Notes under the pieces: generated by a model | The model's database searches: none | The model's input: the letters and a program-made list of their open reading frames with translations, nothing else | What the model was told of the DNA's origin: nothing | Program-made: the position numbers and the translations under genes | Virus record (IMG/VR): IMGVR_UViG_3300019776_000657 | Span: 1 to 64,000 of that record | Direction: 5' to 3' (one strand) | Length of the DNA stretch: 64,000 nt | Source: a virus | In this document: positions 1 through 64,000 of the stretch, piece after piece | How the letters are laid out: every line of letters begins with the position of its first letter | Numbering within the stretch: position 1 is the first letter of the stretch

Positions 1-2
1 AT

Positions 3-99
3 GGGTCTGTAGCTTAATGGTAAAGAAACGAGCTTATACCTCGTCAAGCAGCGGCCAGATAAGCCGCCGTTGGGGGTTCGAGTCCCTCCAGACCTACCA
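3..99 (+). tRNA. tRNA-Ile(UAU) with an atypical 27-nt variable arm
   Basis: Acceptor GGGTCTG/CAGACCT + A-CCA; anticodon arm ACGAG-CTTATAC-CTCGT; T arm GGGGG-TTCGAGT-CCCTC; V-arm stem GCGGC/GCCGC. Confidence 0.85.
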
Positions 100-103
100 T
101 ATC

Positions 104-180
104 GGGCTGTTAACTCAGTTGGTCAGAGTAGCCGACTCATAATCGGTTAGTCGTTGGTTCGAGCCCAACACAGCCTACCA
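104..180 (+). tRNA. tRNA with CAU anticodon, most likely Ile2 (lysidine type)
   Basis: GGGCTGT/ACAGCCT + ACCA; anticodon arm GCCGA-CTCATAA-TCGGT resembles bacterial Ile2 more than Met. Confidence 0.85.
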
Positions 181-194
181 AACAAGGAAGTATT

Positions 195-572
195 GTGGAT
201 AAAGAAACAGCAGATAAGTTGAACGAAATCAGTGACTATTTTAACGAAGCCATGGAAGAGCTCAAGACTGAACAAGAGGCCTATTGGAATTCATTGAGTA
301 AAGAAGACCAGCTAAAAGTGTTTTGTGCGGTCGTGCGTCGCATTCACAAGGGCGATATTGTAGATAAGGGCAGCTACAGATACGTACTATACCAGGTATT
401 TGACTTTGGCCCTGAAAGCTATGCACAAGCACAAATGGCTGGCTATTTAGCACTCCACAATTCTATCTTTGATGGTGAACATGAGCGTGACACCTTGAAG
501 GCTTTTGCAACTCAAGTTGGAGTAGAAGACCCTGAACAGGCTGTTCACGATTTTTACCGTGGCAGACTATAA
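195..572 (+). CDS. hypothetical protein
   Basis: 125-aa ORF, GTG start with upstream AAGGAAG. Confidence 0.7.
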   Translation: MDKETADKLNEISDYFNEAMEELKTEQEAYWNSLSKEDQLKVFCAVVRRIHKGDIVDKGSYRYVLYQVFDFGPESYAQAQMAGYLALHNSIFDGEHERDTLKAFATQVGVEDPEQAVHDFYRGRL

Positions 573-582
573 GGAGAACAAA

Positions 583-783
583 ATGCCATGCTATAAGTGT
601 AGTAACGGAAAGTATAAATACGGAGAACGTGGGCGCTGTCAGTTTGACACGCTCTCCAGCTGTGAAGCAGCTGAACGAGCAATTCATGCTCGCGAAGGTG
701 ACAAGGCTAAAAAAGAACTGTCGCCTTGTGACGATTGTAAAAAGACTCTTGAAACCAAAGGCGTCAAGAGTTATAATATATAA
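583..783 (+). CDS. small Cys-rich hypothetical protein
   Basis: AAGGAG RBS before ATG 583; CxxC motifs at both ends. Confidence 0.6.
   Translation: MPCYKCSNGKYKYGERGRCQFDTLSSCEAAERAIHAREGDKAKKELSPCDDCKKTLETKGVKSYNI
749..777 (+). promoter_or_regulatory. sigma70-type promoter, probably giving a leaderless mRNA for 784..1092
   Basis: TTGAAA-17nt-TATAAT, ATG 6 nt after the -10. Confidence 0.7.
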
Positions 784-1092
784 ATGACGAAACGATACCA
801 GATCACAGCCATAATTTATGACAAGCGTGGTAGAGTGATGAGTGTGGGTAAGAACTCTTACGTTAAAACTCACCCACTTCAAGCAGCCCACGCTAAACGG
901 GCCGGGGAACCGAATAAAGTGTTTCTTCACGCGGAGATTCATGCTATATCATTATGCCGTGACTTGACAAAGGCACACAGCATGAAGATATTCCGATTCT
1001 TGGAAGACGGTTCCCCGGCCTTGGCTCGGCCTTGTGTAGTATGCAACAGTGCTATTAAAGCATCTGGTATCGAAATAGTCGACCATACATGA
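784..1092 (+). CDS. CMP/dCMP-type zinc deaminase
   Basis: HAE and PCxxC zinc-binding motifs (LHAEIHA...ARPCVVC). Confidence 0.85.
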   Translation: MTKRYQITAIIYDKRGRVMSVGKNSYVKTHPLQAAHAKRAGEPNKVFLHAEIHAISLCRDLTKAHSMKIFRFLEDGSPALARPCVVCNSAIKASGIEIVDHT

Positions 1093-1283
1093 AATTTATA
1101 GAACACCTAAAGTATACCAGGATAGAGCTTGAAACAGAAGACGGTACAGTTTATGCCACTAATGAAAATGGCTCTAGCTGGGAATGTCTTTATGGTCAAA
1201 GCTGGGAGCCTGTATACTTGGACGAAGAAGAACGCTGCTCAAAGGCGTTCAAAGAATACTTTTCCTTGATAGCTCAGAGGTAG
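1089..1283 (+). CDS. hypothetical protein
   Basis: ATGA-coupled to the deaminase; 3' end overlaps tRNA-Asn. Confidence 0.6.
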   Translation: MKFIEHLKYTRIELETEDGTVYATNENGSSWECLYGQSWEPVYLDEEERCSKAFKEYFSLIAQR

Positions 1284-1337
1284 AGCAAACGGCTGTTAAC
1301 CGTTGGGTCCGTGGTTCGATCCCACGTCGAGGAGCCA
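1263..1337 (+). tRNA. tRNA-Asn(GUU)
   Basis: TCCTTGA/TCGAGGA + GCCA; anticodon arm AACGG-CTGTTAA-CCGTT. Confidence 0.93.
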
Positions 1338-1338
1338 T

Positions 1339-1430
1339 AGTGAGTTGGATGAGAGGCTTATATCACTTTCCTGCTAAGAAAGAGATTCAGGAAACTGGAT
1401 CCGTGGGTTCGAATCCCACACTCACTGCCA
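1339..1430 (+). tRNA. tRNA-Ser(GCU)
   Basis: AGTGAGT/ACTCACT + GCCA; CTTTC-CTGCTAA-GAAAG; long variable arm. Confidence 0.92.
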
Positions 1431-1475
1431 GTTTTGTCACCGCGGGTATTCCGCATTTTTACCAAAGGTAATTTT

Positions 1476-1616
1476 ATGAAGAAGTTTATCCTATCCCTAG
1501 CCGGCTTAGCAGGAGCTGCAGCTCCTGCCCCTGCAAAGGCTGCTTCAGCCCCTAAGAAGGCAGCTTCAGCTCCTGCTAAGCCTGCTAGTGCTCCTGCTAA
1601 GCCTGCCAGCAAGTAA
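1476..1616 (+). CDS. small Ala/Pro/Lys-rich protein with signal-peptide-like N-terminus
   Basis: MKKFILSLAGLAGAAA followed by K[AP]ASAP[AK] repeats. Confidence 0.65.
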   Translation: MKKFILSLAGLAGAAAPAPAKAASAPKKAASAPAKPASAPAKPASK

Positions 1617-1617
1617 T

Positions 1618-1764
1618 ATGAGTAACAAGGTCTATCAGTGTTCCATCTGTGAGCATCAACACGATGAGGAGATCGACGGTCCTTGGGAAAATCTTTCCAA
1701 GTACTGGAACTGCCCTGAGTGTGGCTGTGCAAAAGAAGAGTATGTCGAAGTAACATTTGATTGA
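1618..1764 (+). CDS. rubredoxin-like protein (48 aa, not in the ORF track)
   Basis: Manual translation MSNKVYQCSICEHQHDEEIDGPWENLSKYWNCPECGCAKEEYVEVTFD: YxCxxC...W..L...WxCPxCG..K..Y rubredoxin pattern. Confidence 0.85.
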   Translation: MSNKVYQCSICEHQHDEEIDGPWENLSKYWNCPECGCAKEEYVEVTFD

Positions 1765-1765
1765 C

Positions 1766-1858
1766 ATGGAATTTCTACAATTATTTGACGACATGCCCCT
1801 AGGCTACCTAGTCTGGGGATTTGATAGATATGGGTTTGTTGTAGTTGTAGAGGTTTAA
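1766..1858 (+). CDS. 30-aa hypothetical protein
   Basis: MEFLQLFDDMPLGYLVWGFDRYGFVVVVEV; fills the gap between rubredoxin and tRNA-Gly. Confidence 0.4.
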   Translation: MEFLQLFDDMPLGYLVWGFDRYGFVVVVEV

Positions 1859-1859
1859 T

Positions 1860-1937
1860 GCGGGCAGACAGGTGAAGGGGCCACCAGCAGCCTTCCAAGC
1901 TGAAGATCGCGGAGTTCGACTCTCCCTGCCCGCTCCA
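1860..1937 (+). tRNA. tRNA-Gly(UCC), non-canonical (possible 8/4 fold)
   Basis: GCGGGCA(G)/(C)TGCCCGC + TCCA; CAGC-CTTCCAA-GCTG; T stem GGAG/CTCC. Confidence 0.8.
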
Positions 1938-1949
1938 ACAATTATTGAC

Positions 1950-1978
1950 TTGAACTACCCAACTGTTTGGATTATAAT
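1950..1978 (+). promoter_or_regulatory. sigma70-type promoter
   Basis: TTGAAC-17nt-TATAAT. Confidence 0.65.
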
Positions 1979-1980
1979 AT

Positions 1981-2139
1981 ATGGATAAAGAGTACTTTGT
2001 TTTCAAAACAATCTTGACTGCACTAGACCTAAACTTGGTAGGCGAAGGCCTACGAAACTTTGTTATGAGCAGTACTGGTTGTACTCTTGAACTTTTTGAA
2101 CAGGTCTATGAACAAATCCAAGCAGCTTGGATGAAATAA
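1981..2139 (+). CDS. 52-aa hypothetical protein (not in the ORF track)
   Basis: MDKEYFVFKTILTALDLNLVGEGLRNFVMSSTGCTLELFEQVYEQIQAAWMK; stop abuts the next ATG. Confidence 0.55.
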   Translation: MDKEYFVFKTILTALDLNLVGEGLRNFVMSSTGCTLELFEQVYEQIQAAWMK

Positions 2140-2140
2140 T

Positions 2141-2545
2141 ATGAGAAAACCTCACTACACTAATACTACTAACCCAGTCAACTTTCCAAAAGATGCCTGG
2201 CCGTTCCCCACTAAAACACAACCTTATGCAATGAAAACCAACACTGTTCAAGACGACATGAGTGACTTTGATATCCGAATTTGTCATGGTTATAATCGTC
2301 ATGACAATCGTGGTGGTGTTACCATTGCCTACCGTAAATGTAGCAACTGGCGTAATACTAGAATGGTAGAGGTTGCCCTAGCCTATTGTTCACCAAAAGA
2401 CAGCTTCAACAAGAAGATTGGCGTTGAACTGGCCGTAGAACGTTTTGTCAATGGCAACACTGTAATGGTTCCTGTTCGTCAAGGACACGATGATACCATT
2501 GTAGGCAATCTATTAGCCATGTTTTACCACGATATCATTGCATGA
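2141..2545 (+). CDS. hypothetical protein
   Basis: 134-aa ORF; CSPKDSFNKKIG motif typical of small phage proteins. Confidence 0.7.
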   Translation: MRKPHYTNTTNPVNFPKDAWPFPTKTQPYAMKTNTVQDDMSDFDIRICHGYNRHDNRGGVTIAYRKCSNWRNTRMVEVALAYCSPKDSFNKKIGVELAVERFVNGNTVMVPVRQGHDDTIVGNLLAMFYHDIIA

Positions 2546-2550
2546 TGTAC

Positions 2551-2561
2551 GCCCCTGTGGT
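2551..2561 (+). pseudogene. possible 5' stub of a disrupted tRNA-Leu
   Basis: GC-rich GCCCCTGTGGT resembles a tRNA-Leu 5' end and lies just before the AT-rich HNH insert. Confidence 0.35.
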
Positions 2562-2576
2562 ACATAAAATTTTAGA

Positions 2577-2605
2577 TTGACATTTTATTTCCCATGTTAT
2601 ATAAT
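2577..2605 (+). promoter_or_regulatory. consensus sigma70 promoter of the HNH gene
   Basis: TTGACA-17nt-TATAAT. Confidence 0.8.
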
Positions 2606-2624
2606 ATAATTTTGGGAGACACTA

Positions 2625-3230
2625 ATGACAATAGCAGAATTAATAATAGCAAAAAACAATTTACCGTTTATCTGGAAGAAAAAACACGGTAATTCTCCGG
2701 AAATAACCACTAAGTCTTTTATAAATGTCCTAATACATTCAGATTCTACTGTAGAGGTGTCTGAGCTGTTAGGTATAGGTGAACAAACAGTAAACAGAAG
2801 TATTGTTAAACAACTAAGACCAATATTTGGCAAATTGAACGGCGGAAATGAAACCTGGAAGTATATACTACTAAATTCAATAGAGTATAAACAGTGCCAT
2901 ACTTGTACAGAGATAAAGCCGTACTCAAAATTTGGTAATGATAAATCCACACCTGATGGTAAATACCATAAATGCAGGTACTGTAGATCTTTTGATAATG
3001 CTTCGCTATATCAAGCCAGAAAACTGAGAATACCTAGCTGGCACGCCCAAGAAAAAACTAAGATAGCTGAGTTTTACGATAACTGCCCAGAAGGGTATCA
3101 TGTAGACCACATAATACCGCTACAGGGCGCAAATGTTTCTGGATTACATACCCTGAATAATTTGCAGTATCTACCCGCTAAGGACAATGTCCTAAAAGGG
3201 AACTCATTTGATATTATGGGGGATTGGTGA
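2625..3230 (+). CDS. HNH homing endonuclease
   Basis: CxxC...CxxC zinc finger and HVDHIIPL...GLH...NLQYL...N motif; AT-rich; stop lies inside tRNA-Leu. Confidence 0.88.
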   Translation: MTIAELIIAKNNLPFIWKKKHGNSPEITTKSFINVLIHSDSTVEVSELLGIGEQTVNRSIVKQLRPIFGKLNGGNETWKYILLNSIEYKQCHTCTEIKPYSKFGNDKSTPDGKYHKCRYCRSFDNASLYQARKLRIPSWHAQEKTKIAEFYDNCPEGYHVDHIIPLQGANVSGLHTLNNLQYLPAKDNVLKGNSFDIMGDW

Positions 3231-3300
3231 AATTGGCAAACACACTTCTCTTAAACAGAAGCACTTCGGTTTGTGGGTTCGAGTCCCTCATCCCCCACCA
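3218..3300 (+). tRNA. tRNA-Leu(UAA)
   Basis: GGGGGAT/ATCCCCC + ACCA; CTTCT-CTTAAAC-AGAAG; variable arm. Confidence 0.9.
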
Positions 3301-3304
3301 ACAC

Positions 3305-3335
3305 AAGCCACAGCAGAACTTGCTGTGGCTTTTTT
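3305..3335 (+). terminator. intrinsic terminator
   Basis: AAGCCACAGCA-GAACT-TGCTGTGGCTT followed by T run. Confidence 0.75.
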
Positions 3336-3365
3336 CGCTTTTAATTTTAACCACGAGAGAAAATA

Positions 3366-3668
3366 ATGGAACTATATTTTGGTGTTGTAGATTTTGAAGA
3401 GTTTGACAACGTTGATCCCAGTGACACATTTCAACACAATGGTAAGCACTACTGGTATAGCGCTGTGATTGATGAGGATCAGATCTGTTTCTATGATACC
3501 TGCGGACGGCATTTTCCCATTGCACTAGAAAATGCCCATGAAGCAGATATGGCTTTGTTTGCAGCTAAAAAGATGCATGGCATGCTTAAAGAATGTGATC
3601 AGGTTCGTGAGCGTGTAATGAATGAAGTAGATCAAGTCATTGATTTCTTTGAAAAGGGCAGCCGTTGA
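3366..3668 (+). CDS. hypothetical protein
   Basis: 100-aa ORF overlapping the thyX start. Confidence 0.7.
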   Translation: MELYFGVVDFEEFDNVDPSDTFQHNGKHYWYSAVIDEDQICFYDTCGRHFPIALENAHEADMALFAAKKMHGMLKECDQVRERVMNEVDQVIDFFEKGSR

Positions 3669-4336
3669 ATAGTGTAAAATTGGTAGGGGTCACAGAGAGT
3701 AAGATCCCAGAAGTCCCAACTGTCAATGACATGTTGGCCTATATTGCCAGAGTAAGCAATCCCAACAACCAGCTTAACACAGAAACTGCTCCAAAGCTAT
3801 TGAAGTACTTGGTGAAACATCAACACTGGAGTCCATTTGAAATGGCTCACATGGTGGTGGAGATCAATACCACTCGTGACATTGCTCGCCAGATCCTACG
3901 TCATCGCAGCTTTAGCTTTCAAGAGTTTAGCCAGCGTTATGCTAGAGCAGATGACTTGGGCTTTGATATTCGTGAAGCACGAATGCAGGACGAAAAGAAT
4001 CGTCAAGCAAGTTTGGAGACTGATGATCGAGAACTACGAAAAGTATGGGAAGCACAACAGCAAGACGTACTTCGAACAGTAAAGCGAGCCTATACTTGGG
4101 CATTGACAAATGGCATTGCCAAAGAACAGGCTAGAGCAGTATTGCCAGAAGGCCTGACACAGAGTCGATTATACATGGCTGGAAGTGTTCGTAGTTGGAT
4201 TCACTACTGTTTGCTACGAACAGACATGGCTACACAAAAGGAACACCGCGATGTAGCCCAAAAGTGCTTGGATGTGTTACTAACACAGTTTCCAGCATTG
4301 AAAGATGTATTGAACAATGAAATTCAGCAACAGTGA
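3665..4336 (+). CDS. thyX: FAD-dependent thymidylate synthase ThyX
   Basis: HWSPFE and RHRSFSFQEFSQRY signature. Confidence 0.96.
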   Translation: MNSVKLVGVTESKIPEVPTVNDMLAYIARVSNPNNQLNTETAPKLLKYLVKHQHWSPFEMAHMVVEINTTRDIARQILRHRSFSFQEFSQRYARADDLGFDIREARMQDEKNRQASLETDDRELRKVWEAQQQDVLRTVKRAYTWALTNGIAKEQARAVLPEGLTQSRLYMAGSVRSWIHYCLLRTDMATQKEHRDVAQKCLDVLLTQFPALKDVLNNEIQQQ

Positions 4337-4571
4337 GTTCAATCCATTAATCAAGGTACTAGAACTATTTGAAGATGACAGCGACTACTTGACCCTAGAA
4401 GTATTGCAGACTTTTACCACCCTATTAACCTACGGTGGTGTGGTCTGTGAAACCACAGACGAAGCAATTGCTTGTATTGCAGAACTGGAAGATTTAGGAT
4501 TGGTAACAGTCACAGAAACAACAGAAGACAACAAAACTCTTTTTAAAGTAAAATCAAATTATGGCAAATAA
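4317..4571 (+). CDS. hypothetical protein
   Basis: overlapping ORF in the operon. Confidence 0.6.
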   Translation: MKFSNSEFNPLIKVLELFEDDSDYLTLEVLQTFTTLLTYGGVVCETTDEAIACIAELEDLGLVTVTETTEDNKTLFKVKSNYGK

Positions 4572-4944
4572 AGGTGGTGGCGCTAGCAAAGTAGGCCAGG
4601 CTAATAGTTACAAGGCAAACAAAACTTGGGAACGCAATCGTACTCGTCGATTGAAGAAGCTGTTGACAACCCAACCCAATAACGAACAGATTTTGAAAGC
4701 CCTGGGTAATATTCACTATCGTCGCAAGACTCCTACAACACCTTTCTGGTCAAAGAGCATGATCAACCAGGCCAGGTTATTCATGATGTTTTGTGGAAAA
4801 GTAGACATGAATATGTTTTCTAAGAATGAAAAGTTGAGTGGTCCAGCACTGATGACCAAGGGTCCTAACGCCGAGTTCAAGGCACAACCCACAAATGAAA
4901 AGACAATGTTTAACTTGGGAACACGGGCACGGTGGTATCAATGA
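4561..4944 (+). CDS. basic hypothetical protein
   Basis: 127-aa Lys/Arg-rich ORF. Confidence 0.7.
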   Translation: MANKGGGASKVGQANSYKANKTWERNRTRRLKKLLTTQPNNEQILKALGNIHYRRKTPTTPFWSKSMINQARLFMMFCGKVDMNMFSKNEKLSGPALMTKGPNAEFKAQPTNEKTMFNLGTRARWYQ

Positions 4945-5201
4945 CAGGACTGTCTTTTTATGTGTTGTGTGCCATCACCACAGGTTTGGTGGCAGTGTAT
5001 GAACTGTTTTGGCCTGTTATTACACAACTAAAAATTACTCACCAGGAACTCAGTGTGGTACGTTATTCAAAGTTAACCTTGACCTCATTTTTTGTGTTGA
5101 GTGTGTTGGTGGCCCCACTAATACTGCCTGCTTGTATTATTCCCAGTAAAGGCGAGCGTTTCCGTCAAGCACTGGTTACGAACCTGGAAAAAAGCAATTA
5201 A
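4941..5201 (+). CDS. hypothetical membrane protein
   Basis: two hydrophobic segments; ATGA overlap with the previous gene. Confidence 0.65.
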   Translation: MTGLSFYVLCAITTGLVAVYELFWPVITQLKITHQELSVVRYSKLTLTSFFVLSVLVAPLILPACIIPSKGERFRQALVTNLEKSN

Positions 5202-5210
5202 ATTTCTCAC

Positions 5211-5239
5211 TCGACAAGAGGTGCTATTTCTACTATAAT
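5211..5239 (+). promoter_or_regulatory. sigma70-type promoter upstream of the 5265 ORF and tmRNA
   Basis: TCGACA-17nt-TATAAT with AT-rich upstream element. Confidence 0.6.
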
Positions 5240-5264
5240 AGTTGTTCTTTAACGGTAGACAACC

Positions 5265-5537
5265 ATGAAACTGAAGACATTTGTATACGAAGATTTGAAG
5301 GGCAAGATTAGTAACCGCACAGTATTGGTGGTTCAAGAACCAACCAGTAAACTGAGTGGTATTGATGTAACAGAAGCTAACGATGAAGTCATTGTTAACT
5401 TTGCCTTGGCATACGAAACCGCACGTCAAGCATTCTTGGCAGAAGTGAGTGCACTGCAAGCTCAGTATGACCTGGTTCACCGGTTCCGTCAGTTCTTTGA
5501 GACTAAAATGGATGCGGTAACAGTAGAAGAACTTTGA
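5265..5537 (+). CDS. hypothetical protein
   Basis: 90-aa ORF after the promoter. Confidence 0.7.
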   Translation: MKLKTFVYEDLKGKISNRTVLVVQEPTSKLSGIDVTEANDEVIVNFALAYETARQAFLAEVSALQAQYDLVHRFRQFFETKMDAVTVEEL

Positions 5538-5601
5538 TGGTTGTAATCCCTTCGGATCGAAGGCGTGTTGGACGAGGGTTCGATTCCCTCCAGGTCCACC
5601 A
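5538..5601 (+). ncRNA. ssrA: two-piece (permuted) tmRNA, acceptor piece
   Basis: GGAC-GAGGG-TTCGATT-CCCTC T arm, then CAGGTCC-A-CCA; upstream part complementary to helix 2 of the coding piece. Confidence 0.9.
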
Positions 5602-5612
5602 AAAAGGATTGT

Positions 5613-5768
5613 ATGACAATATTTGACTTACCCTGGTGGCAACAAGCCGTGGGATATGCAGTCTGGATCAATTATTTTTATTGGTTTTACGTACATCCGA
5701 TTCTTTTTGATGGGCCTGACCAGGTTTCGACAGCGCGAGATAGTGAAGACGGCAACTCGGCAATGTGA
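5613..5768 (+). CDS. 51-aa aromatic/hydrophobic ORF in the tmRNA spacer, reading into the coding piece
   Basis: AAGGA SD at 5604-5608; MTIFDLPWWQQAVGYAVWINYFYWFYVHPILFDG... Confidence 0.45.
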   Translation: MTIFDLPWWQQAVGYAVWINYFYWFYVHPILFDGPDQVSTARDSEDGNSAM

Positions 5769-5910
5769 AAGCCGTAGGGTTGGGATAACCCGGCCGAAGC
5801 AGCAAAAAACTTAAATGCCAATGATGCATTTTACGGAGAACTTAGCTTAGCAGCTTAAGTCTTCGGGCGGTTTGAAAAGGTTATCCGTCTTACCAAAAAC
5901 CTTTTCAAAT
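5712..5910 (+). ncRNA. ssrA: two-piece tmRNA, coding piece; tag (A)ANDAFYGELSLAA at 5817-5858
   Basis: 5' GGGCCTGACCAGGTTTCGAC; pairs with 5591-5597 with a G3:U70 wobble; TTAAAT-GCC resume context; pseudoknot 5865-5909. Confidence 0.9.
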
Positions 5911-5947
5911 AATATCTTAAAAATGACAATGATAAATAAATTTGTAT

Positions 5948-5976
5948 TTGCTATTTTTAAGCTATTATAGTATAAT
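5948..5976 (+). promoter_or_regulatory. sigma70-type promoter of the GIY-YIG gene
   Basis: TTGCTA-17nt-TATAAT preceded by AAATAAATTTGTA. Confidence 0.65.
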
Positions 5977-5999
5977 ACTTCTATGTGCTGGAGGTATTT

Positions 6000-6689
6000 A
6001 TGACAATAGGTATTTATAAGTTAATTTTTTCCGGATTAGAAGATTGGCCTTATGTGGGGCAGTCTTCTAACATTGAACAAAGGTTTCATGGACATTGTTC
6101 AGATCTTAAACATGGCAAATCAAACTTTAAGATGCAAGAAGCATACGCTATGTCAGGATCACCAAGTCTCTACATTGTAGAAGAATGCAGTATTGAACAG
6201 CTTAACTCAAGAGAAATTTTTTGGATAAAAAGACTAAATTCTGTTGATAATGGCCTAAATTTAACTGATAAATGTGTTAATAATGGCATCGGAGAAGAGA
6301 ACTTTAGAAGTAAATATTCCAATTCTATTATAGAGAATGTATTTTTTACTATTGTTAATAATCCTGACAAAAATCTAAAAGAAATAGCAACTATTGTTGG
6401 GTTGGAGCATTCGATACTTGCCAGTATAGCCAACGGATTAAACCATACATGGTTGAAAGAAAAGTACCCTACAGAATATGAAGTAATGTTACGACAAAAT
6501 CGTAGGGGATTAAATACAGCCAAATATCAGGGCATAGAATATCCGGCCATAAAATCTCCTGATGGACATGTATATAACATTACTAATCTGCAAAAATTTT
6601 GTAGAGATCATGATCTACAACCTTCTTGTATACATGGCGTTTTGCATGGTAATAGAAAATCACACAAAAAATGGAAGTTAGCAGCCTGA
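6000..6689 (+). CDS. GIY-YIG homing endonuclease (Seg-like) ending in LAA
   Basis: GIY...YVGQS..I..R...H, later E..WI...N....G.N; C-terminal DNA-binding repeats; AT-rich. Confidence 0.9.
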   Translation: MTIGIYKLIFSGLEDWPYVGQSSNIEQRFHGHCSDLKHGKSNFKMQEAYAMSGSPSLYIVEECSIEQLNSREIFWIKRLNSVDNGLNLTDKCVNNGIGEENFRSKYSNSIIENVFFTIVNNPDKNLKEIATIVGLEHSILASIANGLNHTWLKEKYPTEYEVMLRQNRRGLNTAKYQGIEYPAIKSPDGHVYNITNLQKFCRDHDLQPSCIHGVLHGNRKSHKKWKLAA

Positions 6690-6742
6690 AAAACTAGCTA
6701 AGCCAGGGTTTGGCCACATGTCCTTGTTATCAATCATGTGGC
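6678..6742 (+). other. second copy of the tmRNA tag-end hairpin and pseudoknot
   Basis: TTAGCAGC+stop hairpin (TTAGC/GCTAA), then H-type pseudoknot CAGGG/CCTTG and GCCACATG/CATGTGGC. Confidence 0.65.
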
Positions 6743-6855
6743 ATTTTATAAGCACACTGCCACTTAATAAATAAATGCGGAGCAATCCGGTACGCCTTCC
6801 GCGGGTTAGGGTAACGCAGTGGTGGCCGCCACTGTTCCTGGTGTGCTTATAAAAT
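6743..6855 (+). ncRNA. unassigned structured RNA 1
   Basis: perfect 15-bp closing stem ATTTTATAAGCACAC/GTGTGCTTATAAAAT; internal GGA-GCAA-TCC, GG-TACG-CC and CAGTGG/CCACTG hairpins. Confidence 0.6.
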
Positions 6856-6916
6856 ACTAGCACTTCACTGATAAAGAAGACTGGTCAACTGTACTCAATT
6901 GGCTAGTGCTTGTATT
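6853..6916 (+). ncRNA. unassigned structured RNA 2 with an Ile-GAU anticodon-like loop
   Basis: closing stem AATACTAGCAC/GTGCTTGTATT; CTTC-A-CTGATAA-A-GAAG; CTGGTCAA/TTGGCTAG. Confidence 0.5.
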
Positions 6917-6986
6917 GGCGGGCCTGTACAACCCCGAAAGGAACCCGCCTCCGCGCACGACGAAAACAGGATGGGCTGTCGTGCCA
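6917..6986 (+). ncRNA. unassigned structured RNA 3 (kissing/pseudoknot)
   Basis: GGCGGG/CCCGCC, GCACGAC/GTCGTGC, loop-loop CCTGT/ACAGG; ends ...GCCA just before tRNA-Thr. Confidence 0.55.
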
Positions 6987-6988
6987 CT

Positions 6989-7063
6989 GCCGTTTTAGCT
7001 CAGAGGTAGAGCAATCCCCTTGTAAGGGAAAGGTCGTCAGTTCGATTCCGACAAGCGGCACCA
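6989..7063 (+). tRNA. tRNA-Thr(UGU)
   Basis: GCCGTTT/AAGCGGC + ACCA; TCCC-CTTGTAA-GGGA. Confidence 0.93.
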
Positions 7064-7082
7064 GACTTTCAAAATTTTTATA

Positions 7083-7111
7083 TTGAACCACACGCTCCAA
7101 TGTCTTATAAT
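7083..7111 (+). promoter_or_regulatory. sigma70-type promoter
   Basis: TTGAAC-17nt-TATAAT; ATG 7119 lies 7 nt downstream. Confidence 0.65.
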
Positions 7112-7118
7112 AATGTCA

Positions 7119-7382
7119 ATGAATTCAAAAAGCAGTCGCAAATTCAGGGTTTGGGATAACAAACTATTATTTCAAACCTATCAACAAGCAATCCAAATCA
7201 AGGAAAAGATCGAAGAACTATGCGGTGACAAACTGAATCCAGAAGACCTGCCACACAGTGCGGTGCCAACCGATACCCTATACACTGTAATGGCGTGTTA
7301 TGAAGCAATGTACGACAAGCTATTAGAAGAAGAACTTCTACAGGCTGGATACTCCCCTAAATCAACTAAATCTTATCACTAA
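7119..7382 (+). CDS. hypothetical protein
   Basis: ORF directly behind the promoter. Confidence 0.65.
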   Translation: MNSKSSRKFRVWDNKLLFQTYQQAIQIKEKIEELCGDKLNPEDLPHSAVPTDTLYTVMACYEAMYDKLLEEELLQAGYSPKSTKSYH

Positions 7383-7395
7383 AAGGAAAACAATC

Positions 7396-7758
7396 ATGGC
7401 ATGGACTGACGAACTCAAGGCAAAGGTTATTGAAGCATACGAGGCTGCTGGCCCCACTCCAGAAACCTCAACAGAAATCATCAAAGATATTGCAGAAGAA
7501 TATGAGCAGAGCCCAAACGGCGTACGAATGGTGCTAGTACAGGCCGGCGTTTATGTAAAGAAGGAAGCGGCTCCCAGTGGCGAAGGTACCAAGAAGTCAA
7601 GCGGTGGCTCAGAGGGTGGTAAGCGTGTTTCGAAGGAAACCAGCATTGCTGCCTTGAAGGCTGCCATCAAGGCCAAGGGTGGTGCTGTAGACGACGAGAT
7701 CTTGGACAAGCTGACCGGCAAGGCTGCTGTCTATCTCACAGGCGTTATCTCTGGCTAA
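7396..7758 (+). CDS. T5 D3-like protein
   Basis: WTDE...PNGVRMVL.AGVYVKK...DKLTGKAA resembles T5 D3 as recalled; position in the replication block. Confidence 0.65.
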   Translation: MAWTDELKAKVIEAYEAAGPTPETSTEIIKDIAEEYEQSPNGVRMVLVQAGVYVKKEAAPSGEGTKKSSGGSEGGKRVSKETSIAALKAAIKAKGGAVDDEILDKLTGKAAVYLTGVISG

Positions 7759-7762
7759 TCAC

Positions 7763-7783
7763 GGGGCGGCAATTGCCGCCTTT
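7763..7783 (+). terminator. possible weak terminator
   Basis: GGGGCGGC-AATT-GCCGCCTTT. Confidence 0.45.
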
Positions 7784-7802
7784 AGTCGTTTATGGAGGAA
7801 CT

Positions 7803-8012
7803 ATGATTGAACTTCGCTGGTTGACCTTTGAAGGTGGTCATAAGGTATTGCAAAGTCGTGTAAAATATGATAAAACAATTTATGGACTACCAGCAGGTAT
7901 AGTTCCACCAGAACCACACACAGAGAGAGTGTGGAGTGAATGGTGTGACGTTCCGCAACTGATGTGTGCTGTTGTAAACGGTGAAAGAAAGGTAATAGAT
8001 CGTGTCCTCTAG
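7803..8012 (+). CDS. hypothetical protein
   Basis: GGAGG RBS before ATG 7803. Confidence 0.65.
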   Translation: MIELRWLTFEGGHKVLQSRVKYDKTIYGLPAGIVPPEPHTERVWSEWCDVPQLMCAVVNGERKVIDRVL

Positions 8013-8613
8013 AAAGACTAAAAACGGTGATGACGAAAAGCTGGATCCAACGAACCTAGACAAGATTATTGCACTATTAGAGGCCGAGAAACCCATCACT
8101 AAAAAAGATGCGTGTTCAATGCTAAACATTGCGTACAACACCACTAGGTTGGCTTCGCTGATTGAGAAGCACAAAGAAAAGAAGGCTCGTGACAAGCAGC
8201 GTCGTCAAGAAAAGCGCGGCAAGCCTGCTACACCAGATGAGATTAGCTATATTGTGAGTGGATACCTAGAAGGTGACACAATTGACAATCTCAGCAATTC
8301 AATTCACCGACCAGGCACTTTTGTAAAGCAGATTCTAGATCGTTATGATGTGCCCATCCGTAGCCGTTCACATGACTATTTCAAACCAGAACTCATCCCA
8401 GAAGGTGCTGTAAGAACCAAGTTCGATATGGGCGAAAAGGTCTACAGTGCGCGATATGACAGCATGGCTGTGATTGAAGGAGAGTTTCCTCACTCACAAG
8501 AGTATGTTTATCGTGTATGGTTGTCTGGCGATCGCTGGCAGCAATATGCCTATCAGCCTGCGTCCGAGTTGGCTTCACTAAAACACTTGGCTGAACTAGG
8601 AGTAAAGGTATGA
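8002..8613 (+). CDS. T5 D2-like protein
   Basis: TKKDACSML, KRG, YL.GD, YRVWL, ELASLKHL motifs resemble T5 D2 as recalled. Confidence 0.65.
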   Translation: MSSRKTKNGDDEKLDPTNLDKIIALLEAEKPITKKDACSMLNIAYNTTRLASLIEKHKEKKARDKQRRQEKRGKPATPDEISYIVSGYLEGDTIDNLSNSIHRPGTFVKQILDRYDVPIRSRSHDYFKPELIPEGAVRTKFDMGEKVYSARYDSMAVIEGEFPHSQEYVYRVWLSGDRWQQYAYQPASELASLKHLAELGVKV

Positions 8614-8614
8614 C

Positions 8615-9864
<1,250 letters not shown>

Positions 9865-9906
9865 TTTCAAGTGTAAATTTGGCTTTTGGGCAACATAAAT
9901 TTTGTC

Positions 9907-9935
9907 TTGCCATACCCTACCAAAACAGTTATAAT
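9907..9935 (+). promoter_or_regulatory. sigma70-type promoter between the ligase halves
   Basis: TTGCCA-17nt-TATAAT. Confidence 0.7.
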
Positions 9936-9960
9936 TACTGTTCTTAATCGTTAAAACACC

Positions 9961-10713
9961 ATGAAGATTGAAATTCCAACTAACTGTCCTTGCTGTGATT
10001 ACACCCTAGATTGGGTAAACGATCAATTGTTCTGCCGCAATACGGCATGCAGTGCTCAGTTGAATAAAAAGTTGGAACATTTTTGCAAGACTCTTGGTAT
10101 CAAAGGATTTGGCCCTAAAACTGTAGAAAAGCTGCAAATTTCGGACATTACCGAAATTTACTATCTCGATGTACAGCAAGTTGCTGAAGGTCTGAATAGT
10201 GAGCGAACAGCCCTCAAGCTGTTGGATGAAATCGAGCGATCGAAAGTTGCAGATTTGGCTACAGTTTTAGCGGCGTTTTCCATTCCCCTGATTGGAGCCA
10301 CAGCCAGTAACAAAATTTGTAGTGTAGTAGGTCATATTGATGAGATCAATAGTGAAACGTGCAAACAAGCAGGTTTAGGTGACAAAGCCACACAAAACCT
10401 GTTGAACTGGATTGAAACAGAATATACAGAGCTAAAAGAGTTTTTGCCGTTCTCTTTTCGTTCAAATGCTCAAGTTACAAGTGAAGCGGATGGTCCCACT
10501 GTCTGCATTACTGGTAAATTGACTTCGTTTAAGACCAAGGGTGCAGCAACTGAAGCGTTGATTGCCGCTGGGTTCAAGGTAGTAGACAGTGTAACAAAGA
10601 CACTGTGTTATTTAATCGACGAAGCTAATGATAATAGTTCTAAGCGTAAAAAAGCAGAACAATACGGTATAACAATTGTTGATAACCTAACTCAATTTTT
10701 ACAGAAAGCATAA
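9961..10713 (+). CDS. NAD-dependent DNA ligase, subunit B (Zn finger, HhH, BRCT)
   Basis: PTNCPCC...C.N..C, IKGFGPKT, VCITGKL...SSKRKKAEQYGI. Confidence 0.92.
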   Translation: MKIEIPTNCPCCDYTLDWVNDQLFCRNTACSAQLNKKLEHFCKTLGIKGFGPKTVEKLQISDITEIYYLDVQQVAEGLNSERTALKLLDEIERSKVADLATVLAAFSIPLIGATASNKICSVVGHIDEINSETCKQAGLGDKATQNLLNWIETEYTELKEFLPFSFRSNAQVTSEADGPTVCITGKLTSFKTKGAATEALIAAGFKVVDSVTKTLCYLIDEANDNSSKRKKAEQYGITIVDNLTQFLQKA

Positions 10714-10715
10714 AC

Positions 10716-11465
10716 ATGACAGAAAAAGCAAAGAAGTGGTCAGATGAGGCCGTTGCACGACTAATGAGTATTGTCGGTAGCAGCAGCCCAGTTAGCGCAG
10801 CCAAGGTAGAACAAGCTGCCTCTGAACTAGAGTTCTCTCCTCGTTCAGTAGCTAGCAAGCTCCGCCAACTTGACCGCGAAGTAGCTTCAATGGCAAAGGA
10901 AAAGACCAGCGCATTCTCAGATAGTCAGACTACTCGTCTAAAGAACTTTGTGACTCAAAATGCTGGCAAGCTGACCTACAAGGAAGTTGCCGAACAGTTT
11001 GACAATGGCGCATTTACCGCCAAGCAAATTCAGGGCAAGCTGCTTGCACTAGAACTCACTGGTTCAGTCAAGCCTGCCGAAAAGGTAGAAGTAGCTCGTA
11101 CCTATAGTGAAGCAGAAGAAGCCAAGTTTGTTTCAATGGTACAGAATGGCAAGTTCATTGAGGATATTGCTGCAAGCCTCAATAAGTCAATCGCCTCCGT
11201 TCGTGGCAAGGCTCTTAGCCTAACACGCAACGGTCAGATCGACAAGATCCCTGCACAACGTGAAAGCCATGCTCAGAGCACAGTTGATCCTGTGACTGCT
11301 ATCGGCGACAAGATCGTAACCATGACTGTTGCAGAAATTGCATCAGCAGCAGACAAGACAGAACGTGGAATTAAGACACTACTTACACGCCGCGGTATCA
11401 CAGTTGCTGACTATGATGGCGCTGCAAAGAAGGCCAAGGCTGAAGCCAAGGCTGCGACTGCCTAA
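10716..11465 (+). CDS. T5 D5-like DNA-binding protein
   Basis: repeated HTH-like units (RSVASKLR, KQIQGKLL, SVRGKALSL, RGIKTLLTRRG); follows the ligase as in T5. Confidence 0.8.
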   Translation: MTEKAKKWSDEAVARLMSIVGSSSPVSAAKVEQAASELEFSPRSVASKLRQLDREVASMAKEKTSAFSDSQTTRLKNFVTQNAGKLTYKEVAEQFDNGAFTAKQIQGKLLALELTGSVKPAEKVEVARTYSEAEEAKFVSMVQNGKFIEDIAASLNKSIASVRGKALSLTRNGQIDKIPAQRESHAQSTVDPVTAIGDKIVTMTVAEIASAADKTERGIKTLLTRRGITVADYDGAAKKAKAEAKAATA

Positions 11466-11484
11466 TATAAGTCGTTTTTAATAC

Positions 11485-11517
11485 AAGGGATAGAGACTAA
11501 AAACTCTATCCCTTTTT
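11485..11517 (+). terminator. intrinsic terminator
   Basis: AAGGGATAGAG...CTCTATCCCTTTTT. Confidence 0.8.
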
Positions 11518-11530
11518 GCACTGGAGAATC

Positions 11531-11830
11531 ATGAAAGTAACAATAACATATCATGATAACGAAAGTCTAACCGTTGAAGAAGTTGTGCGTCAAGCAACCC
11601 ACAACTATGGTAAAACCTGCAAAGTAGAGGTAATGCCAGAGAGTACTATTGCGTATGACCTTATATATTTTGGACTACAGCAGTTACTAACACACGAACA
11701 ATTGAGTTTGTTCTACGACAGCGGCGGTAGTTATCAACAAGATATTAAAAAACTTCGCAGTGATGTAATCTACAAGATAGAAGAAATAATTGATCAAGTA
11801 ATCATCGATAATGAATCTAAGGTAGTCTGA
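11531..11830 (+). CDS. hypothetical protein
   Basis: GGAG RBS; coupled to the helicase. Confidence 0.7.
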   Translation: MKVTITYHDNESLTVEEVVRQATHNYGKTCKVEVMPESTIAYDLIYFGLQQLLTHEQLSLFYDSGGSYQQDIKKLRSDVIYKIEEIIDQVIIDNESKVV

Positions 11831-13215
11831 TGGATTGTAGTGCTATTGTCTTAAACAAGTTGTTGACAGAAAGGAGTTTGGACATTTGGTCCAGGTTAAA
11901 GCTCGTCTTTCTAGATCCAGCTTTTTCAAGTCTATATAGCGCAGTTAAGAAGTACTACGATAACTATAGTGCAATTCCATCTTTTGACGAGCTAGAGCTC
12001 ACATTGAGAGAAGGTCCTGCTTTAAGGACGTTGGCGACACTGAAGTTAGCCGACAATCCAGACATTAGTTCTGAAGTAGCCTTAAATGCCTTAATAGACC
12101 AGTACACACAAAACGAAACAATCAAATTACTAGATAAATTTATTGACAAACTGCCGGTTTACGACAGCCAGGAAATCAAGGAAAACCTGGCTGCAATGGT
12201 GTTGACACTAGACGATAAGACCCTGACAACAGAGGGCGTCTACAACATGGCAGATATTATGTTGTTCAAGAATGCAGAGGAACTGGCTCGTGATCGTATC
12301 CATCTGGGATTTAATAATACTTTTGATGCTACCCTCGCTGGTGTTGCAAGGCAGGAGCTCATTCTCATTGGCGGCAAAAGAGGCAGCGGCAAGTCTATTT
12401 GCAGTAGCAATATTGCTATCAGCCAGTATGAGTCTGGAAATACAAGTGTTATATTCAGTATTGAAATGATTGCACACGAGGTACTTGAGCGTAACTTGAG
12501 TATCTTGGCTAACGTAAGCCACCAGAACCTAAAACAGAACAGATTAACAGAAGATGAACTGTTAAGGGTTGTCAAAGCCAGAGCAGGTATGTTTGATAAC
12601 AGCGATGACCTAGTAGAAGGTTTCAAAACACATCGTGACAAGATCAAATTTGAACAGAGCTTGGTTCGTGAAAAGCGGTTGAAGACCGACAATCAGATGA
12701 TTATCATTGATGATCGTGCACTGACGTTGACCAGCCTAGACCTACACCTGGGCAAAGTCAAAGCCAAGTTTGGTGACAAATTCACGGTGGCAGTAGTAGA
12801 CTATCTAAATCAGATTGTAGTCGAAGGTGCCAGTCAGTTTGACTGGCAGCCACAGATTGTTATTTCTAAGAAGCTGAAAGAGTTGGCCCGAAAATACGAT
12901 ATTGTGATGATTTCACCATATCAGATTGATGCCACTGGCGAAGCACGATTTGCCAAGGGTATCTTGGATGCTGCTGACATTGCCCTAGTAATGGAAGCAC
13001 ACGAAAAAGAGAAGGGCGCACTGACTTTTTCTACCACAAAGATTCGTGGCGGCCGTGAAATGACGTTTACATCACCCATCAATTGGGATAGCCTTCGTAT
13101 CAGTCCTCATGACATTGAGGCCCCTGAAAAGAAAGAAACTATCAAGAAGGCTTCAAAGAAGAAAGAAGCAGCTAAGCAAGACGATAGCGATAGTGATATT
13201 CCTTGGAACATATAA
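11830..13215 (+). CDS. DnaB-like replicative helicase (T5 D6-like)
   Basis: Walker A GKRGSGKS, FSIEM, VVDYLNQI. Confidence 0.92.
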   Translation: MDCSAIVLNKLLTERSLDIWSRLKLVFLDPAFSSLYSAVKKYYDNYSAIPSFDELELTLREGPALRTLATLKLADNPDISSEVALNALIDQYTQNETIKLLDKFIDKLPVYDSQEIKENLAAMVLTLDDKTLTTEGVYNMADIMLFKNAEELARDRIHLGFNNTFDATLAGVARQELILIGGKRGSGKSICSSNIAISQYESGNTSVIFSIEMIAHEVLERNLSILANVSHQNLKQNRLTEDELLRVVKARAGMFDNSDDLVEGFKTHRDKIKFEQSLVREKRLKTDNQMIIIDDRALTLTSLDLHLGKVKAKFGDKFTVAVVDYLNQIVVEGASQFDWQPQIVISKKLKELARKYDIVMISPYQIDATGEARFAKGILDAADIALVMEAHEKEKGALTFSTTKIRGGREMTFTSPINWDSLRISPHDIEAPEKKETIKKASKKKEAAKQDDSDSDIPWNI

Positions 13216-14084
13216 TGTCAGACCACGTACTAGACCTATTAAATAAACAAAATATCGGTTTCACGGTTAGTGGCAGAGATTACCTTATTCGTTGTCTCAA
13301 TCCAGATCACGATGACGGCAACCCCAGTTTCAGAGTTGATCGTATCACTGGAGTTAGTCACTGCTTTAGCTGTGGATTTAAAACAAATATATTTAAACAC
13401 TTTGGCGTAGTAGGTAATTTTACCTCTATCAAAGTTGCCAAACTAAAAGAAAAGCTCAAAGACTTAACTATTAACTTTAATGGTGTAGAATTTCCAGAAC
13501 AGTTTGTGCCAATCACTAAACCATTTCGTGGAATCAGTGCTAAAACCCTAAAAGAGTTTGGTGCTTTCTATGTCAACAATGGCAGTGAGTTGAGTGATCG
13601 AATCTGGTTTCCAATCAGGGATATCAGAGGTAAAAACATGGTGTATGTTGGCAGACACATGATGAGTGATGGTAATCCAAGATACTTAAACTATCCTCGT
13701 GGTGTTACCATGCCAATCTATCCAGAAGTATTCAACGAACGCTTTACTAGTGCTGTGTTGGTAGAAGGCATATTTGATATGCTCAACCTATTCGATAAAG
13801 GATTAACAAATGTTTGTTGTACTTTTGGAACGAATACACTATTCAAAGAACCAGACCTAAAGCTGTTGAGTCTAAAAACTCAAGGCATAGTTAAATTATA
13901 TCTAATGTATGACGGAGACGACGCAGGACAGGACGCAATGAATAGGTTAGAGCCTGTGTTACAAGAAGCAGGATATCTAACAGAAAAAATTGTGTTAGAA
14001 GCTGATTCTGATCCTGGTGAACTGAGTCAAGAATACGTAGATAGCATAAAGGAATACATAAGTGAAAAAGATCGCAATAGTTGA
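13215..14084 (+). CDS. DNA primase (CHC2 zinc finger + TOPRIM)
   Basis: C..P.H.D..PS...HCFSCG; LVEGIFD; YDGDDAG; DPG. Confidence 0.93.
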   Translation: MSDHVLDLLNKQNIGFTVSGRDYLIRCLNPDHDDGNPSFRVDRITGVSHCFSCGFKTNIFKHFGVVGNFTSIKVAKLKEKLKDLTINFNGVEFPEQFVPITKPFRGISAKTLKEFGAFYVNNGSELSDRIWFPIRDIRGKNMVYVGRHMMSDGNPRYLNYPRGVTMPIYPEVFNERFTSAVLVEGIFDMLNLFDKGLTNVCCTFGTNTLFKEPDLKLLSLKTQGIVKLYLMYDGDDAGQDAMNRLEPVLQEAGYLTEKIVLEADSDPGELSQEYVDSIKEYISEKDRNS

Positions 14085-16353
14085 TAAAGCTCCCAGTAGA
14101 AATGACTACTCAAAGTATTTTGACTTTGAGTTTGAGACATTTCACATGAGTTCAGTGCCAATTCAAAAGCTGCTCAAAAAGGACGTGGATCTAGATCGAA
14201 ACCTATTGGATCCCTTTGACTTGGTAATCCTGGTAGGTGCCGAGGCAGCCAAGGAATATGCTAAAGTTAGTAGTGTTACTAACTATGCTGGTTTATTGGT
14301 AGATGAGAAGTGGGTGTGTATCAGCAATCCTGCTATGTTGGTATTTAAGCCAGAAGGCAAACCAGACTTTGAACGTGCTGTAGATAAAATCAAACAGTAT
14401 GTAGCTGGTAATACCAAAAACAGTAGTCAAACAGGTGATTTCAAGGGCGTAAACGATTCAGAAGAGGCCTTGGCTTACCTGCAAGAAGTTTTAGACAATG
14501 CTGTAGACGTTGTAGCAATGGACACGGAAACAACAGCTCTATATCCTAGAGATGGCCATGTACTCGGTCTTAGCTTGAGCTACAAAAAGAAGCAAGGCCG
14601 GTACATTCTAACCGATGTGTTGGACGATCGCCACCTAGATATCATTAATCAAATCATTCAGAAATACGATATTGTATTTCACAACATGAAGTTTGACTAC
14701 AAAATGATTTACTATCATCTAGGAATCGATTTCAATAGGTCCAAAGTACATGACACTATGGTTATGCACTATGTATTAGATGAGACTGACAGCCATGGTT
14801 TGAAACCCTTGGCCCTAAAGTACACCGACTACGGCGATTATGACAGTGAACTAGACGACTTCAAGAAGAGCTACTGCAAGCAGCAAGGATTGCTAGAGGA
14901 GGACTTTACTTATGACCTCATTCCTTTTGATGTGATCTCTAAGTATGCTTCGATCGATACAGCCGTGACCCTAGAACTGTACGAAAAGTTTTATCCATTA
15001 ATTCAAAAGAACCCCAAGCTCTTATGGGTGTATCAAAACCTACTTATTCGTGGTACTCTATTCTTAATGGACATGGAAGAAGTAGGCATTCCCATTAGCC
15101 GCGAACGTATGGAAGCAGCTGGTGGTTACTTAGACAAGTGGATCCTAGAGGCCAAGGAAAAGGTTTATGCGTTTGAGGAAGTTAAAAGGTTTGAGAAGGA
15201 CTCGGGCAAGATATTCAATCCCAACTCGGTCCAACAGCTTAGAACGGTTCTATTCGACTATGTTGGACTTACTCCAACGGGCAAGCTCACCAAAACAGGT
15301 GCCCTATCAACCGATGCCGAAGTACTGGAAGAACTCAGTGAAGAGCATCCCTTGCCGGCCCAGATCCTTACAGTTCGTCAGTTGGCAAAAATTCAGTCAA
15401 GCTATGTTGCAAAAATTTTACCGGAGTTAGATCGTGATAGCAGAATTCGTACCAATTTTAATCTTATTTTTACCACTAGTGGCCGTTTATCTAGTAGCGG
15501 TAAGTTTAATGCTCAGCAAATTCCGCGAGATGATCCAATCATTAAAGGATGTATACGAGCCCCCGACGGTTACAAGATTGTAAGCCAGGACTTGACCACT
15601 GCAGAGATGTATTATGCTGCAGTATTGAGCAGCGATAAAAACTTGCAAAGTGTGTTCTCCAGTGGTGGAGACTTTCACAGTAGTATTGCTAAAATGGTAT
15701 TCAACTTACCATGTGGAGTAGAAGATGTTAAGAAACAGTATGGCTCTCTACGTCAGAGTGCGAAAGCAATCAGTTTTGGAATATTATACGGTTCGGGCCC
15801 AGCAAAGGTTAGCCAGTCGGTTACGAAAGCAACTGGAGAATCCTACCCTATCAGCCAAGCAAAAGACGACATTGAGCAGTATTTTACTCGCTTCAAGAAG
15901 CTCAAGAATTGGCTGGATCAGCGAAAGACATTCATTGAGACTAATGGGTATACATATTCATTCTTTGGCCGTAAAAGGCGTCTACCAAACGTATTCTCAG
16001 CGGACAAAGGAATTGCAGCGCATGAAGTACGTTCGGGAATTAACGCGGAAGTACAAAGCCTAGCCTCAGACGTAAATCTGTTGGGCGCTATGGACACACA
16101 TGATGAGTTGAAGAGGCTGAAGATGAAGAGTAAAATCTTTATGTTAGTACACGACTCGATTGTGGGATTGGTGCCGGACAGTGAGGTCGAACACTACTGC
16201 GAGATCCTAAAGACAATGACTCAAAAAGATCGTGGTTGCGGTATTTTGGGCAGTCCTATTGGTGTTGACCAAGATATCGGCCAAGACTACAGCTTTGACA
16301 AATTTGACCAATACTACACACTAGAAAACGGAATTCTTGTTAAAAATGCTTAA
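14062..16353 (+). CDS. polA: family A DNA polymerase with 3'-5' exonuclease (T5-like)
   Basis: DTETT, FHNMKFD, YASIDT exonuclease motifs; TSGRLSS, QDLTTAE, RQSAKAISFGILYG, LVHDSI. Confidence 0.96.
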   Translation: MKKIAIVDKAPSRNDYSKYFDFEFETFHMSSVPIQKLLKKDVDLDRNLLDPFDLVILVGAEAAKEYAKVSSVTNYAGLLVDEKWVCISNPAMLVFKPEGKPDFERAVDKIKQYVAGNTKNSSQTGDFKGVNDSEEALAYLQEVLDNAVDVVAMDTETTALYPRDGHVLGLSLSYKKKQGRYILTDVLDDRHLDIINQIIQKYDIVFHNMKFDYKMIYYHLGIDFNRSKVHDTMVMHYVLDETDSHGLKPLALKYTDYGDYDSELDDFKKSYCKQQGLLEEDFTYDLIPFDVISKYASIDTAVTLELYEKFYPLIQKNPKLLWVYQNLLIRGTLFLMDMEEVGIPISRERMEAAGGYLDKWILEAKEKVYAFEEVKRFEKDSGKIFNPNSVQQLRTVLFDYVGLTPTGKLTKTGALSTDAEVLEELSEEHPLPAQILTVRQLAKIQSSYVAKILPELDRDSRIRTNFNLIFTTSGRLSSSGKFNAQQIPRDDPIIKGCIRAPDGYKIVSQDLTTAEMYYAAVLSSDKNLQSVFSSGGDFHSSIAKMVFNLPCGVEDVKKQYGSLRQSAKAISFGILYGSGPAKVSQSVTKATGESYPISQAKDDIEQYFTRFKKLKNWLDQRKTFIETNGYTYSFFGRKRRLPNVFSADKGIAAHEVRSGINAEVQSLASDVNLLGAMDTHDELKRLKMKSKIFMLVHDSIVGLVPDSEVEHYCEILKTMTQKDRGCGILGSPIGVDQDIGQDYSFDKFDQYYTLENGILVKNA

Positions 16354-16873
16354 TCAAATTCAATTCCCAATCTATCACCTGGGTCAAGACAAGCCCCTCA
16401 AGGAGGGTACTCGCTGGTATTACTACTATGAAGTACACCACAAAGACGGCGAAGTAGACCCTAAAACTGCAATAATCGACGACACCAGTGTCGTGGGTAA
16501 TTCTCTTGCAATGAGGCGGCTACAATTGAAGAATGTTGGAACCCATCTACACAAGCTGAAGCATGCTGTGTTCTTTTTGGGTGACATGGTAAAGCTAAGC
16601 AAGGGTGGAACTTGGTTTATTGACAGTGAAGGGTATGTGTTTGAGTACCGTAAGACTAAAAAGGTTCCATTAGTATTCAAGCCCATCAGTCAGGTAATAC
16701 CCATGAAGACCGGTGGTGCAGTGATCGAGATTCAGGGCGTGGGTACCAGATTCAAAACTTTGTATGCGCCAAAACCCACTGAAAAATATGCTGGATTATT
16801 GTTGGTAGGCACAGGTTATTTACTATACGGAGTTTATGAAGAAGAACACCCGTCCACTGTAAGGATGATTTAG
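16346..16873 (+). CDS. hypothetical protein (T5-like, between pol and D10)
   Basis: synteny and a clean ORF. Confidence 0.7.
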   Translation: MLNQIQFPIYHLGQDKPLKEGTRWYYYYEVHHKDGEVDPKTAIIDDTSVVGNSLAMRRLQLKNVGTHLHKLKHAVFFLGDMVKLSKGGTWFIDSEGYVFEYRKTKKVPLVFKPISQVIPMKTGGAVIEIQGVGTRFKTLYAPKPTEKYAGLLLVGTGYLLYGVYEEEHPSTVRMI

Positions 16874-18180
16874 TGAGTGAAAAACCTAAAGCAATAATAA
16901 GCAACAGGATATATCTTAAACCACGTGACCAAGCCCACCTAAAACAAATCATGGAAGCTCTTACCTATCGTATTGAATTAAATACAGGTAAAAAGGGCAA
17001 AACCAAAAGAATCGAAATCATCAAAAACTATAAACTGTTGCCCAGAGATATTGTTAGCATACCTCAGGGTCGTAGGGACTTGATTCCAGAAGGTTGGGAA
17101 GTTGTAGACAAACGTGTTACACACGAAGTACCTTTTCCCAATCCTGTTTACCCACTACGTGACAGTCAACAGCCTGTATATGATCAGGTAGACGATACCT
17201 GCTTTATCAATGCACTTGTGGGCTGGGGCAAGACTTTTACTGCGTTACATTTAGCCCGTAAACTGGGTCAAAAAACACTGGTAATCACACACAATACTTT
17301 TTTGCGTGACCAGTGGATAGGCGAAGTAGAAAGTCTATACGGATTGACTCCTGGTGTAATCGGTGCTGGAGTGTTTGATATTGAAGATCACTTTATTGTG
17401 GTGGGAAATATTCAGAGTGTGATCAAACACATGACAACTCTAAGCAAAGAGTTTGGCACTGTGATCTTAGACGAGGCTCATCACGTACCAGCCGAAACTT
17501 TTGGTGAATTGATAGATGCCATGTACAGTCGATATCGTATTGCCCTGAGTGGTACTATGGAGAGAACTGACCGCAAGCACGTAGTATTTCGTGACTACTT
17601 TGGTGACAAGGTTTACAGACCACCACAAGCTCACACACTCAACCCAGTCATAAAAGTGGTCAACACAGGACTACACCTTAAAAATGACGGCACTTGGGTA
17701 GAAAAGATCAACCAACTGTTATACGATGAGGACTATCAAAACTTTATTGCAGCCATGGCTAAAATTCAGATGGGTCATGGTCACAGTGTTTTGATAGTAG
17801 CAGACAGAACCGAATTTTTGGAAAGAGTAAGGGATAAAATTGGAGAAAGTTGCGCGCTTGTTACAGGATCCACTACGTATGAACAACGTAAAATCATCAT
17901 CGAAGACCTTGAGTGTGAGAAAAAGTTGTGCGTTGCTGGTAGCCGTCAAATATTTTCAGAAGGAATCTCTGTCAACAGACTGTCATGTGTCATCTTGGCA
18001 GTACCAACCTCAAATCCAATCAGTCTAGAACAGATAATTGGACGAATCATGAGACTACACCCAAATAAACCAGATCCAGTAGTTTTAGACATATGTTTTG
18101 CTAGCGGCCCTGAGCGTCGGCAGGCTGCTTTAAGACTGGGTTTCTACATGGACAAGGGCTGGACAGTAGACAAACTGTAA
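16873..18180 (+). CDS. SF2 helicase (T5 D10-like)
   Basis: GWGKT, DEAHH, LSGT, QIIGRIMR. Confidence 0.92.
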   Translation: MSEKPKAIISNRIYLKPRDQAHLKQIMEALTYRIELNTGKKGKTKRIEIIKNYKLLPRDIVSIPQGRRDLIPEGWEVVDKRVTHEVPFPNPVYPLRDSQQPVYDQVDDTCFINALVGWGKTFTALHLARKLGQKTLVITHNTFLRDQWIGEVESLYGLTPGVIGAGVFDIEDHFIVVGNIQSVIKHMTTLSKEFGTVILDEAHHVPAETFGELIDAMYSRYRIALSGTMERTDRKHVVFRDYFGDKVYRPPQAHTLNPVIKVVNTGLHLKNDGTWVEKINQLLYDEDYQNFIAAMAKIQMGHGHSVLIVADRTEFLERVRDKIGESCALVTGSTTYEQRKIIIEDLECEKKLCVAGSRQIFSEGISVNRLSCVILAVPTSNPISLEQIIGRIMRLHPNKPDPVVLDICFASGPERRQAALRLGFYMDKGWTVDKL

Positions 18181-18198
18181 GGCAAAATAAATTTTGAC

Positions 18199-18227
18199 TT
18201 GCGCATACATAGTGTAAATGCTATAAT
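18199..18227 (+). promoter_or_regulatory. sigma70-type promoter
   Basis: TTGCGC-17nt-TATAAT with extended TG and AT-rich UP element. Confidence 0.7.
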
Positions 18228-18247
18228 AATTGTTCTTAAGGCAAATA

Positions 18248-18664
18248 ATGGCTTTATTTTTTAATTTAGAAGTTCTGGAGCGGGAAGCTGCAGGTGACCC
18301 CGATAAATTCCTAGCATTGCTTAACTATCATCATCGTGGCAGCATCCCCTCTAACTCTAAAACTAAATATAAACCTAGTAAATCATCGCTAAAAGGCACC
18401 AGTTACATACTGAATCCTGATCCTGTATTGAATCTAGAAAACATAGACCCTGGTTACAGAACACAATACATAAGACTGGCAGGAAGACGTAACTGGTTCC
18501 TATATAAAACACACGGCGTAATAACACTAGACAGATCGTTTTTTCCTGATCTCTTGATCGAAAAAATAAAGCACAATCCATTATTAATTATTGAAACCAA
18601 TCTAATCAAATTTAAATACGAGGAAATATACAATGGCTCTAAAGTTTGGCGACACAAAGGGTAA
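18248..18664 (+). CDS. hypothetical protein
   Basis: ORF between D10 and D11 as in T5. Confidence 0.65.
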   Translation: MALFFNLEVLEREAAGDPDKFLALLNYHHRGSIPSNSKTKYKPSKSSLKGTSYILNPDPVLNLENIDPGYRTQYIRLAGRRNWFLYKTHGVITLDRSFFPDLLIEKIKHNPLLIIETNLIKFKYEEIYNGSKVWRHKG

Positions 18665-19268
18665 GGCAGCAAAGAAGTCAGTTGAGGCCTATGAGTACAA
18701 AGACGGCGAAAACACAGTTCGACTGATTGGTGGTGTACTACCCCGATATGTGTACTGGTTGAAGGGTACAAACAACAAGGATATTCCTATTGAGTGTTTG
18801 GCCTTTGACCGTGAAAAAGAGAAGTTTACCAATGTAGAAATGGACCATGTTCCAAACTACTTCTCTGACAAGCGTTGCAGTTGGGCATACTCCATCAACT
18901 GTATCGATCCTAAAGATGGCAAAGTCAAGGCGCTGAACTTGAAGAAGAAGCTGTTCGAACAGATTCTTAGCGCAGCAGAAGACTTGGGCGATCCTACGGA
19001 CTATGACAGTGGATGGGATGTTGTATTCAAGCGTCAAAAGACCGGTCCTCTACCTTTCAATGTAGAGTACAATCTTAGTGTATTGAAGTGCAAGCGTCGT
19101 TCTTTGACACCAGAAGAGCGTGGCCTAGCAGATGTTGCCGAAGACATTGACAGCAAGTTCCCTCGTCCATCTCCAGAAGAAGTCAAGGCTGCCCTAGAGA
19201 AGTTGGTGGCTGGCTCCGTTGCTGAAGACGAAGCTGTTGACGATGAATCTATCAAAGAACTAGGTTAA
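18633..19268 (+). CDS. ssDNA-binding protein (T5 D11-like)
   Basis: GENTVRL.G.VLPRYVYW, LKKKLFEQI, DPTD...GWD, acidic C-terminal tail. Confidence 0.82.
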   Translation: MALKFGDTKGKAAKKSVEAYEYKDGENTVRLIGGVLPRYVYWLKGTNNKDIPIECLAFDREKEKFTNVEMDHVPNYFSDKRCSWAYSINCIDPKDGKVKALNLKKKLFEQILSAAEDLGDPTDYDSGWDVVFKRQKTGPLPFNVEYNLSVLKCKRRSLTPEERGLADVAEDIDSKFPRPSPEEVKAALEKLVAGSVAEDEAVDDESIKELG

Positions 19269-19270
19269 TC

Positions 19271-19309
19271 AAAAAGCCCCTAAGACGTTGAACTCTTAGG
19301 GGCTTTTCT
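19271..19309 (+). terminator. intrinsic terminator
   Basis: AAAAGCCCCTAAGA...TCTTAGGGGCTTTT. Confidence 0.8.
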
Positions 19310-19321
19310 CACTGAGGAATT

Positions 19322-20287
19322 ATGAAATTACTATTTACTGCCGATATCCACATAAAATTGGGTCAAAAGAGTGTTCCTATTGATTGGGCTAAAAATCGGT
19401 ATGAAATCATGATGGATCAATTGTGGGAGATTCAGGAAAGCTGTGATGCAATGATTGTTGGTGGAGACCTATTCGACAAGTTACCCAACATGGAGGAGCT
19501 TGAAGTTTACTTTGACTTTGTAGCCAGCTGTAAGATTCCTACTTATATCTACAGTGGCAATCATGAAGCAGTCAAAAAGAATACTACTTTTTTGACTAAT
19601 CTTAAGAGTGCCACCACCAGGATCAATACTCAAGTATCAATAGTAGATGACTACTGGCACAAACTGCCAGGTATTGATATTATTCCTTATAATAAATTGA
19701 AGGAATGGGAAAAAGATCCTGACAATACTTTTTATAGTACCCACAACCGAATACTTTGTACTCACGTCAGAGGAGAGATTCCACCACATGTTAAACCTGA
19801 AATACCTCTTGAAATGTTTGATCGCTGGAGTGTGGTTTTGGCCGGGGATCTTCACTCTTACGACAATTGCCAGCGTAATATTCTTTACCCTGGTAGTCCA
19901 GTTACCACTAGTTTTCATCGCAACCATGTTGATACCGGCGTTATTGTTATGGATACTGATACTCTGGAACATACTTGGGTAAAACTAAAAGTACCACAAC
20001 TTATTCGCAAGACTGTTAAAGCAGGTGAACCCATGGTTGCCACAGAGTATGATCACACCATCTATGAAGTAGAAGGTGACATGAGTGAACTGAGTGGCGT
20101 AGAAGACAGCCACTTAATCGACAAAAAGATTGTTAAACGAGAAACAGACACTGCACTGATCTTGGCTCCAGAACTTACACTAAACGAAGAAGTTGCAGAA
20201 TACCTACGATATGTCTTACAGTTAAATGAAGACTCCATATCAAAAGCACTACAGGAATTGACTAACAATGCAGAAAGACTTATTTAA
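19322..20287 (+). CDS. SbcD/Mre11-like nuclease (T5 D12-like)
   Basis: ADIH, GDLFD, GNHE, GDLH, YPGSP metallophosphoesterase motifs. Confidence 0.92.
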   Translation: MKLLFTADIHIKLGQKSVPIDWAKNRYEIMMDQLWEIQESCDAMIVGGDLFDKLPNMEELEVYFDFVASCKIPTYIYSGNHEAVKKNTTFLTNLKSATTRINTQVSIVDDYWHKLPGIDIIPYNKLKEWEKDPDNTFYSTHNRILCTHVRGEIPPHVKPEIPLEMFDRWSVVLAGDLHSYDNCQRNILYPGSPVTTSFHRNHVDTGVIVMDTDTLEHTWVKLKVPQLIRKTVKAGEPMVATEYDHTIYEVEGDMSELSGVEDSHLIDKKIVKRETDTALILAPELTLNEEVAEYLRYVLQLNEDSISKALQELTNNAERLI

Positions 20288-20522
20288 TACAGCCACAGTC
20301 TACAGCCAACACGGTTGTACTGCGTGTGACACAGCTGTGGCCTTGCTAAAAAGAAAAGATTATGTGGTAGAAGTTCGCAAGATTGGTGAGGGCGAAGCCT
20401 GGTCTAAAAAGGACTTGTTAGATGCTGTTCCCAATGCTAGAAGTGTACCACAGATTTTTATTAATAACAATCATATTGGAGGTCTTCCTCAACTACAAGA
20501 GTTTTTGAAGAACATTCAATGA
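20268..20522 (+). CDS. glutaredoxin-like protein
   Basis: CTAC active site, RSVPQIFI...IGG. Confidence 0.85.
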   Translation: MQKDLFNTATVYSQHGCTACDTAVALLKRKDYVVEVRKIGEGEAWSKKDLLDAVPNARSVPQIFINNNHIGGLPQLQEFLKNIQ

Positions 20523-22318
20523 TTACACTAAAAACAATGAGGTGGAGCAATCTATTTAGTTATGGTGAAAATAACCAGATTGACTTCAGCAACAGTCCAC
20601 TAACACAAATTGTGGGGAGTAATGGACATGGCAAGAGCAGTATTGCCTTAATACTAGAAGAGGTATTGTACAATAAAAACTCCAAAGGCATCAAAAAAGC
20701 AGACATTTTAAATAGAAATGTAAAGAGCAAGAATTACACCATCGAACTGGACTTTGATAAAGATGGTGAAAGTTACACCATTAAAACAGTTCGTGGTACA
20801 ACACAGAATGTTAAACTGACTTGTTCTGGTGAAGACATTAGCAGTCACACTTCTACTGCAACCTACAAAACCATTGAAGAATTGATAGGCTATGACCACA
20901 AGACTTTTTGTCAGATAGTTTATCAAAGCAGTGCAGCCAGCTTAGAGTTTTTAACTGCCACCGACGGCAATCGTAAAAAGTTCTTGATTGACCTACTCAA
21001 CCTGAGTAAGTATGTTGAATTGGGTGATGTATTCAAGGACTTGGCAAAAGGTGTAGATAGTGCAGTTACTACAGCCAATGCTAAAATTGCAACCTGTACA
21101 GACTGGTTAAAAAAGTACAAGAGTGTAGACTTAACAAAACAACAGGTATTAGAGGTTCCTGAGCAACCAAAAGAGTTGGAAGACAGTTGTCAGGAAACCA
21201 AAAATACTATCAGAGATATTGAAGCCAAAAATAAGACTATTGTACAAAACAACAAGTATAAAGAATTATTGGATGGATTGGTAGTAAAACCTGTAGGTGC
21301 AAAACCGGGCAGTGAACTGTCAAACTATACAACAGAAAAGATTGAACTAACAAAAACAGTCAAAGACTGTGACGTGTTTATTTCAAAAATGGCAAAATTA
21401 GGAAGTGTTTGTCCTACTTGTCTACAAGACATTGACAAACACAAAATTGATGACTTATTAAATGAACAAAAGTCATCAAAGAATTATGCCAATATTAGAA
21501 TTCAAGAACTAGAATCCATGATTAAACATCTAGAGCTTGAAGTCAAGGAATGGAACAAATTAAATGAGGTCAAGGAACTGTATGAAGAATATCATGCACT
21601 ATATGATCCCAATATCAGCAATGTTATCTTAGACAAGAAAACCCTAGAAGACACCATCAAGGTTACAGAGAGCACAATTCAGGAGATCAAAGATAACATC
21701 AAAAAGGTTGTAGACAGCAATAACAAGGTAGTTGCTCACAATGCAAAAGTAGATGTTATCTTAAGCCAGCTAGAAGAGATGGAATCTAGCTTAGTTAGTC
21801 ACCAAGAAGAACTAAGACAAGCCAATGATAAGTTGAGCACTCTTCAAGTATTAGTAAAAACTTTTAGTCCTACAGGCTTGGTGGCTTATAAGATTGAGTG
21901 TTTGGTCAAAGACTTGGAGTCTACTACAAATGAGTACTTAGGCGAATTGAGTGGTGGACGCTTTCAGTTGGGTTTCAGAATTGCAGGCAGTGATAAGTTG
22001 AACGTAGTTATCACAGATCAAGGCAAAGACATTGAGATCCTAGCACTGAGTGGTGGCGAAAGAGCCAGAGTAAATGCAGCAGCACTGTTAGGCATTCGCA
22101 AACTGATGCAGAGTTTGAGCAATACCAGAATCAATTTATTGATACTAGACGAGACTATTGAAAACTTGGACATTGAAGGCAAAGAAAAACTTGTTGAGGT
22201 ATTGCTACAAGAAGAATACTTAAATACGTTTGTTATCAGTCACGGATTCCAACATCCTCTCCTAGAAAAGATAACTGTAGTAAAACAAAATAACATTTCT
22301 AGGATTGAGAATGGTTGA
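20519..22318 (+). CDS. SbcC/Rad50-like ATPase (T5 D13-like)
   Basis: GSNGHGKS, coiled coil with CPTC hook, LSGGE, LILDE, ISH. Confidence 0.94.
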   Translation: MITLKTMRWSNLFSYGENNQIDFSNSPLTQIVGSNGHGKSSIALILEEVLYNKNSKGIKKADILNRNVKSKNYTIELDFDKDGESYTIKTVRGTTQNVKLTCSGEDISSHTSTATYKTIEELIGYDHKTFCQIVYQSSAASLEFLTATDGNRKKFLIDLLNLSKYVELGDVFKDLAKGVDSAVTTANAKIATCTDWLKKYKSVDLTKQQVLEVPEQPKELEDSCQETKNTIRDIEAKNKTIVQNNKYKELLDGLVVKPVGAKPGSELSNYTTEKIELTKTVKDCDVFISKMAKLGSVCPTCLQDIDKHKIDDLLNEQKSSKNYANIRIQELESMIKHLELEVKEWNKLNEVKELYEEYHALYDPNISNVILDKKTLEDTIKVTESTIQEIKDNIKKVVDSNNKVVAHNAKVDVILSQLEEMESSLVSHQEELRQANDKLSTLQVLVKTFSPTGLVAYKIECLVKDLESTTNEYLGELSGGRFQLGFRIAGSDKLNVVITDQGKDIEILALSGGERARVNAAALLGIRKLMQSLSNTRINLLILDETIENLDIEGKEKLVEVLLQEEYLNTFVISHGFQHPLLEKITVVKQNNISRIENG

Positions 22319-22763
22319 CAGCAGAGACAAAGGTAGCAGAGCGGAAACTGCTGTAAAAAAGACCCTAAAAGATCTCACAGGATTAGACTGGCAGCGTACT
22401 CCTGGTAGTGGTGCCCTAGATGCCAAACACTTGATGAAGGGCGACCTATATCTTCCAGGTGTTGGCAATGTGTTTTGTGTAGAAGTAAAGCATTATCAAG
22501 ACGATCATCTTACCAGCAAAATCTTAACAGATAAAACTCCACAACTGTTTCACTGGTGGGAACAGTGCAAACGCCAAGCAGATCAGGTAAACCGCGAGCC
22601 GTTGCTCGTATTTAAGTTTGATCGTAGCAAAATGTTTTGCGCTTTTGAACTGATGCCAAATAGTCACTTGCCGTTTATGTATGTAAGCCGCAATGGTTTT
22701 GAGTTTTATGTGGCAGTGTTAGAGGACTGGATCAAGATGGAACGTCCGCAATTTGTATGTTGA
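22311..22763 (+). CDS. Holliday junction resolvase-like nuclease (T5 D14-like)
   Basis: KG.RAE, RTPGSGA, KGDL, VEVK PD-(D/E)xK. Confidence 0.85.
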   Translation: MVDSRDKGSRAETAVKKTLKDLTGLDWQRTPGSGALDAKHLMKGDLYLPGVGNVFCVEVKHYQDDHLTSKILTDKTPQLFHWWEQCKRQADQVNREPLLVFKFDRSKMFCAFELMPNSHLPFMYVSRNGFEFYVAVLEDWIKMERPQFVC

Positions 22764-22788
22764 ATGTCACTATTCAATATTATATAAT
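22760..22788 (+). promoter_or_regulatory. sigma70-type promoter
   Basis: TTGAAT-17nt-TATAAT. Confidence 0.6.
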
Positions 22789-22811
22789 AGTAGATTAACT
22801 AAACAATCAAC

Positions 22812-23663
22812 ATGAGTATTGAATTCAACAAAGTACAAGAGCTAGAATCAAACACTGCCCTAGTGGTGGACTGTCTCAATCTGGGTTTTCGATGGAAGCA
22901 CAGTGGCGATACCGACTTCCTAGACAACTATTTGAGAACAGTGGACAGCTTACGCAAGAGCTATAAAGCTGGTAAGGTTATCCTAACCTGTGACAGTGGT
23001 AGTAGTAGCTATCGTAAAGCTATTTATCCTGACTACAAACAAAACCGCAAAGACAAGTTTGATCAGCAAACTCCAGAAGAGCAATTGGCTTTTGAACGAT
23101 TCTTTACAGAGTTTAACCGTGTAATGGATCACTATAAGAGTTCCTCAAAGCACCCACTATTTCGTTTTGAAAAGTGTGAAGCAGACGATATTGCTGCTTA
23201 CATTGTGAAATACCGCAAAAAGCTGGGCATTGATAAAGTGGTCTTGATCTCTAGTGACAGAGACTGGGACTTGTTAATCAGTGAGGATGTAATGCGGTTT
23301 AGTTACGTTACACGCAAAGAAATTACATGGGAAAATTGGAACGAACATTATGAGTACAACCCTGCTGATCATATTAGTATCAAGTGCCTTACTGGCGATT
23401 CCGGTGATAACATTCCTGGTGTGGCCGGAATTGGTCCGAAAAAGGCGCAAACTCTGGTATCTACTTATGGCAGTACCTGGGATATCATTGCTAATTTGCC
23501 AATTGTTAGTCGTTATAAATATGTTCAAAGTCTTAACGAGTTCGGGGCTGATGCCTTGATGTTAAACTACAAACTAATGGACCTGCTAGAATTCTGTGAC
23601 GAAGCATTGGGTCCAACAAACTGCGAAACCATTAATACCACACTCTTAAATTATGCTAATTAA
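22812..23663 (+). CDS. 5'-3' flap endonuclease (T5 D15-like)
   Basis: NL.FRWKH, YKQNR, EADD, SSDRDW, GDSGDNIPGV.GIGPKKA. Confidence 0.94.
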   Translation: MSIEFNKVQELESNTALVVDCLNLGFRWKHSGDTDFLDNYLRTVDSLRKSYKAGKVILTCDSGSSSYRKAIYPDYKQNRKDKFDQQTPEEQLAFERFFTEFNRVMDHYKSSSKHPLFRFEKCEADDIAAYIVKYRKKLGIDKVVLISSDRDWDLLISEDVMRFSYVTRKEITWENWNEHYEYNPADHISIKCLTGDSGDNIPGVAGIGPKKAQTLVSTYGSTWDIIANLPIVSRYKYVQSLNEFGADALMLNYKLMDLLEFCDEALGPTNCETINTTLLNYAN

Positions 23664-24096
23664 ACTAGAACATCCAGCATGTATGCCTACTCGCAGCAAC
23701 CCCACAGATGCTGGATTGGACTTACGAGCTAAAACTACAACTACTCTGCAAATGGGTAAAAGAACACTGGTACCTACTGGTGTAAGCGTAAAAATTCCTG
23801 TAAATAATGTGGGATTGCTGTTTCCACGTAGCTCACTGAGCAAACAGGGTATTACAATGACCAATTCGGTTGGTGTAATTGACAGTGATTATCGTGGCGA
23901 AATCATGGCTTCACTCATGTTTAATGGGGTCCCAGGAAATTGTAACGAATTAGAATTGCCAGCTGGCGAACGAATTGTTCAGCTGGTTATAGTTCCAATT
24001 GTTATTCCAATGCTGGAAGTAATGGATTGGTCAGAAAACGAATGGAATGACACACAACGCGGTACTGGCGGATTTGGCAGTACTGGAAAGGCTTAA
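23653..24096 (+). CDS. dut: dUTPase
   Basis: DAGLDL, PRSS, GVIDSDYRGE, RIVQLV, RGTGGFGSTG. Confidence 0.97.
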   Translation: MLIKLEHPACMPTRSNPTDAGLDLRAKTTTTLQMGKRTLVPTGVSVKIPVNNVGLLFPRSSLSKQGITMTNSVGVIDSDYRGEIMASLMFNGVPGNCNELELPAGERIVQLVIVPIVIPMLEVMDWSENEWNDTQRGTGGFGSTGKA

Positions 24097-24098
24097 AT

Positions 24099-25955
24099 AT
24101 GGACGACAAACAAGCATTGGCAGATATTACAGTATTTAACAAATACGCTCGATTTGATCACAGCTTAAATAGGCGCGAAAATTGGAGTGAAATTGTTACT
24201 CGCAATATGAATATGCACAAAACTAAGTATCCGCATATGAGTAGCAAAATCGATGAAGTCTATAAGGAATTTGTTTATACCAAGAAGGTATTACCATCCA
24301 TGAGGTCACTGCAATTTGGTGGCAAACCTATTTTGATGGCAGAAAACAGAATTTTCAACTGCGCATATATGCCTGCAGAATCTACAAAATTTTTTAGTGA
24401 ACTTATGTTTCTACTTTTAGGTGGAACAGGTGTTGGATACTCTGTACAAAGTCGACACATAAATAAGTTGCCAAAAATTAAAGCTCCTGAAAGCGATAAT
24501 GAATACAAGTATCAAATTCAAGATAGTATTGTAGGCTGGAGTGATGCAGTAAAAGTAGTATGTAAAGCGTTTTTTAATGCAGGTACTTTGCCTGTGTTTG
24601 ACTACAGAGACATTCGCGAAAAAGGTGCTGATTTAATTACAACCGGAGGTCAAGCTCCGGGACCAGATCCTCTCAGAACTTGTATCGAAAATATGATTCC
24701 TATTTTTAGGAATGCCGTTGGACGTAGGTTGAAACCTGTAGAAGTACACGATTTGGCATGTATTATTGCTGATGCTGTATTAGCAGGAGGTATTCGTAGA
24801 GCTGCAATGATTTGCCTATTTGACAGATTTGATGAAGAAATGTTAACTTGCAAATCCGGAGAATGGTGGAAAAATTATCCTGCCAGAGCACGCGCAAATA
24901 ATTCTGCTGTACTACCACGAGGGGAGGTATCAGAACAAGAATTTAAATTGTTAATGAAGAGGGTAGAACAAAGTGGGTGCGGCGAGCCAGGAGTTTATTG
25001 GACTAACAATAAAGACTGGGGAACAAATCCATGTTGTGAAATTGCTCTACGTCCCTACCAGATGTGTAATTTAACAGAAATTAATGCGGGCGCTATTAAT
25101 TCTCAAAAAGACTTTAATAAAGTAAGTCGTGCAGCTAGTTTTATTGGTACATTGCAAGCAGGATATACAGATTTTCACTATCTAAATCCAAAATGGAAAA
25201 TTGCTTGTGAAAAGGATGCTCTATTAGGTGTGTCCATGACTGGAATTGCCAGCGGAACTATTGAACAATTGGATAGTACTTGGGCTTCGGAAGAGGCTGT
25301 TGAGCAAAATAGAGAAACTGCGAGAGATATTGGTATTAATCCAGCTGCTCGTACAACTACTGTCAAACCAGCAGGTACTACTAGCTTAGTATTAGGAACT
25401 AGTAGTGGTATTCATGCTTGGCATGCCCCATACTACATACGTCGTATGAGAGCCGGCAAAGATGAGGCTTTAGCTAAGTATATGAGTATTGCTGCACCTG
25501 AGCTTGTAGAACAAGATGTAATGAATGACAAGCAGGTTGTATTAAGCTTTCCCCAAAAAGCTCCAGAGAATGCTAAAGTACGTACCGAATCAATGTTTAG
25601 CCTACTTGAACGAGTAAAACATGTAAGCCAAAGCTGGGTAGCTCCTGGACATACTGAGGGAGATAACAAACACAACGTATCTTGTACTATTTCTGTTAAA
25701 GACAACGAGTGGATACCTCTAACAGAATGGATGTGGAAAAATAGAGAGTACTACAACGGTATATCAGTACTTCCGTACTTTGGGGCAGAAGCGTATCCAC
25801 AACTGCCTTTTGAAGACATCACCAAAGAACAGTATGAAAAACTGCTGCCTTTCCTGAAAAATATTGATATTAGTCAGGTTTTTGAGAACAATGGGCGCTC
25901 AGTAGATCTTGCAAGTGAACTAGCCTGTAGTGGCGGAGCTTGCGAAATATTGTAA
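24099..25955 (+). CDS. nrdJ: class II (adenosylcobalamin) ribonucleotide reductase, RTPR-like
   Basis: PSMRSL, FNC, GGIRRAAMI, GTNPCCEI, CNLTE, TTVKPAGT, C-terminal ACSGGACE; no beta subunit gene nearby. Confidence 0.88.
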   Translation: MDDKQALADITVFNKYARFDHSLNRRENWSEIVTRNMNMHKTKYPHMSSKIDEVYKEFVYTKKVLPSMRSLQFGGKPILMAENRIFNCAYMPAESTKFFSELMFLLLGGTGVGYSVQSRHINKLPKIKAPESDNEYKYQIQDSIVGWSDAVKVVCKAFFNAGTLPVFDYRDIREKGADLITTGGQAPGPDPLRTCIENMIPIFRNAVGRRLKPVEVHDLACIIADAVLAGGIRRAAMICLFDRFDEEMLTCKSGEWWKNYPARARANNSAVLPRGEVSEQEFKLLMKRVEQSGCGEPGVYWTNNKDWGTNPCCEIALRPYQMCNLTEINAGAINSQKDFNKVSRAASFIGTLQAGYTDFHYLNPKWKIACEKDALLGVSMTGIASGTIEQLDSTWASEEAVEQNRETARDIGINPAARTTTVKPAGTTSLVLGTSSGIHAWHAPYYIRRMRAGKDEALAKYMSIAAPELVEQDVMNDKQVVLSFPQKAPENAKVRTESMFSLLERVKHVSQSWVAPGHTEGDNKHNVSCTISVKDNEWIPLTEWMWKNREYYNGISVLPYFGAEAYPQLPFEDITKEQYEKLLPFLKNIDISQVFENNGRSVDLASELACSGGACEIL

Positions 25956-25973
25956 AGCAAAATAAATTTGTAC

Positions 25974-26002
25974 TTGTCTCTACAAAGCATCCATGCTATA
26001 AT
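25974..26002 (+). promoter_or_regulatory. sigma70-type promoter of the second GIY-YIG gene
   Basis: TTGTCT-17nt-TATAAT preceded by AAATAAATTTGTA. Confidence 0.65.
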
Positions 26003-26031
26003 TGATGGATAATTTGAGGGGACAGGTATTT

Positions 26032-26736
26032 ATGACATGTGGCATATACTTATTAAAATTTAATGGTACCAATAAGGTATACGTGGGCCAATCTGAAAAT
26101 ATTGAGTATAGGTATAAAAAACATTTGCAAAGGCTAAAAAGAGGCGACCATAATTATAAAATGCAGCAAGCATATAAAGACTATGGATCGCCCATATTAG
26201 AAATAGTACTTGCAGATTTAACCAAAGAAGAGCTAAATTCAAACGAGTATGAAGCTTTTAAAATTTATGACTCAATATCTAATGGATTTAATATAGCTGA
26301 GCAGCCAAGTATTCATGGTAGTGGAGAGCTTAATCCAAGTTCAAAGTATCCAAATGAAAAACTAATAGAAGTATTATTTTTATTATTAAATATTAATAAT
26401 ACCTACAAACAAATAGAATCACTTACAAGTGTAAGTGAAAGTACTATACGGCATATTGCAAATCAAGAAGCCCATCATTGGTTAGAACAAAAATACCCTT
26501 TAGAATACTCACAACTGAGGAATTTAAAGGGTAAAAGATCTACTGGTAAAAATACAGCAATAGATCGAGGTATAGTATATCCTACAATACTTTCCCCGAC
26601 TGGAGAAGAGTATAATATTACTAATATTGCAGCTTTTGCTAAGGAACACGGATTAGATAGCAGTTCATTAGCTAAAGTGTTAAAGAAACGGCCAAAGTAT
26701 AACAGTCATAAAGGCTGGAAACTAAAACAAACTTAA
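26032..26736 (+). CDS. GIY-YIG homing endonuclease (paralog of 6000..6689)
   Basis: GIY...YVGQSENIEYR...H; shared C-terminal pattern YP.I.SP.G..YNITN...F...H.L...SHK.WKL. Confidence 0.9.
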   Translation: MTCGIYLLKFNGTNKVYVGQSENIEYRYKKHLQRLKRGDHNYKMQQAYKDYGSPILEIVLADLTKEELNSNEYEAFKIYDSISNGFNIAEQPSIHGSGELNPSSKYPNEKLIEVLFLLLNINNTYKQIESLTSVSESTIRHIANQEAHHWLEQKYPLEYSQLRNLKGKRSTGKNTAIDRGIVYPTILSPTGEEYNITNIAAFAKEHGLDSSSLAKVLKKRPKYNSHKGWKLKQT

Positions 26737-26748
26737 CAAGAGGAAAAT

Positions 26749-26895
26749 ATGGAATTTACATTTAAGGTATCAGAGCAAGAAGCAAACGTGATTCTTGCAG
26801 GACTTCAGGAATTACCAGCCAAGCTGGCTAATCCATTGACTCGTAAGTTGCAAGAACAGGCTCAAGAGCAGATGCTAAAAAAGGAAGAAGAATGA
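26749..26895 (+). CDS. 48-aa hypothetical protein (not in the ORF track)
   Basis: GAGG RBS; MEFTFKVSEQEANVILAGLQELPAKLANPLTRKLQEQAQEQMLKKEEE. Confidence 0.7.
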   Translation: MEFTFKVSEQEANVILAGLQELPAKLANPLTRKLQEQAQEQMLKKEEE

Positions 26896-26932
26896 AAAAA
26901 GCCCCTCAACCTAAAAGTTGAGGGGCTTTTTT
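26895..26932. terminator. bidirectional terminator between the convergent early/middle and late arms
   Basis: AAAAAAGCCCCTCAAC-CTAAAA-GTTGAGGGGCTTTTTT. Confidence 0.88.
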
Positions 26933-27273
26933 CATTTGTGACGATTGTGCCGATTTTCCAAATCTGCTTTTATGGTTTTAAGCATTAAAATAATCAGTAC
27001 AACAGCTACTGAAATATTGAGGGCAGTTTCACCCAAGATACCCATTGACCAATAACTAAGCGGAAATTCAGGACCAATAGCCCACTGACATACAATAGTA
27101 ATACTAGTAAATAGACTTATTAGTCCAATATACCACATAGGGGTCACAACCCAGTTCGGCATGTCTCTATTATGTAGGGCCGTGTAAAGGGCACCTACAA
27201 ATATAGATAAGTGAGCTGCAAAATTAAGTGTTAAATGACTTGCAGACACAAAGTCAAGAGCAGAGGAAATCAT
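26932..27273 (-). CDS. membrane protein (3 TM), lysis-region
   Basis: three hydrophobic segments with a basic tail. Confidence 0.65.
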   Translation of the reverse strand: MISSALDFVSASHLTLNFAAHLSIFVGALYTALHNRDMPNWVVTPMWYIGLISLFTSITIVCQWAIGPEFPLSYWSMGILGETALNISVAVVLIILMLKTIKADLENRHNRHK

Positions 27274-27277
27274 GATA

Positions 27278-27610
27278 TTAGCCCTTCTTTTTCTTTATAT
27301 CTTGTACGGCTTCTACTATGTCTTTATCTTGGTTTTTTACCAAAAAGTTAGCCACCATTCCGAGTACTGTATAGGCTAAAAATCCTACACAAAAACCACC
27401 CATCAGTTGAGTTTCCCAGTTGTTATCAAAACCAGCTATTTGTAAAAAAGGTTGTGCAAATACCATTGCACTACCAACACTCATTCCACCTCTCATAAAT
27501 GCTTCACCAATTGTTTTTGGTCTGATGAAGGTTAAGATTGCAAATCCACCAAAAAGTCCACCCACCATTGAGGCAACTTTTGCAGTTAAATAACCTGTTG
27601 GATCAGCCAT
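27278..27610 (-). CDS. putative holin
   Basis: 2-3 TM segments with Gly-rich helices and a basic C-terminus (IKKKKG). Confidence 0.55.
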   Translation of the reverse strand: MADPTGYLTAKVASMVGGLFGGFAILTFIRPKTIGEAFMRGGMSVGSAMVFAQPFLQIAGFDNNWETQLMGGFCVGFLAYTVLGMVANFLVKNQDKDIVEAVQDIKKKKG

Positions 27611-27620
27611 AGGCCACCTC

Positions 27621-28418
27621 TTATTTGTTTTCGCGAGCCCTTACAATTTGATCTCGCTTAGCTTTGGCCCAAGTTTGGCCACCATCCCCACCCCATAAGT
27701 CCCAAGCTACTCTGCCAGCACTTGGAAAGCCTTCTTCTCCACTATTAAATCCTGTTGCTTTTTTATCTACTTCATGACGACTAAAAAATGAGTGCATTCT
27801 CATTACAGTTCTATCACTCAGCGTTTCGCGGTTTACAAGTTGATGCGCTCTGGACAACCCTACAGCAGTACCACCACTGTAACCTTCTTTTTTCCAGTTT
27901 AATGCTCGGCGAGCAGCGCTTGCCATTCCACTAGTAGGCTTGTGATTATTTAAAGCTTTACTGTCATAACCAAGTGATTTTTCTTCTTCTGGGTCGTCCT
28001 CTGGAGTAACAAACCAAACATTTTGATTGTCTTCGTCACTATTAGGATTTTCCCAATCATCACAGGTACGTAGGGCGCTACAAGTAATACTCCAGCGAGT
28101 ACATACAGCAGCGGGCATACCAGGAATATCTGCCCATTTAGGAGTAACAGGTAAGTCACTGGCTTTTAGTTGACCGCCAGGACCTTCAATGATACAGTCT
28201 TGTGTTTCTGGATCATTTTTGTAGTGAGCACAGTTCATACATAAACGAGTACGTGCTAAGCCTTCTGTTACACCCCATTTTTCTTGTTTCCTAGCCCAGT
28301 ACTCTGTGCTTGGCTCACGAGGATCAGCAGGACCCAAGTTAGCGTACTCAATGGTTTGTAAGTGATTTGCCAGATTTATATCTTTATACATCGTGGCTAC
28401 TGGACATAAATCTGCCAT
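27621..28418 (-). CDS. two-domain hypothetical protein (Cys-rich N-terminus, basic C-terminal domain ending AWDLWGGD)
   Basis: 265-aa ORF with an acidic linker between two domains. Confidence 0.75.
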   Translation of the reverse strand: MADLCPVATMYKDINLANHLQTIEYANLGPADPREPSTEYWARKQEKWGVTEGLARTRLCMNCAHYKNDPETQDCIIEGPGGQLKASDLPVTPKWADIPGMPAAVCTRWSITCSALRTCDDWENPNSDEDNQNVWFVTPEDDPEEEKSLGYDSKALNNHKPTSGMASAARRALNWKKEGYSGGTAVGLSRAHQLVNRETLSDRTVMRMHSFFSRHEVDKKATGFNSGEEGFPSAGRVAWDLWGGDGGQTWAKAKRDQIVRARENK

Positions 28419-28426
28419 GGTTACTC

Positions 28427-29122
28427 CTAGTTTTTATAAGCTAAAATTATAGATTTGCACATCTTTGAGCGAACAATGTCACTCTCCAAGAAGCGAACGA
28501 CCTCAATGCCACCAATACCTTCTAATCGGTTGACAGCATCCATTAAACCGCTATCTGGAATGTCGCTTTGATCATCATCGCCACTAATAATCATTTTAGT
28601 ATTACGACCGATTCTGCTCAACAGCATTTTCAATTCCATTTTAGTGGCGTTTTGTGCTTCGTCTACCAATACAATAGCATTGTCAAATGTAGCACCTCTC
28701 ATGAATCCCAATGGGCGTGGTTCAATGGCTTTCGACTTAAGCGCATATTCATAGAAACCTTTACCAAGTGACCGACTAAATACCTGATCAAAAGGATCCA
28801 AGTAAGGCTCGTACTTTTCTTCTAGAGTACCAGGAAGAAAACCCAGTCCTCTACCAGTTTCTACATTGGGTCTGGTCAAAATAATTTTGTCTACTCTGCG
28901 ATGAAACAGCTCGCTGGCAGCATAACTAGCAGCCACATAGGTTTTTCCTGTGCCTGCACTGCCAATACCAAAAACTATCTCGCTGGTTTTTATAGCATTA
29001 AGATACGTTTCCTGTATATAATTTAGTGGTTTTACTTCCTTGAATTCAGTTTTAGTTAAAAAACTGTTGTCAGAGCCTTGATGTACTGCTCGACGAGCTT
29101 TTTTGCCACTGTTATTTGCCAT
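28427..29122 (-). CDS. phoH: PhoH-like ATPase
   Basis: GSAGTGKT, LGFLPG, FMRGATF, DEAQN, GD..QSD. Confidence 0.95.
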   Translation of the reverse strand: MANNSGKKARRAVHQGSDNSFLTKTEFKEVKPLNYIQETYLNAIKTSEIVFGIGSAGTGKTYVAASYAASELFHRRVDKIILTRPNVETGRGLGFLPGTLEEKYEPYLDPFDQVFSRSLGKGFYEYALKSKAIEPRPLGFMRGATFDNAIVLVDEAQNATKMELKMLLSRIGRNTKMIISGDDDQSDIPDSGLMDAVNRLEGIGGIEVVRFLESDIVRSKMCKSIILAYKN

Positions 29123-29151
29123 AATATTTGAAGGTTGGTTAGTCGGCCTGT

Positions 29152-29643
29152 TTATCTTAACAGGTTCGCTTCTGCTTTTCTACGTGTTGTCAACCCTGGT
29201 AGTACCCTACCAGCAGCTTTATTCCACTTCTGTATTTCTTCATAAGCACCTGTCCAGTCGCAGCTATTGACTCTTTTACGAAGTGTACTTATTTTATAAT
29301 TGCCTAACCCGCAATTATAACAAAAACTAATGATTGCTGCAAAACGTCGCGTTGGTTGATTGACCAAGTCTGGACTAAGACCTAACACACCATAAGCAAA
29401 ATGCTTTAGGTGTGCTTGTAGGTCTGTTTCAGCTTGTTGTTTAGTCCACACTGTATCTGGATTGACATGCGGCCCAGTACTTCCCCAGCCAATAGTCCAA
29501 GGTTTGCCCCCTGTACCTGGATCTGGGTAAGCCCTGCAACCGCCGTCTGGTAACTTCTTGTGATAACCCTCAAAGGGTTTCACAAGAAGTTCACAGCTCA
29601 TGTCAATAGCCTCCTTGATTGGATCCCTGACTTCATCAGTCAT
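29152..29643 (-). CDS. endolysin, GH24 lysozyme
   Basis: FEG...AYPDP...WTIGWG, SF.YN.G, W.KA.GRVLPGL..RR.AE. Confidence 0.93.
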   Translation of the reverse strand: MTDEVRDPIKEAIDMSCELLVKPFEGYHKKLPDGGCRAYPDPGTGGKPWTIGWGSTGPHVNPDTVWTKQQAETDLQAHLKHFAYGVLGLSPDLVNQPTRRFAAIISFCYNCGLGNYKISTLRKRVNSCDWTGAYEEIQKWNKAAGRVLPGLTTRRKAEANLLR

Positions 29644-30122
29644 GACTTAGGCTTTTCTAGTGGGCGACCTAGGAACCAGAATGTGAGTATCATGTTTAAC
29701 ATTGCAAAGTCATCTGGAGTCCAGTGTTTGTCTGCAATCTGTACCCAACTGGCTCCTGTGTTAATGGCATGCATTATTACCACAATTTTAAATGCCACAT
29801 ACATACCAAATAGTACATAAGTAACCATTGGTCTGACTAAGGCACTTAATGCAGCTACCCACTTGTAGCTTTTACCAGCATCATCGCCTTGCTGCTTGAT
29901 AGCTGCTTCAATTGCCTGGGTTTGTGCAATATTGTAGTCAACATACTTTTCTTCAATCTTGACTTGACCACGAGTTTTTTCCAAGTCAATTTGAAGGCCA
30001 TACATCGCTAACTCATGCTTGCGATCATCTTTGCGATCCCAAAATTTTAGTACTTCTGGGGCTAAGCGGAATAATCCGCCAAATACTGATCCCAGTATAC
30101 CACTTGCTGCAAATTCTAACAT
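29640..30122 (-). CDS. holin-like membrane protein (3TM-type)
   Basis: N-terminal TM, coiled coil, ALVRP...TM...FWFLGR; adjacent to the endolysin. Confidence 0.6.
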   Translation of the reverse strand: MLEFAASGILGSVFGGLFRLAPEVLKFWDRKDDRKHELAMYGLQIDLEKTRGQVKIEEKYVDYNIAQTQAIEAAIKQQGDDAGKSYKWVAALSALVRPMVTYVLFGMYVAFKIVVIMHAINTGASWVQIADKHWTPDDFAMLNMILTFWFLGRPLEKPKS

Positions 30123-30132
30123 AGCTATTTCC

Positions 30133-30291
30133 TTAGACGGATTCACCATCTACTATTGTGGGTTGATTACCACTGTTCACCCAGGCTATATACTCCATAA
30201 AGTCTGGATCAAACTCGGACTCACAAGGAGCGACGACCTTGTCGTCGCTATTCCTTGTCACTGTGCCTTGGTATAAGCTAAGAGTGTACAT
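30133..30291 (-). CDS. 52-aa tail-fibre-associated small protein (not in the ORF track)
   Basis: MYTLSLYQGTVTRNSDDKVVAPCESEFDPDFMEYIAWVNSGNQPTIVDGESV; D..EY..W...GN.P pattern common behind fibre genes. Confidence 0.6.
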   Translation of the reverse strand: MYTLSLYQGTVTRNSDDKVVAPCESEFDPDFMEYIAWVNSGNQPTIVDGESV

Positions 30292-30292
30292 G

Positions 30293-33200
30293 TTAAGTAT
30301 CCGTTTCTAGATAAATGCTGCCAATATCAATACCAACAGCTTGCGCAGTTGCATTATTACTGGTATATATTCTAGGCCCTAAAAGCGTAGTACTTAAAGG
30401 AAGTTGAGTACCTGCCACAGCTGCTGTAATTGTACCTTCTGCAATAATTCCAGTAGTAATATTTTGAACTCTATAGCTTACCACATTGTTTACATTGCTA
30501 GGAGAGAACAATATCAATTCATACCAGTCTGTAGTTAACGTTTTACCAGGAAAACTTGCACTCAAAGCTATTGGTGTTTGGGCAGCGCTGCCACCATAAA
30601 ACAATCTCAAGTTGGTATCGCCGCTACTAGTACCAATACCAATACTATTGGTAAAAGTTGCTGGATCTGTTGCTGGAACAGGAACCGCTACTGTACTTGT
30701 CATGCCAACAAAAGTAATCTGAGTTGCCAAAGTTGCTGCATTACTAATACCAAATCTAGCAATAAAGTAAAACCCGCCTATTCCAACAGTACCAGTACCA
30801 ACAGTAAATTGGCTATTTGCTGCAACGTTGTATAATCCGGTATAGCTACCTGCTGTTGCTGCACTTACATAACCCAGCCTTCTTGCACGAGTAAATACGT
30901 TTGTGGTTGCTACGTTACGAGCAGTCGCTGTACCATTGGCTGTAAGATTCATACCAAATATAACAGGAACAGTATTAACGTTACCAGTTGGGTTATAAAT
31001 AGCAATCTTATTTTGAGCAAAACTGGCTTGAAGTGCTGTGTCATACCCACTAGGCCCAATAAATTTGGGCATAATACGTCCACCAATATTTTTTGCATAT
31101 AATAATAGTCGTCCAGCAGCAGGTACTGCAGGTTCTGTAGCAATAGCCTGTAATTCAAACTCAGGATCAGTACCAATTAGCGATAGTCTATTGGCTGTTA
31201 CATCATAAGTAAAATTAGCATTGCCACCAAAACCACCACTGGCGTTATATTGAACATAAGTATTACTACCACCCGGACTACCAGTACCACCATTGATTAT
31301 TAGATCACCACTACCCAACAGTGAGTTACCATTAACAGTTTTGATATTGGTACCACTCACCAAAGTGGCTTGAACTGCTATATCGCCGCTACCTAGCAGA
31401 GAAGTACTATTAACAGTTTTGATGGATGTGCCACTTACCAAGGTGGCTTGAACCGCAATATCTCCACTACCCAGTATTGATGCACTGTTAACAGTTTTGA
31501 TGTTGGTGCCACTCACCAGTGTGGCTTGAACTGCTATATCACCACTACCAAGTATTGATGTACTGTTAACAGTTTTGATATTGGTACCACTCACCAAAGT
31601 GGCTTGAACTGCTATATCACCACTACCTAACAGAGAAGTACTATTAACAGTCTTGATAGATGTACCACTTACTAGAGTTGATTGCTTGTTATTAAAAGTA
31701 TTCCAGTCCGTGGCTGTTAAATATCCATTAGTATTAGTAGTAGCTTGACTAATACTAATTGTAGGGGTTGTTCCGCCACTACTACTAATTGGGGCGGTTC
31801 CTCCAACACTCTCTACTCTGTCTACCCAAGCAGTATCATAATTAGTACCGCTCAGTTTTACCAACGACTGACCAGTTGTTCCACCAACAGCTACGCCAGC
31901 ACCTGTACTACCAGTACTACCTGTAGCTCCACGAGGACCTTGAGCACCTTGTGTACTTTGTTCTAGTGCAAAATAGTCTAGTTTGGTTGTGTGAGTAGCG
32001 CTGCCACTATTACTGTGATATAACCTGGCTTGTACAGTACCACTAGAAATATAACTAGTAGAATTCAATACTTCAAGTGCATACTGAGAATATCCAGTTG
32101 AACCAGAGTAAGACCCAATATTGTCCCATGCCAAAGTACTATTATTGTACAATTGGAAATAGACAATGTGCCCAGAAGCAAGTGTATAATCAACGTTGGC
32201 TACTACACGGTTAAACGAAGCAACTCCATTGATAGTAAATGTTATTATCCAAGCAGGACCTGCGGCAGTACCGTCTGTTATTTCATAATAATTACCATCA
32301 TTAAGAACTTGTGTACTTGTTACAGAACCACCTACATAAACACCATTAGTTAAAGTTAATGAGCTGGCGGTATAAATAACAGGGGCAGTTAAAACACTCT
32401 TCCACGCCAGTCCACTTGCAGTAGTTGAATCCGCAGCTAAATATAAATTATCGCTACCAACTGGCAATCTGATATTTGCAGTGCTACTACGAGTATATAA
32501 GTCTCCCTTAGTTGTAAGTGGAGATATGCTGTTTAGTGTAGTCTGTAGGTCTGTTATAGAACTGATTGGGTGAGTATCAGCACTTGAACGACCACTGAGG
32601 TCATTGTGACTTGTTGCAGAAACAACAGATGCTGCAGAAGTAGCGGACCGGGCTAGAATCTTTCTGATTCCAGCGATTTGAACTTTTGCACTATTGGCTG
32701 TATATGCACTGCTTGTTTTAACAACAATTTGGTACATAAATACTTGTTCTGCAAAGCTCAATCCATACTCAACAAATTCTTCTGTGTATGCGGTTTCAAC
32801 ACTGTCGTAAGTAGCGCGGCCAAGAACTAACTTAATTGGTGAACGTGTGTCGTTTGTTGCTAACAACCAGTAAGAAATATACTTACCCTCTGCTGCATCT
32901 GCCAAAGACCAAGTACTGCCATTGTAATAGTTGTATCTGGCCAAAGAAATGCCGGCTATCCAAGGTGTAGTACTTGCAGCTGTGATTCTGTATGATGAAC
33001 CCACCAAGTACATTACTTCTAGATTTGCAGAACTTTCTAGAACCTGTTGATAAAATCCATTTGGTGTGGCTGAGTGCGTAATAGTGTGAGTTAAATCTTC
33101 GTCTTGAATAGCGATTGGAGCACCTATTCCAAGATTAACACTACTGGCATTGTTCAATGTATAAGTTAAAGCACCACCACTTCTCCACACTGTTCCAACA

Positions 33201-34336
33201 TTTAAGTGTGTTACTGAGTGCCAAGTTGTATCACGTTTACTACCATGACGCTCATCGCCAACTATGATGGCTTTTGCATCGTTGCTGTCCCAGTAGATAT
33301 ATGCTAGGTTTATGTTGAGCTCAAAGTTAGGAGCACCTGTAAACTGTACTAAGTCTAAAGTGTCGGGATCTATTTTAATCCAGCTTGCTCCATCCGTATT
33401 TGTGATAACAATGGATTTAGTAGTAGAAACAGTCTTGAGTACACCATTATAGTAAAATGTCCAACTACCACTCACTGGAGTTACTGTAAATGTTCTGGTA
33501 CTGTCATTAAAAGACAATGTAGCAGCAGTTCTGTCTACAACACCGATCATGTCACCAGTTACAGCCGCAACTGTAGGCAACACAGAATAATCACCAGTAC
33601 CTGTAATTGTAGTACCGTCGATTGTTTTGAAAGTAGGTTTATTGATTAAGTCTGTATAACTACCGCTGGTTGCTACAGTAGCTAAAGTAGGAGTACCGCT
33701 CAGATCACTATATAAACCACTAGTAGCTACAGTGGCCAATGTTGGTTTATTGATTAAGTCTGTGTAACTACCACTAGTAGCTACAGTGGCCAATGTTGGT
33801 TTATTGATTAAGTCTGTGTAACTACCACTAGTAGCTACAGATGCTAAACTTGGGGTACCACTGAGGTCACTATAAAGTCCACTGGTTGCTACTGCTGCAA
33901 GTGTAGGTGCTCCACTCAAATCACTATAACTACCGCTGGTTGCTACTGTAGCAAAAGTTGGTTTGCTTGTGATACCAGACCAAGGTACTGCATCTGCGCT
34001 TTCTGCAGAATCTACCTTACCATTATTATTAGTATCATAAATAGATTTTACCATATCTCCAGTAGCTAGAGTTGGTTTATTTATTAAGTCTGTATAACTA
34101 CCACTAGTAGCTACAGTGGCTAGAGTAGGTGTGCCACTGAGGTCACTATAAAGCCCACTGGTTGCTACAGCAGCAAATGTTGGTTTATCGCTTACTCCAG
34201 CCCAAGGAACAGCATCTGCATTGTCTGCATAGTCTACTTTGCCATTATCGTTGCTGTCATAGACAGCTTTGGTCATATCACCAGTACCGCTAGGATAGCT
34301 GCTCTGTATAAGGTCGGTTAAATTAATTGTTGCCAT
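30293..34336 (-). CDS. long tail fibre-like protein
   Basis: Thr/Ser/Gly-rich; ATSGSYTDL and VSGTNIKTVN repeats; short collagen stretch. Confidence 0.8.
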   Translation of the reverse strand: MATINLTDLIQSSYPSGTGDMTKAVYDSNDNGKVDYADNADAVPWAGVSDKPTFAAVATSGLYSDLSGTPTLATVATSGSYTDLINKPTLATGDMVKSIYDTNNNGKVDSAESADAVPWSGITSKPTFATVATSGSYSDLSGAPTLAAVATSGLYSDLSGTPSLASVATSGSYTDLINKPTLATVATSGSYTDLINKPTLATVATSGLYSDLSGTPTLATVATSGSYTDLINKPTFKTIDGTTITGTGDYSVLPTVAAVTGDMIGVVDRTAATLSFNDSTRTFTVTPVSGSWTFYYNGVLKTVSTTKSIVITNTDGASWIKIDPDTLDLVQFTGAPNFELNINLAYIYWDSNDAKAIIVGDERHGSKRDTTWHSVTHLNVGTVWRSGGALTYTLNNASSVNLGIGAPIAIQDEDLTHTITHSATPNGFYQQVLESSANLEVMYLVGSSYRITAASTTPWIAGISLARYNYYNGSTWSLADAAEGKYISYWLLATNDTRSPIKLVLGRATYDSVETAYTEEFVEYGLSFAEQVFMYQIVVKTSSAYTANSAKVQIAGIRKILARSATSAASVVSATSHNDLSGRSSADTHPISSITDLQTTLNSISPLTTKGDLYTRSSTANIRLPVGSDNLYLAADSTTASGLAWKSVLTAPVIYTASSLTLTNGVYVGGSVTSTQVLNDGNYYEITDGTAAGPAWIITFTINGVASFNRVVANVDYTLASGHIVYFQLYNNSTLAWDNIGSYSGSTGYSQYALEVLNSTSYISSGTVQARLYHSNSGSATHTTKLDYFALEQSTQGAQGPRGATGSTGSTGAGVAVGGTTGQSLVKLSGTNYDTAWVDRVESVGGTAPISSSGGTTPTISISQATTNTNGYLTATDWNTFNNKQSTLVSGTSIKTVNSTSLLGSGDIAVQATLVSGTNIKTVNSTSILGSGDIAVQATLVSGTNIKTVNSASILGSGDIAVQATLVSGTSIKTVNSTSLLGSGDIAVQATLVSGTNIKTVNGNSLLGSGDLIINGGTGSPGGSNTYVQYNASGGFGGNANFTYDVTANRLSLIGTDPEFELQAIATEPAVPAAGRLLLYAKNIGGRIMPKFIGPSGYDTALQASFAQNKIAIYNPTGNVNTVPVIFGMNLTANGTATARNVATTNVFTRARRLGYVSAATAGSYTGLYNVAANSQFTVGTGTVGIGGFYFIARFGISNAATLATQITFVGMTSTVAVPVPATDPATFTNSIGIGTSSGDTNLRLFYGGSAAQTPIALSASFPGKTLTTDWYELILFSPSNVNNVVSYRVQNITTGIIAEGTITAAVAGTQLPLSTTLLGPRIYTSNNATAQAVGIDIGSIYLETDT
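31300..31680. repeat. about five tandem 78-bp coding repeats (LVSGTNIKTVNSTSILGSGDIAVQAT)
   Basis: visible in both DNA and protein. Confidence 0.85.
33630..34290. repeat. 54-bp coding repeats (LATVATSGSYTDLINKPT / SDLSGTPT) plus a duplicated GDM...YD..NNGKVD block
   Basis: visible in both DNA and protein. Confidence 0.85.
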
Positions 34337-34358
34337 TTATATTCCTTATACAGGTTCC

Positions 34359-35837
34359 TTAACTATTGGGGAATGGTTGAGTTGGAGCAGTAAAATTAGC
34401 AGTATATCGTGCTACACCTTTGGTTACGCGAATTTCGTCTATATTTCCTTGATAATTACCATTTCCACCCTTACCAAAGTATAGGGTAGATGTAGTATTA
34501 CTCCAAGCAGGTTGAGCTAATACAGTAGTACTCTTTGTTCCATTTACATATAAACTCAAGTTTGTTCCATTTCCAACAAATGCTAGGTGAGTCCACGTAT
34601 TAAGTGGTACTGACACACCACCAAATGAGTCAATTGACTGCCAAGCAGTAATTGCAGCGTTTGATACTAGTATAGACACAGTTGCTGCATCTAAAATTAG
34701 TTCAAAAGGACTGTACTGTGCACCTGTTCTGGTTGATATTACGGCTTGATTGTTTGAAGTTCCGGTTCTGTAAATCCAGGCCTCAACAGTAAATGAACCA
34801 CTACCAAACGCAAACAATGCACTGTTAGTAGTATTTATAAATGCACCAACAGAGAAGATTCCGCTAGCAGTACCAAACTTATAAACACTAGTATCTAACT
34901 GAGCCCCATTGTTGCCAGTCATTGATACATTGTTTGAGCTGCTATCAGTAAATGTAGTACCACCACTGCTACCATCTAAATGTAACAATAGGCTAACACT
35001 ACTAAAAGATGGATCTGTTAAGGCCAATGAATTATAGGTTAATCCAAATCCACTAACATACCAAGTAGTGTTTTCTACCTTTAATGCAGAGGCTAATCCA
35101 TATTGTGGTAATACAACAGAGGCAACGGGACCTGTTCCTGCTAATACTAATGAATCAGTATTTATACCAACTGTAGCTGATGCCGTTGACTGATTAATAA
35201 ATGTTACTGACGTACCTGTTGAAAAAGGCACTGAAGCATTTGAAGGTATAGTAAATGTACGAGGAGTGGTATCAGTACTTGGATGTAGTATGTACTTTCC
35301 ACTGTCTGATGAAATCAATGTATAATTTGCGCTCTGACTGTTTTGTGTCAATACAGTAGTACCAGCTCCAGCATCACCCTTTTTACCTAAAGTGGCAGTT
35401 ACTTGCCAGGTTGTACCGTCGTATATAAAATATACAGAAATACCCTTGACATTTAGGAGGACGTCATTGGTAGTACCCTCTACAGTACTACCATTACGAG
35501 CAACAGTAAGACTATTCGTTCCCCAATCTGCACCGTCTGTAAATTCAACATAGTTGCCAACAGCAGGAGTGGATGGAAGTGTTACAGTAAACACTCCACC
35601 GCTTGTGTCAGCAATGATCTTGTCTCCGCTAACTGCTGTATAGTTAGCAGTTTTACGAATCCAAGTGGTTGCAGAACTGGTTCCAGAACCAGAAATAGAG
35701 GAAATTGTATTAGTGGCTGTTTTGTAATACAGTTTACCATCTGTGTAATTTAAAGCTAGTTCACCGTAGTCTAGGTCACCAACAAGGGGAACCTTGCTGG
35801 CGACACTGGACTTTTTAAGAATAATCTTTGAGGCCAT
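34359..35837 (-). CDS. virion fibre/adhesin: Mtd_N-like head, gp34-like module, C-terminal LamG/ConA domain
   Basis: GELALNYTDGKLY; ADTSGGVFTVTLP; VSLLLHLDG...FTVEAW...WTHLA...YVNG...IDEIRVTKGVARY. Confidence 0.8.
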   Translation of the reverse strand: MASKIILKKSSVASKVPLVGDLDYGELALNYTDGKLYYKTATNTISSISGSGTSSATTWIRKTANYTAVSGDKIIADTSGGVFTVTLPSTPAVGNYVEFTDGADWGTNSLTVARNGSTVEGTTNDVLLNVKGISVYFIYDGTTWQVTATLGKKGDAGAGTTVLTQNSQSANYTLISSDSGKYILHPSTDTTPRTFTIPSNASVPFSTGTSVTFINQSTASATVGINTDSLVLAGTGPVASVVLPQYGLASALKVENTTWYVSGFGLTYNSLALTDPSFSSVSLLLHLDGSSGGTTFTDSSSNNVSMTGNNGAQLDTSVYKFGTASGIFSVGAFINTTNSALFAFGSGSFTVEAWIYRTGTSNNQAVISTRTGAQYSPFELILDAATVSILVSNAAITAWQSIDSFGGVSVPLNTWTHLAFVGNGTNLSLYVNGTKSTTVLAQPAWSNTTSTLYFGKGGNGNYQGNIDEIRVTKGVARYTANFTAPTQPFPNS

Positions 35838-35871
35838 CTGTGTTCCTAAAAAGGGATGGAGTTATAAAAAA

Positions 35872-37653
35872 TTAGTAAGAACCACCATCCACTGTGGCAA
35901 TAGTTACTGCTCCACCTGTGACTAAGAAGTCTGTACTATTAAAACTGGCCAATCCCAATACACTTGATGTTGCTGTTGGAATTGCATTAGTTGTGACTGC
36001 GGTCACCAAGCCTTTAGCATTTACTGTAATTGCAGGAACTGAGGTAGAAGTACCAAAACTTCCCACGTTGCTATTTACAGTGGCCAGAGTAGCCGCAGCT
36101 GTTACGTTGGCACTACCATCAAAGCTGGGACTGGTATAAGTAATATCGCCGCTAATACTGATTGTGCGGCCAGTTGCTAACGCAGTGGCTGTTGAGGCGT
36201 TACCACTTAAGGCACCAAATACTGTGGTAACGTTTAAGTTCTTATTTAGGTTCCAGCGATCGTCAGCACTTGTATAAGTGAAAGTAGCAGGAGTGGTTGG
36301 ACCATTGACTGTTAAACCTGCGCCATTAGCTGCGGCAGCAGTTGCTGCATTTTTAGCAACTGTGATGTTCAAGTCTGCTACATCTAGTGTAGTGGTATTA
36401 ATAGTGGTAGTTGTACCACTAACTGTTAAGTTACCGCTGACAGTTAGATCATTGAATGTAACATTGCTGGTAGTGTCCACAGCCTGACCAATTGCGATGC
36501 TAACTTGATTGTTGGTTACAGTGGTTGTAACACCTGTGCCGCCTGCAAAGGTTAGGGTATCGGTGCCAACTGTTACTGTGTCTGTACCTGTACTACCAGC
36601 AATACTTAGTGAGCTACTAGTAGCTGCTGTTGTAATAGCTGTTACACGACCCTTAGCATCAACAGTAATAACAGGAACTGCTCCAGCACTACCAAATGTA
36701 CCTGCAACTTTATTTGTTGAACCATCCAATACTGTGGCCAATGTACCTGCTGCTGTTACATTGCCACTGCCATCAAATGCAGGGCTTGTGTAACTTAAAT
36801 CGCCTGAGATACTGATTGTACGACCAGTTGCTAACGCAGTGGCTGTTGAGGCATTACCTGTTAGGGCACCTGTAAATCCGGTAGAACTAACACTGGTCAA
36901 TCCAGCCAGAGTAGTACTTGAACCACCTAGAGAAATTGCAGTAGTACCAACTGTAACACTGCTGTTGGCCAACATAGTATTGGTGACTGTGGCAGTATCA
37001 CCTGTAGTAACGATTGTACCACTTACATTGGGAACTGTTAATGTTCTAGTAGTAGCAGTAGCAATTCCGCTCAACTGGAATTGTAATTTTTTGGTATTAT
37101 CTAAGTCGTCTTGGAAAAATGTGGTATTATCAGTAAATGTCTTATTTGTAAAGGTCTGAGTGCCGGTAAGAGTAGCAACTGTACTATCGATTGCAATTGT
37201 GACTGCACCGCTGCCATTAAAACTGGTACCACTAAGACCAGTACCAATTGTTAGGGCATTGGTAGTGTTGGCAGTAATTGTAATGTTAGCACTACCATTA
37301 AAACTAACACCGTTAATATTACGGGCTGTTTGAAGTGTAGTAGCGGTTGAGGCATTACCAGTCAGTGCTGCTGTAATAGTTCCAGCAGAAAAGTTGCCGC
37401 TGGCATCACGCTTTACAATTTTAGAAGCAGTATTAAGATCAGTAGCACCGTTGATTTGACCTACATAGTAGTTACCGCCAATTGCTATAACAGGTGCATC
37501 TCCATTACCATCTACTGTACCTGCACCGATGTATAGTATGTCACCACCGTTACTTCCGTTATTGGCTAAGTGGCTGTAGGCTAATTCGCCTAGTTTTAGA
37601 GTACTTGGAGCTCCAGCCGTAGCTGAACGCTTAATTCTGATTAATGAAGCCAT
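35872..37653 (-). CDS. tail fibre-like protein
   Basis: IRIKRS...GELAYS N-terminus; GNASTATAL.T.R.I repeats; VDGGSY end. Confidence 0.8.
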   Translation of the reverse strand: MASLIRIKRSATAGAPSTLKLGELAYSHLANNGSNGGDILYIGAGTVDGNGDAPVIAIGGNYYVGQINGATDLNTASKIVKRDASGNFSAGTITAALTGNASTATTLQTARNINGVSFNGSANITITANTTNALTIGTGLSGTSFNGSGAVTIAIDSTVATLTGTQTFTNKTFTDNTTFFQDDLDNTKKLQFQLSGIATATTRTLTVPNVSGTIVTTGDTATVTNTMLANSSVTVGTTAISLGGSSTTLAGLTSVSSTGFTGALTGNASTATALATGRTISISGDLSYTSPAFDGSGNVTAAGTLATVLDGSTNKVAGTFGSAGAVPVITVDAKGRVTAITTAATSSSLSIAGSTGTDTVTVGTDTLTFAGGTGVTTTVTNNQVSIAIGQAVDTTSNVTFNDLTVSGNLTVSGTTTTINTTTLDVADLNITVAKNAATAAAANGAGLTVNGPTTPATFTYTSADDRWNLNKNLNVTTVFGALSGNASTATALATGRTISISGDITYTSPSFDGSANVTAAATLATVNSNVGSFGTSTSVPAITVNAKGLVTAVTTNAIPTATSSVLGLASFNSTDFLVTGGAVTIATVDGGSY

Positions 37654-37668
37654 AGTTTATTTCCATTA

Positions 37669-38055
37669 CTAATAATCTCCGGCATTCAAATACTGTGCCT
37701 GGAGGTTGACATTTGATACCCACTTACTAGACACTTGATCATAGATTAATAGTGAGCCGGTTGTTAGTGTAGAAACATCTACGTCTGAAGCAGTGCTAAT
37801 AGTAGCAACTGGACCTTGTGGTCCTTGAATACCTTGAGGACCCTGAGGTCCCTGAGGTCCTTGAATACCTTGTGGTCCAACTTCGCCTTGAGAACCTGCA
37901 GCCCCCTGCGCACCTTGAGGACCTACAGCTCCCTGTGGACCTTGAATACCTTGTGGACCTTGATATCCACTGCTTGTATAAACTAAACTTTCAGGTACTG
38001 TTACAATTACTGTTTGATTTTTTTCTACTTGTATAGCTACTAATGAATCACTCAT
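37669..38055 (-). CDS. collagen-like virion protein
   Basis: (GPQ/GIQ/GAQ)n triple-helix repeat. Confidence 0.8.
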
Positions 38056-38639
38056 CGTGTTACCTCCTTTACTAGAGATATATTACCAGTGATGAGTTGG
38101 GTGACATCATTTCCGCTACTAACTAATTCTAAGCTATACACACCACTCTGGAACGATAATACAGTAGTATCTGCTGCACTCATATACAATTCAATAGTTT
38201 TTGTACTATTGTTAATAATAACCCCACCATTGGAAGTAGTTAACTCTTTAATTATAGATGGATCATCTAACTTACTGCGTATTTGCATTCTGGCAGTATA
38301 ACCAGTTAAATTAACTGGTTGATTGTACTCCAATACCCCACCACCTGTATAGGCTGTATAGTTAAGGGCATTGACAGCATTAAACGTAACTGAGTTAGTA
38401 GTAACATCACTGGTAATTAAATAGTCAGTGGTATTAGCTTCTTTCATTCCTAAGGCACCACTAATTTTAGCTCTCCAACCCACTGGAATTCCGTGGGCCC
38501 CAGCAGTTACTACCATGGGAGCACTTTTTGAAATATTTGTAATGGGTGAGTATACTTTTAAGGCGCTTTCCCAACGTAGGGTTTCACGAAAGGTACTGCC
38601 CTGATAAACTTTTAGGTTCAATTTTGTTGGACTTGCCAT
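38052..38639 (-). CDS. BppU-like fibre attachment protein with an inserted beta domain
   Basis: YQGSTF...[12 protein letters not shown]...GVYSLEL...G.I....EVTR with an internal [14 protein letters not shown] module. Confidence 0.6.
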
Positions 38640-38697
38640 AGGGCGCTCCTTGGTTCAAGAAGACATAAAAAAGTTGGTCTTCCGGTATTTTGGTACT

Positions 38698-38726
38698 ATT
38701 ATAGCATATAAGGAAAAAGTGTTCAA
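38698..38726 (-). promoter_or_regulatory. late-arm sigma70-type promoter
   Basis: minus strand TTGAAC-17nt-TATAAT-AGTACCAAAATA. Confidence 0.7.
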
Positions 38727-38729
38727 GCG

Positions 38730-38765
38730 AAAAAATACCCAGCTGGTAGGCTGGGTATTTATTTT
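38730..38765 (-). terminator. intrinsic terminator
   Basis: AAATACCCAGC-TGGTAG-GCTGGGTATTT with A/T runs. Confidence 0.75.
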
Positions 38766-39117
38766 AACTTGGTTGAACTGGCCATTGAACCTGTGCAGGA
38801 AATTCCGATTGTTGGGTAATATCACGTAATGCTTGGCGATAATTTGCCCAAACAAGTTTGTCAACAGGTGCATCAACTATCTGTGTCCAATCCGATTCTT
38901 TCAATAATTCATTTCTACGTTGACGTATAAGTGATATCAAAATTTCTATATTATTATCTGGTGGCGCAGAAAAGGTTACACCATCAAATATCCAACCATT
39001 TGAACATTCGTCTGACACTTCAATAAATTGATTGGCATAACCCCAAGCAAATAGGAGCGAAGGATGTGTCATTACTACATCCTGCAATATTCCATTATTT
39101 ACAAATGCATATTTCAT
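38764..39117 (-). CDS. tail fibre assembly chaperone
   Basis: IR..RNELLKESDWTQ..D.P....WA.YRQALRDIT.Q..FP..V.WP.QP. Confidence 0.88.
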   Translation of the reverse strand: MKYAFVNNGILQDVVMTHPSLLFAWGYANQFIEVSDECSNGWIFDGVTFSAPPDNNIEILISLIRQRRNELLKESDWTQIVDAPVDKLVWANYRQALRDITQQSEFPAQVQWPVQPS

Positions 39118-39127
39118 GTATTGTACC

Positions 39128-40474
39128 TCAATAATAAATTACAACACAACCATCGCCACCAAGACCTTGTGTGGTAGTACCTCCAGAAGCTGCCGAGGCC
39201 AAGCAAGCACCGCCTCCACCACCACCAAATCCTCCACTGCCACCAACTGTTGTGCCAGCTGTCGTACTTCCATAACGATAAGCAGTGCCTCCACCACCCA
39301 GTATTCCACCATTCATACCACGAATAAGTGCATTTGTAACAGTTGTACTTGCTGCACCTCCACCACCAAAATCACCAGCATATGCTGGATTTGCTGCTTG
39401 ACCGGAATTTCCTCCAGTCATTGCCGCCCCTCCGCCACCAGGACCGGGTGATATATATGTTTGTGATCCAATATTATATCCGCCAGTTCCATCTACATGG
39501 CTGAGCAAAGGATCTGTAAATCTTTGATCAAATTGTCTAGACGCTCCATTTGATGATAGATTTCCACTATTACCTTGTTGTGGGCCTGAACTTCCACCAT
39601 TACTCAAACCGCTGCCGCCCTGACCTCCAGGAATACTTCCAGCACCTCCCCCACCGCCTGCCGCGCTGCCAGCACCGCCAATTCCAGCACCGCCTGGACC
39701 GATGGAGTATGAAGTAGTACTAGAGCCGCTTGTACCATTTACACCAGCACCAAGAGGTGATCCAGCACTAGCACCAGAACCACATTCATAATTATTAGCT
39801 GTTGCACCGCCAGTTCCACCGCTAAATGCACCACCACTAGTCACACTTGCATCTTTTGATGCAGTTCCGCCAGCACCTCCAGTTGTTGCTGCAGTAGGTG
39901 CTGATCCGGCATTAGCAGTTAAATAAGTTGTTGCTCCAATAGCTACAGTAGTAGACGAAGCACCAATAGTGACTGAAACAGTGGCTCCAGGAGTTACCGC
40001 AATATTACCAAAGGCAAAACCGCCTCCGCCCCCACCAGGTGCACGTTCTGTTGCAAATGTTGCAGCATTGCCACCTTTACCAACAGCATATACACGAATA
40101 GTTGTAACATTTGCAGGAACAGTAAAAGTAGCTGTGGTATTTGTAAAATATCGATTAGTATAATAGTTTACATATCCTCCGGTAGAAGGAGAAGAAACCC
40201 AAGTCGTACCATTAGAAGTAAGTACATTACCAGATGTGCTGGGAGCAACCACCTGCACTGCCGAAGTACCGTTACCAAGTAACACATTATTAGCAGTGAG
40301 AGTAGCTGTACCCGTACCACCATTTGCTACAGGTAATGTACCAGTTACCCCTGCAGTAAGTGACACATTTGTAATAGTATTGGTACTACCACTAATGGCT
40401 TTATTACTAAGTGTATTTGTACTGCTGGCTGTGAGTACATTGGTGGGTGTGATGATGTTTGATAAATTAGCCAT
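39128..40474 (-). CDS. Gly-rich fibre/adhesin protein
   Basis: GTLPVANGGTG; FTVP..VT.I.V.AVG.GG; polyglycine-rich C-terminus. Confidence 0.8.
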   Translation of the reverse strand: MANLSNIITPTNVLTASSTNTLSNKAISGSTNTITNVSLTAGVTGTLPVANGGTGTATLTANNVLLGNGTSAVQVVAPSTSGNVLTSNGTTWVSSPSTGGYVNYYTNRYFTNTTATFTVPANVTTIRVYAVGKGGNAATFATERAPGGGGGGFAFGNIAVTPGATVSVTIGASSTTVAIGATTYLTANAGSAPTAATTGGAGGTASKDASVTSGGAFSGGTGGATANNYECGSGASAGSPLGAGVNGTSGSSTTSYSIGPGGAGIGGAGSAAGGGGGAGSIPGGQGGSGLSNGGSSGPQQGNSGNLSSNGASRQFDQRFTDPLLSHVDGTGGYNIGSQTYISPGPGGGGAAMTGGNSGQAANPAYAGDFGGGGAASTTVTNALIRGMNGGILGGGGTAYRYGSTTAGTTVGGSGGFGGGGGGACLASAASGGTTTQGLGGDGCVVIYY

Positions 40475-40533
40475 GGTTTACTCCAGTATACAAAGCTGGA
40501 AGCTTTTAATTATTTTTAACACTATAACTTCCT

Positions 40534-41130
40534 TTACACTAGAGGCCACTCTAATGGTGGCAATAATGGTTCTATGTCTGAAAAGTTGTTGGGCTTGGGT
40601 ATTGTGCCAGTTTTTACTTGGTCCAATATGTCGTATAATACACTCCAAGTTTGAGCTCTTATGTCTCGACAATAGGTACCCTCTATATCAAAATTTAACA
40701 CAGAACAACCTGCATAAGTAGATGCACTTTTGACATCATCGTATCCACGAGTTTGTGCAAAAACATCCAGGCGCTCTTGGGTTTTACGTTCTATATCTTT
40801 TTGTAGTAACAGATCTTTTTGGATTTGATCTGCCGCAAGGGCGGCAAGTTGTTGAGCTTCAATTGTGTGTGTTGTTCCGGTTTCATCTGTGTATTCCACA
40901 AACTTAGACACTATATTCCAACGTTGTTCCCAGTGACCTTTGACAGTCAATTCTGGTTGAGTTTCTATAGCCTGTTCAATTATAGGATTAAAAGTAGGTT
41001 GTGGGGTTGGAAATACCCAACTATATCCATCTGGTGGTTCGAAAGGTTGGGGAAAACTGGTATTGGGGTGCTGAGCCCTGATCTCGCTCTCGCTGACCGA
41101 ATACTGATTTGTAATAATATTGATGTACAT
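40534..41130 (-). CDS. fibre-associated hypothetical protein
   Basis: HPNTSFP...; RLD.FA.TRGYD...SA.TYA; LP.L.WP. Confidence 0.7.
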   Translation of the reverse strand: MYINIITNQYSVSESEIRAQHPNTSFPQPFEPPDGYSWVFPTPQPTFNPIIEQAIETQPELTVKGHWEQRWNIVSKFVEYTDETGTTHTIEAQQLAALAADQIQKDLLLQKDIERKTQERLDVFAQTRGYDDVKSASTYAGCSVLNFDIEGTYCRDIRAQTWSVLYDILDQVKTGTIPKPNNFSDIEPLLPPLEWPLV

Positions 41131-41138
41131 GATATTCC

Positions 41139-43616
41139 TCAAGCGATGGCGAGGTAGATGTAGATGGCGCTAGTCACGTTGATGTTTGTCGCAGCAACCT
41201 GGTTGACAATGAAGCCGGTGTTGTCGGGGTCGATGCTGTCATCGGTGGTGACTTCGGCGGCCGCAAAGTTGAAACTTGAGTGTGGATCATTGGCGGAGAT
41301 GATGCCGCGTGCGGTGTCCCAGACGTACCAGTCGCCGACGTTGTCGATGCGCTTGACAAGGACAAACCTGGTGCCCGTGGTAAATCCGCAGTTAATTGTC
41401 TGGGTACCTCCATTGCCAGTGTAGCTACCGACTTTGCTGATGCCTGGGAGGGAAGCAAAAAGGTAGGCGACATGAGTGGCGGAAGTGAGCAAACTGCCAT
41501 CGCCGAAGTGAAATACCGAATTCTTTATTGAGTCTTGAATGTAAATCCAAGCGGTACTCGTAAACGCAGAAGTTAAGTTAAGTTGACCCAATCCGTAAGT
41601 CCCAGGGAACCAATAACCCCCGGACAGAGAGGCCTGACTTGTGGCGTACACATACCAATTCTTAATTGAGCTTCTTGGCTTAGAAATTATCAGCTCCGGC
41701 ATCACTCCCAGAGTGTGCGGCACATCAAGATCGTTACCTGTATAGCAAACCACATCAAAAAAGCCGGGGGCACGAGCAAGTGCATAACTTATATGATTAT
41801 TAATTCCAGAACTTGATGCCCACCAAGCATCAAATCCTGAAGAAGCGAACATAGTACGCTGATCTTTTCTAGACCAGTAAGTTGGATAGCCGGCTTCGGA
41901 AGTAGTTGAAACCGTCTGTAAAACTTTTCCATCTATGCCACGCAGCGAATCAACTATCAAAAATCCAGGACCCGCCACATCTCGATTAGCATTTATTTCT
42001 ACATCAAATGTAACATCGTGAGTAACACTGGCACTACTTGTAGTGGCACTATATGTCTTAACACTAAATACACTAGTTCCCGCTGTAGGCGGCTTGTTGG
42101 GCCGGCGGATGGCGATATAATTGTAATTATAGGTAACCGCAGGCACATTAACTACTGTAGTAGTGGTTCCGGTTCCGCCTATTATCATAGCATCACTACC
42201 ATTATTCCTAATACGAACATTATTAAAATGCCATTCGTAACCAGAAGAATTCTGCCTTGTTGCGGAATTTTGATATATTCTCCAATATCTAGCACTTATT
42301 GTACTAAATGAAATTGTTTGAACGCTAGTTGATGCATTATCTGAATACGTGGTTGCATCGATCCAATTTGTATTATCGGAGCTATATTGAATTTTTATAG
42401 AAGTGGGGGCCCAGTTTGATCCAGCTGTATTTCTATATAAAATCTGATTAATAGCAGTAGATCCGCCTAAATCAAAAGAGATCCATTCTCCTGCTGTAAC
42501 ATTAGCAAATATATAACAAGGACTGACATTTGGAGCAGCCGTAGTATCTGCAACACAATCCTGCACGGAGGGACCACGAGTTGAACTTGCAGAAATTGTA
42601 GTAGATGTTGAATAATTATATGAATATGTGTTATAACTATACCCAGCCGTATAATTATTCACATCAGTACTACTATTAGTAATTTTGAATCCTATTGGAG
42701 TCAATTCAACAAGATTTTGAGAATATTCTGCACTATTGACATTAGATGACAATATTGAGTCATTTCCATCAGTGACTATACCCCTCATATTGTCTGCTAA
42801 TATCCATCCTCCAGTTCCACTAGCATTTTTAATTAAAAGCCATTGTGGTTCCCATCCCAAATTAACTGTAGGTCCAGTTGAACTACCATTACCTATGTAT
42901 GATCCGCACTGAATAAGACCATCAGTTGCTGCATTATGAGCAAATAAATAGGCAACACCTTGGGCATTTGCATTCATCTGTCCAATACCTACAGAAGTTG
43001 CACTAATCGAAGTAACATAGCTTCCAGTAAATTCAGACCCTGTTCCATTGAGAATTAAGTACTTACCGGATGTTCCACTACGATGATATACATACCAGTT
43101 ATCTACAGTACTTGTTTGTTTAATTATAATGGCACCAGGTACTATACCAAGTGAATGTGAGATAGTGGCTACACCACTAGCATTCGCTGTAAAAGTTACA
43201 ACATCAAAAAATTTAGGAGCTCGCTTAAATGACCAAGAGACATAATTGACATTTACTTCACTAAATCCATAAGCCGCTGATGCAATAGAATATCCATTAT
43301 TATTAAATGATCCGATTGCTGAACCAGTAACAAAGTTTGCATCAGTAGTATTACTTTTTAAATGATAAAGATACGACCATGAAGAGGCAGGTGTTTCTGA
43401 ATTATTGCTAACTAACCAATGATCTTGCCCACTTCCAGTTGTAGCAGTTCTATTTTTAGTCCAGACTAATCCACCTTTATTTAATAAATCAAGTCCATTA
43501 GTAATAGTCTGAGCAGCCCCAGTACCTGTATAGAGGTACGTAGAAAACACATCATCAACATAGGTAGTAGTAGTACTACTACCTACAGTTAAAAGAGCTC
43601 TGCTAATTTGATCCAT
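41139..43616 (-). CDS. beta-rich virion protein with repeated FFDVV/G..P..II.K units and an inserted discoidin (F5/8C)-like domain
   Basis: YLYTG.G, GGLVW.K.R, APKFFDVV; insert WISFDLG...IQYSSDN.NW...ARYWRI. Confidence 0.75.
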   Translation of the reverse strand: MDQISRALLTVGSSTTTTYVDDVFSTYLYTGTGAAQTITNGLDLLNKGGLVWTKNRTATTGSGQDHWLVSNNSETPASSWSYLYHLKSNTTDANFVTGSAIGSFNNNGYSIASAAYGFSEVNVNYVSWSFKRAPKFFDVVTFTANASGVATISHSLGIVPGAIIIKQTSTVDNWYVYHRSGTSGKYLILNGTGSEFTGSYVTSISATSVGIGQMNANAQGVAYLFAHNAATDGLIQCGSYIGNGSSTGPTVNLGWEPQWLLIKNASGTGGWILADNMRGIVTDGNDSILSSNVNSAEYSQNLVELTPIGFKITNSSTDVNNYTAGYSYNTYSYNYSTSTTISASSTRGPSVQDCVADTTAAPNVSPCYIFANVTAGEWISFDLGGSTAINQILYRNTAGSNWAPTSIKIQYSSDNTNWIDATTYSDNASTSVQTISFSTISARYWRIYQNSATRQNSSGYEWHFNNVRIRNNGSDAMIIGGTGTTTTVVNVPAVTYNYNYIAIRRPNKPPTAGTSVFSVKTYSATTSSASVTHDVTFDVEINANRDVAGPGFLIVDSLRGIDGKVLQTVSTTSEAGYPTYWSRKDQRTMFASSGFDAWWASSSGINNHISYALARAPGFFDVVCYTGNDLDVPHTLGVMPELIISKPRSSIKNWYVYATSQASLSGGYWFPGTYGLGQLNLTSAFTSTAWIYIQDSIKNSVFHFGDGSLLTSATHVAYLFASLPGISKVGSYTGNGGTQTINCGFTTGTRFVLVKRIDNVGDWYVWDTARGIISANDPHSSFNFAAAEVTTDDSIDPDNTGFIVNQVAATNINVTSAIYIYLAIA

Positions 43617-43622
43617 GTTACC

Positions 43623-44690
43623 TCAACTATTGTAATTCACTTGTGATGCACCCCGCCAAGTGGTACCGCTGTCATCTGTGACAAAGGTGAACAGATGGAC
43701 CTTGCCAGTGGTAAGAGTGGGTGCTGTACCACTTGGCCACTGCACTCCACTAAACCATGTGACAGTTCCACTGGTATGCGTTAATTCTAGGGTGAAAGCA
43801 TATGCTCGCGAAGTGGGTACATTGCTTACAGTAAAAGTGCTATTGGCAGCAATAATTTTGGTAAAATAGTTACCTACCGAACAATCTATGTCTAAGGCAG
43901 CAACTGCTGTGATACCTCCTCTAACAGAGCCTGTTTGATCCACTGTAGAAGTATAGATGCCACCCTGCACTGTCTTGTTTGTAAGTGTATCAGTAGTTGT
44001 ACGACCTACCAATGTATCTGTAGTAGTTGGTAGTGTTAATGTACCAGTATTACTTATTGAGCTTATTACAGGACTTGTTAAGGTCTTGTTTGTAAGTGTT
44101 TGAGCACCTGTTAAAGTTACAGCAGTCCCGCCTTGCCCGCCCACCTGTGAATATACGTTCCAAGTGGTGCCGTCATAAACTAGGTGAACACTTACCCCAC
44201 CTATGTCCAATGTTAAATCTTCGGCTAAACCTTCAATAGTACTACCATTACGTGCAACTGTTAGATTTGTAGTACTCCAGTTGGCTCCGTCAACTACAGA
44301 AACTTGTGTTCCTGTAGCCGGTGTAGCCGGTAGGGTAACAGTAAATATGCCACCTGTAGTATCTGCAATAACGCCCTGTTTATCTACTAATGTAGTGGCA
44401 CTAGTAACTCTGGTATAATTTATACCGCCACTAACGGTACTCCAGCTTGTGAGAGTACCATTAGTGGTTAAGTACTTTCCACTATTACCAGTTTGAGCTG
44501 GTAATACTTTTGTTTCACTTAGTGCAGTTATCCAACTGGGATTGCTGTAACTGCCAGTAGTATAGGCAGCATTATTAAGATCAGTATTAATATTAATAAA
44601 ATTGGTGTCTAACTGAGTGTTACTAAGAGGGCCATTATTGTTAGTAATCCCTGCACCACCTGCTGTTTGTCTTGTGGTAATTGCTGCCAT
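43623..44690 (-). CDS. tail fibre-like protein
   Basis: PLSNTQLDTNF N-terminus; gp34-like module; WP.GTAPTLT C-terminus. Confidence 0.78.
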   Translation of the reverse strand: MAAITTRQTAGGAGITNNNGPLSNTQLDTNFININTDLNNAAYTTGSYSNPSWITALSETKVLPAQTGNSGKYLTTNGTLTSWSTVSGGINYTRVTSATTLVDKQGVIADTTGGIFTVTLPATPATGTQVSVVDGANWSTTNLTVARNGSTIEGLAEDLTLDIGGVSVHLVYDGTTWNVYSQVGGQGGTAVTLTGAQTLTNKTLTSPVISSISNTGTLTLPTTTDTLVGRTTTDTLTNKTVQGGIYTSTVDQTGSVRGGITAVAALDIDCSVGNYFTKIIAANSTFTVSNVPTSRAYAFTLELTHTSGTVTWFSGVQWPSGTAPTLTTGKVHLFTFVTDDSGTTWRGASQVNYNS

Positions 44691-44739
44691 CTTTGTTCCT
44701 CTAATTGATCATTATTTTTATGGAGTGACACACCCCATA

Positions 44740-44770
44740 AAAATAATGGCGAGAGTTCCCGCCATTATTA
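44740..44770 (-). terminator. intrinsic terminator
   Basis: AATAATGGCG...CGCCATTATT with a T run on the minus strand. Confidence 0.6.
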
Positions 44771-44773
44771 CTA

Positions 44774-45223
44774 TTAAACTGCTGCTAGAGTAATTGTCCA
44801 GGTAACAGTCATGGTGTCGTTAGCACCCTTGTTGATAACTGAGAATACAGTACGGCAAAGCATTGTGCCAGCAGAGGCAGCATTGAAAATGCCGGCTTCT
44901 GTAAGAGCAGCAGTGCCTGTACCTGCAGGAAATGATGCTACATAAGCAATAGTTGTGGTGCTTGGAGTAGTACTGGTTAGAGTAACTCTGGCACTTTCAG
45001 TACCCAATGTAGTATTACCAGCAGCTGCAGCTACAGCACCCGTACCAACAGCCATGTGAGTCATTGCTGTTGCTGTGGCATCTTTCATGCGACTAGCAAT
45101 ATAGGTGAGACCGGCTGTAACTACTAAGTTATCTACTTCTCGTTGATCCTTAATGGTGCCGTCTTCCCCGGTAAGTACAATATTTAACTTACCTTTTAAT
45201 TTCAAATTTTCTTGGGAAATCAT
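44774..45223 (-). CDS. putative structural protein (fibre/baseplate associated)
   Basis: NLVVTAG, MAVGTG, LTEAGIFNA...GTMLCRTVF..INK. Confidence 0.7.
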   Translation of the reverse strand: MISQENLKLKGKLNIVLTGEDGTIKDQREVDNLVVTAGLTYIASRMKDATATAMTHMAVGTGAVAAAAGNTTLGTESARVTLTSTTPSTTTIAYVASFPAGTGTAALTEAGIFNAASAGTMLCRTVFSVINKGANDTMTVTWTITLAAV

Positions 45224-45238
45224 AGAAAACCTTTCTGG

Positions 45239-46645
45239 TTATGTAATTGTCCTGGAAACCCCTACATAATCACTTGAGAAGTAGTCGGGCCCATTTATAT
45301 AGTCCTGATTGAGAATGGTGCCACTGTTAGATACATTTGTACTGTCAGAAGGCTGCTTATTTATTAAACTCTGTAATAACTCATTAACATTGAACTGATC
45401 ACTTGTATTTTTAAAGAATGTGACATTTTGATCATCATCTACAGCCGCTCCATTTACGTCATCTGTAAAATTGACCTGATCTGTAAAATCACGAATAAAA
45501 GATAACTGAGCTGTTAACAATTCACTAATATTGAATTGGTCACCTGGAGCTTTGTCAAATGTTACTATACTTTGTTCGCTAACATTGAATTGATCACTAG
45601 ACCCCTTGCCAAAGTCTATAACATCTTGTTCACTGATATTGAATTGATCACTAGATACCTTACCAAAGTCTACAACATCTTGTTCACTGATATTGAACTG
45701 GTCGCTCAGAGCTTTTTCGAACAGTGCTAAAAATTGTTCTGATACGTTGTATTGATCTTGTAGAGTTAATGATATTACTATTAGTATTGTTAATATTTCA
45801 GATATTTGAAACTGGTCGATTAGAGATTTATCAAATCCTGCCTGGTACTGCTCACTGATATTAGTAGTATCAGCTAATTCCGGATTAAAGTCAACATTAC
45901 TGGAAAATGTATCACTCAAACTCAAGCCATCGTCTTTTGAACTATTAAACTCTACAATTGTTTGTTCTGTAAAACTGAACTGATCTAGTAATGCTTTAGA
46001 TAGATCTGAATATATTAAGTCAGTTAAATTATAACTATCATTAAAATTTCTATCAAAAACATTAGTAAAATCTACAGTTTCTGATATATTGGCTACATCT
46101 GATAATGTTTTAAAGAATGCAACATTTTGATCATCATCTACGGCTGCTCCGTTTACGTCATCAGTTACATTTATTATATCTTGTAGACTTCTAACATAAT
46201 CAACTTGTCTATTTAATGAATCACTAATATTAAAACTATCTGTTGTACCTTTATTAAATATCACAGTATTCTGTTCTGTGATATTGAATTGATCAAAGTA
46301 AGATCGATTAAAACCTACCTGTTTATCAAAAGTTTCTTGTATAGTCAGACTATCTGTGGTATTTTTACCAACTTCAGAAGACTGACTGTCTTGTACTGCT
46401 GATTCGTCTACAACACCTTTTCCCACCTGTGATGACAGAGAATCTGTGATCTGGGCGTTATCATAAAATAACCTATCTAACAGTGTAAAAAATATTCCAG
46501 TTGTGTAGGCTGCAACAGTTCTGCCTACTTGTAGTATGTCAGATAATTTTGCTCTTGTATTTTCAACTACCAGTGCCGTAGTTTTTGATACAGTCTCTAT
46601 ACCGGCTTTAGCTTTAGAGACTGCTTCAGCTAAAAAGGTGGTCAT
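45239..46645 (-). CDS. acidic repetitive structural protein
   Basis: about 19-aa repeats DQFNISEQ...FxK; duplicated TDDVNGAAVDDDQNV.FFK. Confidence 0.75.
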   Translation of the reverse strand: MTTFLAEAVSKAKAGIETVSKTTALVVENTRAKLSDILQVGRTVAAYTTGIFFTLLDRLFYDNAQITDSLSSQVGKGVVDESAVQDSQSSEVGKNTTDSLTIQETFDKQVGFNRSYFDQFNITEQNTVIFNKGTTDSFNISDSLNRQVDYVRSLQDIINVTDDVNGAAVDDDQNVAFFKTLSDVANISETVDFTNVFDRNFNDSYNLTDLIYSDLSKALLDQFSFTEQTIVEFNSSKDDGLSLSDTFSSNVDFNPELADTTNISEQYQAGFDKSLIDQFQISEILTILIVISLTLQDQYNVSEQFLALFEKALSDQFNISEQDVVDFGKVSSDQFNISEQDVIDFGKGSSDQFNVSEQSIVTFDKAPGDQFNISELLTAQLSFIRDFTDQVNFTDDVNGAAVDDDQNVTFFKNTSDQFNVNELLQSLINKQPSDSTNVSNSGTILNQDYINGPDYFSSDYVGVSRTIT

Positions 46646-47049
46646 GTTGGATCAGGAGCACTAGGACTAGGTGTAGTAGGTGCAGGTGCAGGTAGTGGTG
46701 TAATATCTGCAATATCTTCACGTATTACCAGTTTGATAAGATCATAAACAGTTTCACGACTGCTGGTGGCTGTATCATAGATCTCTATTTCAGCATTGTA
46801 GTCGCCCGCAGGACGGTTGAGGTCACCATCTACCCATTGAATATAGCAGATTCCTGCAGTTCTGTCAGCATTTCCATTAGGAAAAATTGCTTGTCTACTA
46901 AAACGTACACCAGTACCTGTAGCAGGTTTAGCGTGTAGGCTAACAGTTTTGTTTGTTAAATCTTTGGCTACACCAGTGTCTTCGTTTGTAAGAGTTAATT
47001 TAATCTGTGGTAAAGTATCTGATTGTACAAAATAAAGTGTTGTGGCCAT
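46642..47049 (-). CDS. BppU-like baseplate upper protein
   Basis: VQSDTLP.I.LTL...DLT...GDL...G.Y.AEIEI. Confidence 0.7.
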   Translation of the reverse strand: MATTLYFVQSDTLPQIKLTLTNEDTGVAKDLTNKTVSLHAKPATGTGVRFSRQAIFPNGNADRTAGICYIQWVDGDLNRPAGDYNAEIEIYDTATSSRETVYDLIKLVIREDIADITPLPAPAPTTPSPSAPDPT

Positions 47050-47107
47050 AGTGACTCCTTGTGTATACACACCAACATTTTATTTTGGTGCTTTCTATTT
47101 TGGTACT

Positions 47108-47136
47108 ATTATAACATATAGGCACAGTTAGATCAA
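47108..47136 (-). promoter_or_regulatory. late-arm sigma70-type promoter
   Basis: minus strand TTGATC-17nt-TATAAT-AGTACCAAAATA. Confidence 0.7.
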
Positions 47137-47139
47137 GTG

Positions 47140-47172
47140 AAAAAATACCCCACCTTGTGGGTGGGGTATTTA
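47140..47172 (-). terminator. intrinsic terminator
   Basis: AAAATACCCCACC-TTGTG-GGTGGGGTATTTT. Confidence 0.8.
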
Positions 47173-47175
47173 TAA

Positions 47176-47508
47176 TCAAGTTCTTGAACGTATCAAATCA
47201 ACAAAGTGCCACAGGTCTTCTTTGCGGAAAACTCCAGCTGGTTTTTGAGGAGACCAGACTGGGTATGCACTCAGTAACTCTTGATAGTCTAATTGAGCTT
47301 CTTTTGTGACTTCGTTTGTCATGGAGTTAATTTGTGCAGGACTATCGGAAATTGTAAAAGATTCGTAGGTTTGTGATGGAAATGGTTGAAACTTGTTATC
47401 AACCACTGTTCCCTTACCAACTAAAACTCTTACAAAACGATCCACTTGGTGTTCAAAAGAAATTATATCTTCTGTGACCGTTTGTTGTGGTACTATAACT
47501 TGTCTCAT
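47176..47508 (-). CDS. hypothetical protein behind the central tail protein
   Basis: AAGGA RBS; 110-aa ORF. Confidence 0.7.
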   Translation of the reverse strand: MRQVIVPQQTVTEDIISFEHQVDRFVRVLVGKGTVVDNKFQPFPSQTYESFTISDSPAQINSMTNEVTKEAQLDYQELLSAYPVWSPQKPAGVFRKEDLWHFVDLIRSRT

Positions 47509-47518
47509 TTATATTCCT

Positions 47519-50500
47519 TTAAACATATATCTTCATCCACACCATTTGACCATCATTTGTACTAAACTTTTTCCAGACACCATTGACAGCATCAGTTGGT
47601 GCTGTTGGATCTCCTGCTAGTATTGGTACAAATCTTAAGTATTGTGCGTTTGCTGCTCCGCTAGCCACTTGTACAAATGCACTAGCATCCAGTCCATCTA
47701 CTTTGTCAGCATTTAGGTTAGTTACCAGAGTTGTACTAGTTATTTGCATGGTTCCGTCTACATATAATGCTGTGGCCGGACTGACAGCGGCAGCCCTTAC
47801 AGCAATATAACCACTAGTAGCATCTACACCTATACCAGTAGTACCTCCTGTACCTCGTACACCTGCAGTAGTAGCGGCTCCTGTAGTGTTGCCATAAACC
47901 CCATACTCGCCTGTGGTAGTACCATATACTCCTGTTTTTGTGCCACCATTAGCAAATACTCCATAAAAACTACCAGTAGCTAATATACCTATATCTGCTG
48001 TAGGAGTAACAGGTGTTTTTAAATTAGCAGAAAGAAGTCCAGCAGCATTAGCGTTGACCCCTCTAATAACTGCAGTACCGGCAACGTCTAAGTTTCCACT
48101 AAATGTGCCACTAGATCCTGTAATGTCGCCTTTAAACACAGCTGCACCAGTAGTGGCATTAATACTAAATGTAGCCACATCCGCATTTAAGCCAACTATG
48201 CCCTTACTGCTAATTGCAACACCAGATCCAGTAGTAGTTCCATCAGCTGCAATTGCTACAGTTCCTGTTTTAAATCCACCGGCACTTGTAAAGTCTATTG
48301 TTCCACTAAGTGTATCTGCTGCATTTTTATTTAACTTATTAATTACGTCAGCTGCATTACTTACTACAGTAGATGCAGTAGTTGCACCAATTATAGAAGT
48401 AGCAGATAAAGTTCCAGTTATTGTTAAAACACCTGTAGCAGTATCCCAAGTCAATTTATTACCAGCAGAATTACCAATACTAAAATTAGGATTAGATCCT
48501 GAAAAACCTAAAAAGAATCCTGTGCCAGTATCATATGCTGTTTGTCCAGCCTTTATGCTACCTCCACCGTTAAGAGTAATACCTCCCCCGGTAATAGTTA
48601 CACCACTAATAAGACCTGACTGAGCTTGATTTTGAGGAGTTAAATTAGATACATTACCTAATCCTACTTGAGTAGCTGTAGTATTACTGTTTAGAAATTG
48701 ACTAGTATTATAATCGGTGCCACTAACTGTTATACTACCACCAAATACTGCTGTACCATCAGAAGCAATTCTAAAGTTCTTAGCGGATATAGCACCATTT
48801 ACTAAATCAATGGCCATTCCTGCTGTAGCAAAAGCACTGCCGTCAGCAGTACCAGTATGGTTATTAGACAGTATAGAGCCTGCTCTTATCTTACTACCAC
48901 TTATAGTAGTAGAGTTAGCATTGACATCACTGGCTGCACTTCCTGGTTGTAGAGATGAAGCACCAGATGCAGCTCCTGTTTTAACTGTAGATGCTGCAGT
49001 ACCGTCAATAGTTGCAACAGAACTTATACTACCACCAAATACTGCTGTACCATCAGAAGCAATTCTAAAATTCTTAGCGGATATAGCACCATTTACTAAA
49101 TCAATGGCCATTCCTGCTGTAGCAAAAGCACTACCATCAGCAGTACCAGTATGATTATTAGACAGTATAGAGCCTGCTCTTATCTTACTACCACTTATAG
49201 TAGTAGAATTAGCATTGACATCACTGGCTGCACTTCCTGGTTGTAGAGATGAAGCACCAGATGCAGCTCCTGTTTTAACTGTAGTTGCGGATGCCCCATC
49301 AATAGTACTACTACTATTTAGGGATATTGTTCCAGCAATAGTTAAAGCAGTACCACTCCACCTCAAGTAATTAGTGTCATCACCAATATCAAACTTGTAA
49401 ACACCACTACCGCCATCTCCCAAAAAGAATCCAGCAGTTGCAGAACCGTAACTCTTGCCATCACTGTACAAAGACCCACTAGCAGCTATTTTTACACTAC
49501 CCAAGTTTGCACTCAACGCACTCAGGCTACCCACCTTGAGATTACTCAAGTATGGAGCACCCCAGGTTACTGTATTTGTACTGGTAACATACGTACCATC
49601 TGATTGATACATATACTGACCAGCAGTTAAGTTGCTTGTAGCAGTATAGCTCCAAGTTGTACCATCTGTGCTACCAGGAGCAGTACTACCAGTACTAGAA
49701 TTTGGTGTGGCTGGTGCTGTAGCACTATTAGTAACGGCATACACTAAACGGGCTGAATCACCAGTAAGTCCTATACTACCATCTTGCCGGTATCCAACAC
49801 TATTTAAGGTAGCACTTGACCAATTTGTTGGAGTAGTTGTAGCACTACTTAAGTCAGTTATTACCAAGTTAAGTTGATAAAGAGTATAACCACTTCCAGG
49901 AGAACTACCGGCTGAAGCTGCCCAGTTAGTTGGAGATGCAGGAGGATAAGCACTTATTGCTCCACTACTCCAAGTATAGTCAAATGCTTGTGTGTACGTA
50001 CCAGCACCACTGTTGCTCCAACGATAACAACTTACAGTAGTACTCTTGTTACCTGCAGGACCTGTAGCACCTGTAGCACCTGTAGCACCTGTAGCACCTG
50101 TAGCACCTGTATCGCCTTTTACGGCTTCTATATAAGGTGCACCCCAAGTACCTCCAGTATTAGTAGTACTTCCTTGATTGACAACAAATACATAGTCACT
50201 TGCCCATGTGGGAGTTGTTGTTGTTGTTGGTTGTGTTACTAACCATCCACCAGCCGGGGCTGTTAATGCTCCTGTAGAAGCATTAAAGTTACCGCCTGTT
50301 GGTGTGTTTGGTGTAGGAGTATAAGCTGCTTGTAGATATACTGTAGCAGCATAAACAACTTTACCATCAGTACCTGTTTGTCCATTTTTAGCAACTATAA
50401 TTGGATCGCTCCAAGTATTCAGTGTTAACTGTGTAGCAGGAGTAGTTGTAGAAGCCAAAGCAGTAGTCATGTACACTGCTCCAGGATATGCAGGAGTTGT

Positions 50501-53500
50501 TGGCATTGTTAGTGACCAACCTGTGGTACCCCCAGTTTGTGCTCCTAACACAGTTCCTGTAATAGTATACAATACACTGGTTGGTTTAGTAGGTGGACTA
50601 GCAGTATCTGATGCAGAAATGTAGAGTTCAACTCGTTCTTGGGTTGTACCTGCAGTTCCTATATTACCAGTTTTGCTTTTGCTTAAACTAAAACGGCTGA
50701 CTTGACTGGCATAACCACTCTTTGTAGCAGTAATATCGATAAACGCGCTATCTGTGCCTGTTGCTATGTTAGTAACAGTAATAGTTTTATTGCTATCAGT
50801 ACTAGTATAGGTTAGTGAAGCACTACTAGCTGGTGAAGTAGTAAATGTCCAGTTAGCACTATCATCTGTACCACCCAACAATATTGTAGCAGTAGTTGTT
50901 GCACCTGTATAACTCAACACAGTGCCATCATTAGCAGCAGGAATAACATGACTGTCATTACTGAGGTTCATGGCCACACCACCAAGACCGGTTTTACTCT
51001 TACTCAAACTAAATCTACTGGTTTGAGTAGTATAACCTGTTCTTGTAGCAGTGATATCGATGTACGCACTGTCTACACCTGTCGCCATGTTGGTAACAGT
51101 TACAGTTCTATTGCTATTAGTACTAGTATAAGTTAATGAGGCGTTACTGGCTGGTAGAGTACTAAACGTCCAATTGGCACTGTCGTCTATGCCACCCAAC
51201 AATATTGTAGCAGTAGTTGTTGCACCTGTATAACTCAACACAGTGCCATCGTTCTGCGCAGGAACTACATGGCTGTCATTGTTGAGGCCAATAGATGTTG
51301 CTGAAGTACCTGGACTACCCTGTATTGATTTCGACAAGGACTGTACAGCTATAACAGACGAAGTGGTTCCATTTGATCTTGTAAAGCCTATTGTATAGGT
51401 TACAGTGGCATTATTTCCAGTTATACCAGTATGATCGCCTATAGTCACTGTTGTTGTACCAGTTCCACTGGTTATAGAACCTGGAGTAGACAATCCGTTT
51501 GCTGCAATTCCAACAGAGTTTATCTGAACATAATTATCACCTTCAAGTACTCTTATAGTAGTACCTGATCCGGTATATGTTACAACTCCCAAGTTGGTAG
51601 TTTGTAGTTGATGTGTGGGATTACCTAGGACTACAGTTATTCCACTATCGCCATCTTTTACAGCTGAAACAATTGTGGCATCGGTAAGGCTATCTTGGCC
51701 AATATAACAAGTTACAGTTACTTTGGTGTTTGTACCAAAATCTGCTATTCTCAAATATACCACATCTGCATTTGTACTATTTTGTGCAATTGCAGAACCG
51801 CCAGTTGCTGCTGTATACAGTGTTACTGTAGGAGACGTACTCCATTTTACACCATTAACAGTATTTTGTTTTAAAGCAGTTAATTGACATACTTGATCGG
51901 CTATGTTGACGTTATTTTTATCTCTATTAAAGACGTATCTATCTGCTGTTAAGAATAATCCCTTGGCTATTCCACTCAAGACTTGTGGAGTACTCCACTC
52001 AGCGTCTGGAATGCTATCTGTATCTCCAGTATTTGCAGCACTTGCTTGTGTTATCCATACCACTTTACCCTGTGTTTCACTGGGAATTGCATCACTCCAG
52101 TAGTTGGGTGATACGCCAACAGGGAATCCAGTAATATTTCCTGTACTAAAAATATAGGTACTGGTTGTACTGGTATCTCCAACTGCTCTGGTAAAGTCAG
52201 GAGCTACAGTAGTACTATTATTTCTGGCATACAAATATATTGTGGCTGAGTTTATACCATTGTCTGTAAGAATTACAGGTGTGCTCCACTCAGTAGCTGC
52301 AAGAGTATCTGTATCTGTAGCACTAGAAGCACTTATTACTGTTACATAGAGTGGGTTACTGCCTTCTGGTATTGACTTTTGCCAGCCATTTAACAAGGCT
52401 GTATTTGTTATTTCTTTTGTAACAAAGTTGTAGGTTATTTCACCAGGATTACTTGTTAATGCTGTTGCACTTCTTTGATAGGCATAAACAAGTGCAGTAT
52501 TTAAACCAACACCACCCTTAAAAACAACTTGAAGTTCTTCTTTGTCTAATACTTCTGAACTAGTTTCTTCTGCATATAATCGTACAACAAACTTAGTACT
52601 CAAGTCTGTAGAGCTAGGACTAAAGATTATATCATTGGTTTCTGAAGACTGTACTCTTTGTTCAGTTCCTGCTGTAGTGCCTACATAAGGAGTAACTCCC
52701 AGCCAACCATAGTTGGATTCTACACTACCCACATACTTTTTACCAGTTGCCCTGATTTCATTAAACGGTCCCTCAACAATGCTGTTGGGGCTGTTCTTGT
52801 AAACCACTTTTGTACTGGTTACTATTCTGTAGATTGTATTGCTTTCACCATTTTTTACTTTTACAAAACTTTGAGTTTTTGTAATTTCAAAAGGTATTCC
52901 TGTAAGGCTCTTTCCTACAATAGTGAATACAATGTTGCCCAAGTCCTCAGTAAACTCTGTTAGATCGCCCAACACAGCACTAGGATCACCACTTATACTA
53001 TCCTGTACACTCTGTAGTGTTCCAGGTGTAACATTGGTTTCTGTTATAGCAGTAATTTTCCAACGACCCAAAGTAGTACCAGCATCATCATAGGCCAACA
53101 GTGTGCCGCCTTGATACACTGATATTTCAGTACCACTAAACAGTAGGTTGGGACTGGTACCATCAAAGTTTGCAGGTACTTGGTGGCGATCGTTGCTGAG
53201 CTCTACTCTTATAGTAGCCAATTCAATTGCTGTATAGTCAATGTTGAGTACGGCGTCTTGTCTACTCAAGATATTGCTGTCATCAACATGTCGAGCTGCT
53301 ATAACATACTGGCCTGTAACAGCTTCGTCCCAAGTCCAATTTGTTAATGGACCTTGAAACAGTGTTATTCCAGTTTCCCAAGTGGATCCAGGAGCAGTTA
53401 TATCTTTGATAATTGTATAGGTATAATCAGGAGCAGGACAACGATCCCATTGAAACTTCATTTTTCCTGGCAACACCAAGAAGTCAAAGTTTTGTACATC

Positions 53501-56500
53501 ATCTGGAGGATTGCGCTTTCCTATGACTTCATGAGAAATCCAAGGAGTCCAATTACCAACTCGACCACTGTTGTCTATGTATCGTAATCTTACTCTATAA
53601 GTCTTACCTTGTTCTAGGTCTGTAAATGTAATGCTGCTTTTATCTATTTCTGTTGAAAAATATTTATAACTAGCACTTTCATTGGTTCCTATGTCAATTT
53701 GACCCTGTACTGTTGTAACTGTTTTTGGAAGGGTTAGGTCAGCAAAAAACGGCACTCTCATGGCAAAAATAAATCCACGAGTAGCAGTTTTAATCATAAC
53801 ACTTTCATCACTAACAATGCGCTCTGGCATTATTTCAGGTACTTTGTCACCAATGTCATCTATTTGTAACTGTGGAGTATCTGTTATGTTTGGAAAGTAT
53901 GCTAAATTTGTGTAATTGTAGTATTGTGTGAATATGTTATAGGGATTGGGATTATCTGGGCTAGTATCTACACCATAATCAACAAGAGTCAATCTGGCAT
54001 TCTTGGCCCCATTAGTGGGTTCAATTGAAAGCACTAAAAGGTCTTGAGTTTCTGTTTGTAGTTCGCCAAACATAAACAAATCGCCATCACCTGCTTCATA
54101 CTGAGTGGTTGTGGCTGTTGTTTGTATTTTGGAGTAGTAACCGTCTTTTAATTTTATAGTTGCTGTTATTGCGGTGCCAAGAGCAACATATGATACTGTT
54201 CCAACAGCTTTGTATGTTATACTGGTAGTGGTTACTGAAGTAATCACAGCAGTTGTGTTAGAGATTCCAGAGGCTGTTGTTGTAACATTTACTCTGTCAC
54301 CAACGCTAATTGGATGGTTTCCAATTACTAGTGTAACAAAGTTACCAGTAGCTGTAACACCATAAGTTGAAGCATTAAAAGTAGTTTTTACTTGACGTTC
54401 AGTGTTTAAAACTTGATTAGTACCAACTCCAGTATTACTAACACCTCTAAATCTAATAGTATAGTTTTTATTTTCTGCAATGGGTAGATCTTCGTCTAGT
54501 TTAAGAACATCATCACTTATTCTGTCTGTTATTCTGCCGCTCTGAATTCCCCACATGGGTACGTCATGCAACACCTTAACGCGATCACCACGATTACATA
54601 CTAAATACTCTATATCAGTATTAAGTGTATAAATTTCTGGACGAAGTTTGATTTGTGCATAATGCCAACGACCAAAATCTTCTGCAATCTCTGCATTTGT
54701 AATACCAGGCAGTGTTATGGTTTCAAACAGTTCTGCGCTATCTGCTGTTTTACCCGCAGATGGTAGTATTACTTCATTTTCTTGATAGTTTTTGCTCTCA
54801 TCAAAAAACTGTATCTTAAATGCATCAGGATACTTGGGCAGTGCTTTCACACTCTCAAAACCCCAACTGTTATGAGGAGTAAAGTGTTGAACTACTACAC
54901 TTTGTGCTTCATCAATAATTACAGTCCACTTGCCATCTTTTAATGCAGGACTACCACGACCGGCTGCACAAATATCACGTAGTACTTCCAATACACTGCG
55001 TTGGGCTGCTAACACACCATTATACTCTAATGCCTTGCTAACATTGCCAGAAATTTTCTTTATTTGATAGGTCTGACAGTAGTTGTACCAATACTGAAGT
55101 TTTTGTACGTCTACTTTTGATAAGATCTCTGATTCCAGTATTCTTTGTGGGTTAGCTGGATGTGTTAAAACGTGTAGGAATAGTGCTGCAGGATTACTGG
55201 TTGGTGCTAGGGTGGTCCAGTCTGTTAAAACTGTTTGTGAGTTTACTATAGATGTATTTACTGCATTAACATTGGTACCTGTCCATATCTTACAGATACT
55301 TTGTACTACTGCACTGATTCCATCAATAGTACCATTGAGTTGATCTGTTGCCTTTATCTTGATAGCAGTTTTAGCAACTTGACAGTTGTAAGGTGCCCAA
55401 TCTATTGGACTATAGTTAGGATCTGTATAGTAACCAGTAACAGAGTGCAACACAGAGGTGTGGCTTAATCTGTCTGTGTCGTTTGGCTCACTATCATCAA
55501 CTGTAGTACGTCTAATTTTGAATTCTACACCCTCATATTGAGGATATGTACCAGGTTCTGGACTATCTAATAAATATTCAATAGTCTTTGTAAATCCATC
55601 TTTTTCGCGCTTGGTAATAACAACATCGGGTTGGGGTATCCAAGATCCCCAAGCAGCTGTGCTTTGTGCTGTTGCTTTGATCTTGTACCTATACTCAACT
55701 GCAAAAGTCACTGAGGCTTCAAATGTTTTGCCAGAATCACCACCACTGATCTTGATCAACCTCAAGCCCTGTGGAAAAGATATAGCCACAACCGCTTTTT
55801 GTAACTTTTGAGTAAATGTGCTCTCTACCCAATTTGTAGTGCTCTGTTGAAATACAACAGCTGTTTGTTGAAGTTCTGTATCTGAAACATCTAGATCTGC
55901 TTGAACAGAATCTCTTTTTAAGATTGTATCTGAGTATGGTTGCCAAGTGTTAGAATATCCAGTACCTACAAATCCACCACTTGAGTTTGTTTTTCTCATG
56001 TAGTAATTGCCAGTATTATAGTTATCAGCCCACTCTTGACTGTCAACAACTACTGCTTTTTGCTTACCAGTAACAGGATCTAATGTTGTAACTGCTTTGA
56101 AGTTTGCACCTACTAGTTCCAACCCACTAAAGTTTTGTACTACATCACTGGCGACTATTCTTTCAAAAGCTGTTTTTTGTGCTTTTCTTTGTTCTTCAGT
56201 AAGAGCTGTTGCATAACTAACAGTTACTTGTTCAGTATTTTCATAGTTATCCCATTGTGAGGCACCTACTTGCAGTGTGGTTTCATCAATGGATAAAGGA
56301 CCATAACCCCAAGCCAGCATCATGTTTAAATAACTAATACTCTTGCTTTGATTTAGTTCACCTACTAAAGCTTGTTCTAGTTCTGCACCTGCAGCATCCT
56401 CAAAGGTAACAAACGAACCTGCTCCAAGTGGAGGAGTTATTCTTACTTTACCCAACACAACAGGTATTGCACCATATCGGTTGGCCTGATTCTGCCCACC

Positions 56501-57394
56501 ACCAGCAATCATTTGAGCTTCACTGCTGCCAGGATCTCTTTGTGTTGGTGGTCTAATAGGAAAAGCTGCGTTGATTAAGGCACCGCCTGCTAACATAGTT
56601 GCTGCAGATGCTGTGTACGCTACTGCATGCGCAGCTGTAAAACCGCCAGGTATTGCACCAGCAGCTGTTAATTCTCCTCCGGCCAGTTCAAAAGCAGCAG
56701 GACCAATAACTTGATATGCAACTACTACAAGAGCAATGGTTAATACCATTCTCATTGTACCCTTGTCTTGTGGAACAGCGCGGTATTCCACTACATCTGT
56801 ATGATTTAATATTGTACCTGCCCAAGCTGTACGAGGTACTAATACACCATTAACAAAAATGTGTACAGTGCTCTCTAAAACTTCTGCAGTATTATATTGA
56901 GATTTGACAAGGCTGTACAATTGTTCTAGATTAGTACCAGGAACTATAGCAAGAGTAACTCGCTCTGTTTTGAGGGGGTGTGGAACTGCATTTAATACCA
57001 CACCAGCAGCCTCACGATAGCGGTAAAAACCGTGTACACGGTTATTCCACTTTACACTATCAAAACTCTGGATACTACTACCACTGCCCTCTTGAGCATG
57101 TAAAAACTGTGTGTCACTAACGCATACACCAACGTGTGATAGGTGCCCCATTACTCGTAATAGTACAATACAGCCCTCCGCTGGAGTATTTACCTCTTCC
57201 CAGCCTTCACGGTATTGACTTATCAATTCCTCGCTGCGGGCTCTGTCATCTTCTAGGTAACTGTCAACAAAACTGGGTAGTTCTATGTTGTACTCATTTT
57301 TATAAACAAGACGCACTAAACCCCAGCAGTCAATGCCGGCTTCATCACGACCATGATGTTTGTAGGGAATACCAAGATATTTATTTGACCACAT
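47519..57394 (-). CDS. giant central tail/host-specificity protein: NlpC/P60 (gpK-like) + gpI-like + gpJ-like fusion with a long C-terminal fibre
   Basis: GIDCWGL...HVGV...FLHA; NQANRYGAIPVVLG; FPQGL; SNPA; GDRV.V.HDVPMWG; FnIII-like segments. Confidence 0.88.
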   Translation of the reverse strand: MWSNKYLGIPYKHHGRDEAGIDCWGLVRLVYKNEYNIELPSFVDSYLEDDRARSEELISQYREGWEEVNTPAEGCIVLLRVMGHLSHVGVCVSDTQFLHAQEGSGSSIQSFDSVKWNNRVHGFYRYREAAGVVLNAVPHPLKTERVTLAIVPGTNLEQLYSLVKSQYNTAEVLESTVHIFVNGVLVPRTAWAGTILNHTDVVEYRAVPQDKGTMRMVLTIALVVVAYQVIGPAAFELAGGELTAAGAIPGGFTAAHAVAYTASAATMLAGGALINAAFPIRPPTQRDPGSSEAQMIAGGGQNQANRYGAIPVVLGKVRITPPLGAGSFVTFEDAAGAELEQALVGELNQSKSISYLNMMLAWGYGPLSIDETTLQVGASQWDNYENTEQVTVSYATALTEEQRKAQKTAFERIVASDVVQNFSGLELVGANFKAVTTLDPVTGKQKAVVVDSQEWADNYNTGNYYMRKTNSSGGFVGTGYSNTWQPYSDTILKRDSVQADLDVSDTELQQTAVVFQQSTTNWVESTFTQKLQKAVVAISFPQGLRLIKISGGDSGKTFEASVTFAVEYRYKIKATAQSTAAWGSWIPQPDVVITKREKDGFTKTIEYLLDSPEPGTYPQYEGVEFKIRRTTVDDSEPNDTDRLSHTSVLHSVTGYYTDPNYSPIDWAPYNCQVAKTAIKIKATDQLNGTIDGISAVVQSICKIWTGTNVNAVNTSIVNSQTVLTDWTTLAPTSNPAALFLHVLTHPANPQRILESEILSKVDVQKLQYWYNYCQTYQIKKISGNVSKALEYNGVLAAQRSVLEVLRDICAAGRGSPALKDGKWTVIIDEAQSVVVQHFTPHNSWGFESVKALPKYPDAFKIQFFDESKNYQENEVILPSAGKTADSAELFETITLPGITNAEIAEDFGRWHYAQIKLRPEIYTLNTDIEYLVCNRGDRVKVLHDVPMWGIQSGRITDRISDDVLKLDEDLPIAENKNYTIRFRGVSNTGVGTNQVLNTERQVKTTFNASTYGVTATGNFVTLVIGNHPISVGDRVNVTTTASGISNTTAVITSVTTTSITYKAVGTVSYVALGTAITATIKLKDGYYSKIQTTATTTQYEAGDGDLFMFGELQTETQDLLVLSIEPTNGAKNARLTLVDYGVDTSPDNPNPYNIFTQYYNYTNLAYFPNITDTPQLQIDDIGDKVPEIMPERIVSDESVMIKTATRGFIFAMRVPFFADLTLPKTVTTVQGQIDIGTNESASYKYFSTEIDKSSITFTDLEQGKTYRVRLRYIDNSGRVGNWTPWISHEVIGKRNPPDDVQNFDFLVLPGKMKFQWDRCPAPDYTYTIIKDITAPGSTWETGITLFQGPLTNWTWDEAVTGQYVIAARHVDDSNILSRQDAVLNIDYTAIELATIRVELSNDRHQVPANFDGTSPNLLFSGTEISVYQGGTLLAYDDAGTTLGRWKITAITETNVTPGTLQSVQDSISGDPSAVLGDLTEFTEDLGNIVFTIVGKSLTGIPFEITKTQSFVKVKNGESNTIYRIVTSTKVVYKNSPNSIVEGPFNEIRATGKKYVGSVESNYGWLGVTPYVGTTAGTEQRVQSSETNDIIFSPSSTDLSTKFVVRLYAEETSSEVLDKEELQVVFKGGVGLNTALVYAYQRSATALTSNPGEITYNFVTKEITNTALLNGWQKSIPEGSNPLYVTVISASSATDTDTLAATEWSTPVILTDNGINSATIYLYARNNSTTVAPDFTRAVGDTSTTSTYIFSTGNITGFPVGVSPNYWSDAIPSETQGKVVWITQASAANTGDTDSIPDAEWSTPQVLSGIAKGLFLTADRYVFNRDKNNVNIADQVCQLTALKQNTVNGVKWSTSPTVTLYTAATGGSAIAQNSTNADVVYLRIADFGTNTKVTVTCYIGQDSLTDATIVSAVKDGDSGITVVLGNPTHQLQTTNLGVVTYTGSGTTIRVLEGDNYVQINSVGIAANGLSTPGSITSGTGTTTVTIGDHTGITGNNATVTYTIGFTRSNGTTSSVIAVQSLSKSIQGSPGTSATSIGLNNDSHVVPAQNDGTVLSYTGATTTATILLGGIDDSANWTFSTLPASNASLTYTSTNSNRTVTVTNMATGVDSAYIDITATRTGYTTQTSRFSLSKSKTGLGGVAMNLSNDSHVIPAANDGTVLSYTGATTTATILLGGTDDSANWTFTTSPASSASLTYTSTDSNKTITVTNIATGTDSAFIDITATKSGYASQVSRFSLSKSKTGNIGTAGTTQERVELYISASDTASPPTKPTSVLYTITGTVLGAQTGGTTGWSLTMPTTPAYPGAVYMTTALASTTTPATQLTLNTWSDPIIVAKNGQTGTDGKVVYAATVYLQAAYTPTPNTPTGGNFNASTGALTAPAGGWLVTQPTTTTTPTWASDYVFVVNQGSTTNTGGTWGAPYIEAVKGDTGATGATGATGATGATGPAGNKSTTVSCYRWSNSGAGTYTQAFDYTWSSGAISAYPPASPTNWAASAGSSPGSGYTLYQLNLVITDLSSATTTPTNWSSATLNSVGYRQDGSIGLTGDSARLVYAVTNSATAPATPNSSTGSTAPGSTDGTTWSYTATSNLTAGQYMYQSDGTYVTSTNTVTWGAPYLSNLKVGSLSALSANLGSVKIAASGSLYSDGKSYGSATAGFFLGDGGSGVYKFDIGDDTNYLRWSGTALTIAGTISLNSSSTIDGASATTVKTGAASGASSLQPGSAASDVNANSTTISGSKIRAGSILSNNHTGTADGSAFATAGMAIDLVNGAISAKNFRIASDGTAVFGGSISSVATIDGTAASTVKTGAASGASSLQPGSAASDVNANSTTISGSKIRAGSILSNNHTGTADGSAFATAGMAIDLVNGAISAKNFRIASDGTAVFGGSITVSGTDYNTSQFLNSNTTATQVGLGNVSNLTPQNQAQSGLISGVTITGGGITLNGGGSIKAGQTAYDTGTGFFLGFSGSNPNFSIGNSAGNKLTWDTATGVLTITGTLSATSIIGATTASTVVSNAADVINKLNKNAADTLSGTIDFTSAGGFKTGTVAIAADGTTTGSGVAISSKGIVGLNADVATFSINATTGAAVFKGDITGSSGTFSGNLDVAGTAVIRGVNANAAGLLSANLKTPVTPTADIGILATGSFYGVFANGGTKTGVYGTTTGEYGVYGNTTGAATTAGVRGTGGTTGIGVDATSGYIAVRAAAVSPATALYVDGTMQITSTTLVTNLNADKVDGLDASAFVQVASGAANAQYLRFVPILAGDPTAPTDAVNGVWKKFSTNDGQMVWMKIYV
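48730..49284. repeat. near-identical tandem duplication, period 294 bp
   Basis: 48730-48990 matches 49024-49284 apart from a few substitutions. Confidence 0.9.
50061..50110. repeat. 9-bp tandem repeat CCTGTAGCA (collagen GAT triplets)
   Basis: five copies. Confidence 0.9.
50670..51290. repeat. diverged tandem domain duplication, period about 321 bp
   Basis: NDSHV.PA.NDGTVLSYTGATTTATILLGG.DDSANWTF...RFSLSKSKTG twice. Confidence 0.85.
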
Positions 57395-57924
57395 TAGAAT
57401 AACCCCGGAAAGTATTTTGGACTAAAGCTGTGCATTGGAAATGGCTCACGTTCATAGTTTACCATTTGTAGTTCACAGGTTACTTGGTCGCGATTGTAAG
57501 TAAAATTTGTAACATAAAATCCATCAAAGCTCACCTCTACTGTGTTTGGACTAGAACTCAATACCAGTTCTAGTTTGACTTTTGGTGGACTAGTGATGTT
57601 TCTAATAACAGGTGTTAAGTAACGAGTAACATCACGTATTACTATTGAACAACGAGGAGCCTGAGCTTCTTCTTCTTGTGGTAGTGTGATTTCCAGCGGC
57701 AAAAAGGTATAATCTTCTCCACGACTGGTTATACCATAAACAATGTCATTATCTGTTTCATTGATTCTGTGAGTATTGCCAAGGCTGTCAGTACAGTTAT
57801 CACACAAACGAATTTCGCTGTTGGTGCCATCAGAAAATGTTACCAATGTAATAAGATCATTGGCACTTTCGGTAGAAAACAGGGCCCTAAGGGCCTCTGG
57901 AGTCATAGAACTAATTCTGCTCAT
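57394..57924 (-). CDS. minor tail protein, gpL-like (DUF1833-type)
   Basis: Y.FLP.EITLP...; LVL.SSPNTVE; EPFP...F.P..FPGLF. Confidence 0.8.
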   Translation of the reverse strand: MSRISSMTPEALRALFSTESANDLITLVTFSDGTNSEIRLCDNCTDSLGNTHRINETDNDIVYGITSRGEDYTFLPLEITLPQEEEAQAPRCSIVIRDVTRYLTPVIRNITSPPKVKLELVLSSSPNTVEVSFDGFYVTNFTYNRDQVTCELQMVNYEREPFPMHSFSPKYFPGLF

Positions 57925-58280
57925 GGTAAGATTTCTAACTGTAGTTGTACTGTGTAATAACCTGGTGCCGCATAGGAGAGGGTGTAGTAATCACCCTCTC
58001 CTTGCGGAACTATTCTAACATCTGATACAGTACCCAGTCGTGGATGTGGATACTGAAAACGAAGCGTGCCCTGTGTAGTGGTTTTAACAAACGTTTCTAA
58101 AGCGCTAACTTGTGCGTCTGTCATTAGGTATGACACACTCAAAGTTTTGGGTTTGTTGCCACGTTTTCTCATTTTTGCAGGTCCACTATCCATTGGAGTT
58201 CTAGTAACTAGTACTCCTCCGGTTTCAGTGAACCCTTTTTGTGGACTTTGTGGCAGTGTGGTTGGCCAAACTAAGGGCAT
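57921..58280 (-). CDS. distal tail protein, gpM-like
   Basis: WP.TLPQ.P, RT.MDSGPAK.R.R, G.L.F..P.P. Confidence 0.8.
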   Translation of the reverse strand: MPLVWPTTLPQSPQKGFTETGGVLVTRTPMDSGPAKMRKRGNKPKTLSVSYLMTDAQVSALETFVKTTTQGTLRFQYPHPRLGTVSDVRIVPQGEGDYYTLSYAAPGYYTVQLQLEILP

Positions 58281-58281
58281 G

Positions 58282-61200
58282 TTATCTCCTTATTAATTGT
58301 GGTTGTAGTCCAAAAGTACCACGAATAGAACGATTGGCACTACTGCCACCACGAGTGATTTCTCCAGCAGTCATGTCGCCAACAACAACCTCTACACGTC
58401 GATTTCCGCGACTGTCTGTGGTTTCACGAGCTTCAGCACGTTCTGTTGAATAGTTGTTGACAACTACTTCTACTGACCCGCCACCTCCACGAACACCCAG
58501 GTTGCCCTGACCATCGCGTTTCAATGGCATGATCGCCTCAGGGCCGGCTTCACCCATCATACCGGTGCCCTTGGCAAACTTGAATAGGGTAGGGCTGTCG
58601 ACTATGGAGTTGGTAAAAGTACCACCCATAGCAAACTTGTGTACGCCATTATCAAAAGCATTTCCTTTAGCGCTCTTTAATAAAGCAAACTGTGAGCCTG
58701 ATAAACTTGCTGTACCACCTCCAGGGCCTCCTAAGCCTATACCACTGCCGCCAAACATACTACCAACCAAGTTCATTAAACCAGGACGGAATGCTTGATA
58801 CATCTCCTGCATTTGCATTCTAAGTTCTAATCTTAACAAGTCTGCCAGCATGGAGTTTATTAGACTCTTGAAGTTCAATTTACCAGTCTGAGCAAACTCA
58901 ACTATGGCATCAGCCATTTTGTCAAAACTACTTCTAAATACTTCTGCATAGCCTTTTTGGCGAATATCTAATTCATTTATTAGATCTATTTCTTTTAATC
59001 TTTGAGCATTTAAACTCTGAGTTAATCTAATTCTATCTTCATAGGCTGTATTTACTCTGCCTTCATCCTGTTTTTGTTGTTCTCTAACTGCGATTAAAGC
59101 TTCAACAGTGTCAGCAGCTTGAGCCTTTATTTGTGCTTCTCTTCTTATAGATGCTAATTTTGTTTCTTTATCAAGTTGTGCCTCTCTCAAATCTCTTTGA
59201 TAGGCCATACTTTGAGTTTCTAAATCAAGTGCTTTTTGTTTGTCTTGTGCTTGTTGAGCGGTTATTGCTCCAATAGATACTAAATAGTCTAACTCAGTCT
59301 TTTTACCAGAAACAATAGCACTACTAATATCTTCTTCTATCTTAGCTCTGGTATTAGCAAAATCTAATTCTCTTTGCGCAATAGCTGCAGTATTTCTTAT
59401 AGTTTCTGCCTGTCTTGCTAACTGACTCATTTCTTGTCTAGCAAGTAGTATTTCTGCAGTTTGGAAATACTCTTTTCTGGTATTTTGCAACCTTTCAAGA
59501 GCAGATTGTTTTAGTACTTTATCTGTTTCTTCATTATATTTTTTCTGATCTGTATTTACTCTAAATTGAGCATCATTCATTGTTTTTTCAATATTTTGTA
59601 TTTCCAATGCTGTTTCAGCTTGCTGTCTCAAATTCAGTAAGGTTTTATCTACTACTTCTACATTTGAAGTTAAGATCTTTAATCTATCTAATTCTATTGA
59701 TTTAAGTTCTATATTTTGCTGTAGTTCTTTCTGTAGTACTGCTTGTTGTTCAGCCTTCTTTTGATAACCTTCAGTGACAGTTACAGCTGCTTTTTCACCT
59801 TTAATCTGTGTTGTTTTTCTTCTTGATTCTACTCGGGCCTGTTCTGCAGCAGTAAAAGCTTTTGCTTGTTCGGGAGCTGTTTCCATTAATTTTTTGAATG
59901 TTAATGTTCCCTGTATGTAACTCTGAGCAGCTTTTAATCCAGCTGTAGCAGCTATGATACTTTCTCGTTCTACTTGAGCAGTATCTAATTCAGATTTTAC
60001 ATTTTCACCGGCCATTTGCCTTTCAGTATATCTTAATATATCTCTATTAGCTAGTTCTAATCTTCTTAAGTTATTTTGTTGATCATTTAAGTTATTTGCC
60101 AGTAACATAGCATCTACTAAGCTTTGTGTAACTTTTATGTTATCCAACTGTATGTCTAATTCTCTTCTCTTTAATTCTGCTTCTATTGTGGCGGTGCCAG
60201 GACCTGTTCCACCTGCAAGATTTGCTCTAGAAATAGATAAGGATGCCAATTGTGCAGCTTCAGATAGTGGACGATATAGTAGTGTTATAGCTTTTTTGGC
60301 AAGATCTGAAAGGGCTAAATCTGTTATGGGTTTTATTGTTTCTTTTAAAGCGGCATTAAATTTTTGGAGTGTTTCTGCTGCTTCTTTTTGTACAGCTTGA
60401 GCTTTTTCTAAAGCTTTAATTGCTGCTTCTGGATTCGTTGTTTTAACTGTAGTTAATCTTACATCATAACCAAATGCTTCTCCAACTGCTTGCGGTGCAG
60501 CCGCTCCTTGATTTTTTAATTCTTGTGTAGTTTGTTCAGCTTTTTTTAACTGATTTTCATAGTATCCAGCCGCTAATGTCAATCCAGTTAACTGTGCTCT
60601 ATAAGACTCCAATCCTTTTTGCACTTCAGGAGAGAAAAATCTCATTTTACCTACATCATCTATTATGTTTCCTAACTCTATTAACGCCAACTTTGGAGTT
60701 TTAAAAGCTTCGGCCATAGATATACTTGTAGTTATAAATCCTAGAGCTAACTTACTTAAAGGATCTGTAGGGGCCATACTTGTAATTAAATCATCATAGG
60801 CTTTTCCCAACTTTTCAAAACTATCCTTTAAAGAAGTAGAAGATGTTGATATCTTTTTAAACTTTTTTGTTGTTTCGGACTCTAATACTGTGATCTGTTT
60901 AGTAATATCTACTAATAAATTATCTGGTATATTTAAAAGTCCGCTGGCCAAAGATTTACTATCTATTTCTTTTATATTTAGTATTTGTTTTACTTTTTGT
61001 ACAAATTCGGATTTAACTGTGCCTTCTGGCATCAACTTAATAGCGTTGCCTAGACTATAAGCAAATTGCTTGGAAAATTGCTGTTCTGTGCTCTTTCCAA
61101 ATACACTCATTATGCTATTTACAAATCTATCCCAACCATTGGATGCAAATCTCACTTTATCTAAGTCAACTACTAGTTTAGTTAAACTATTAGATACTTC

Positions 61201-63156
61201 TTCTAAGGCATTTGCTACTGCTACAATATTCTGTGAACTCATCAATTTAAATGGGTCCATTTTTGACATCTCAAAAAAGACTTCATTTGCCAGTTTTCCA
61301 GCATCTTTTGTAGCATCCAAGGACTTTTCGAAGTTTTCAGACTCTTTTTGATTATCACTCATTGCACTGTTTAGTGCACTGAATGCTGCTGTAGCTATTC
61401 CTATTGCGAGTAACCAAGGCTGCATAGCATTGAATGCTAACATTAGGGTTGAGCTAAGTATTCTTATTCCGCCACTAGCAAGCGTAGTTATTCTGGTAAA
61501 TCCTGTTAATGTTTTTCCTGTTGTAGCAGTTCTTTCATTAAATTCATTAAACACTCCAGGACCATTTTTTACTTCATCAACTAATCTTTTCCAAGCTTCT
61601 TTAGCTCCCATTATTTGGGTATTTTCACCAACATTGGATAAAATCTTGGTACTAGCGGCTGCCATTTCTGCTCTACGAGCAACTATGTCTTTGGCACGAC
61701 CTTCCAATGTATTTTTTGCTCCAGCTGTTTCAGCTCCTGAAAGTGCAGCTATTCTTTTATTTTCTTCTTGAATATATACCTGATTTAATAGTGCTGCTTG
61801 TTTCATCTGACCTAGCCGTACTTCTTGTTTGGCTATGTCTTGATCCATTATCTTTAAGTGCTCTACTTCACTTACATTTATATTATCACGAAGTGTTTTT
61901 AATTTTATTAAGGCATTTTGTTCTTTTACTAGTTGAGTTTCAATAGCTTTTTGATTTGCTACTGCTGCTTGGGCATCGTACTCCTCACCCATTACTCTAC
62001 CAAGTATTTTTGATTTTGGAGAAAGTACTTGTCCTAGAGCTGTTTGAGTTCCTGCTAAAGCCTGATTAGCTGCGTCGGCTGCTTCTTTTGCATCCTGCAA
62101 ACCAGCTCTCATCTTCTTGCCAATATCAAATTCTTCATATGAATCGCGAAGTCTTTTTGCAGTAGCAGCAGCTATATCAGCATTTTTAACTAATTCTTGT
62201 CTCCAAGAAGTAAGGGCAGGAATTGCTTGTTTTACTAGACTAGCACCTATAGCCACCAATAGAGAGGAGAGCGCAGTTGGACTTTCTGACAATAGTTTTA
62301 TAAGTGGTGTAAGTACAGTATTTACTAAACTCAACCCACTTTGAGCCACATTACTTATAGTAGCAGACAGTTTACTGTATGGATTTACATCTACCTTGAT
62401 ATTTCCGAATTTTTGCTCTGCTTCTGCTAACACAGCGTTGGCAAAACCCTGACGTTTTTCAAAGTCAGTTAGTGATGATACTGTTTTACCTAGAGTTCTA
62501 GCATAATCCTGATTTGCTTTATCTATTTTTACATAGATTCCGAGTTCGTCTAATAGTTCTGGCTCTATTTTGCTAATACCGCGACTCAATCTGCTGATGG
62601 CATCAGGCATTGAAATTCCAAGAGCAGTAGATGCCTTCTTGGCTGCATCACCAATACGCAATATTTGCTGACTGCTCAATCCTGCTGCTGAACCTTTTGT
62701 AGTGGCCTCCAATGCATCGCGCATAGATATAGCACCGTCAGTAGCATCGTATAATCTTTTACTCAGGGTTCCTAATGCTTGTCCACTACTAACACTTAAC
62801 TTGTCTAGTCCGGTTATCATATTTGTAGTGTCAGCAGCCTTACTTAATGCGCTAAATGCAGCTGTAACTGCATATATATTTGCTGCAACAGTTGCGTATA
62901 GACGTACTACTCCGCCCAATCCCTCAGATTGTTTTGCAAAATCACGGGCTTCGGCACCCGTACCACCAGTAGCCCGACCACGATTATAGTCTATTACTTG
63001 TTGGCTACTAACAGCCCCACCTCCACCCATAGCTACGCTCCTAGCCAGCTTTTGGGTTTTGGTGAGTTCACCGTTGAGTTCTTTTGTTTCGCCAGTTCTT
63101 TTTTGGATTGAGTTGCCACTATCGGACAACATCATAGAAATATTTACATCTGCCAT
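58282..63156 (-). CDS. tail tape measure protein
   Basis: about 1620-aa helical protein; T5-pb2-like YATVAANIYA N-terminal part; lambda-type C-terminus (FAMGG...MGEAGPEAIMPL). Confidence 0.92.
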   Translation of the reverse strand: MADVNISMMLSDSGNSIQKRTGETKELNGELTKTQKLARSVAMGGGGAVSSQQVIDYNRGRATGGTGAEARDFAKQSEGLGGVVRLYATVAANIYAVTAAFSALSKAADTTNMITGLDKLSVSSGQALGTLSKRLYDATDGAISMRDALEATTKGSAAGLSSQQILRIGDAAKKASTALGISMPDAISRLSRGISKIEPELLDELGIYVKIDKANQDYARTLGKTVSSLTDFEKRQGFANAVLAEAEQKFGNIKVDVNPYSKLSATISNVAQSGLSLVNTVLTPLIKLLSESPTALSSLLVAIGASLVKQAIPALTSWRQELVKNADIAAATAKRLRDSYEEFDIGKKMRAGLQDAKEAADAANQALAGTQTALGQVLSPKSKILGRVMGEEYDAQAAVANQKAIETQLVKEQNALIKLKTLRDNINVSEVEHLKIMDQDIAKQEVRLGQMKQAALLNQVYIQEENKRIAALSGAETAGAKNTLEGRAKDIVARRAEMAAASTKILSNVGENTQIMGAKEAWKRLVDEVKNGPGVFNEFNERTATTGKTLTGFTRITTLASGGIRILSSTLMLAFNAMQPWLLAIGIATAAFSALNSAMSDNQKESENFEKSLDATKDAGKLANEVFFEMSKMDPFKLMSSQNIVAVANALEEVSNSLTKLVVDLDKVRFASNGWDRFVNSIMSVFGKSTEQQFSKQFAYSLGNAIKLMPEGTVKSEFVQKVKQILNIKEIDSKSLASGLLNIPDNLLVDITKQITVLESETTKKFKKISTSSTSLKDSFEKLGKAYDDLITSMAPTDPLSKLALGFITTSISMAEAFKTPKLALIELGNIIDDVGKMRFFSPEVQKGLESYRAQLTGLTLAAGYYENQLKKAEQTTQELKNQGAAAPQAVGEAFGYDVRLTTVKTTNPEAAIKALEKAQAVQKEAAETLQKFNAALKETIKPITDLALSDLAKKAITLLYRPLSEAAQLASLSISRANLAGGTGPGTATIEAELKRRELDIQLDNIKVTQSLVDAMLLANNLNDQQNNLRRLELANRDILRYTERQMAGENVKSELDTAQVERESIIAATAGLKAAQSYIQGTLTFKKLMETAPEQAKAFTAAEQARVESRRKTTQIKGEKAAVTVTEGYQKKAEQQAVLQKELQQNIELKSIELDRLKILTSNVEVVDKTLLNLRQQAETALEIQNIEKTMNDAQFRVNTDQKKYNEETDKVLKQSALERLQNTRKEYFQTAEILLARQEMSQLARQAETIRNTAAIAQRELDFANTRAKIEEDISSAIVSGKKTELDYLVSIGAITAQQAQDKQKALDLETQSMAYQRDLREAQLDKETKLASIRREAQIKAQAADTVEALIAVREQQKQDEGRVNTAYEDRIRLTQSLNAQRLKEIDLINELDIRQKGYAEVFRSSFDKMADAIVEFAQTGKLNFKSLINSMLADLLRLELRMQMQEMYQAFRPGLMNLVGSMFGGSGIGLGGPGGGTASLSGSQFALLKSAKGNAFDNGVHKFAMGGTFTNSIVDSPTLFKFAKGTGMMGEAGPEAIMPLKRDGQGNLGVRGGGGSVEVVVNNYSTERAEARETTDSRGNRRVEVVVGDMTAGEITRGGSSANRSIRGTFGLQPQLIRR

Positions 63157-63213
63157 AGCCTCTCCTTGAGAGATGAGCACGCACAAAAATTAGTGCTTAT
63201 TCAAGTAGCTCTA

Positions 63214-63242
63214 ATTATATCATGTAAGCAAGGGTCAGTCAA
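63214..63242 (-). promoter_or_regulatory. sigma70-type promoter for the tape measure operon
   Basis: minus strand TTGACT-17nt-TATAAT. Confidence 0.65.
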
Positions 63243-63251
63243 ACCAAAAAT

Positions 63252-63281
63252 AAAAAAGCCCACCATTAAGGCGGGCTTTTT
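63252..63281 (-). terminator. intrinsic terminator
   Basis: AAAAGCCC...GGGCTTTT. Confidence 0.65.
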
Positions 63282-63676
63282 ACTTCTTTGAGGCTTTCCT
63301 CTTGTTTTCGCTTAGCCGACAACTGCTTCATACGCTCACTGTCGATCAACGCTATCAATTCTAGTATGAATCGCTTCTCGTCTTGACTTACCTGGTAAAT
63401 TATGAACAGGTCATTGACACCACTCATATTTTTACCCATATAGGTCCCACTCATGCCTTCCCACACATCCTGCAATACTTGATACAATTCAAATGCTTGC
63501 TGTACCTCAGCCGGAAAATCTTCAAACTCCACTGGAATTTCATCTTCTACAGCCGGGGTTCCCATCATCTCACACATTTCAAGATACTGTTCTTTGGTCA
63601 TGCCAACAGCACTGTTTTGAAAGAAATTTGTTATGGCTTGACGAATGGTGTGGGTTTGCTCACTTAGAAGTTTCCC
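63266..63676 (-). CDS. tail assembly chaperone, -1 frameshift extension (gpT part of G-T)
   Basis: -1 frame is open from the GGGAAAC slippery site into MTKEQYLEMC. Confidence 0.8.
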   Translation of the reverse strand, partial: GKLLSEQTHTIRQAITNFFQNSAVGMTKEQYLEMCEMMGTPAVEDEIPVEFEDFPAEVQQAFELYQVLQDVWEGMSGTYMGKNMSGVNDLFIIYQVSQDEKRFILELIALIDSERMKQLSAKRKQEESLKEVKSPP

Positions 63677-64000
63677 AGGTCTGTGACCTGTTCAGTGATA
63701 AAACTGTCAAAGTTTGTACTGTTCTTCATCAAGCTCAGTGCATTATCATCTGAGAAATCTACGAGTGTATTGGGATCTTGATCACCTAACTCAATTGGTA
63801 CCAATTTGGATAGGTGGTCTAAGGTTAAGCCACTCCAACCCTTGATTGTGTTTTGTACGTACAATTGTAGGAAAAGATCTTCGTCAAAATCTTCTGTCAT
63901 TTGACGGTTTTTAAACACAGTTTTAGTGCTCTTCTTACGAATTGTAGTCAAGGTCTCACGACTCAAAAAACAAAGTTTGAGTTTAAAACCTGGCAGACCA
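63664..64000 (-). CDS. tail assembly chaperone (gpG-like), 5' truncated by the window
   Basis: frame open to the window edge; IKGW.GL...L.KL; upstream of the tape measure gene. Confidence 0.8.
   Translation of the reverse strand, partial: GLPGFKLKLCFLSRETLTTIRKKSTKTVFKNRQMTEDFDEDLFLQLYVQNTIKGWSGLTLDHLSKLVPIELGDQDPNTLVDFSDDNALSLMKNSTNFDSFITEQVTDLGNF
63670..63676 (-). promoter_or_regulatory. programmed -1 frameshift site G GGA AAC
   Basis: X XXY YYZ heptamer two codons before the upstream chaperone stop. Confidence 0.85.

Follow-up and report, generated by a model that had tools for sequence, protein, structure and literature searches.

The AUA codon is what compels bacteria to use lysidine, since their IleRS inspects the anticodon and does not accept U34. 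The E. coli enzyme prefers LAU over UAU 360-fold in kcat/Km, and W905 in its Zn-binding anticodon domain is responsible for the discrimination against UAU (Taniguchi 2013, PMC3575796). In Mycoplasma mobile, AUA is read as isoleucine without lysidine by a tRNA-Ile2(UAU), TilS being missing or bypassed, and TilS-independent tRNA-Ile2(UAU) was reported for Bifidobacterium and Neorickettsia too (PMC3575796). These tRNAs are ordinary, the M. mobile type having a class I structure of ~76 nt, and the solution lies in the enzyme, either through Arg865 in M. mobile IleRS or through a eukaryote-type IleRS. The partner IleRS of the M. mobile type carries Arg or Lys at the position of E. coli W905, and it was suggested by Taniguchi et al. 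that a eukaryote-type IleRS might accept UAU by itself (PMC3575796).

A long arm and a UAU anticodon occur together in the nematode nev-tRNA-Ile(UAU), which are eukaryotic, have a Leu-type body and were leucylated in vitro, with no GAU loop reported (PMC3333845, PMC4300185). They also occur together in allo-tRNA(UAU), which belongs to a set of irregular, long-armed tRNAs of bacteria and phages in which UAU is a predominant anticodon, the acceptor branch is 8/4 or 9/3 and the identity is that of serine (Mukai et al. 2017, PMC5389517).

The gene described here is a tRNA-Ile(UAU) at positions 3-99 of a 64-kb window (the whole stretch of DNA that was analyzed), which is the start of a 79.8-kb virus contig of 41% G+C. 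Like the M. mobile tRNA it has a UAU anticodon and would read AUA as isoleucine without lysidine, but it is 97 nt long with a 27-nt extra region instead of ~76 nt, and it is the tRNA itself that bears an additional hairpin with a GAU loop, the design being found in phages whose hosts, E. coli among them, have an ordinary IleRS. In contrast to the nev-tRNAs its body is of class I type, and in contrast to the allo-tRNAs the family has 7/5 geometry with A73; neither an 8/4 or 9/3 branch nor G73 or another Ser-type identity was found in the 3-99 tRNA. Each of the nearest reports (M. mobile tRNA-Ile2(UAU), nev-tRNAs and allo-tRNAs) lacks at least one defining feature of this five-arm UAU/GAU design, and no description of the design was found in full-text searches of the literature. 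An earlier note on this DNA had allowed that long-arm Ile(UAU) tRNAs might already be reported from phages, which was not confirmed in searchable papers.

Structure and setting of the gene at 3-99

The gene at 3-99 (+ strand) is a real tRNA. It was called as tRNA-Ile(tat) by ARAGORN and scored 55.5 bits with Rfam RF00005 (gathering score 29), with 46-68 handled as an insertion. The same five-helix fold was returned by RNAfold with a z-score of -1.5, a value that is not significant alone and is uninformative for a single tRNA. The 97 nt include A73 (96) and an encoded CCA (97-99). By sequence parsing, the 5′ strand of the acceptor stem, GGGTCTG (3-9), pairs with CAGACCT (89-95), the first pair being G1.U72, and the acceptor/T geometry is the canonical 7/5 (7-bp acceptor, 5-bp T stem). 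The D arm (12-26; GCTT-AATGGTA-AAGA) is of class I type, with a stem (12-15/23-26) of three Watson-Crick pairs and a G10.A25 mismatch and with a 7-nt loop, AATGGTA, containing A14, A15, G18 and G19. The first anticodon arm, assigned to decoding, lies at 28-44, with the stem ACGAG/CTCGT (28-32/40-44) and the loop CTTATAC (33-39), in which UAU is at 35-37; numbered as C32 U33 U34 A35 U36 A37 C38, this loop has the canonical U33 and A37. Thus both the UAU in a canonical loop and the discriminator A73 that characterize an AUA-reading tRNA-Ile are present.

The extra region (45-71, 27 nt, + strand) is located between the UAU arm and the T arm. It begins with a linker, CAAGCA (45-50), which may lengthen the second helix via an A.C mismatch (RNAfold), followed by the second arm (51-67), which consists of a 5-bp stem (GCGGC, 51-55; GCCGC, 63-67) and the 7-nt loop CAGATAA (56-62) with GAT at 58-60. 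A second linker, CGTT (68-71), is similar in length to a canonical 4-5-nt variable loop and would supply U48 with its last U; the T arm (GGGGG TTCGAGT CCCTC, 72-88) was identified by sequence and Rfam. The earlier note had placed UAU at 35-37 and described a 27-nt variable region holding a 5-bp GCGGC/GCCGC stem and a 7-nt loop with GAT at 58-60, and every coordinate proved correct by sequence, ARAGORN, Rfam and fold. No conserved intramolecular complement to GAU was found by inspection of the T loop, D loop and acceptor stem.

With bacterial tRNA-Ile1(GAU) the gene shares A73, the class I D arm and a heptaloop centered on G-A-U, while differing in the whole UAU hairpin that stands between position 26 and the GAU arm and in the A that usually replaces U33 in the phage loop. 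With the class II tRNAs (Leu, Ser, Tyr, Sec) the design shares an extra helix between the anticodon and T arms and a total length of 88-101 nt. Class II arms, however, have 3-5-nt loops of free sequence and are accompanied by a modified D arm, whereas the five-arm design combines a class I D arm and a UAU anticodon with a 7-nt loop holding a fixed GAU, which was found in 51/58 viral (among the matches listed) and 15/18 cellular A73 variants.

The virus encodes a DnaB-like helicase, DNA polymerase A, ribonucleotide reductase, a tape-measure protein, a protease-capsid fusion, a portal protein and terminase, a gene content that makes it a siphovirus-like phage; a tRNA array and a two-piece tmRNA are present as well. 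The contig begins at the five-arm gene, the upstream flank lying outside the sequence. In the closest relative that includes the upstream region (L329), tRNA-Ile(GAU) comes first and is followed by a conserved spacer of ~210 nt, the five-arm tRNA (one base different) and a CAU tRNA. The ~210-nt spacer of the relatives (L329:1176-1387, L332:1483-1700 and L335) contains internal inverted repeats, and the window is cut at its end; nothing was found when Rfam was searched with this spacer. In L332 and L335 the slot is again bounded by this spacer and this CAU tRNA but contains a different five-arm subfamily without an ARAGORN call, and a third variant occupies it in L360, L367, L368, L372 and L375. 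The presence of different subfamilies in one slot shows that the position is retained although its gene is exchanged.

The neighboring CAU tRNA of the window (104-180, + strand) was called as Met by ARAGORN, but the closest counterparts among 5,423 E. coli genomes are CAU tRNAs bearing a tRNA-Ile annotation (ileX type; 83% identity across 92% of the query). The phage tRNA is therefore probably a lysidine-dependent tRNA-Ile2, and the phage probably carries both AUA strategies side by side. The order of five-arm tRNA then CAU tRNA was also observed in cyanophage DSL-LC02 (L002).

Other RNA elements were noted in the window. The two-piece (permuted) tmRNA at 5483-5949, with the tag ANDAFYGELSLAA, scored 118.6 bits with the permuted model and 98.7 bits with the betaproteobacterial model, and tags in relatives include ANDEVFALAA and ANDSVYALAA. 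A tRNA-Asn shows 96.5% identity with a tRNA from Limnohabitans phage DC31, which together with the tmRNA weakly hints at a freshwater betaproteobacterial host. A long palindromic hairpin at 1497-1588 matched plant miRNA precursor models on both strands, far below thresholds, and a sub-threshold tRNA match (26.6 bits) at 1862-1932 is possibly a decayed tRNA.

Conservation and distribution of the GAU hairpin

When the first 8 kb were compared with cultured phages by megablast, nothing beyond short tRNA matches was found. The first homologues were obtained with sensitive BLAST in an Acinetobacter siphovirus, a Synechococcus myovirus and a Pectobacterium phage; these have the same UAU loop and carry CAGAU(A/U)A loops on differing stems. 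IMG/VR was then scanned with a pattern in which the UAU arm and T loop were fixed and the region between them was free, which matched at least 115 loci. The matches listed parse to 94 unique sequences, nearly all of them good 7/5 tRNAs with A73 and mostly with an encoded CCA. The same pattern was run over 185,579 cellular species genomes and matched 59 stretches.

Conservation was counted in unique combinations of extra region and discriminator. An N-(A/U)-GAU-N-N hairpin was present in 51 viral combinations with A73 and absent from 7 (among the matches listed), present in 15 cellular combinations with A73 and absent from 3, and present in none of the 8 cellular combinations without A73. Poor acceptor stems characterize five of the 7 viral exceptions (L037 and four tRNA-like members of one group); in L012 the loop is present on a mismatched stem, leaving L095 as the sole true absence among the matches listed. 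Two of the 3 cellular exceptions with A73 (L241 and L255) retain GAU in context. In the inner stem of the second arm, each of four pairs is formed in 93-100% of the 56 distinct arms among the matches listed, with 18-25 double changes each. The covariation score over these 56 arms was 0.951, compared with 0.199 ± 0.029 for shuffled pairings (0/500) and 0.09-0.21 when the partners were slid. Because these alignments were anchored on the loop, GAU is invariant in them by construction, and the unbiased figures are the counts of 51/7, 15/3 and 0/8.

Retention of the loop across homologues had been set beforehand as the test of the earlier note's proposal, free variation being the outcome that would count against it. 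In both scans, with the extra region left free, GAU was retained while the stems changed. This pattern indicates that the GAU loop is under purifying selection on a covarying stem and, since it recurs in dozens of independent homologues, that the second arm is beyond chance. The conserved part of the loop is only A/U-G-A-U: positions 37 and 38 vary among A, U and G, and in phages an A usually occupies the place of U33. The second stem is often only 3-4 bp across the family. A73 is found in all good family members and A15-U48 in 74/88, both among the matches listed. An extended outer helix of the second arm was considered as a family feature and rejected, the outer pair being formed in only 26/56 arms (among the matches listed).

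The association was also examined in reverse, by a scan in which CAGATAA was required at the right distance from a T loop with nothing else fixed. It returned 97 unique hits, 65 of them with a UAU arm just upstream, the loop flanks being varied (CUUAUAC, UUUAUAU, CUUAUAA). The remaining hits comprised a few class I tRNA-Ile(GAU), one unrelated uncalled RNA family and chance matches inside other tRNAs; among all 97, no convincing five-arm tRNA with a non-UAU anticodon was found. In the cellular scan, 8 long-armed UAU tRNAs have G, C or U as the discriminator (6 of them G73, which is Ser-like), and the GAU loop occurs in 0/8. Taken at the level of sequence, the GAU arm goes together with UAU and with A73. 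Stretches that combine this anticodon arm and T loop in a short, class I form numbered 12 in all of IMG/VR, compared with at least 115 for the long form, and are at least 10 times rarer.

The 8 tRNAs without A73 (L250, L258, L260, L262, L270, L279, L287 and L292) come from Acidobacteriota, Parcubacteria, Saccharibacteria and one alphaproteobacterium (Pseudochelatococcus) and have Ser-like or odd bodies. Their features place them as a different kind, near the allo-tRNA/Ser-like class, and insertion of serine at AUA or a regulatory function is conceivable for them.

Several related forms were noted during these scans. On one cyanophage contig (L097:2208-2454), two forms of tRNA-Ile(UAU), five-arm and then class I, directly follow one another, and a CAU tRNA comes immediately next. 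In L119, L133 and L188 (also L139), a class I phage tRNA-Ile(GAU) has CAGAUAA as its true anticodon loop, with A replacing the near-universal U33. A recurrent, uncalled RNA-like element of the form ...TTAATGGA-CAGATAA-TCTCTTGGT-GGTTCGATTCC... has a T-arm-like end and a GAU heptaloop and no recognizable cloverleaf; it was found at L120, L126, L135, L146, L150, L153, L171, L199, L206, L219, L221 and L222. L004, L013, L053, L073, L100 and L105 are tRNA-like, with a perfect UAU arm and T arm and no normal D arm or acceptor pairing where expected. The phage contigs L037 and L129 encode many long-armed tRNAs (85-91 nt) for the normally short Asn, Asp, Glu, Met, Gly, Lys, Thr and Gln.

Hosts of the carriers span Enterobacteria, Acinetobacter, Vibrio and cyanobacteria, and the design also occurs in Actinomyces chromosomes. 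It is present in the cultured coliphages vB_EcoS_CEB_EC3a and vB_EcoD_Opt-719, where it adjoins tRNA-Arg(UCU). These two phages and Acinetobacter phage qsb1 have just two tRNAs each, Arg(UCU) and the five-arm tRNA, which cover AGA and AUA. AGA and AUA are two classic rare codons of enterobacteria.

About 38 of the 59 cellular stretches are Actinomyces chromosomes (~38 species). The second loop (CUGAUAA) and linker (AAGGUC) of the Actinomyces gene are exactly the anticodon loop and variable loop of the species' own ordinary tRNA-Ile(GAU), and the gene resembles a tRNA-Ile(GAU) with a UAU hairpin inserted after position 26. The TilS N-terminal model matched 0/5 Actinomyces genomes, compared with 14/14 control genomes. 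The complete genome of A. timonensis has 51 tRNAs, including one Ile(GAU), the five-arm Ile(UAU) and only two CAU tRNAs. Since the latter are the initiator and one that is necessarily the elongator Met, the five-arm tRNA is the only candidate AUA reader there. A pattern search of 121 genomes of the Actinomyces order gave 3 matches, all of them five-arm. The Actinomyces IleRS is of eukaryote type: beyond about residue 786 it no longer aligns with E. coli IleRS, and it lacks the Zn-binding C-terminal domain in which W905 lies, so that the W905/Arg865 comparison is inapplicable.

AUA decoding and the proposed role of the second arm

In the phage that carries the 3-99 tRNA, AUA makes up 31% of Ile codons (464/1495), or 19 per 1000 codons. 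It is used most heavily in tail genes, and the replication genes use few. There are 96 AUA among the 3291 codons of the giant tail protein and 60 among the 1634 of the tape-measure protein (47519-57394 and 58282-63186, respectively, - strand). The meaning of the codon was assessed from the portal protein and the helicase, each aligned with ~120 homologues, at 20 AUA positions. AUA columns contained I at 0.64, V at 0.21 and L at 0.09, similar to the AUU columns (I 0.74, V 0.16, L 0.05) and the AUC columns (I 0.70, V 0.13, L 0.05), whereas Leu-codon columns contained L at 0.77. AUA sites thus appear to behave like Ile sites, with the proviso that relatives may use AUA at the same sites. Alignments of Actinomyces orthologues provided only ~14 independent AUA columns, in which Ile/Val, Met and Thr are mixed and none is dominated by Leu. 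The best explanation of the 3-99 gene is a working tRNA that reads AUA as isoleucine and supplements the host during infection, its charging being predicted. The phage also carries the ileX-like CAU tRNA, so its AUA supply would not rest on the 3-99 gene alone.

The isoleucine identity set is centered on the anticodon and A73, and t6A37 is a strong IleRS determinant in E. coli (PMC9976931). Given that E. coli IleRS disfavors UAU, a phage requiring a TilS-independent AUA reader faces a charging problem, and the conserved GAU heptaloop, the universal A73 and the occurrence in coliphages fit a second arm that supplies the missing determinant. We therefore infer that IleRS, whose recruitment by the extra arm the earlier note had listed among its possibilities, is the partner of the second arm. 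In the proposed mechanism, the UAU arm, one nt after the D stem (position 26) and with a canonical loop, would be the arm read by the ribosome. The GAU arm, followed by a 4-6-nt linker ending in U48, would occupy the normal place relative to the T stem and present to IleRS the G34-A35-U36 that it normally requires, and together with A73 this would allow the host IleRS to charge the tRNA without TilS or lysidine. Each arm is at the canonical distance from one half of the molecule, so that either could in principle stack on the D stem; most likely, the UAU and GAU arms would exchange places there to give IleRS access, or alternatively IleRS may contact a class II-like side arm.

That the UAU arm decodes while the GAU arm serves as a surrogate identity element for IleRS is given an even chance. 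The fuller proposal, that the tRNA bears two identities on two arms, UAU for the ribosome and a GAU stand-in for the synthetase, so that AUA could be read without lysidine or a change in IleRS, is put slightly below even. Several findings count against a surrogate identity element: the importance of t6A37 sits poorly with variable positions 37 and 38 in the second loop, an A mostly takes the place of U33 in that loop in phages, class I tRNA(UAU) genes do exist in phages (the 12 stretches), one of them right next to a five-arm gene in L097, and Actinomyces keeps the GAU arm despite a eukaryote-type IleRS that may accept UAU anyway. In addition, the standard class II shape points the side arm away from the anticodon-binding domain, so that an unproven rearrangement would be needed.

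Some of these findings would be accommodated if the GAU loop were recognized by a factor other than IleRS, such as an enzyme that modifies U34 or A37, a factor in processing or quality control, or a contact related to the ribosome or EF-Tu that limits misreading of AUG. Conservation of only A/U-G-A-U, without the full Ile identity set at 37 and 38, and the retention of the arm in Actinomyces both favor such a factor, and a further check on decoding would help, given the misreading of AUG by UAU tRNAs that occurs on E. coli ribosomes (PMC3575796). It would have to be shared by Enterobacteria, Acinetobacter, Vibrio, cyanobacteria and Actinomyces, a range that IleRS fits, and the identity of the Actinomyces second loop to the Ile1 anticodon loop again points to the synthetase. 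We know of no enzyme that recognizes a GAU heptaloop outside the anticodon position, and on balance this alternative is judged unlikely. The placement of the two arms, the first separated by one nt from the D stem and the second by 4-6 nt from the T stem, would equally suit a decoder with two heads, in which the arms swap on the D stem and either is shown to the ribosome, so that one tRNA reads AUA as well as AUU and AUC. The perfect CUGAUAA with U33 in Actinomyces is consistent with this, and as both readings would insert isoleucine there would be no cost in fidelity. U33, however, is present in 1929/1951 viral tRNA anticodon loops, so the A at its place in the phage second loop argues that this loop is not read by the ribosome; with a second stem that is often only 3-4 bp, and with a normal tRNA-Ile(GAU) also present in carriers (L329 and Actinomyces), such dual decoding is improbable. 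If the arm were instead a remnant of an insertion into, or a duplication of, the anticodon arm of tRNA-Ile(GAU), with a structural but no sequence-specific job, the appearance of the Actinomyces gene as a tRNA-Ile(GAU) with a UAU hairpin inserted after 26 would be explained. The loop of such a relic would be expected to drift, and GAU is instead kept across subfamilies with differing stems and bodies, even where sister phages swap in another subfamily; only a slender chance, below that of dual decoding, is allowed to it.

The remaining alternatives had been raised in the earlier note. Anticodon-loop changes by which phage tRNAs escape nucleases are known, and the CAGAUAA loop is shared by a few class I phage tRNA-Ile(GAU) (L119, L133 and L188), as might be expected if the arm were a decoy or shield against a host defense nuclease cutting the tRNA-Ile(GAU) anticodon loop. 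To our knowledge, however, there is no Ile-specific anticodon nuclease, and a decoy would leave unexplained both the tie to UAU and the Actinomyces chromosomes that keep the arm in their only AUA reader. The proposal thus gained no support and is regarded as very improbable, lying between dual decoding and a relic. Charging with an amino acid other than isoleucine, by LeuRS or another enzyme, would leave AUA recoded or ambiguous, as was suggested for the nev-tRNA-Ile(UAU) of nematodes. The five-arm tRNA shares A73 and a long extra arm with tRNA-Leu, and nev-tRNAs with UAU were leucylated in vitro (PMC3333845, PMC4300185). The D arm, however, is of class I and not Leu type, LeuRS offers no reason for the conservation of GAU, and the AUA columns match Ile columns with Val, not Leu, as the main alternative; no Leu-dominated AUA column was seen in the small sample of Actinomyces orthologues, and an Actinomyces genome that lacks TilS has no candidate reader of AUA other than this design. 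Mischarging is accordingly disfavored and is held to be the least probable of the explanations considered.

Detection and significance

ARAGORN was rejected as a census tool because at least two subfamilies were missed. It gave no call for the whole five-arm subfamily with the D arm TTGCTAATATTGGCCTAAGG..., either in metagenomic loci (L332:~1700-1800, L335:~940-1040, L360/L367/L368/L372/L375) or in Pectobacterium phage Arno162 (L003:1488-1587). Related coliphage copies at L413:394-495 and L414:394-495 are unannotated in their records. Since standard tRNA finders miss subfamilies, phage tRNA counts and the codon-supply analyses based on them are incomplete.

The T1-like coliphages that carry the five-arm design would provide an easy test system for the preferred reading, in which the GAU arm acts as a surrogate identity element for IleRS. 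If that reading is true, the design would offer a ready-made scaffold that uncouples decoding from charging and would be useful to genetic-code engineering. A synthetase that reads the anticodon would then find what it requires at a place other than the decoding arm, which would be a new principle of tRNA identity. For the phages and Actinomyces that carry the design, this would be a third way round the AUA problem, in addition to TilS and an altered IleRS.

Follow-up and report, generated by a model that had tools for sequence, protein, structure and literature searches.

Introduction

Endonuclease open reading frames (ORFs) that occur with a foreign gene 3' end, the mORFs, have been described in fungal mitochondria, in atp6 of Allomyces macrogynus and in atp6, atp9, cox2, and nad3 of Glomus sp. 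(PMC3630166). In phage T4, the enzyme SegB recognizes DNA encoding a conserved RNA motif, and its cleavage and homing have been shown; segB sits between tRNA genes, interrupts none of them, and has neither a replacement end nor a displaced fragment (PMC2330249). The tmRNA gene is known to carry T-loop group I introns, some with LAGLIDADG genes (PMC11915505), and genomic islands carrying an integrase have been described as restoring the tmRNA gene that they split (PMC4383910). The 2025 tmRNA database paper contains standard, intron, and permuted forms only (PMC11915505), and 53 two-piece tmRNA genes have been counted in phage databases (PMC9004378).

Here we analyzed positions 1-64,000 of the IMG/VR record IMGVR_UViG_3300019776_000657 (hereafter the window, 64,000 nucleotides). 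The locus at 5539-6749 on the plus strand is probably a phage two-piece tmRNA gene with a free-standing I-TevI-like GIY-YIG homing-endonuclease cassette inside its 3' part, and the Leu-Ala-Ala (LAA) tail of the endonuclease would be a by-product of the joint.

Comparison with described systems

The fungal mitochondrial mORFs are the closest published precedent. As in the mORFs, the endonuclease ORF appears to travel without splicing and with a diverged replacement end of the invaded gene, placed after the body of that gene and ahead of the endonuclease ORF, and the native end is displaced downstream and is near-identical to that of endonuclease-free relatives (PMC3630166). In contrast, the mORFs invade mitochondrial protein genes and mostly belong to the LAGLIDADG type, whereas the present locus combines a GIY-YIG gene with a phage two-piece tmRNA gene; here the tag end and an RNA pseudoknot are replaced, and the displaced fragment provides the end of the endonuclease ORF, which is not fused to the gene. 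The locus also resembles T4 SegB and Seg-type enzymes in having a free-standing GIY-YIG gene in a phage small-RNA gene cluster, which is absent from close relatives and, as in T4, would be inherited with flanking markers (PMC2330249). Unlike segB, it does interrupt an RNA gene, with a replacement end and a displaced fragment, and we infer the cleavage and homing that were shown directly for SegB.

As with the introns and islands, the tmRNA gene is targeted by mobile DNA, and as with the islands (PMC4383910), this DNA supplies a replacement 3' part and displaces a fragment; the replacement end found here is strongly diverged and not a near copy, unlike that of the islands. Unlike the intron and island forms, the present insert has no ribozyme core or integrase, and it sits at the tag end rather than in the T loop or at the 3' acceptor end. 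The Methylophilales phage Melnitz provides another permuted tmRNA in an aquatic phage, although an endonuclease insertion or a duplicated tag end is not described in that paper (PMC9004378). A literature search for a tmRNA-linked GIY-YIG or homing endonuclease did not find this arrangement described.

Organization of the locus

The features identified in the locus are as follows.

5539-5601, plus strand: acceptor piece of the tmRNA gene (helix 2 3' strand, T arm, acceptor 3' strand CAGGTCC, discriminator A, and CCA), from the Rfam models tmRNA_permuted and beta_tmRNA and the sequence
5602-5711, plus strand: intervening spacer of the permuted gene, a 93-nt insertion in the Rfam alignment, hypervariable (~40% identity to the second carrier genome, L181, in a binned comparison)
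5712-5826, plus strand: resident part of the coding piece (acceptor 5' strand GGGCCTG, helix 2, pseudoknot 1 region, resume codon GCC at 5817, and tag codons 1-3), from the Rfam alignment
5827-5858, plus strand: cassette-type tag end (…AFYGELSLAA and TAA) with octamer copy 1 at 5847-5854, from ARAGORN and resembling the tag end of L055
5834-5909, plus strand: replacement 3' end of the coding piece (stop-codon hairpin at 5834-5865, then pseudoknot PK'), from RNA folding, the pseudoknot search, and beta_tmRNA
5948-5976, plus strand: promoter-like site for the endonuclease gene (TTGCTA, 17 nt, TATAAT), a consensus match only (10/12), with GGAGG downstream at 5990-5994
6000-6689, plus strand: gene for an I-TevI-like GIY-YIG homing endonuclease of 229 aa with the end …KKWKLAA, from Pfam, conserved residues, AF2, and Foldseek
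6678-6689, plus strand: right joint (octamer copy 2 and TGA), where the last Ala codon and stop of the ORF are those of the old tag, from the tag ends of relatives and the native family end
6690-6749, plus strand: displaced original tmRNA 3' end (spacer, 3' strand GCTAAGC of the old stop-codon hairpin at 6697-6703, original pseudoknot at 6704-6742, and T-rich tail), from identity to relatives and the pseudoknot search

The tmRNA gene was recognized over the full length of the Rfam model tmRNA_permuted (RF04321, model 1-213) with 118.6 bits against a gathering threshold of 47, as well as by beta_tmRNA (RF01850, 98.7 bits against 84), and ARAGORN called a permuted tmRNA. The permuted tRNA-like halves, the helix 2 pairing, the T arm, and CCA of a two-piece tmRNA were all present, and GGGCCTG (5712-5718) pairs with CAGGTCC (5591-5597), including the alanine identity pair G3:U70. 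The tag predicted by ARAGORN, ANDAFYGELSLAA, has 13 aa, a frame starting at the resume codon, and a hydrophobic tail. The resident part at 5712-5826 was 86-92% identical to endonuclease-free relatives, whose alignments end at 5824-5826.

The cassette spans ~5827 to ~6677, and 831 nt of the locus are lacking in the endonuclease-free relatives. It contains a diverged tag end with stop, which has three codons more than the endonuclease-free alleles, its own stop-codon hairpin, a terminal pseudoknot, the promoter-like site, and the endonuclease gene. Because the cassette brings its own tag end, hairpin, and pseudoknot, the tmRNA would be complete without splicing. The resident tag end and pseudoknot (6678-6749) are displaced downstream and kept as an undecayed, probably unused remnant.

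The endonuclease

The endonuclease matched Pfam PF01541 at 28.2 bits (cutoff 22.6), and G4 and I5 as well as the catalytic positions Y6, Y18, G20, R28, H32, E72, and N87 were invariant among 26 homologs. The AF2 model had a pLDDT of 89.7, and a Foldseek search with it matched 1mk0, the catalytic domain of I-TevI (E 5e-6, target TM 0.85, 34% identity). In this model, a low-confidence linker near residues 91-105 precedes helical domains (108-165) and a small C-terminal domain (180-229). Residues 184-227 matched phrog_2081, a module common to HNH homing endonucleases, and a match to I-HmuI was also obtained. These results predict a separate, linker-joined C-terminal DNA-binding module, as in I-TevI-like enzymes.

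A paralog at 26002-26736, which shares 43% identity with the tmRNA-linked endonuclease, ends in …GWKLKQT, in agreement with the earlier note on this DNA. Against cultured phages, full-length tblastn matches of the endonuclease did not exceed 28% identity, and blastn of the region gave a tRNA-Thr match only. Promoter-like matches in the region were no more numerous than in shuffles.

Endonuclease-free relatives and other carriers

The earlier note had claimed that an endonuclease element invaded ssrA at the tag end and supplied a replacement 3' end, and had asked for relatives without the endonuclease. Six such relatives (L018-L023) were found, and they bear out both points: a 10-aa tag runs straight into sequence like 6679-6750 (92-100% identity). 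The displaced end at 6679-6758 was 97-100% identical to L021 and L022, and the displaced 3' end was 90-92% identical to L018.

The genome L181 carries an identical composite, which was thus read in two genomes. Across 5700-6399 and 6550-6749, the window and L181 were mostly 94-100% identical, with a few bins at 88-90%, against 54-82% upstream (5300-5499) and an average of ~85% downstream. The cassette is therefore present in L181 and the window and absent from L018-L023, a presence/absence polymorphism at one site, and its greater likeness than that of the flanks is a sign of lateral spread. Within the endonuclease gene, 6400-6549 was only ~81% identical to L181; therefore, the cassette itself is a mosaic. 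In IMG/VR, degenerate DNA patterns for the LAA joint and the long tag matched nothing beyond this record.

Members of the endonuclease family were found at this site in at least three tmRNA lineages besides that of the window. L055 has the same order of long tag, pseudoknot, promoter, and endonuclease, and 844 nt replace the 43-nt pseudoknot of L053 without a remnant. In L168 and L185, a family endonuclease lies 29 and 20 nt, respectively, past the predicted end of a long-tag tmRNA gene. Tags of 13-14 aa occurred in all endonuclease-linked alleles and in those only, and ~40 loci with 10-aa tags had no endonuclease. In further support of the cassette reading, the same window contains an HNH cassette at a tRNA-Leu gene with a mirror-image design.

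Replacement and displaced pseudoknots

The earlier note described an H-type pseudoknot after each of two octamer copies, and both are present as written. In PK', stem 1 pairs GGGCGG (5865-5870) with CCGTCT (5885-5890), and stem 2 pairs 5871-5882 with 5898-5909. Its pseudoknot search score of 41, against 9 in shuffles, was the top score of all sequences examined, and in the beta_tmRNA alignment the terminal hairpin of the model fell on 5864-5892. The tag end and PK' (5827-5909) have diverged from the endonuclease-free alleles with the family topology retained, and PK' would serve as the working 3' end of the tmRNA. In the original pseudoknot, stem 1 pairs CAGGG (6704-6708) with CCTTG (6722-6726), and stem 2 pairs GCCACATG (6713-6720) with CATGTGGC (6735-6742).

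A knot of the same topology was found at the same post-tag position in 43 of 47 distinct related sequences, comprising 46 related tmRNA ends and the stranded remnant of the window. The terminal knot is thus a feature of the whole family, and both copies in the window conform to it. Stem 2 covaries, as analyzed by a script that compares own and swapped partners: helices averaged 7.2 bp with their own partner and 5.0 bp with swapped partners, and stems of at least 6 bp were formed in 86% and 29% of cases, respectively. Column-wise counting of stem 2 on the MAFFT alignment was dropped because the stem register shifts between rows. Stem 1, analyzed by covariation counting, was conserved in sequence and showed little covariation. 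The suggestion that both octamers lie in hairpins applied to copy 1, which folds strongly (5826-5925, z = -3.4); the fold around copy 2 was no better than shuffles (z = -0.7).

The octamer repeat and the right joint

As noted earlier, the octamer TTAGCAGC followed by a stop codon occurs at the tag end (5847-5858, TTA GCA GCT TAA) and again at the end of the endonuclease ORF (6678-6689, TTA GCA GCC TGA). The octamer alone is not beyond chance, with four copies in the window against 3.5 expected; its significance lies in copy 2, which marks the joint with endonuclease-free allele sequence. From 6679 onward, the window agrees fully with the L021 and L022 tag ends, and the native family end of the endonuclease ORF is …TTA GCA and stop. 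Read from these sequences, the right joint lies in the microhomology TAGCA, which is common to the native end of the endonuclease (W-K-L-A-stop) and the tag end (L-A-A-stop). A joint in TAGCA would have added one Ala to the endonuclease, and the LAA tail would be an unselected by-product.

The idea of an in-frame fusion to the old tag end accordingly needs narrowing: the last Ala codon and the stop are those of the old tag, but the gain was a single Ala. Similarly, both copies of the supposed duplicated tag-end module are real, but foreign DNA begins at ~5827, upstream of the left octamer. Since foreign DNA starts there and the tag is of the 13-aa cassette type, the octamer repeat reflects shared LAA coding and microhomology. 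A transposon target-site duplication was rejected, given that the left octamer lies ~20 nt downstream of the point where the foreign sequence begins, that no transposase is present in the insert, and that the octamer is shared Leu-Ala-Ala coding. An origin of the endonuclease-free alleles by deletion between the repeats was also rejected; it would leave a 13-aa tag, yet these alleles have 10-aa tags.

The LAA tail

In the earlier note, the in-frame fusion was proposed to give the endonuclease an ssrA-type LAA degron, with constant ClpXP degradation limiting its toxicity; such a fusion would be kept by selection. This proposal was not supported by the native WKLA end, the TAGCA microhomology, or the few free residues in the model, and we regard it as unlikely. 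The main ClpX determinant of the ssrA tag is the C-terminal Ala-Ala carboxylate (PMC7652416), and the endonuclease end …WKLAA does present a C-terminal Ala-Ala preceded by Leu, which speaks for a degron. LAA is kept in the homologs P0001 (96% identical), P0002 (83%, with a K-to-R change just before LAA), and P0005 (69%), and is thus found on two distinct branches of the closest clade, one with P0005 and the other with the window, P0001, and P0002; P0006, the sister of P0005, has the native end. This occurrence could mean selection for LAA beyond recurrent microhomology. The earlier note had named LAA-ending homologs unlinked to ssrA as a finding that would speak against the degron; none was found among ~70 viral homologs, and no homolog away from tmRNA ends in LAA.

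Against a degron, WKLA is the native family end: 13 of the ~70 viral homologs end in KLA with no nearby tmRNA. With WKLA as the family's own end, also at sites distant from tmRNA genes, only one Ala was gained, and the TAGCA microhomology accounts for the joint without selection. Sister endonucleases after tmRNA genes end in KLA, KLV, or WTK, and P0003 and P0004 of the same clade end in VVVK and IVNN. The LAA codons also lie inside the right homology arm, where target identity could conserve them without selection at the protein level. GFP with a three-residue laa tail escapes ClpXP, whereas GFP-yalaa, with the five residues that are needed, is degraded (PMC7652416). W225-L227 is modelled as the last beta strand of the conserved DNA-binding module (pLDDT ~94), which leaves two free residues rather than ~5 or more unstructured ones; this assignment comes from DSSP on the AF2 model, and the small domain may fray off DNA. 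That a captured tag codon makes WKLA a working LAA signal through which host ClpXP would hold down the lifetime of the nuclease, with its presence in two branches reflecting repeated selection for a self-limiting fusion, is likewise improbable. The neutral explanation is sufficient, and the LAA tail is most likely an insertion scar and not an acquired destruction signal.

Proposed homing and alternative explanations

In the homing reading that we favor, the enzyme would, during a mixed infection, cut tmRNA alleles that lack the endonuclease, close to their tag end or pseudoknot. Repair would then copy the cassette, with the tmRNA body as the left homology arm and the remnant and downstream DNA as the right arm. 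The carrier allele would be immune, since one side of its site has been recoded and the other has been split.

The locus might instead be the product of a one-off illegitimate recombination that left an immobile or domesticated endonuclease gene beside the tmRNA, without homing. The activity of the endonuclease is predicted, the right joint is non-homologous in origin, and the cassette was found in IMG/VR in this record alone, all of which are in line with a single event. A second genome, however, has a near-identical cassette and both joints within more diverged flanks, and the polymorphism among close relatives at one site, the full retention of catalytic residues, and the occupation of this site by family members in three or more other tmRNA lineages make a one-off event distinctly unlikely. 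Even less probable is that the insertion inactivated the phage tmRNA, leaving a decaying gene with a non-working upstream tag end and PK'. The first stem of PK' is unusual for the family, its second stem is long and AT-rich, and the tag is atypically long. Nevertheless, the tag frame is intact from its resume codon to its LAA end and stop codon, the region is accepted by the Rfam model, PK' combines the family topology with the best score of all, and a cassette-type end is the sole end in L055, L168, and L185.

Removal of the insert from the RNA, as an intron or intervening sequence, would let the mature tmRNA end with the downstream original pseudoknot. If one repeat were lost together with the insert, a perfect stop-codon hairpin of the old type would re-form (GCTTAGC at 5845-5851 with GCTAAGC at 6697-6703), and the original pseudoknot is undecayed. 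However, 5400-7100 gave no group I or II intron match, even at E values up to 5, and the sole non-coding DNA of the insert is 141 AT-rich bases with the promoter-like site. Direct inspection of the sequence shows that group I splicing, which calls for U ahead of the 5' splice site and G as the last intron base, could not use any junction within the repeat or at its edges, and L055 has the same cassette without any downstream remnant, so that this reading is extremely unlikely. A group I intron as such was rejected for lack of a ribozyme core match and of fitting splice sites, and an integrase-borne island was rejected as well: the 831-nt insert holds the endonuclease ORF only, and the two ends share just 8 nt.

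Implications

The searched literature describes three forms of tmRNA gene and the integrase-borne islands, but no free-standing endonuclease cassette that gives the gene a new end at the tag. The replacement-end strategy of the fungal mitochondrial mORFs would work on a structured RNA gene of a phage as well. For annotation, a second tag end and pseudoknot past such a gene should be read as a scar, and a C-terminal LAA does not by itself make a protein a ClpXP substrate. The endonuclease is a candidate GIY-YIG enzyme that would act site-specifically on conserved DNA coding for tmRNA. Since tag length classes follow endonuclease linkage (10 aa against 13-14 aa), immunity to a selfish element, and not proteolysis, may shape the tag sequence of these phage tmRNAs.

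Source virus and the permuted tmRNA gene

The virus record (79.8 kb, its first 64 kb being the window) has an estimated completeness of 76% and encodes an NAD-dependent ligase with its nearest relatives in T5-like phages (~46% amino-acid identity). Among cultured phages, the studied region had no match except for its tRNA-Thr. Rfam and ARAGORN identified the following gene:

5539-5858 and onward: permuted two-piece tmRNA gene

Two-piece tmRNAs were previously known in phages (PMC9004378). The Rfam model tmRNA_permuted was covered entirely (118.6 bits), and the beta_tmRNA match (98.7 bits) reached 5892. The tag peptide given by ARAGORN was ANDAFYGELSLAA, and the acceptor strands GGGCCTG (5712-5718) and CAGGTCC (5591-5597) formed the G3:U pair. 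The intervening spacer (5602-5711) was only ~40% identical to that of L181, a 15-kb metagenome contig, between flanks of 88-100% identity, which argues against a conserved protein-coding ORF there.

The octamer TTAGCAGC with a stop codon was found at 5847-5858 and 6678-6689, where the second copy closes the 229-aa endonuclease ORF (6000-6689, ending in KKWKLAA); a paralog at 26002-26736 (43% identity) ends in GWKLKQT. The octamer occurs four times in the window against 3.5 expected, which is not unusual alone. In 47 distinct sequences, namely 46 related tmRNA ends and the remnant stranded in the window, the 80 nt past the tag stop were searched for the best knot with a fixed topology, and in 43 of them a knot lay at the same position. 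Stem 2 varies in sequence between lineages while keeping complementarity to its own partner, with a mean helix of 7.2 bp versus 5.0 bp when partners were swapped between lineages, and with helices of at least 6 bp in 86% versus 29%. Stem 1 is conserved in sequence with slight covariation (85.6% of cells paired, not above shuffles). The knots at 5865-5909 and 6704-6742 both match this family-wide feature. These results agree with the earlier note, which had described both octamer copies, the differing protein termini, and an H-type pseudoknot after each copy. It had also placed each copy in a hairpin; that of copy 1 was strong (fold z = -3.4), and around copy 2 the fold was no better than chance.

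Insertion of an endonuclease cassette

Approximately 80 related viral loci were gathered through neighbouring proteins. Aligned to the window, six endonuclease-free contigs (L018-L023) match as far as 5824-5826 and resume at 6679, with ~14 nt between; their tags are ANDSVYALAA or ANDNNFALAA, and the sequence past the tag stop is 92-100% identical to window 6679-6758. Because these relatives run from the tag directly into 6679-like sequence, as the earlier note had anticipated for an element that invaded ssrA at the tag end, the 831 nt that separate the octamers are identified by alignment as an insertion, and 6678-6749 as the tag end, hairpin strand, and pseudoknot that the gene originally had. 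The opposite direction, deletion between repeats, was excluded since it would keep the 13-residue tag and the free alleles have 10 residues. A self-splicing intron was excluded as far as the sequence tells, with no junction meeting the group I rule and no match to intron families even at E up to 5, and the insert content excluded an integrase island or a transposon.

Similarity to the free alleles stops at ~5826, roughly 20 nt 5' of the left octamer, and from codon four onward the tag is of a different, longer type resembling the tag end of the related locus L055 (ANDEHFYQEFKLVA). It is followed by a stop-codon hairpin, the pseudoknot 5865-5909, 141 AT-rich bases holding a TTGCTA-17-TATAAT consensus match and GGAGG, and the endonuclease gene; this supports the proposal of the earlier note that the element brought its own replacement 3' end. 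L055 has the identical order of parts, with an endonuclease of 54% protein identity and 844 nt in place of the 43-nt pseudoknot of endonuclease-free L053, and no remnant. More distant endonucleases of the family lie 29 and 20 nt past the predicted end of long-tag tmRNA genes in L168 and L185, respectively. It is unlikely that the insertion left a dead tmRNA, because the cassette-type end is the sole end in L055, L168, and L185.

Tags were compared across L017-L099, L168, L181, L185, and the window. None of the ~40 loci with 10-residue tags (ANDxxFALAA type) had a downstream endonuclease, and all endonuclease-linked alleles had tags of 13-14 residues. We infer that an allele bearing the cassette is shielded from the enzyme it encodes by the recoded, lengthened tag end. 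The extra codons of long tags resemble the sequence after the stop codon of short-tag alleles, and read-through into the former hairpin strand may have been the origin of the long tags. Additionally, L168 (995-1015) and L185 (2935-2955) carry a second tag-end-like octamer, TTAGCGGC, ~55 nt past the tag stop, downstream of the pseudoknot and upstream of the endonuclease gene. A conserved hairpin follows it, and the octamer may belong to the cassette or be a further stranded tag end.

The region from the remnant pseudoknot to tRNA-Thr (6743-6988) is GC-rich, ORF-free, without a match to any Rfam family, and mostly 85-97% identical to L018, L021, and L022, with a variable block at 6759-6838; L020 and L023 have an additional ~70-nt segment at 6749. 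In L017, a shortened tmRNA 3' end (2089-2160; knot stem 1 present, stem 2 not found) passes straight into the 6917-like GC-rich element, and nothing corresponding to window 6679-6916 is present. A 50-nt hairpin-forming element (6860-6909), 3' of the stranded pseudoknot, has 90-92% identical copies in other phages: in L055 (2258-2307) within the tmRNA intervening spacer, which separates CCA from the coding piece, and in L033, L053, L054, and L063, where its position was inferred from BLAST hit order only. The element resembles a small RNA module that is portable.

A similar arrangement was observed at a tRNA-Leu:

2625-3230: HNH endonuclease ORF, within a 735-nt insert (2562-3296)

L019 and L181, endonuclease-free here, have an intact single tRNA-Leu(UAA) in the segment matching window 2551-3300. 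The window retains its first 11 nt only (GCCCCTGTGGT), and the insert, common to L021 and L022, terminates in another, different tRNA-Leu(UAA) (3218-3300). This cassette is a mirror image of the replacement design at the tmRNA.

Probable mobility and predicted activity

In L181 the composite is present too, and its two joints are identical to those of the window. Identity over 5700-6399 and 6550-6749 is mostly 94-100% (88-90% in a few bins), versus 54-82% in the upstream gene and an average of ~85% downstream. Since this tract takes in the stranded remnant, cassette and remnant would move as a unit, and the remnant would provide right-hand homology to endonuclease-free targets. A 150-nt block of the endonuclease gene (6400-6549) is ~81% identical to L181 and the rest 90-100%, which makes the gene itself a mosaic formed by recombination. 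The enzyme looks active, given a Pfam GIY-YIG score above the cutoff, catalytic positions all invariant in 26 homologs, and a confident structure model (pLDDT 89.7) whose N-terminal domain fits the catalytic domain of I-TevI on superposition (target TM 0.85). At its C-terminal end, the model is similar to the part of I-HmuI that binds DNA.

Origin of the LAA terminus

The earlier note interpreted the LAA terminus as an acquired ClpX degron limiting the toxicity of the nuclease. LAA does occur in two branches of the tree, and it was absent among ~70 viral homologs surveyed, so that no ssrA-unlinked homolog had it, as that reading expected. It was confined to the window, P0001 (the L181 protein), P0002 (83% identical), and P0005 (69%); other termini in this clade are KLA (P0006), VVVK (P0003), and IVNN (P0004). 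However, the family consensus natively ends in RKSHKKWKLA, and 13 of the ~70 homologs end in KLA without a tmRNA nearby, so only one Ala was gained. In DNA, TAGCA is common to the native end (TTA GCA stop) and to the end of the tag ((C/T)TA GCA GCC stop), and the right joint falls within it. The proposed in-frame fusion to the old tag end therefore stands as to frame, but the old tag contributes just the stop and a single Ala codon. The structure model places W225-L227 in the final beta strand of a DNA-binding module that is conserved (pLDDT 94 for the last block), leaving two residues free. A three-residue laa tail on GFP gave no ClpXP degradation, and the five-residue yalaa was enough (Fei et al., PMC7652416). 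Moreover, their location in a homology arm can keep the LAA codons conserved even with no selection on the protein. On these grounds, a degron is not supported, although the two branches of the tree leave some room for it, and the tail is read as a junction scar.

Relation to known systems

Mobile endonuclease ORFs of fungal mitochondria are the closest published design; like the tmRNA cassette, they bring along a foreign gene end and push the native one aside (PMC3630166). Among phage systems, the closest is SegB of T4, a GIY-YIG enzyme that is encoded by a free-standing gene in the tRNA cluster and recognises tRNA-coding DNA (PMC2330249). A 2025 tmRNA database paper classifies the genes as standard, intron, or permuted and has no mention of an endonuclease-cassette arrangement (PMC11915505). 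Taken together, the sequence comparisons support invasion of the tmRNA gene by an element, its replacement end, and the in-frame joint.
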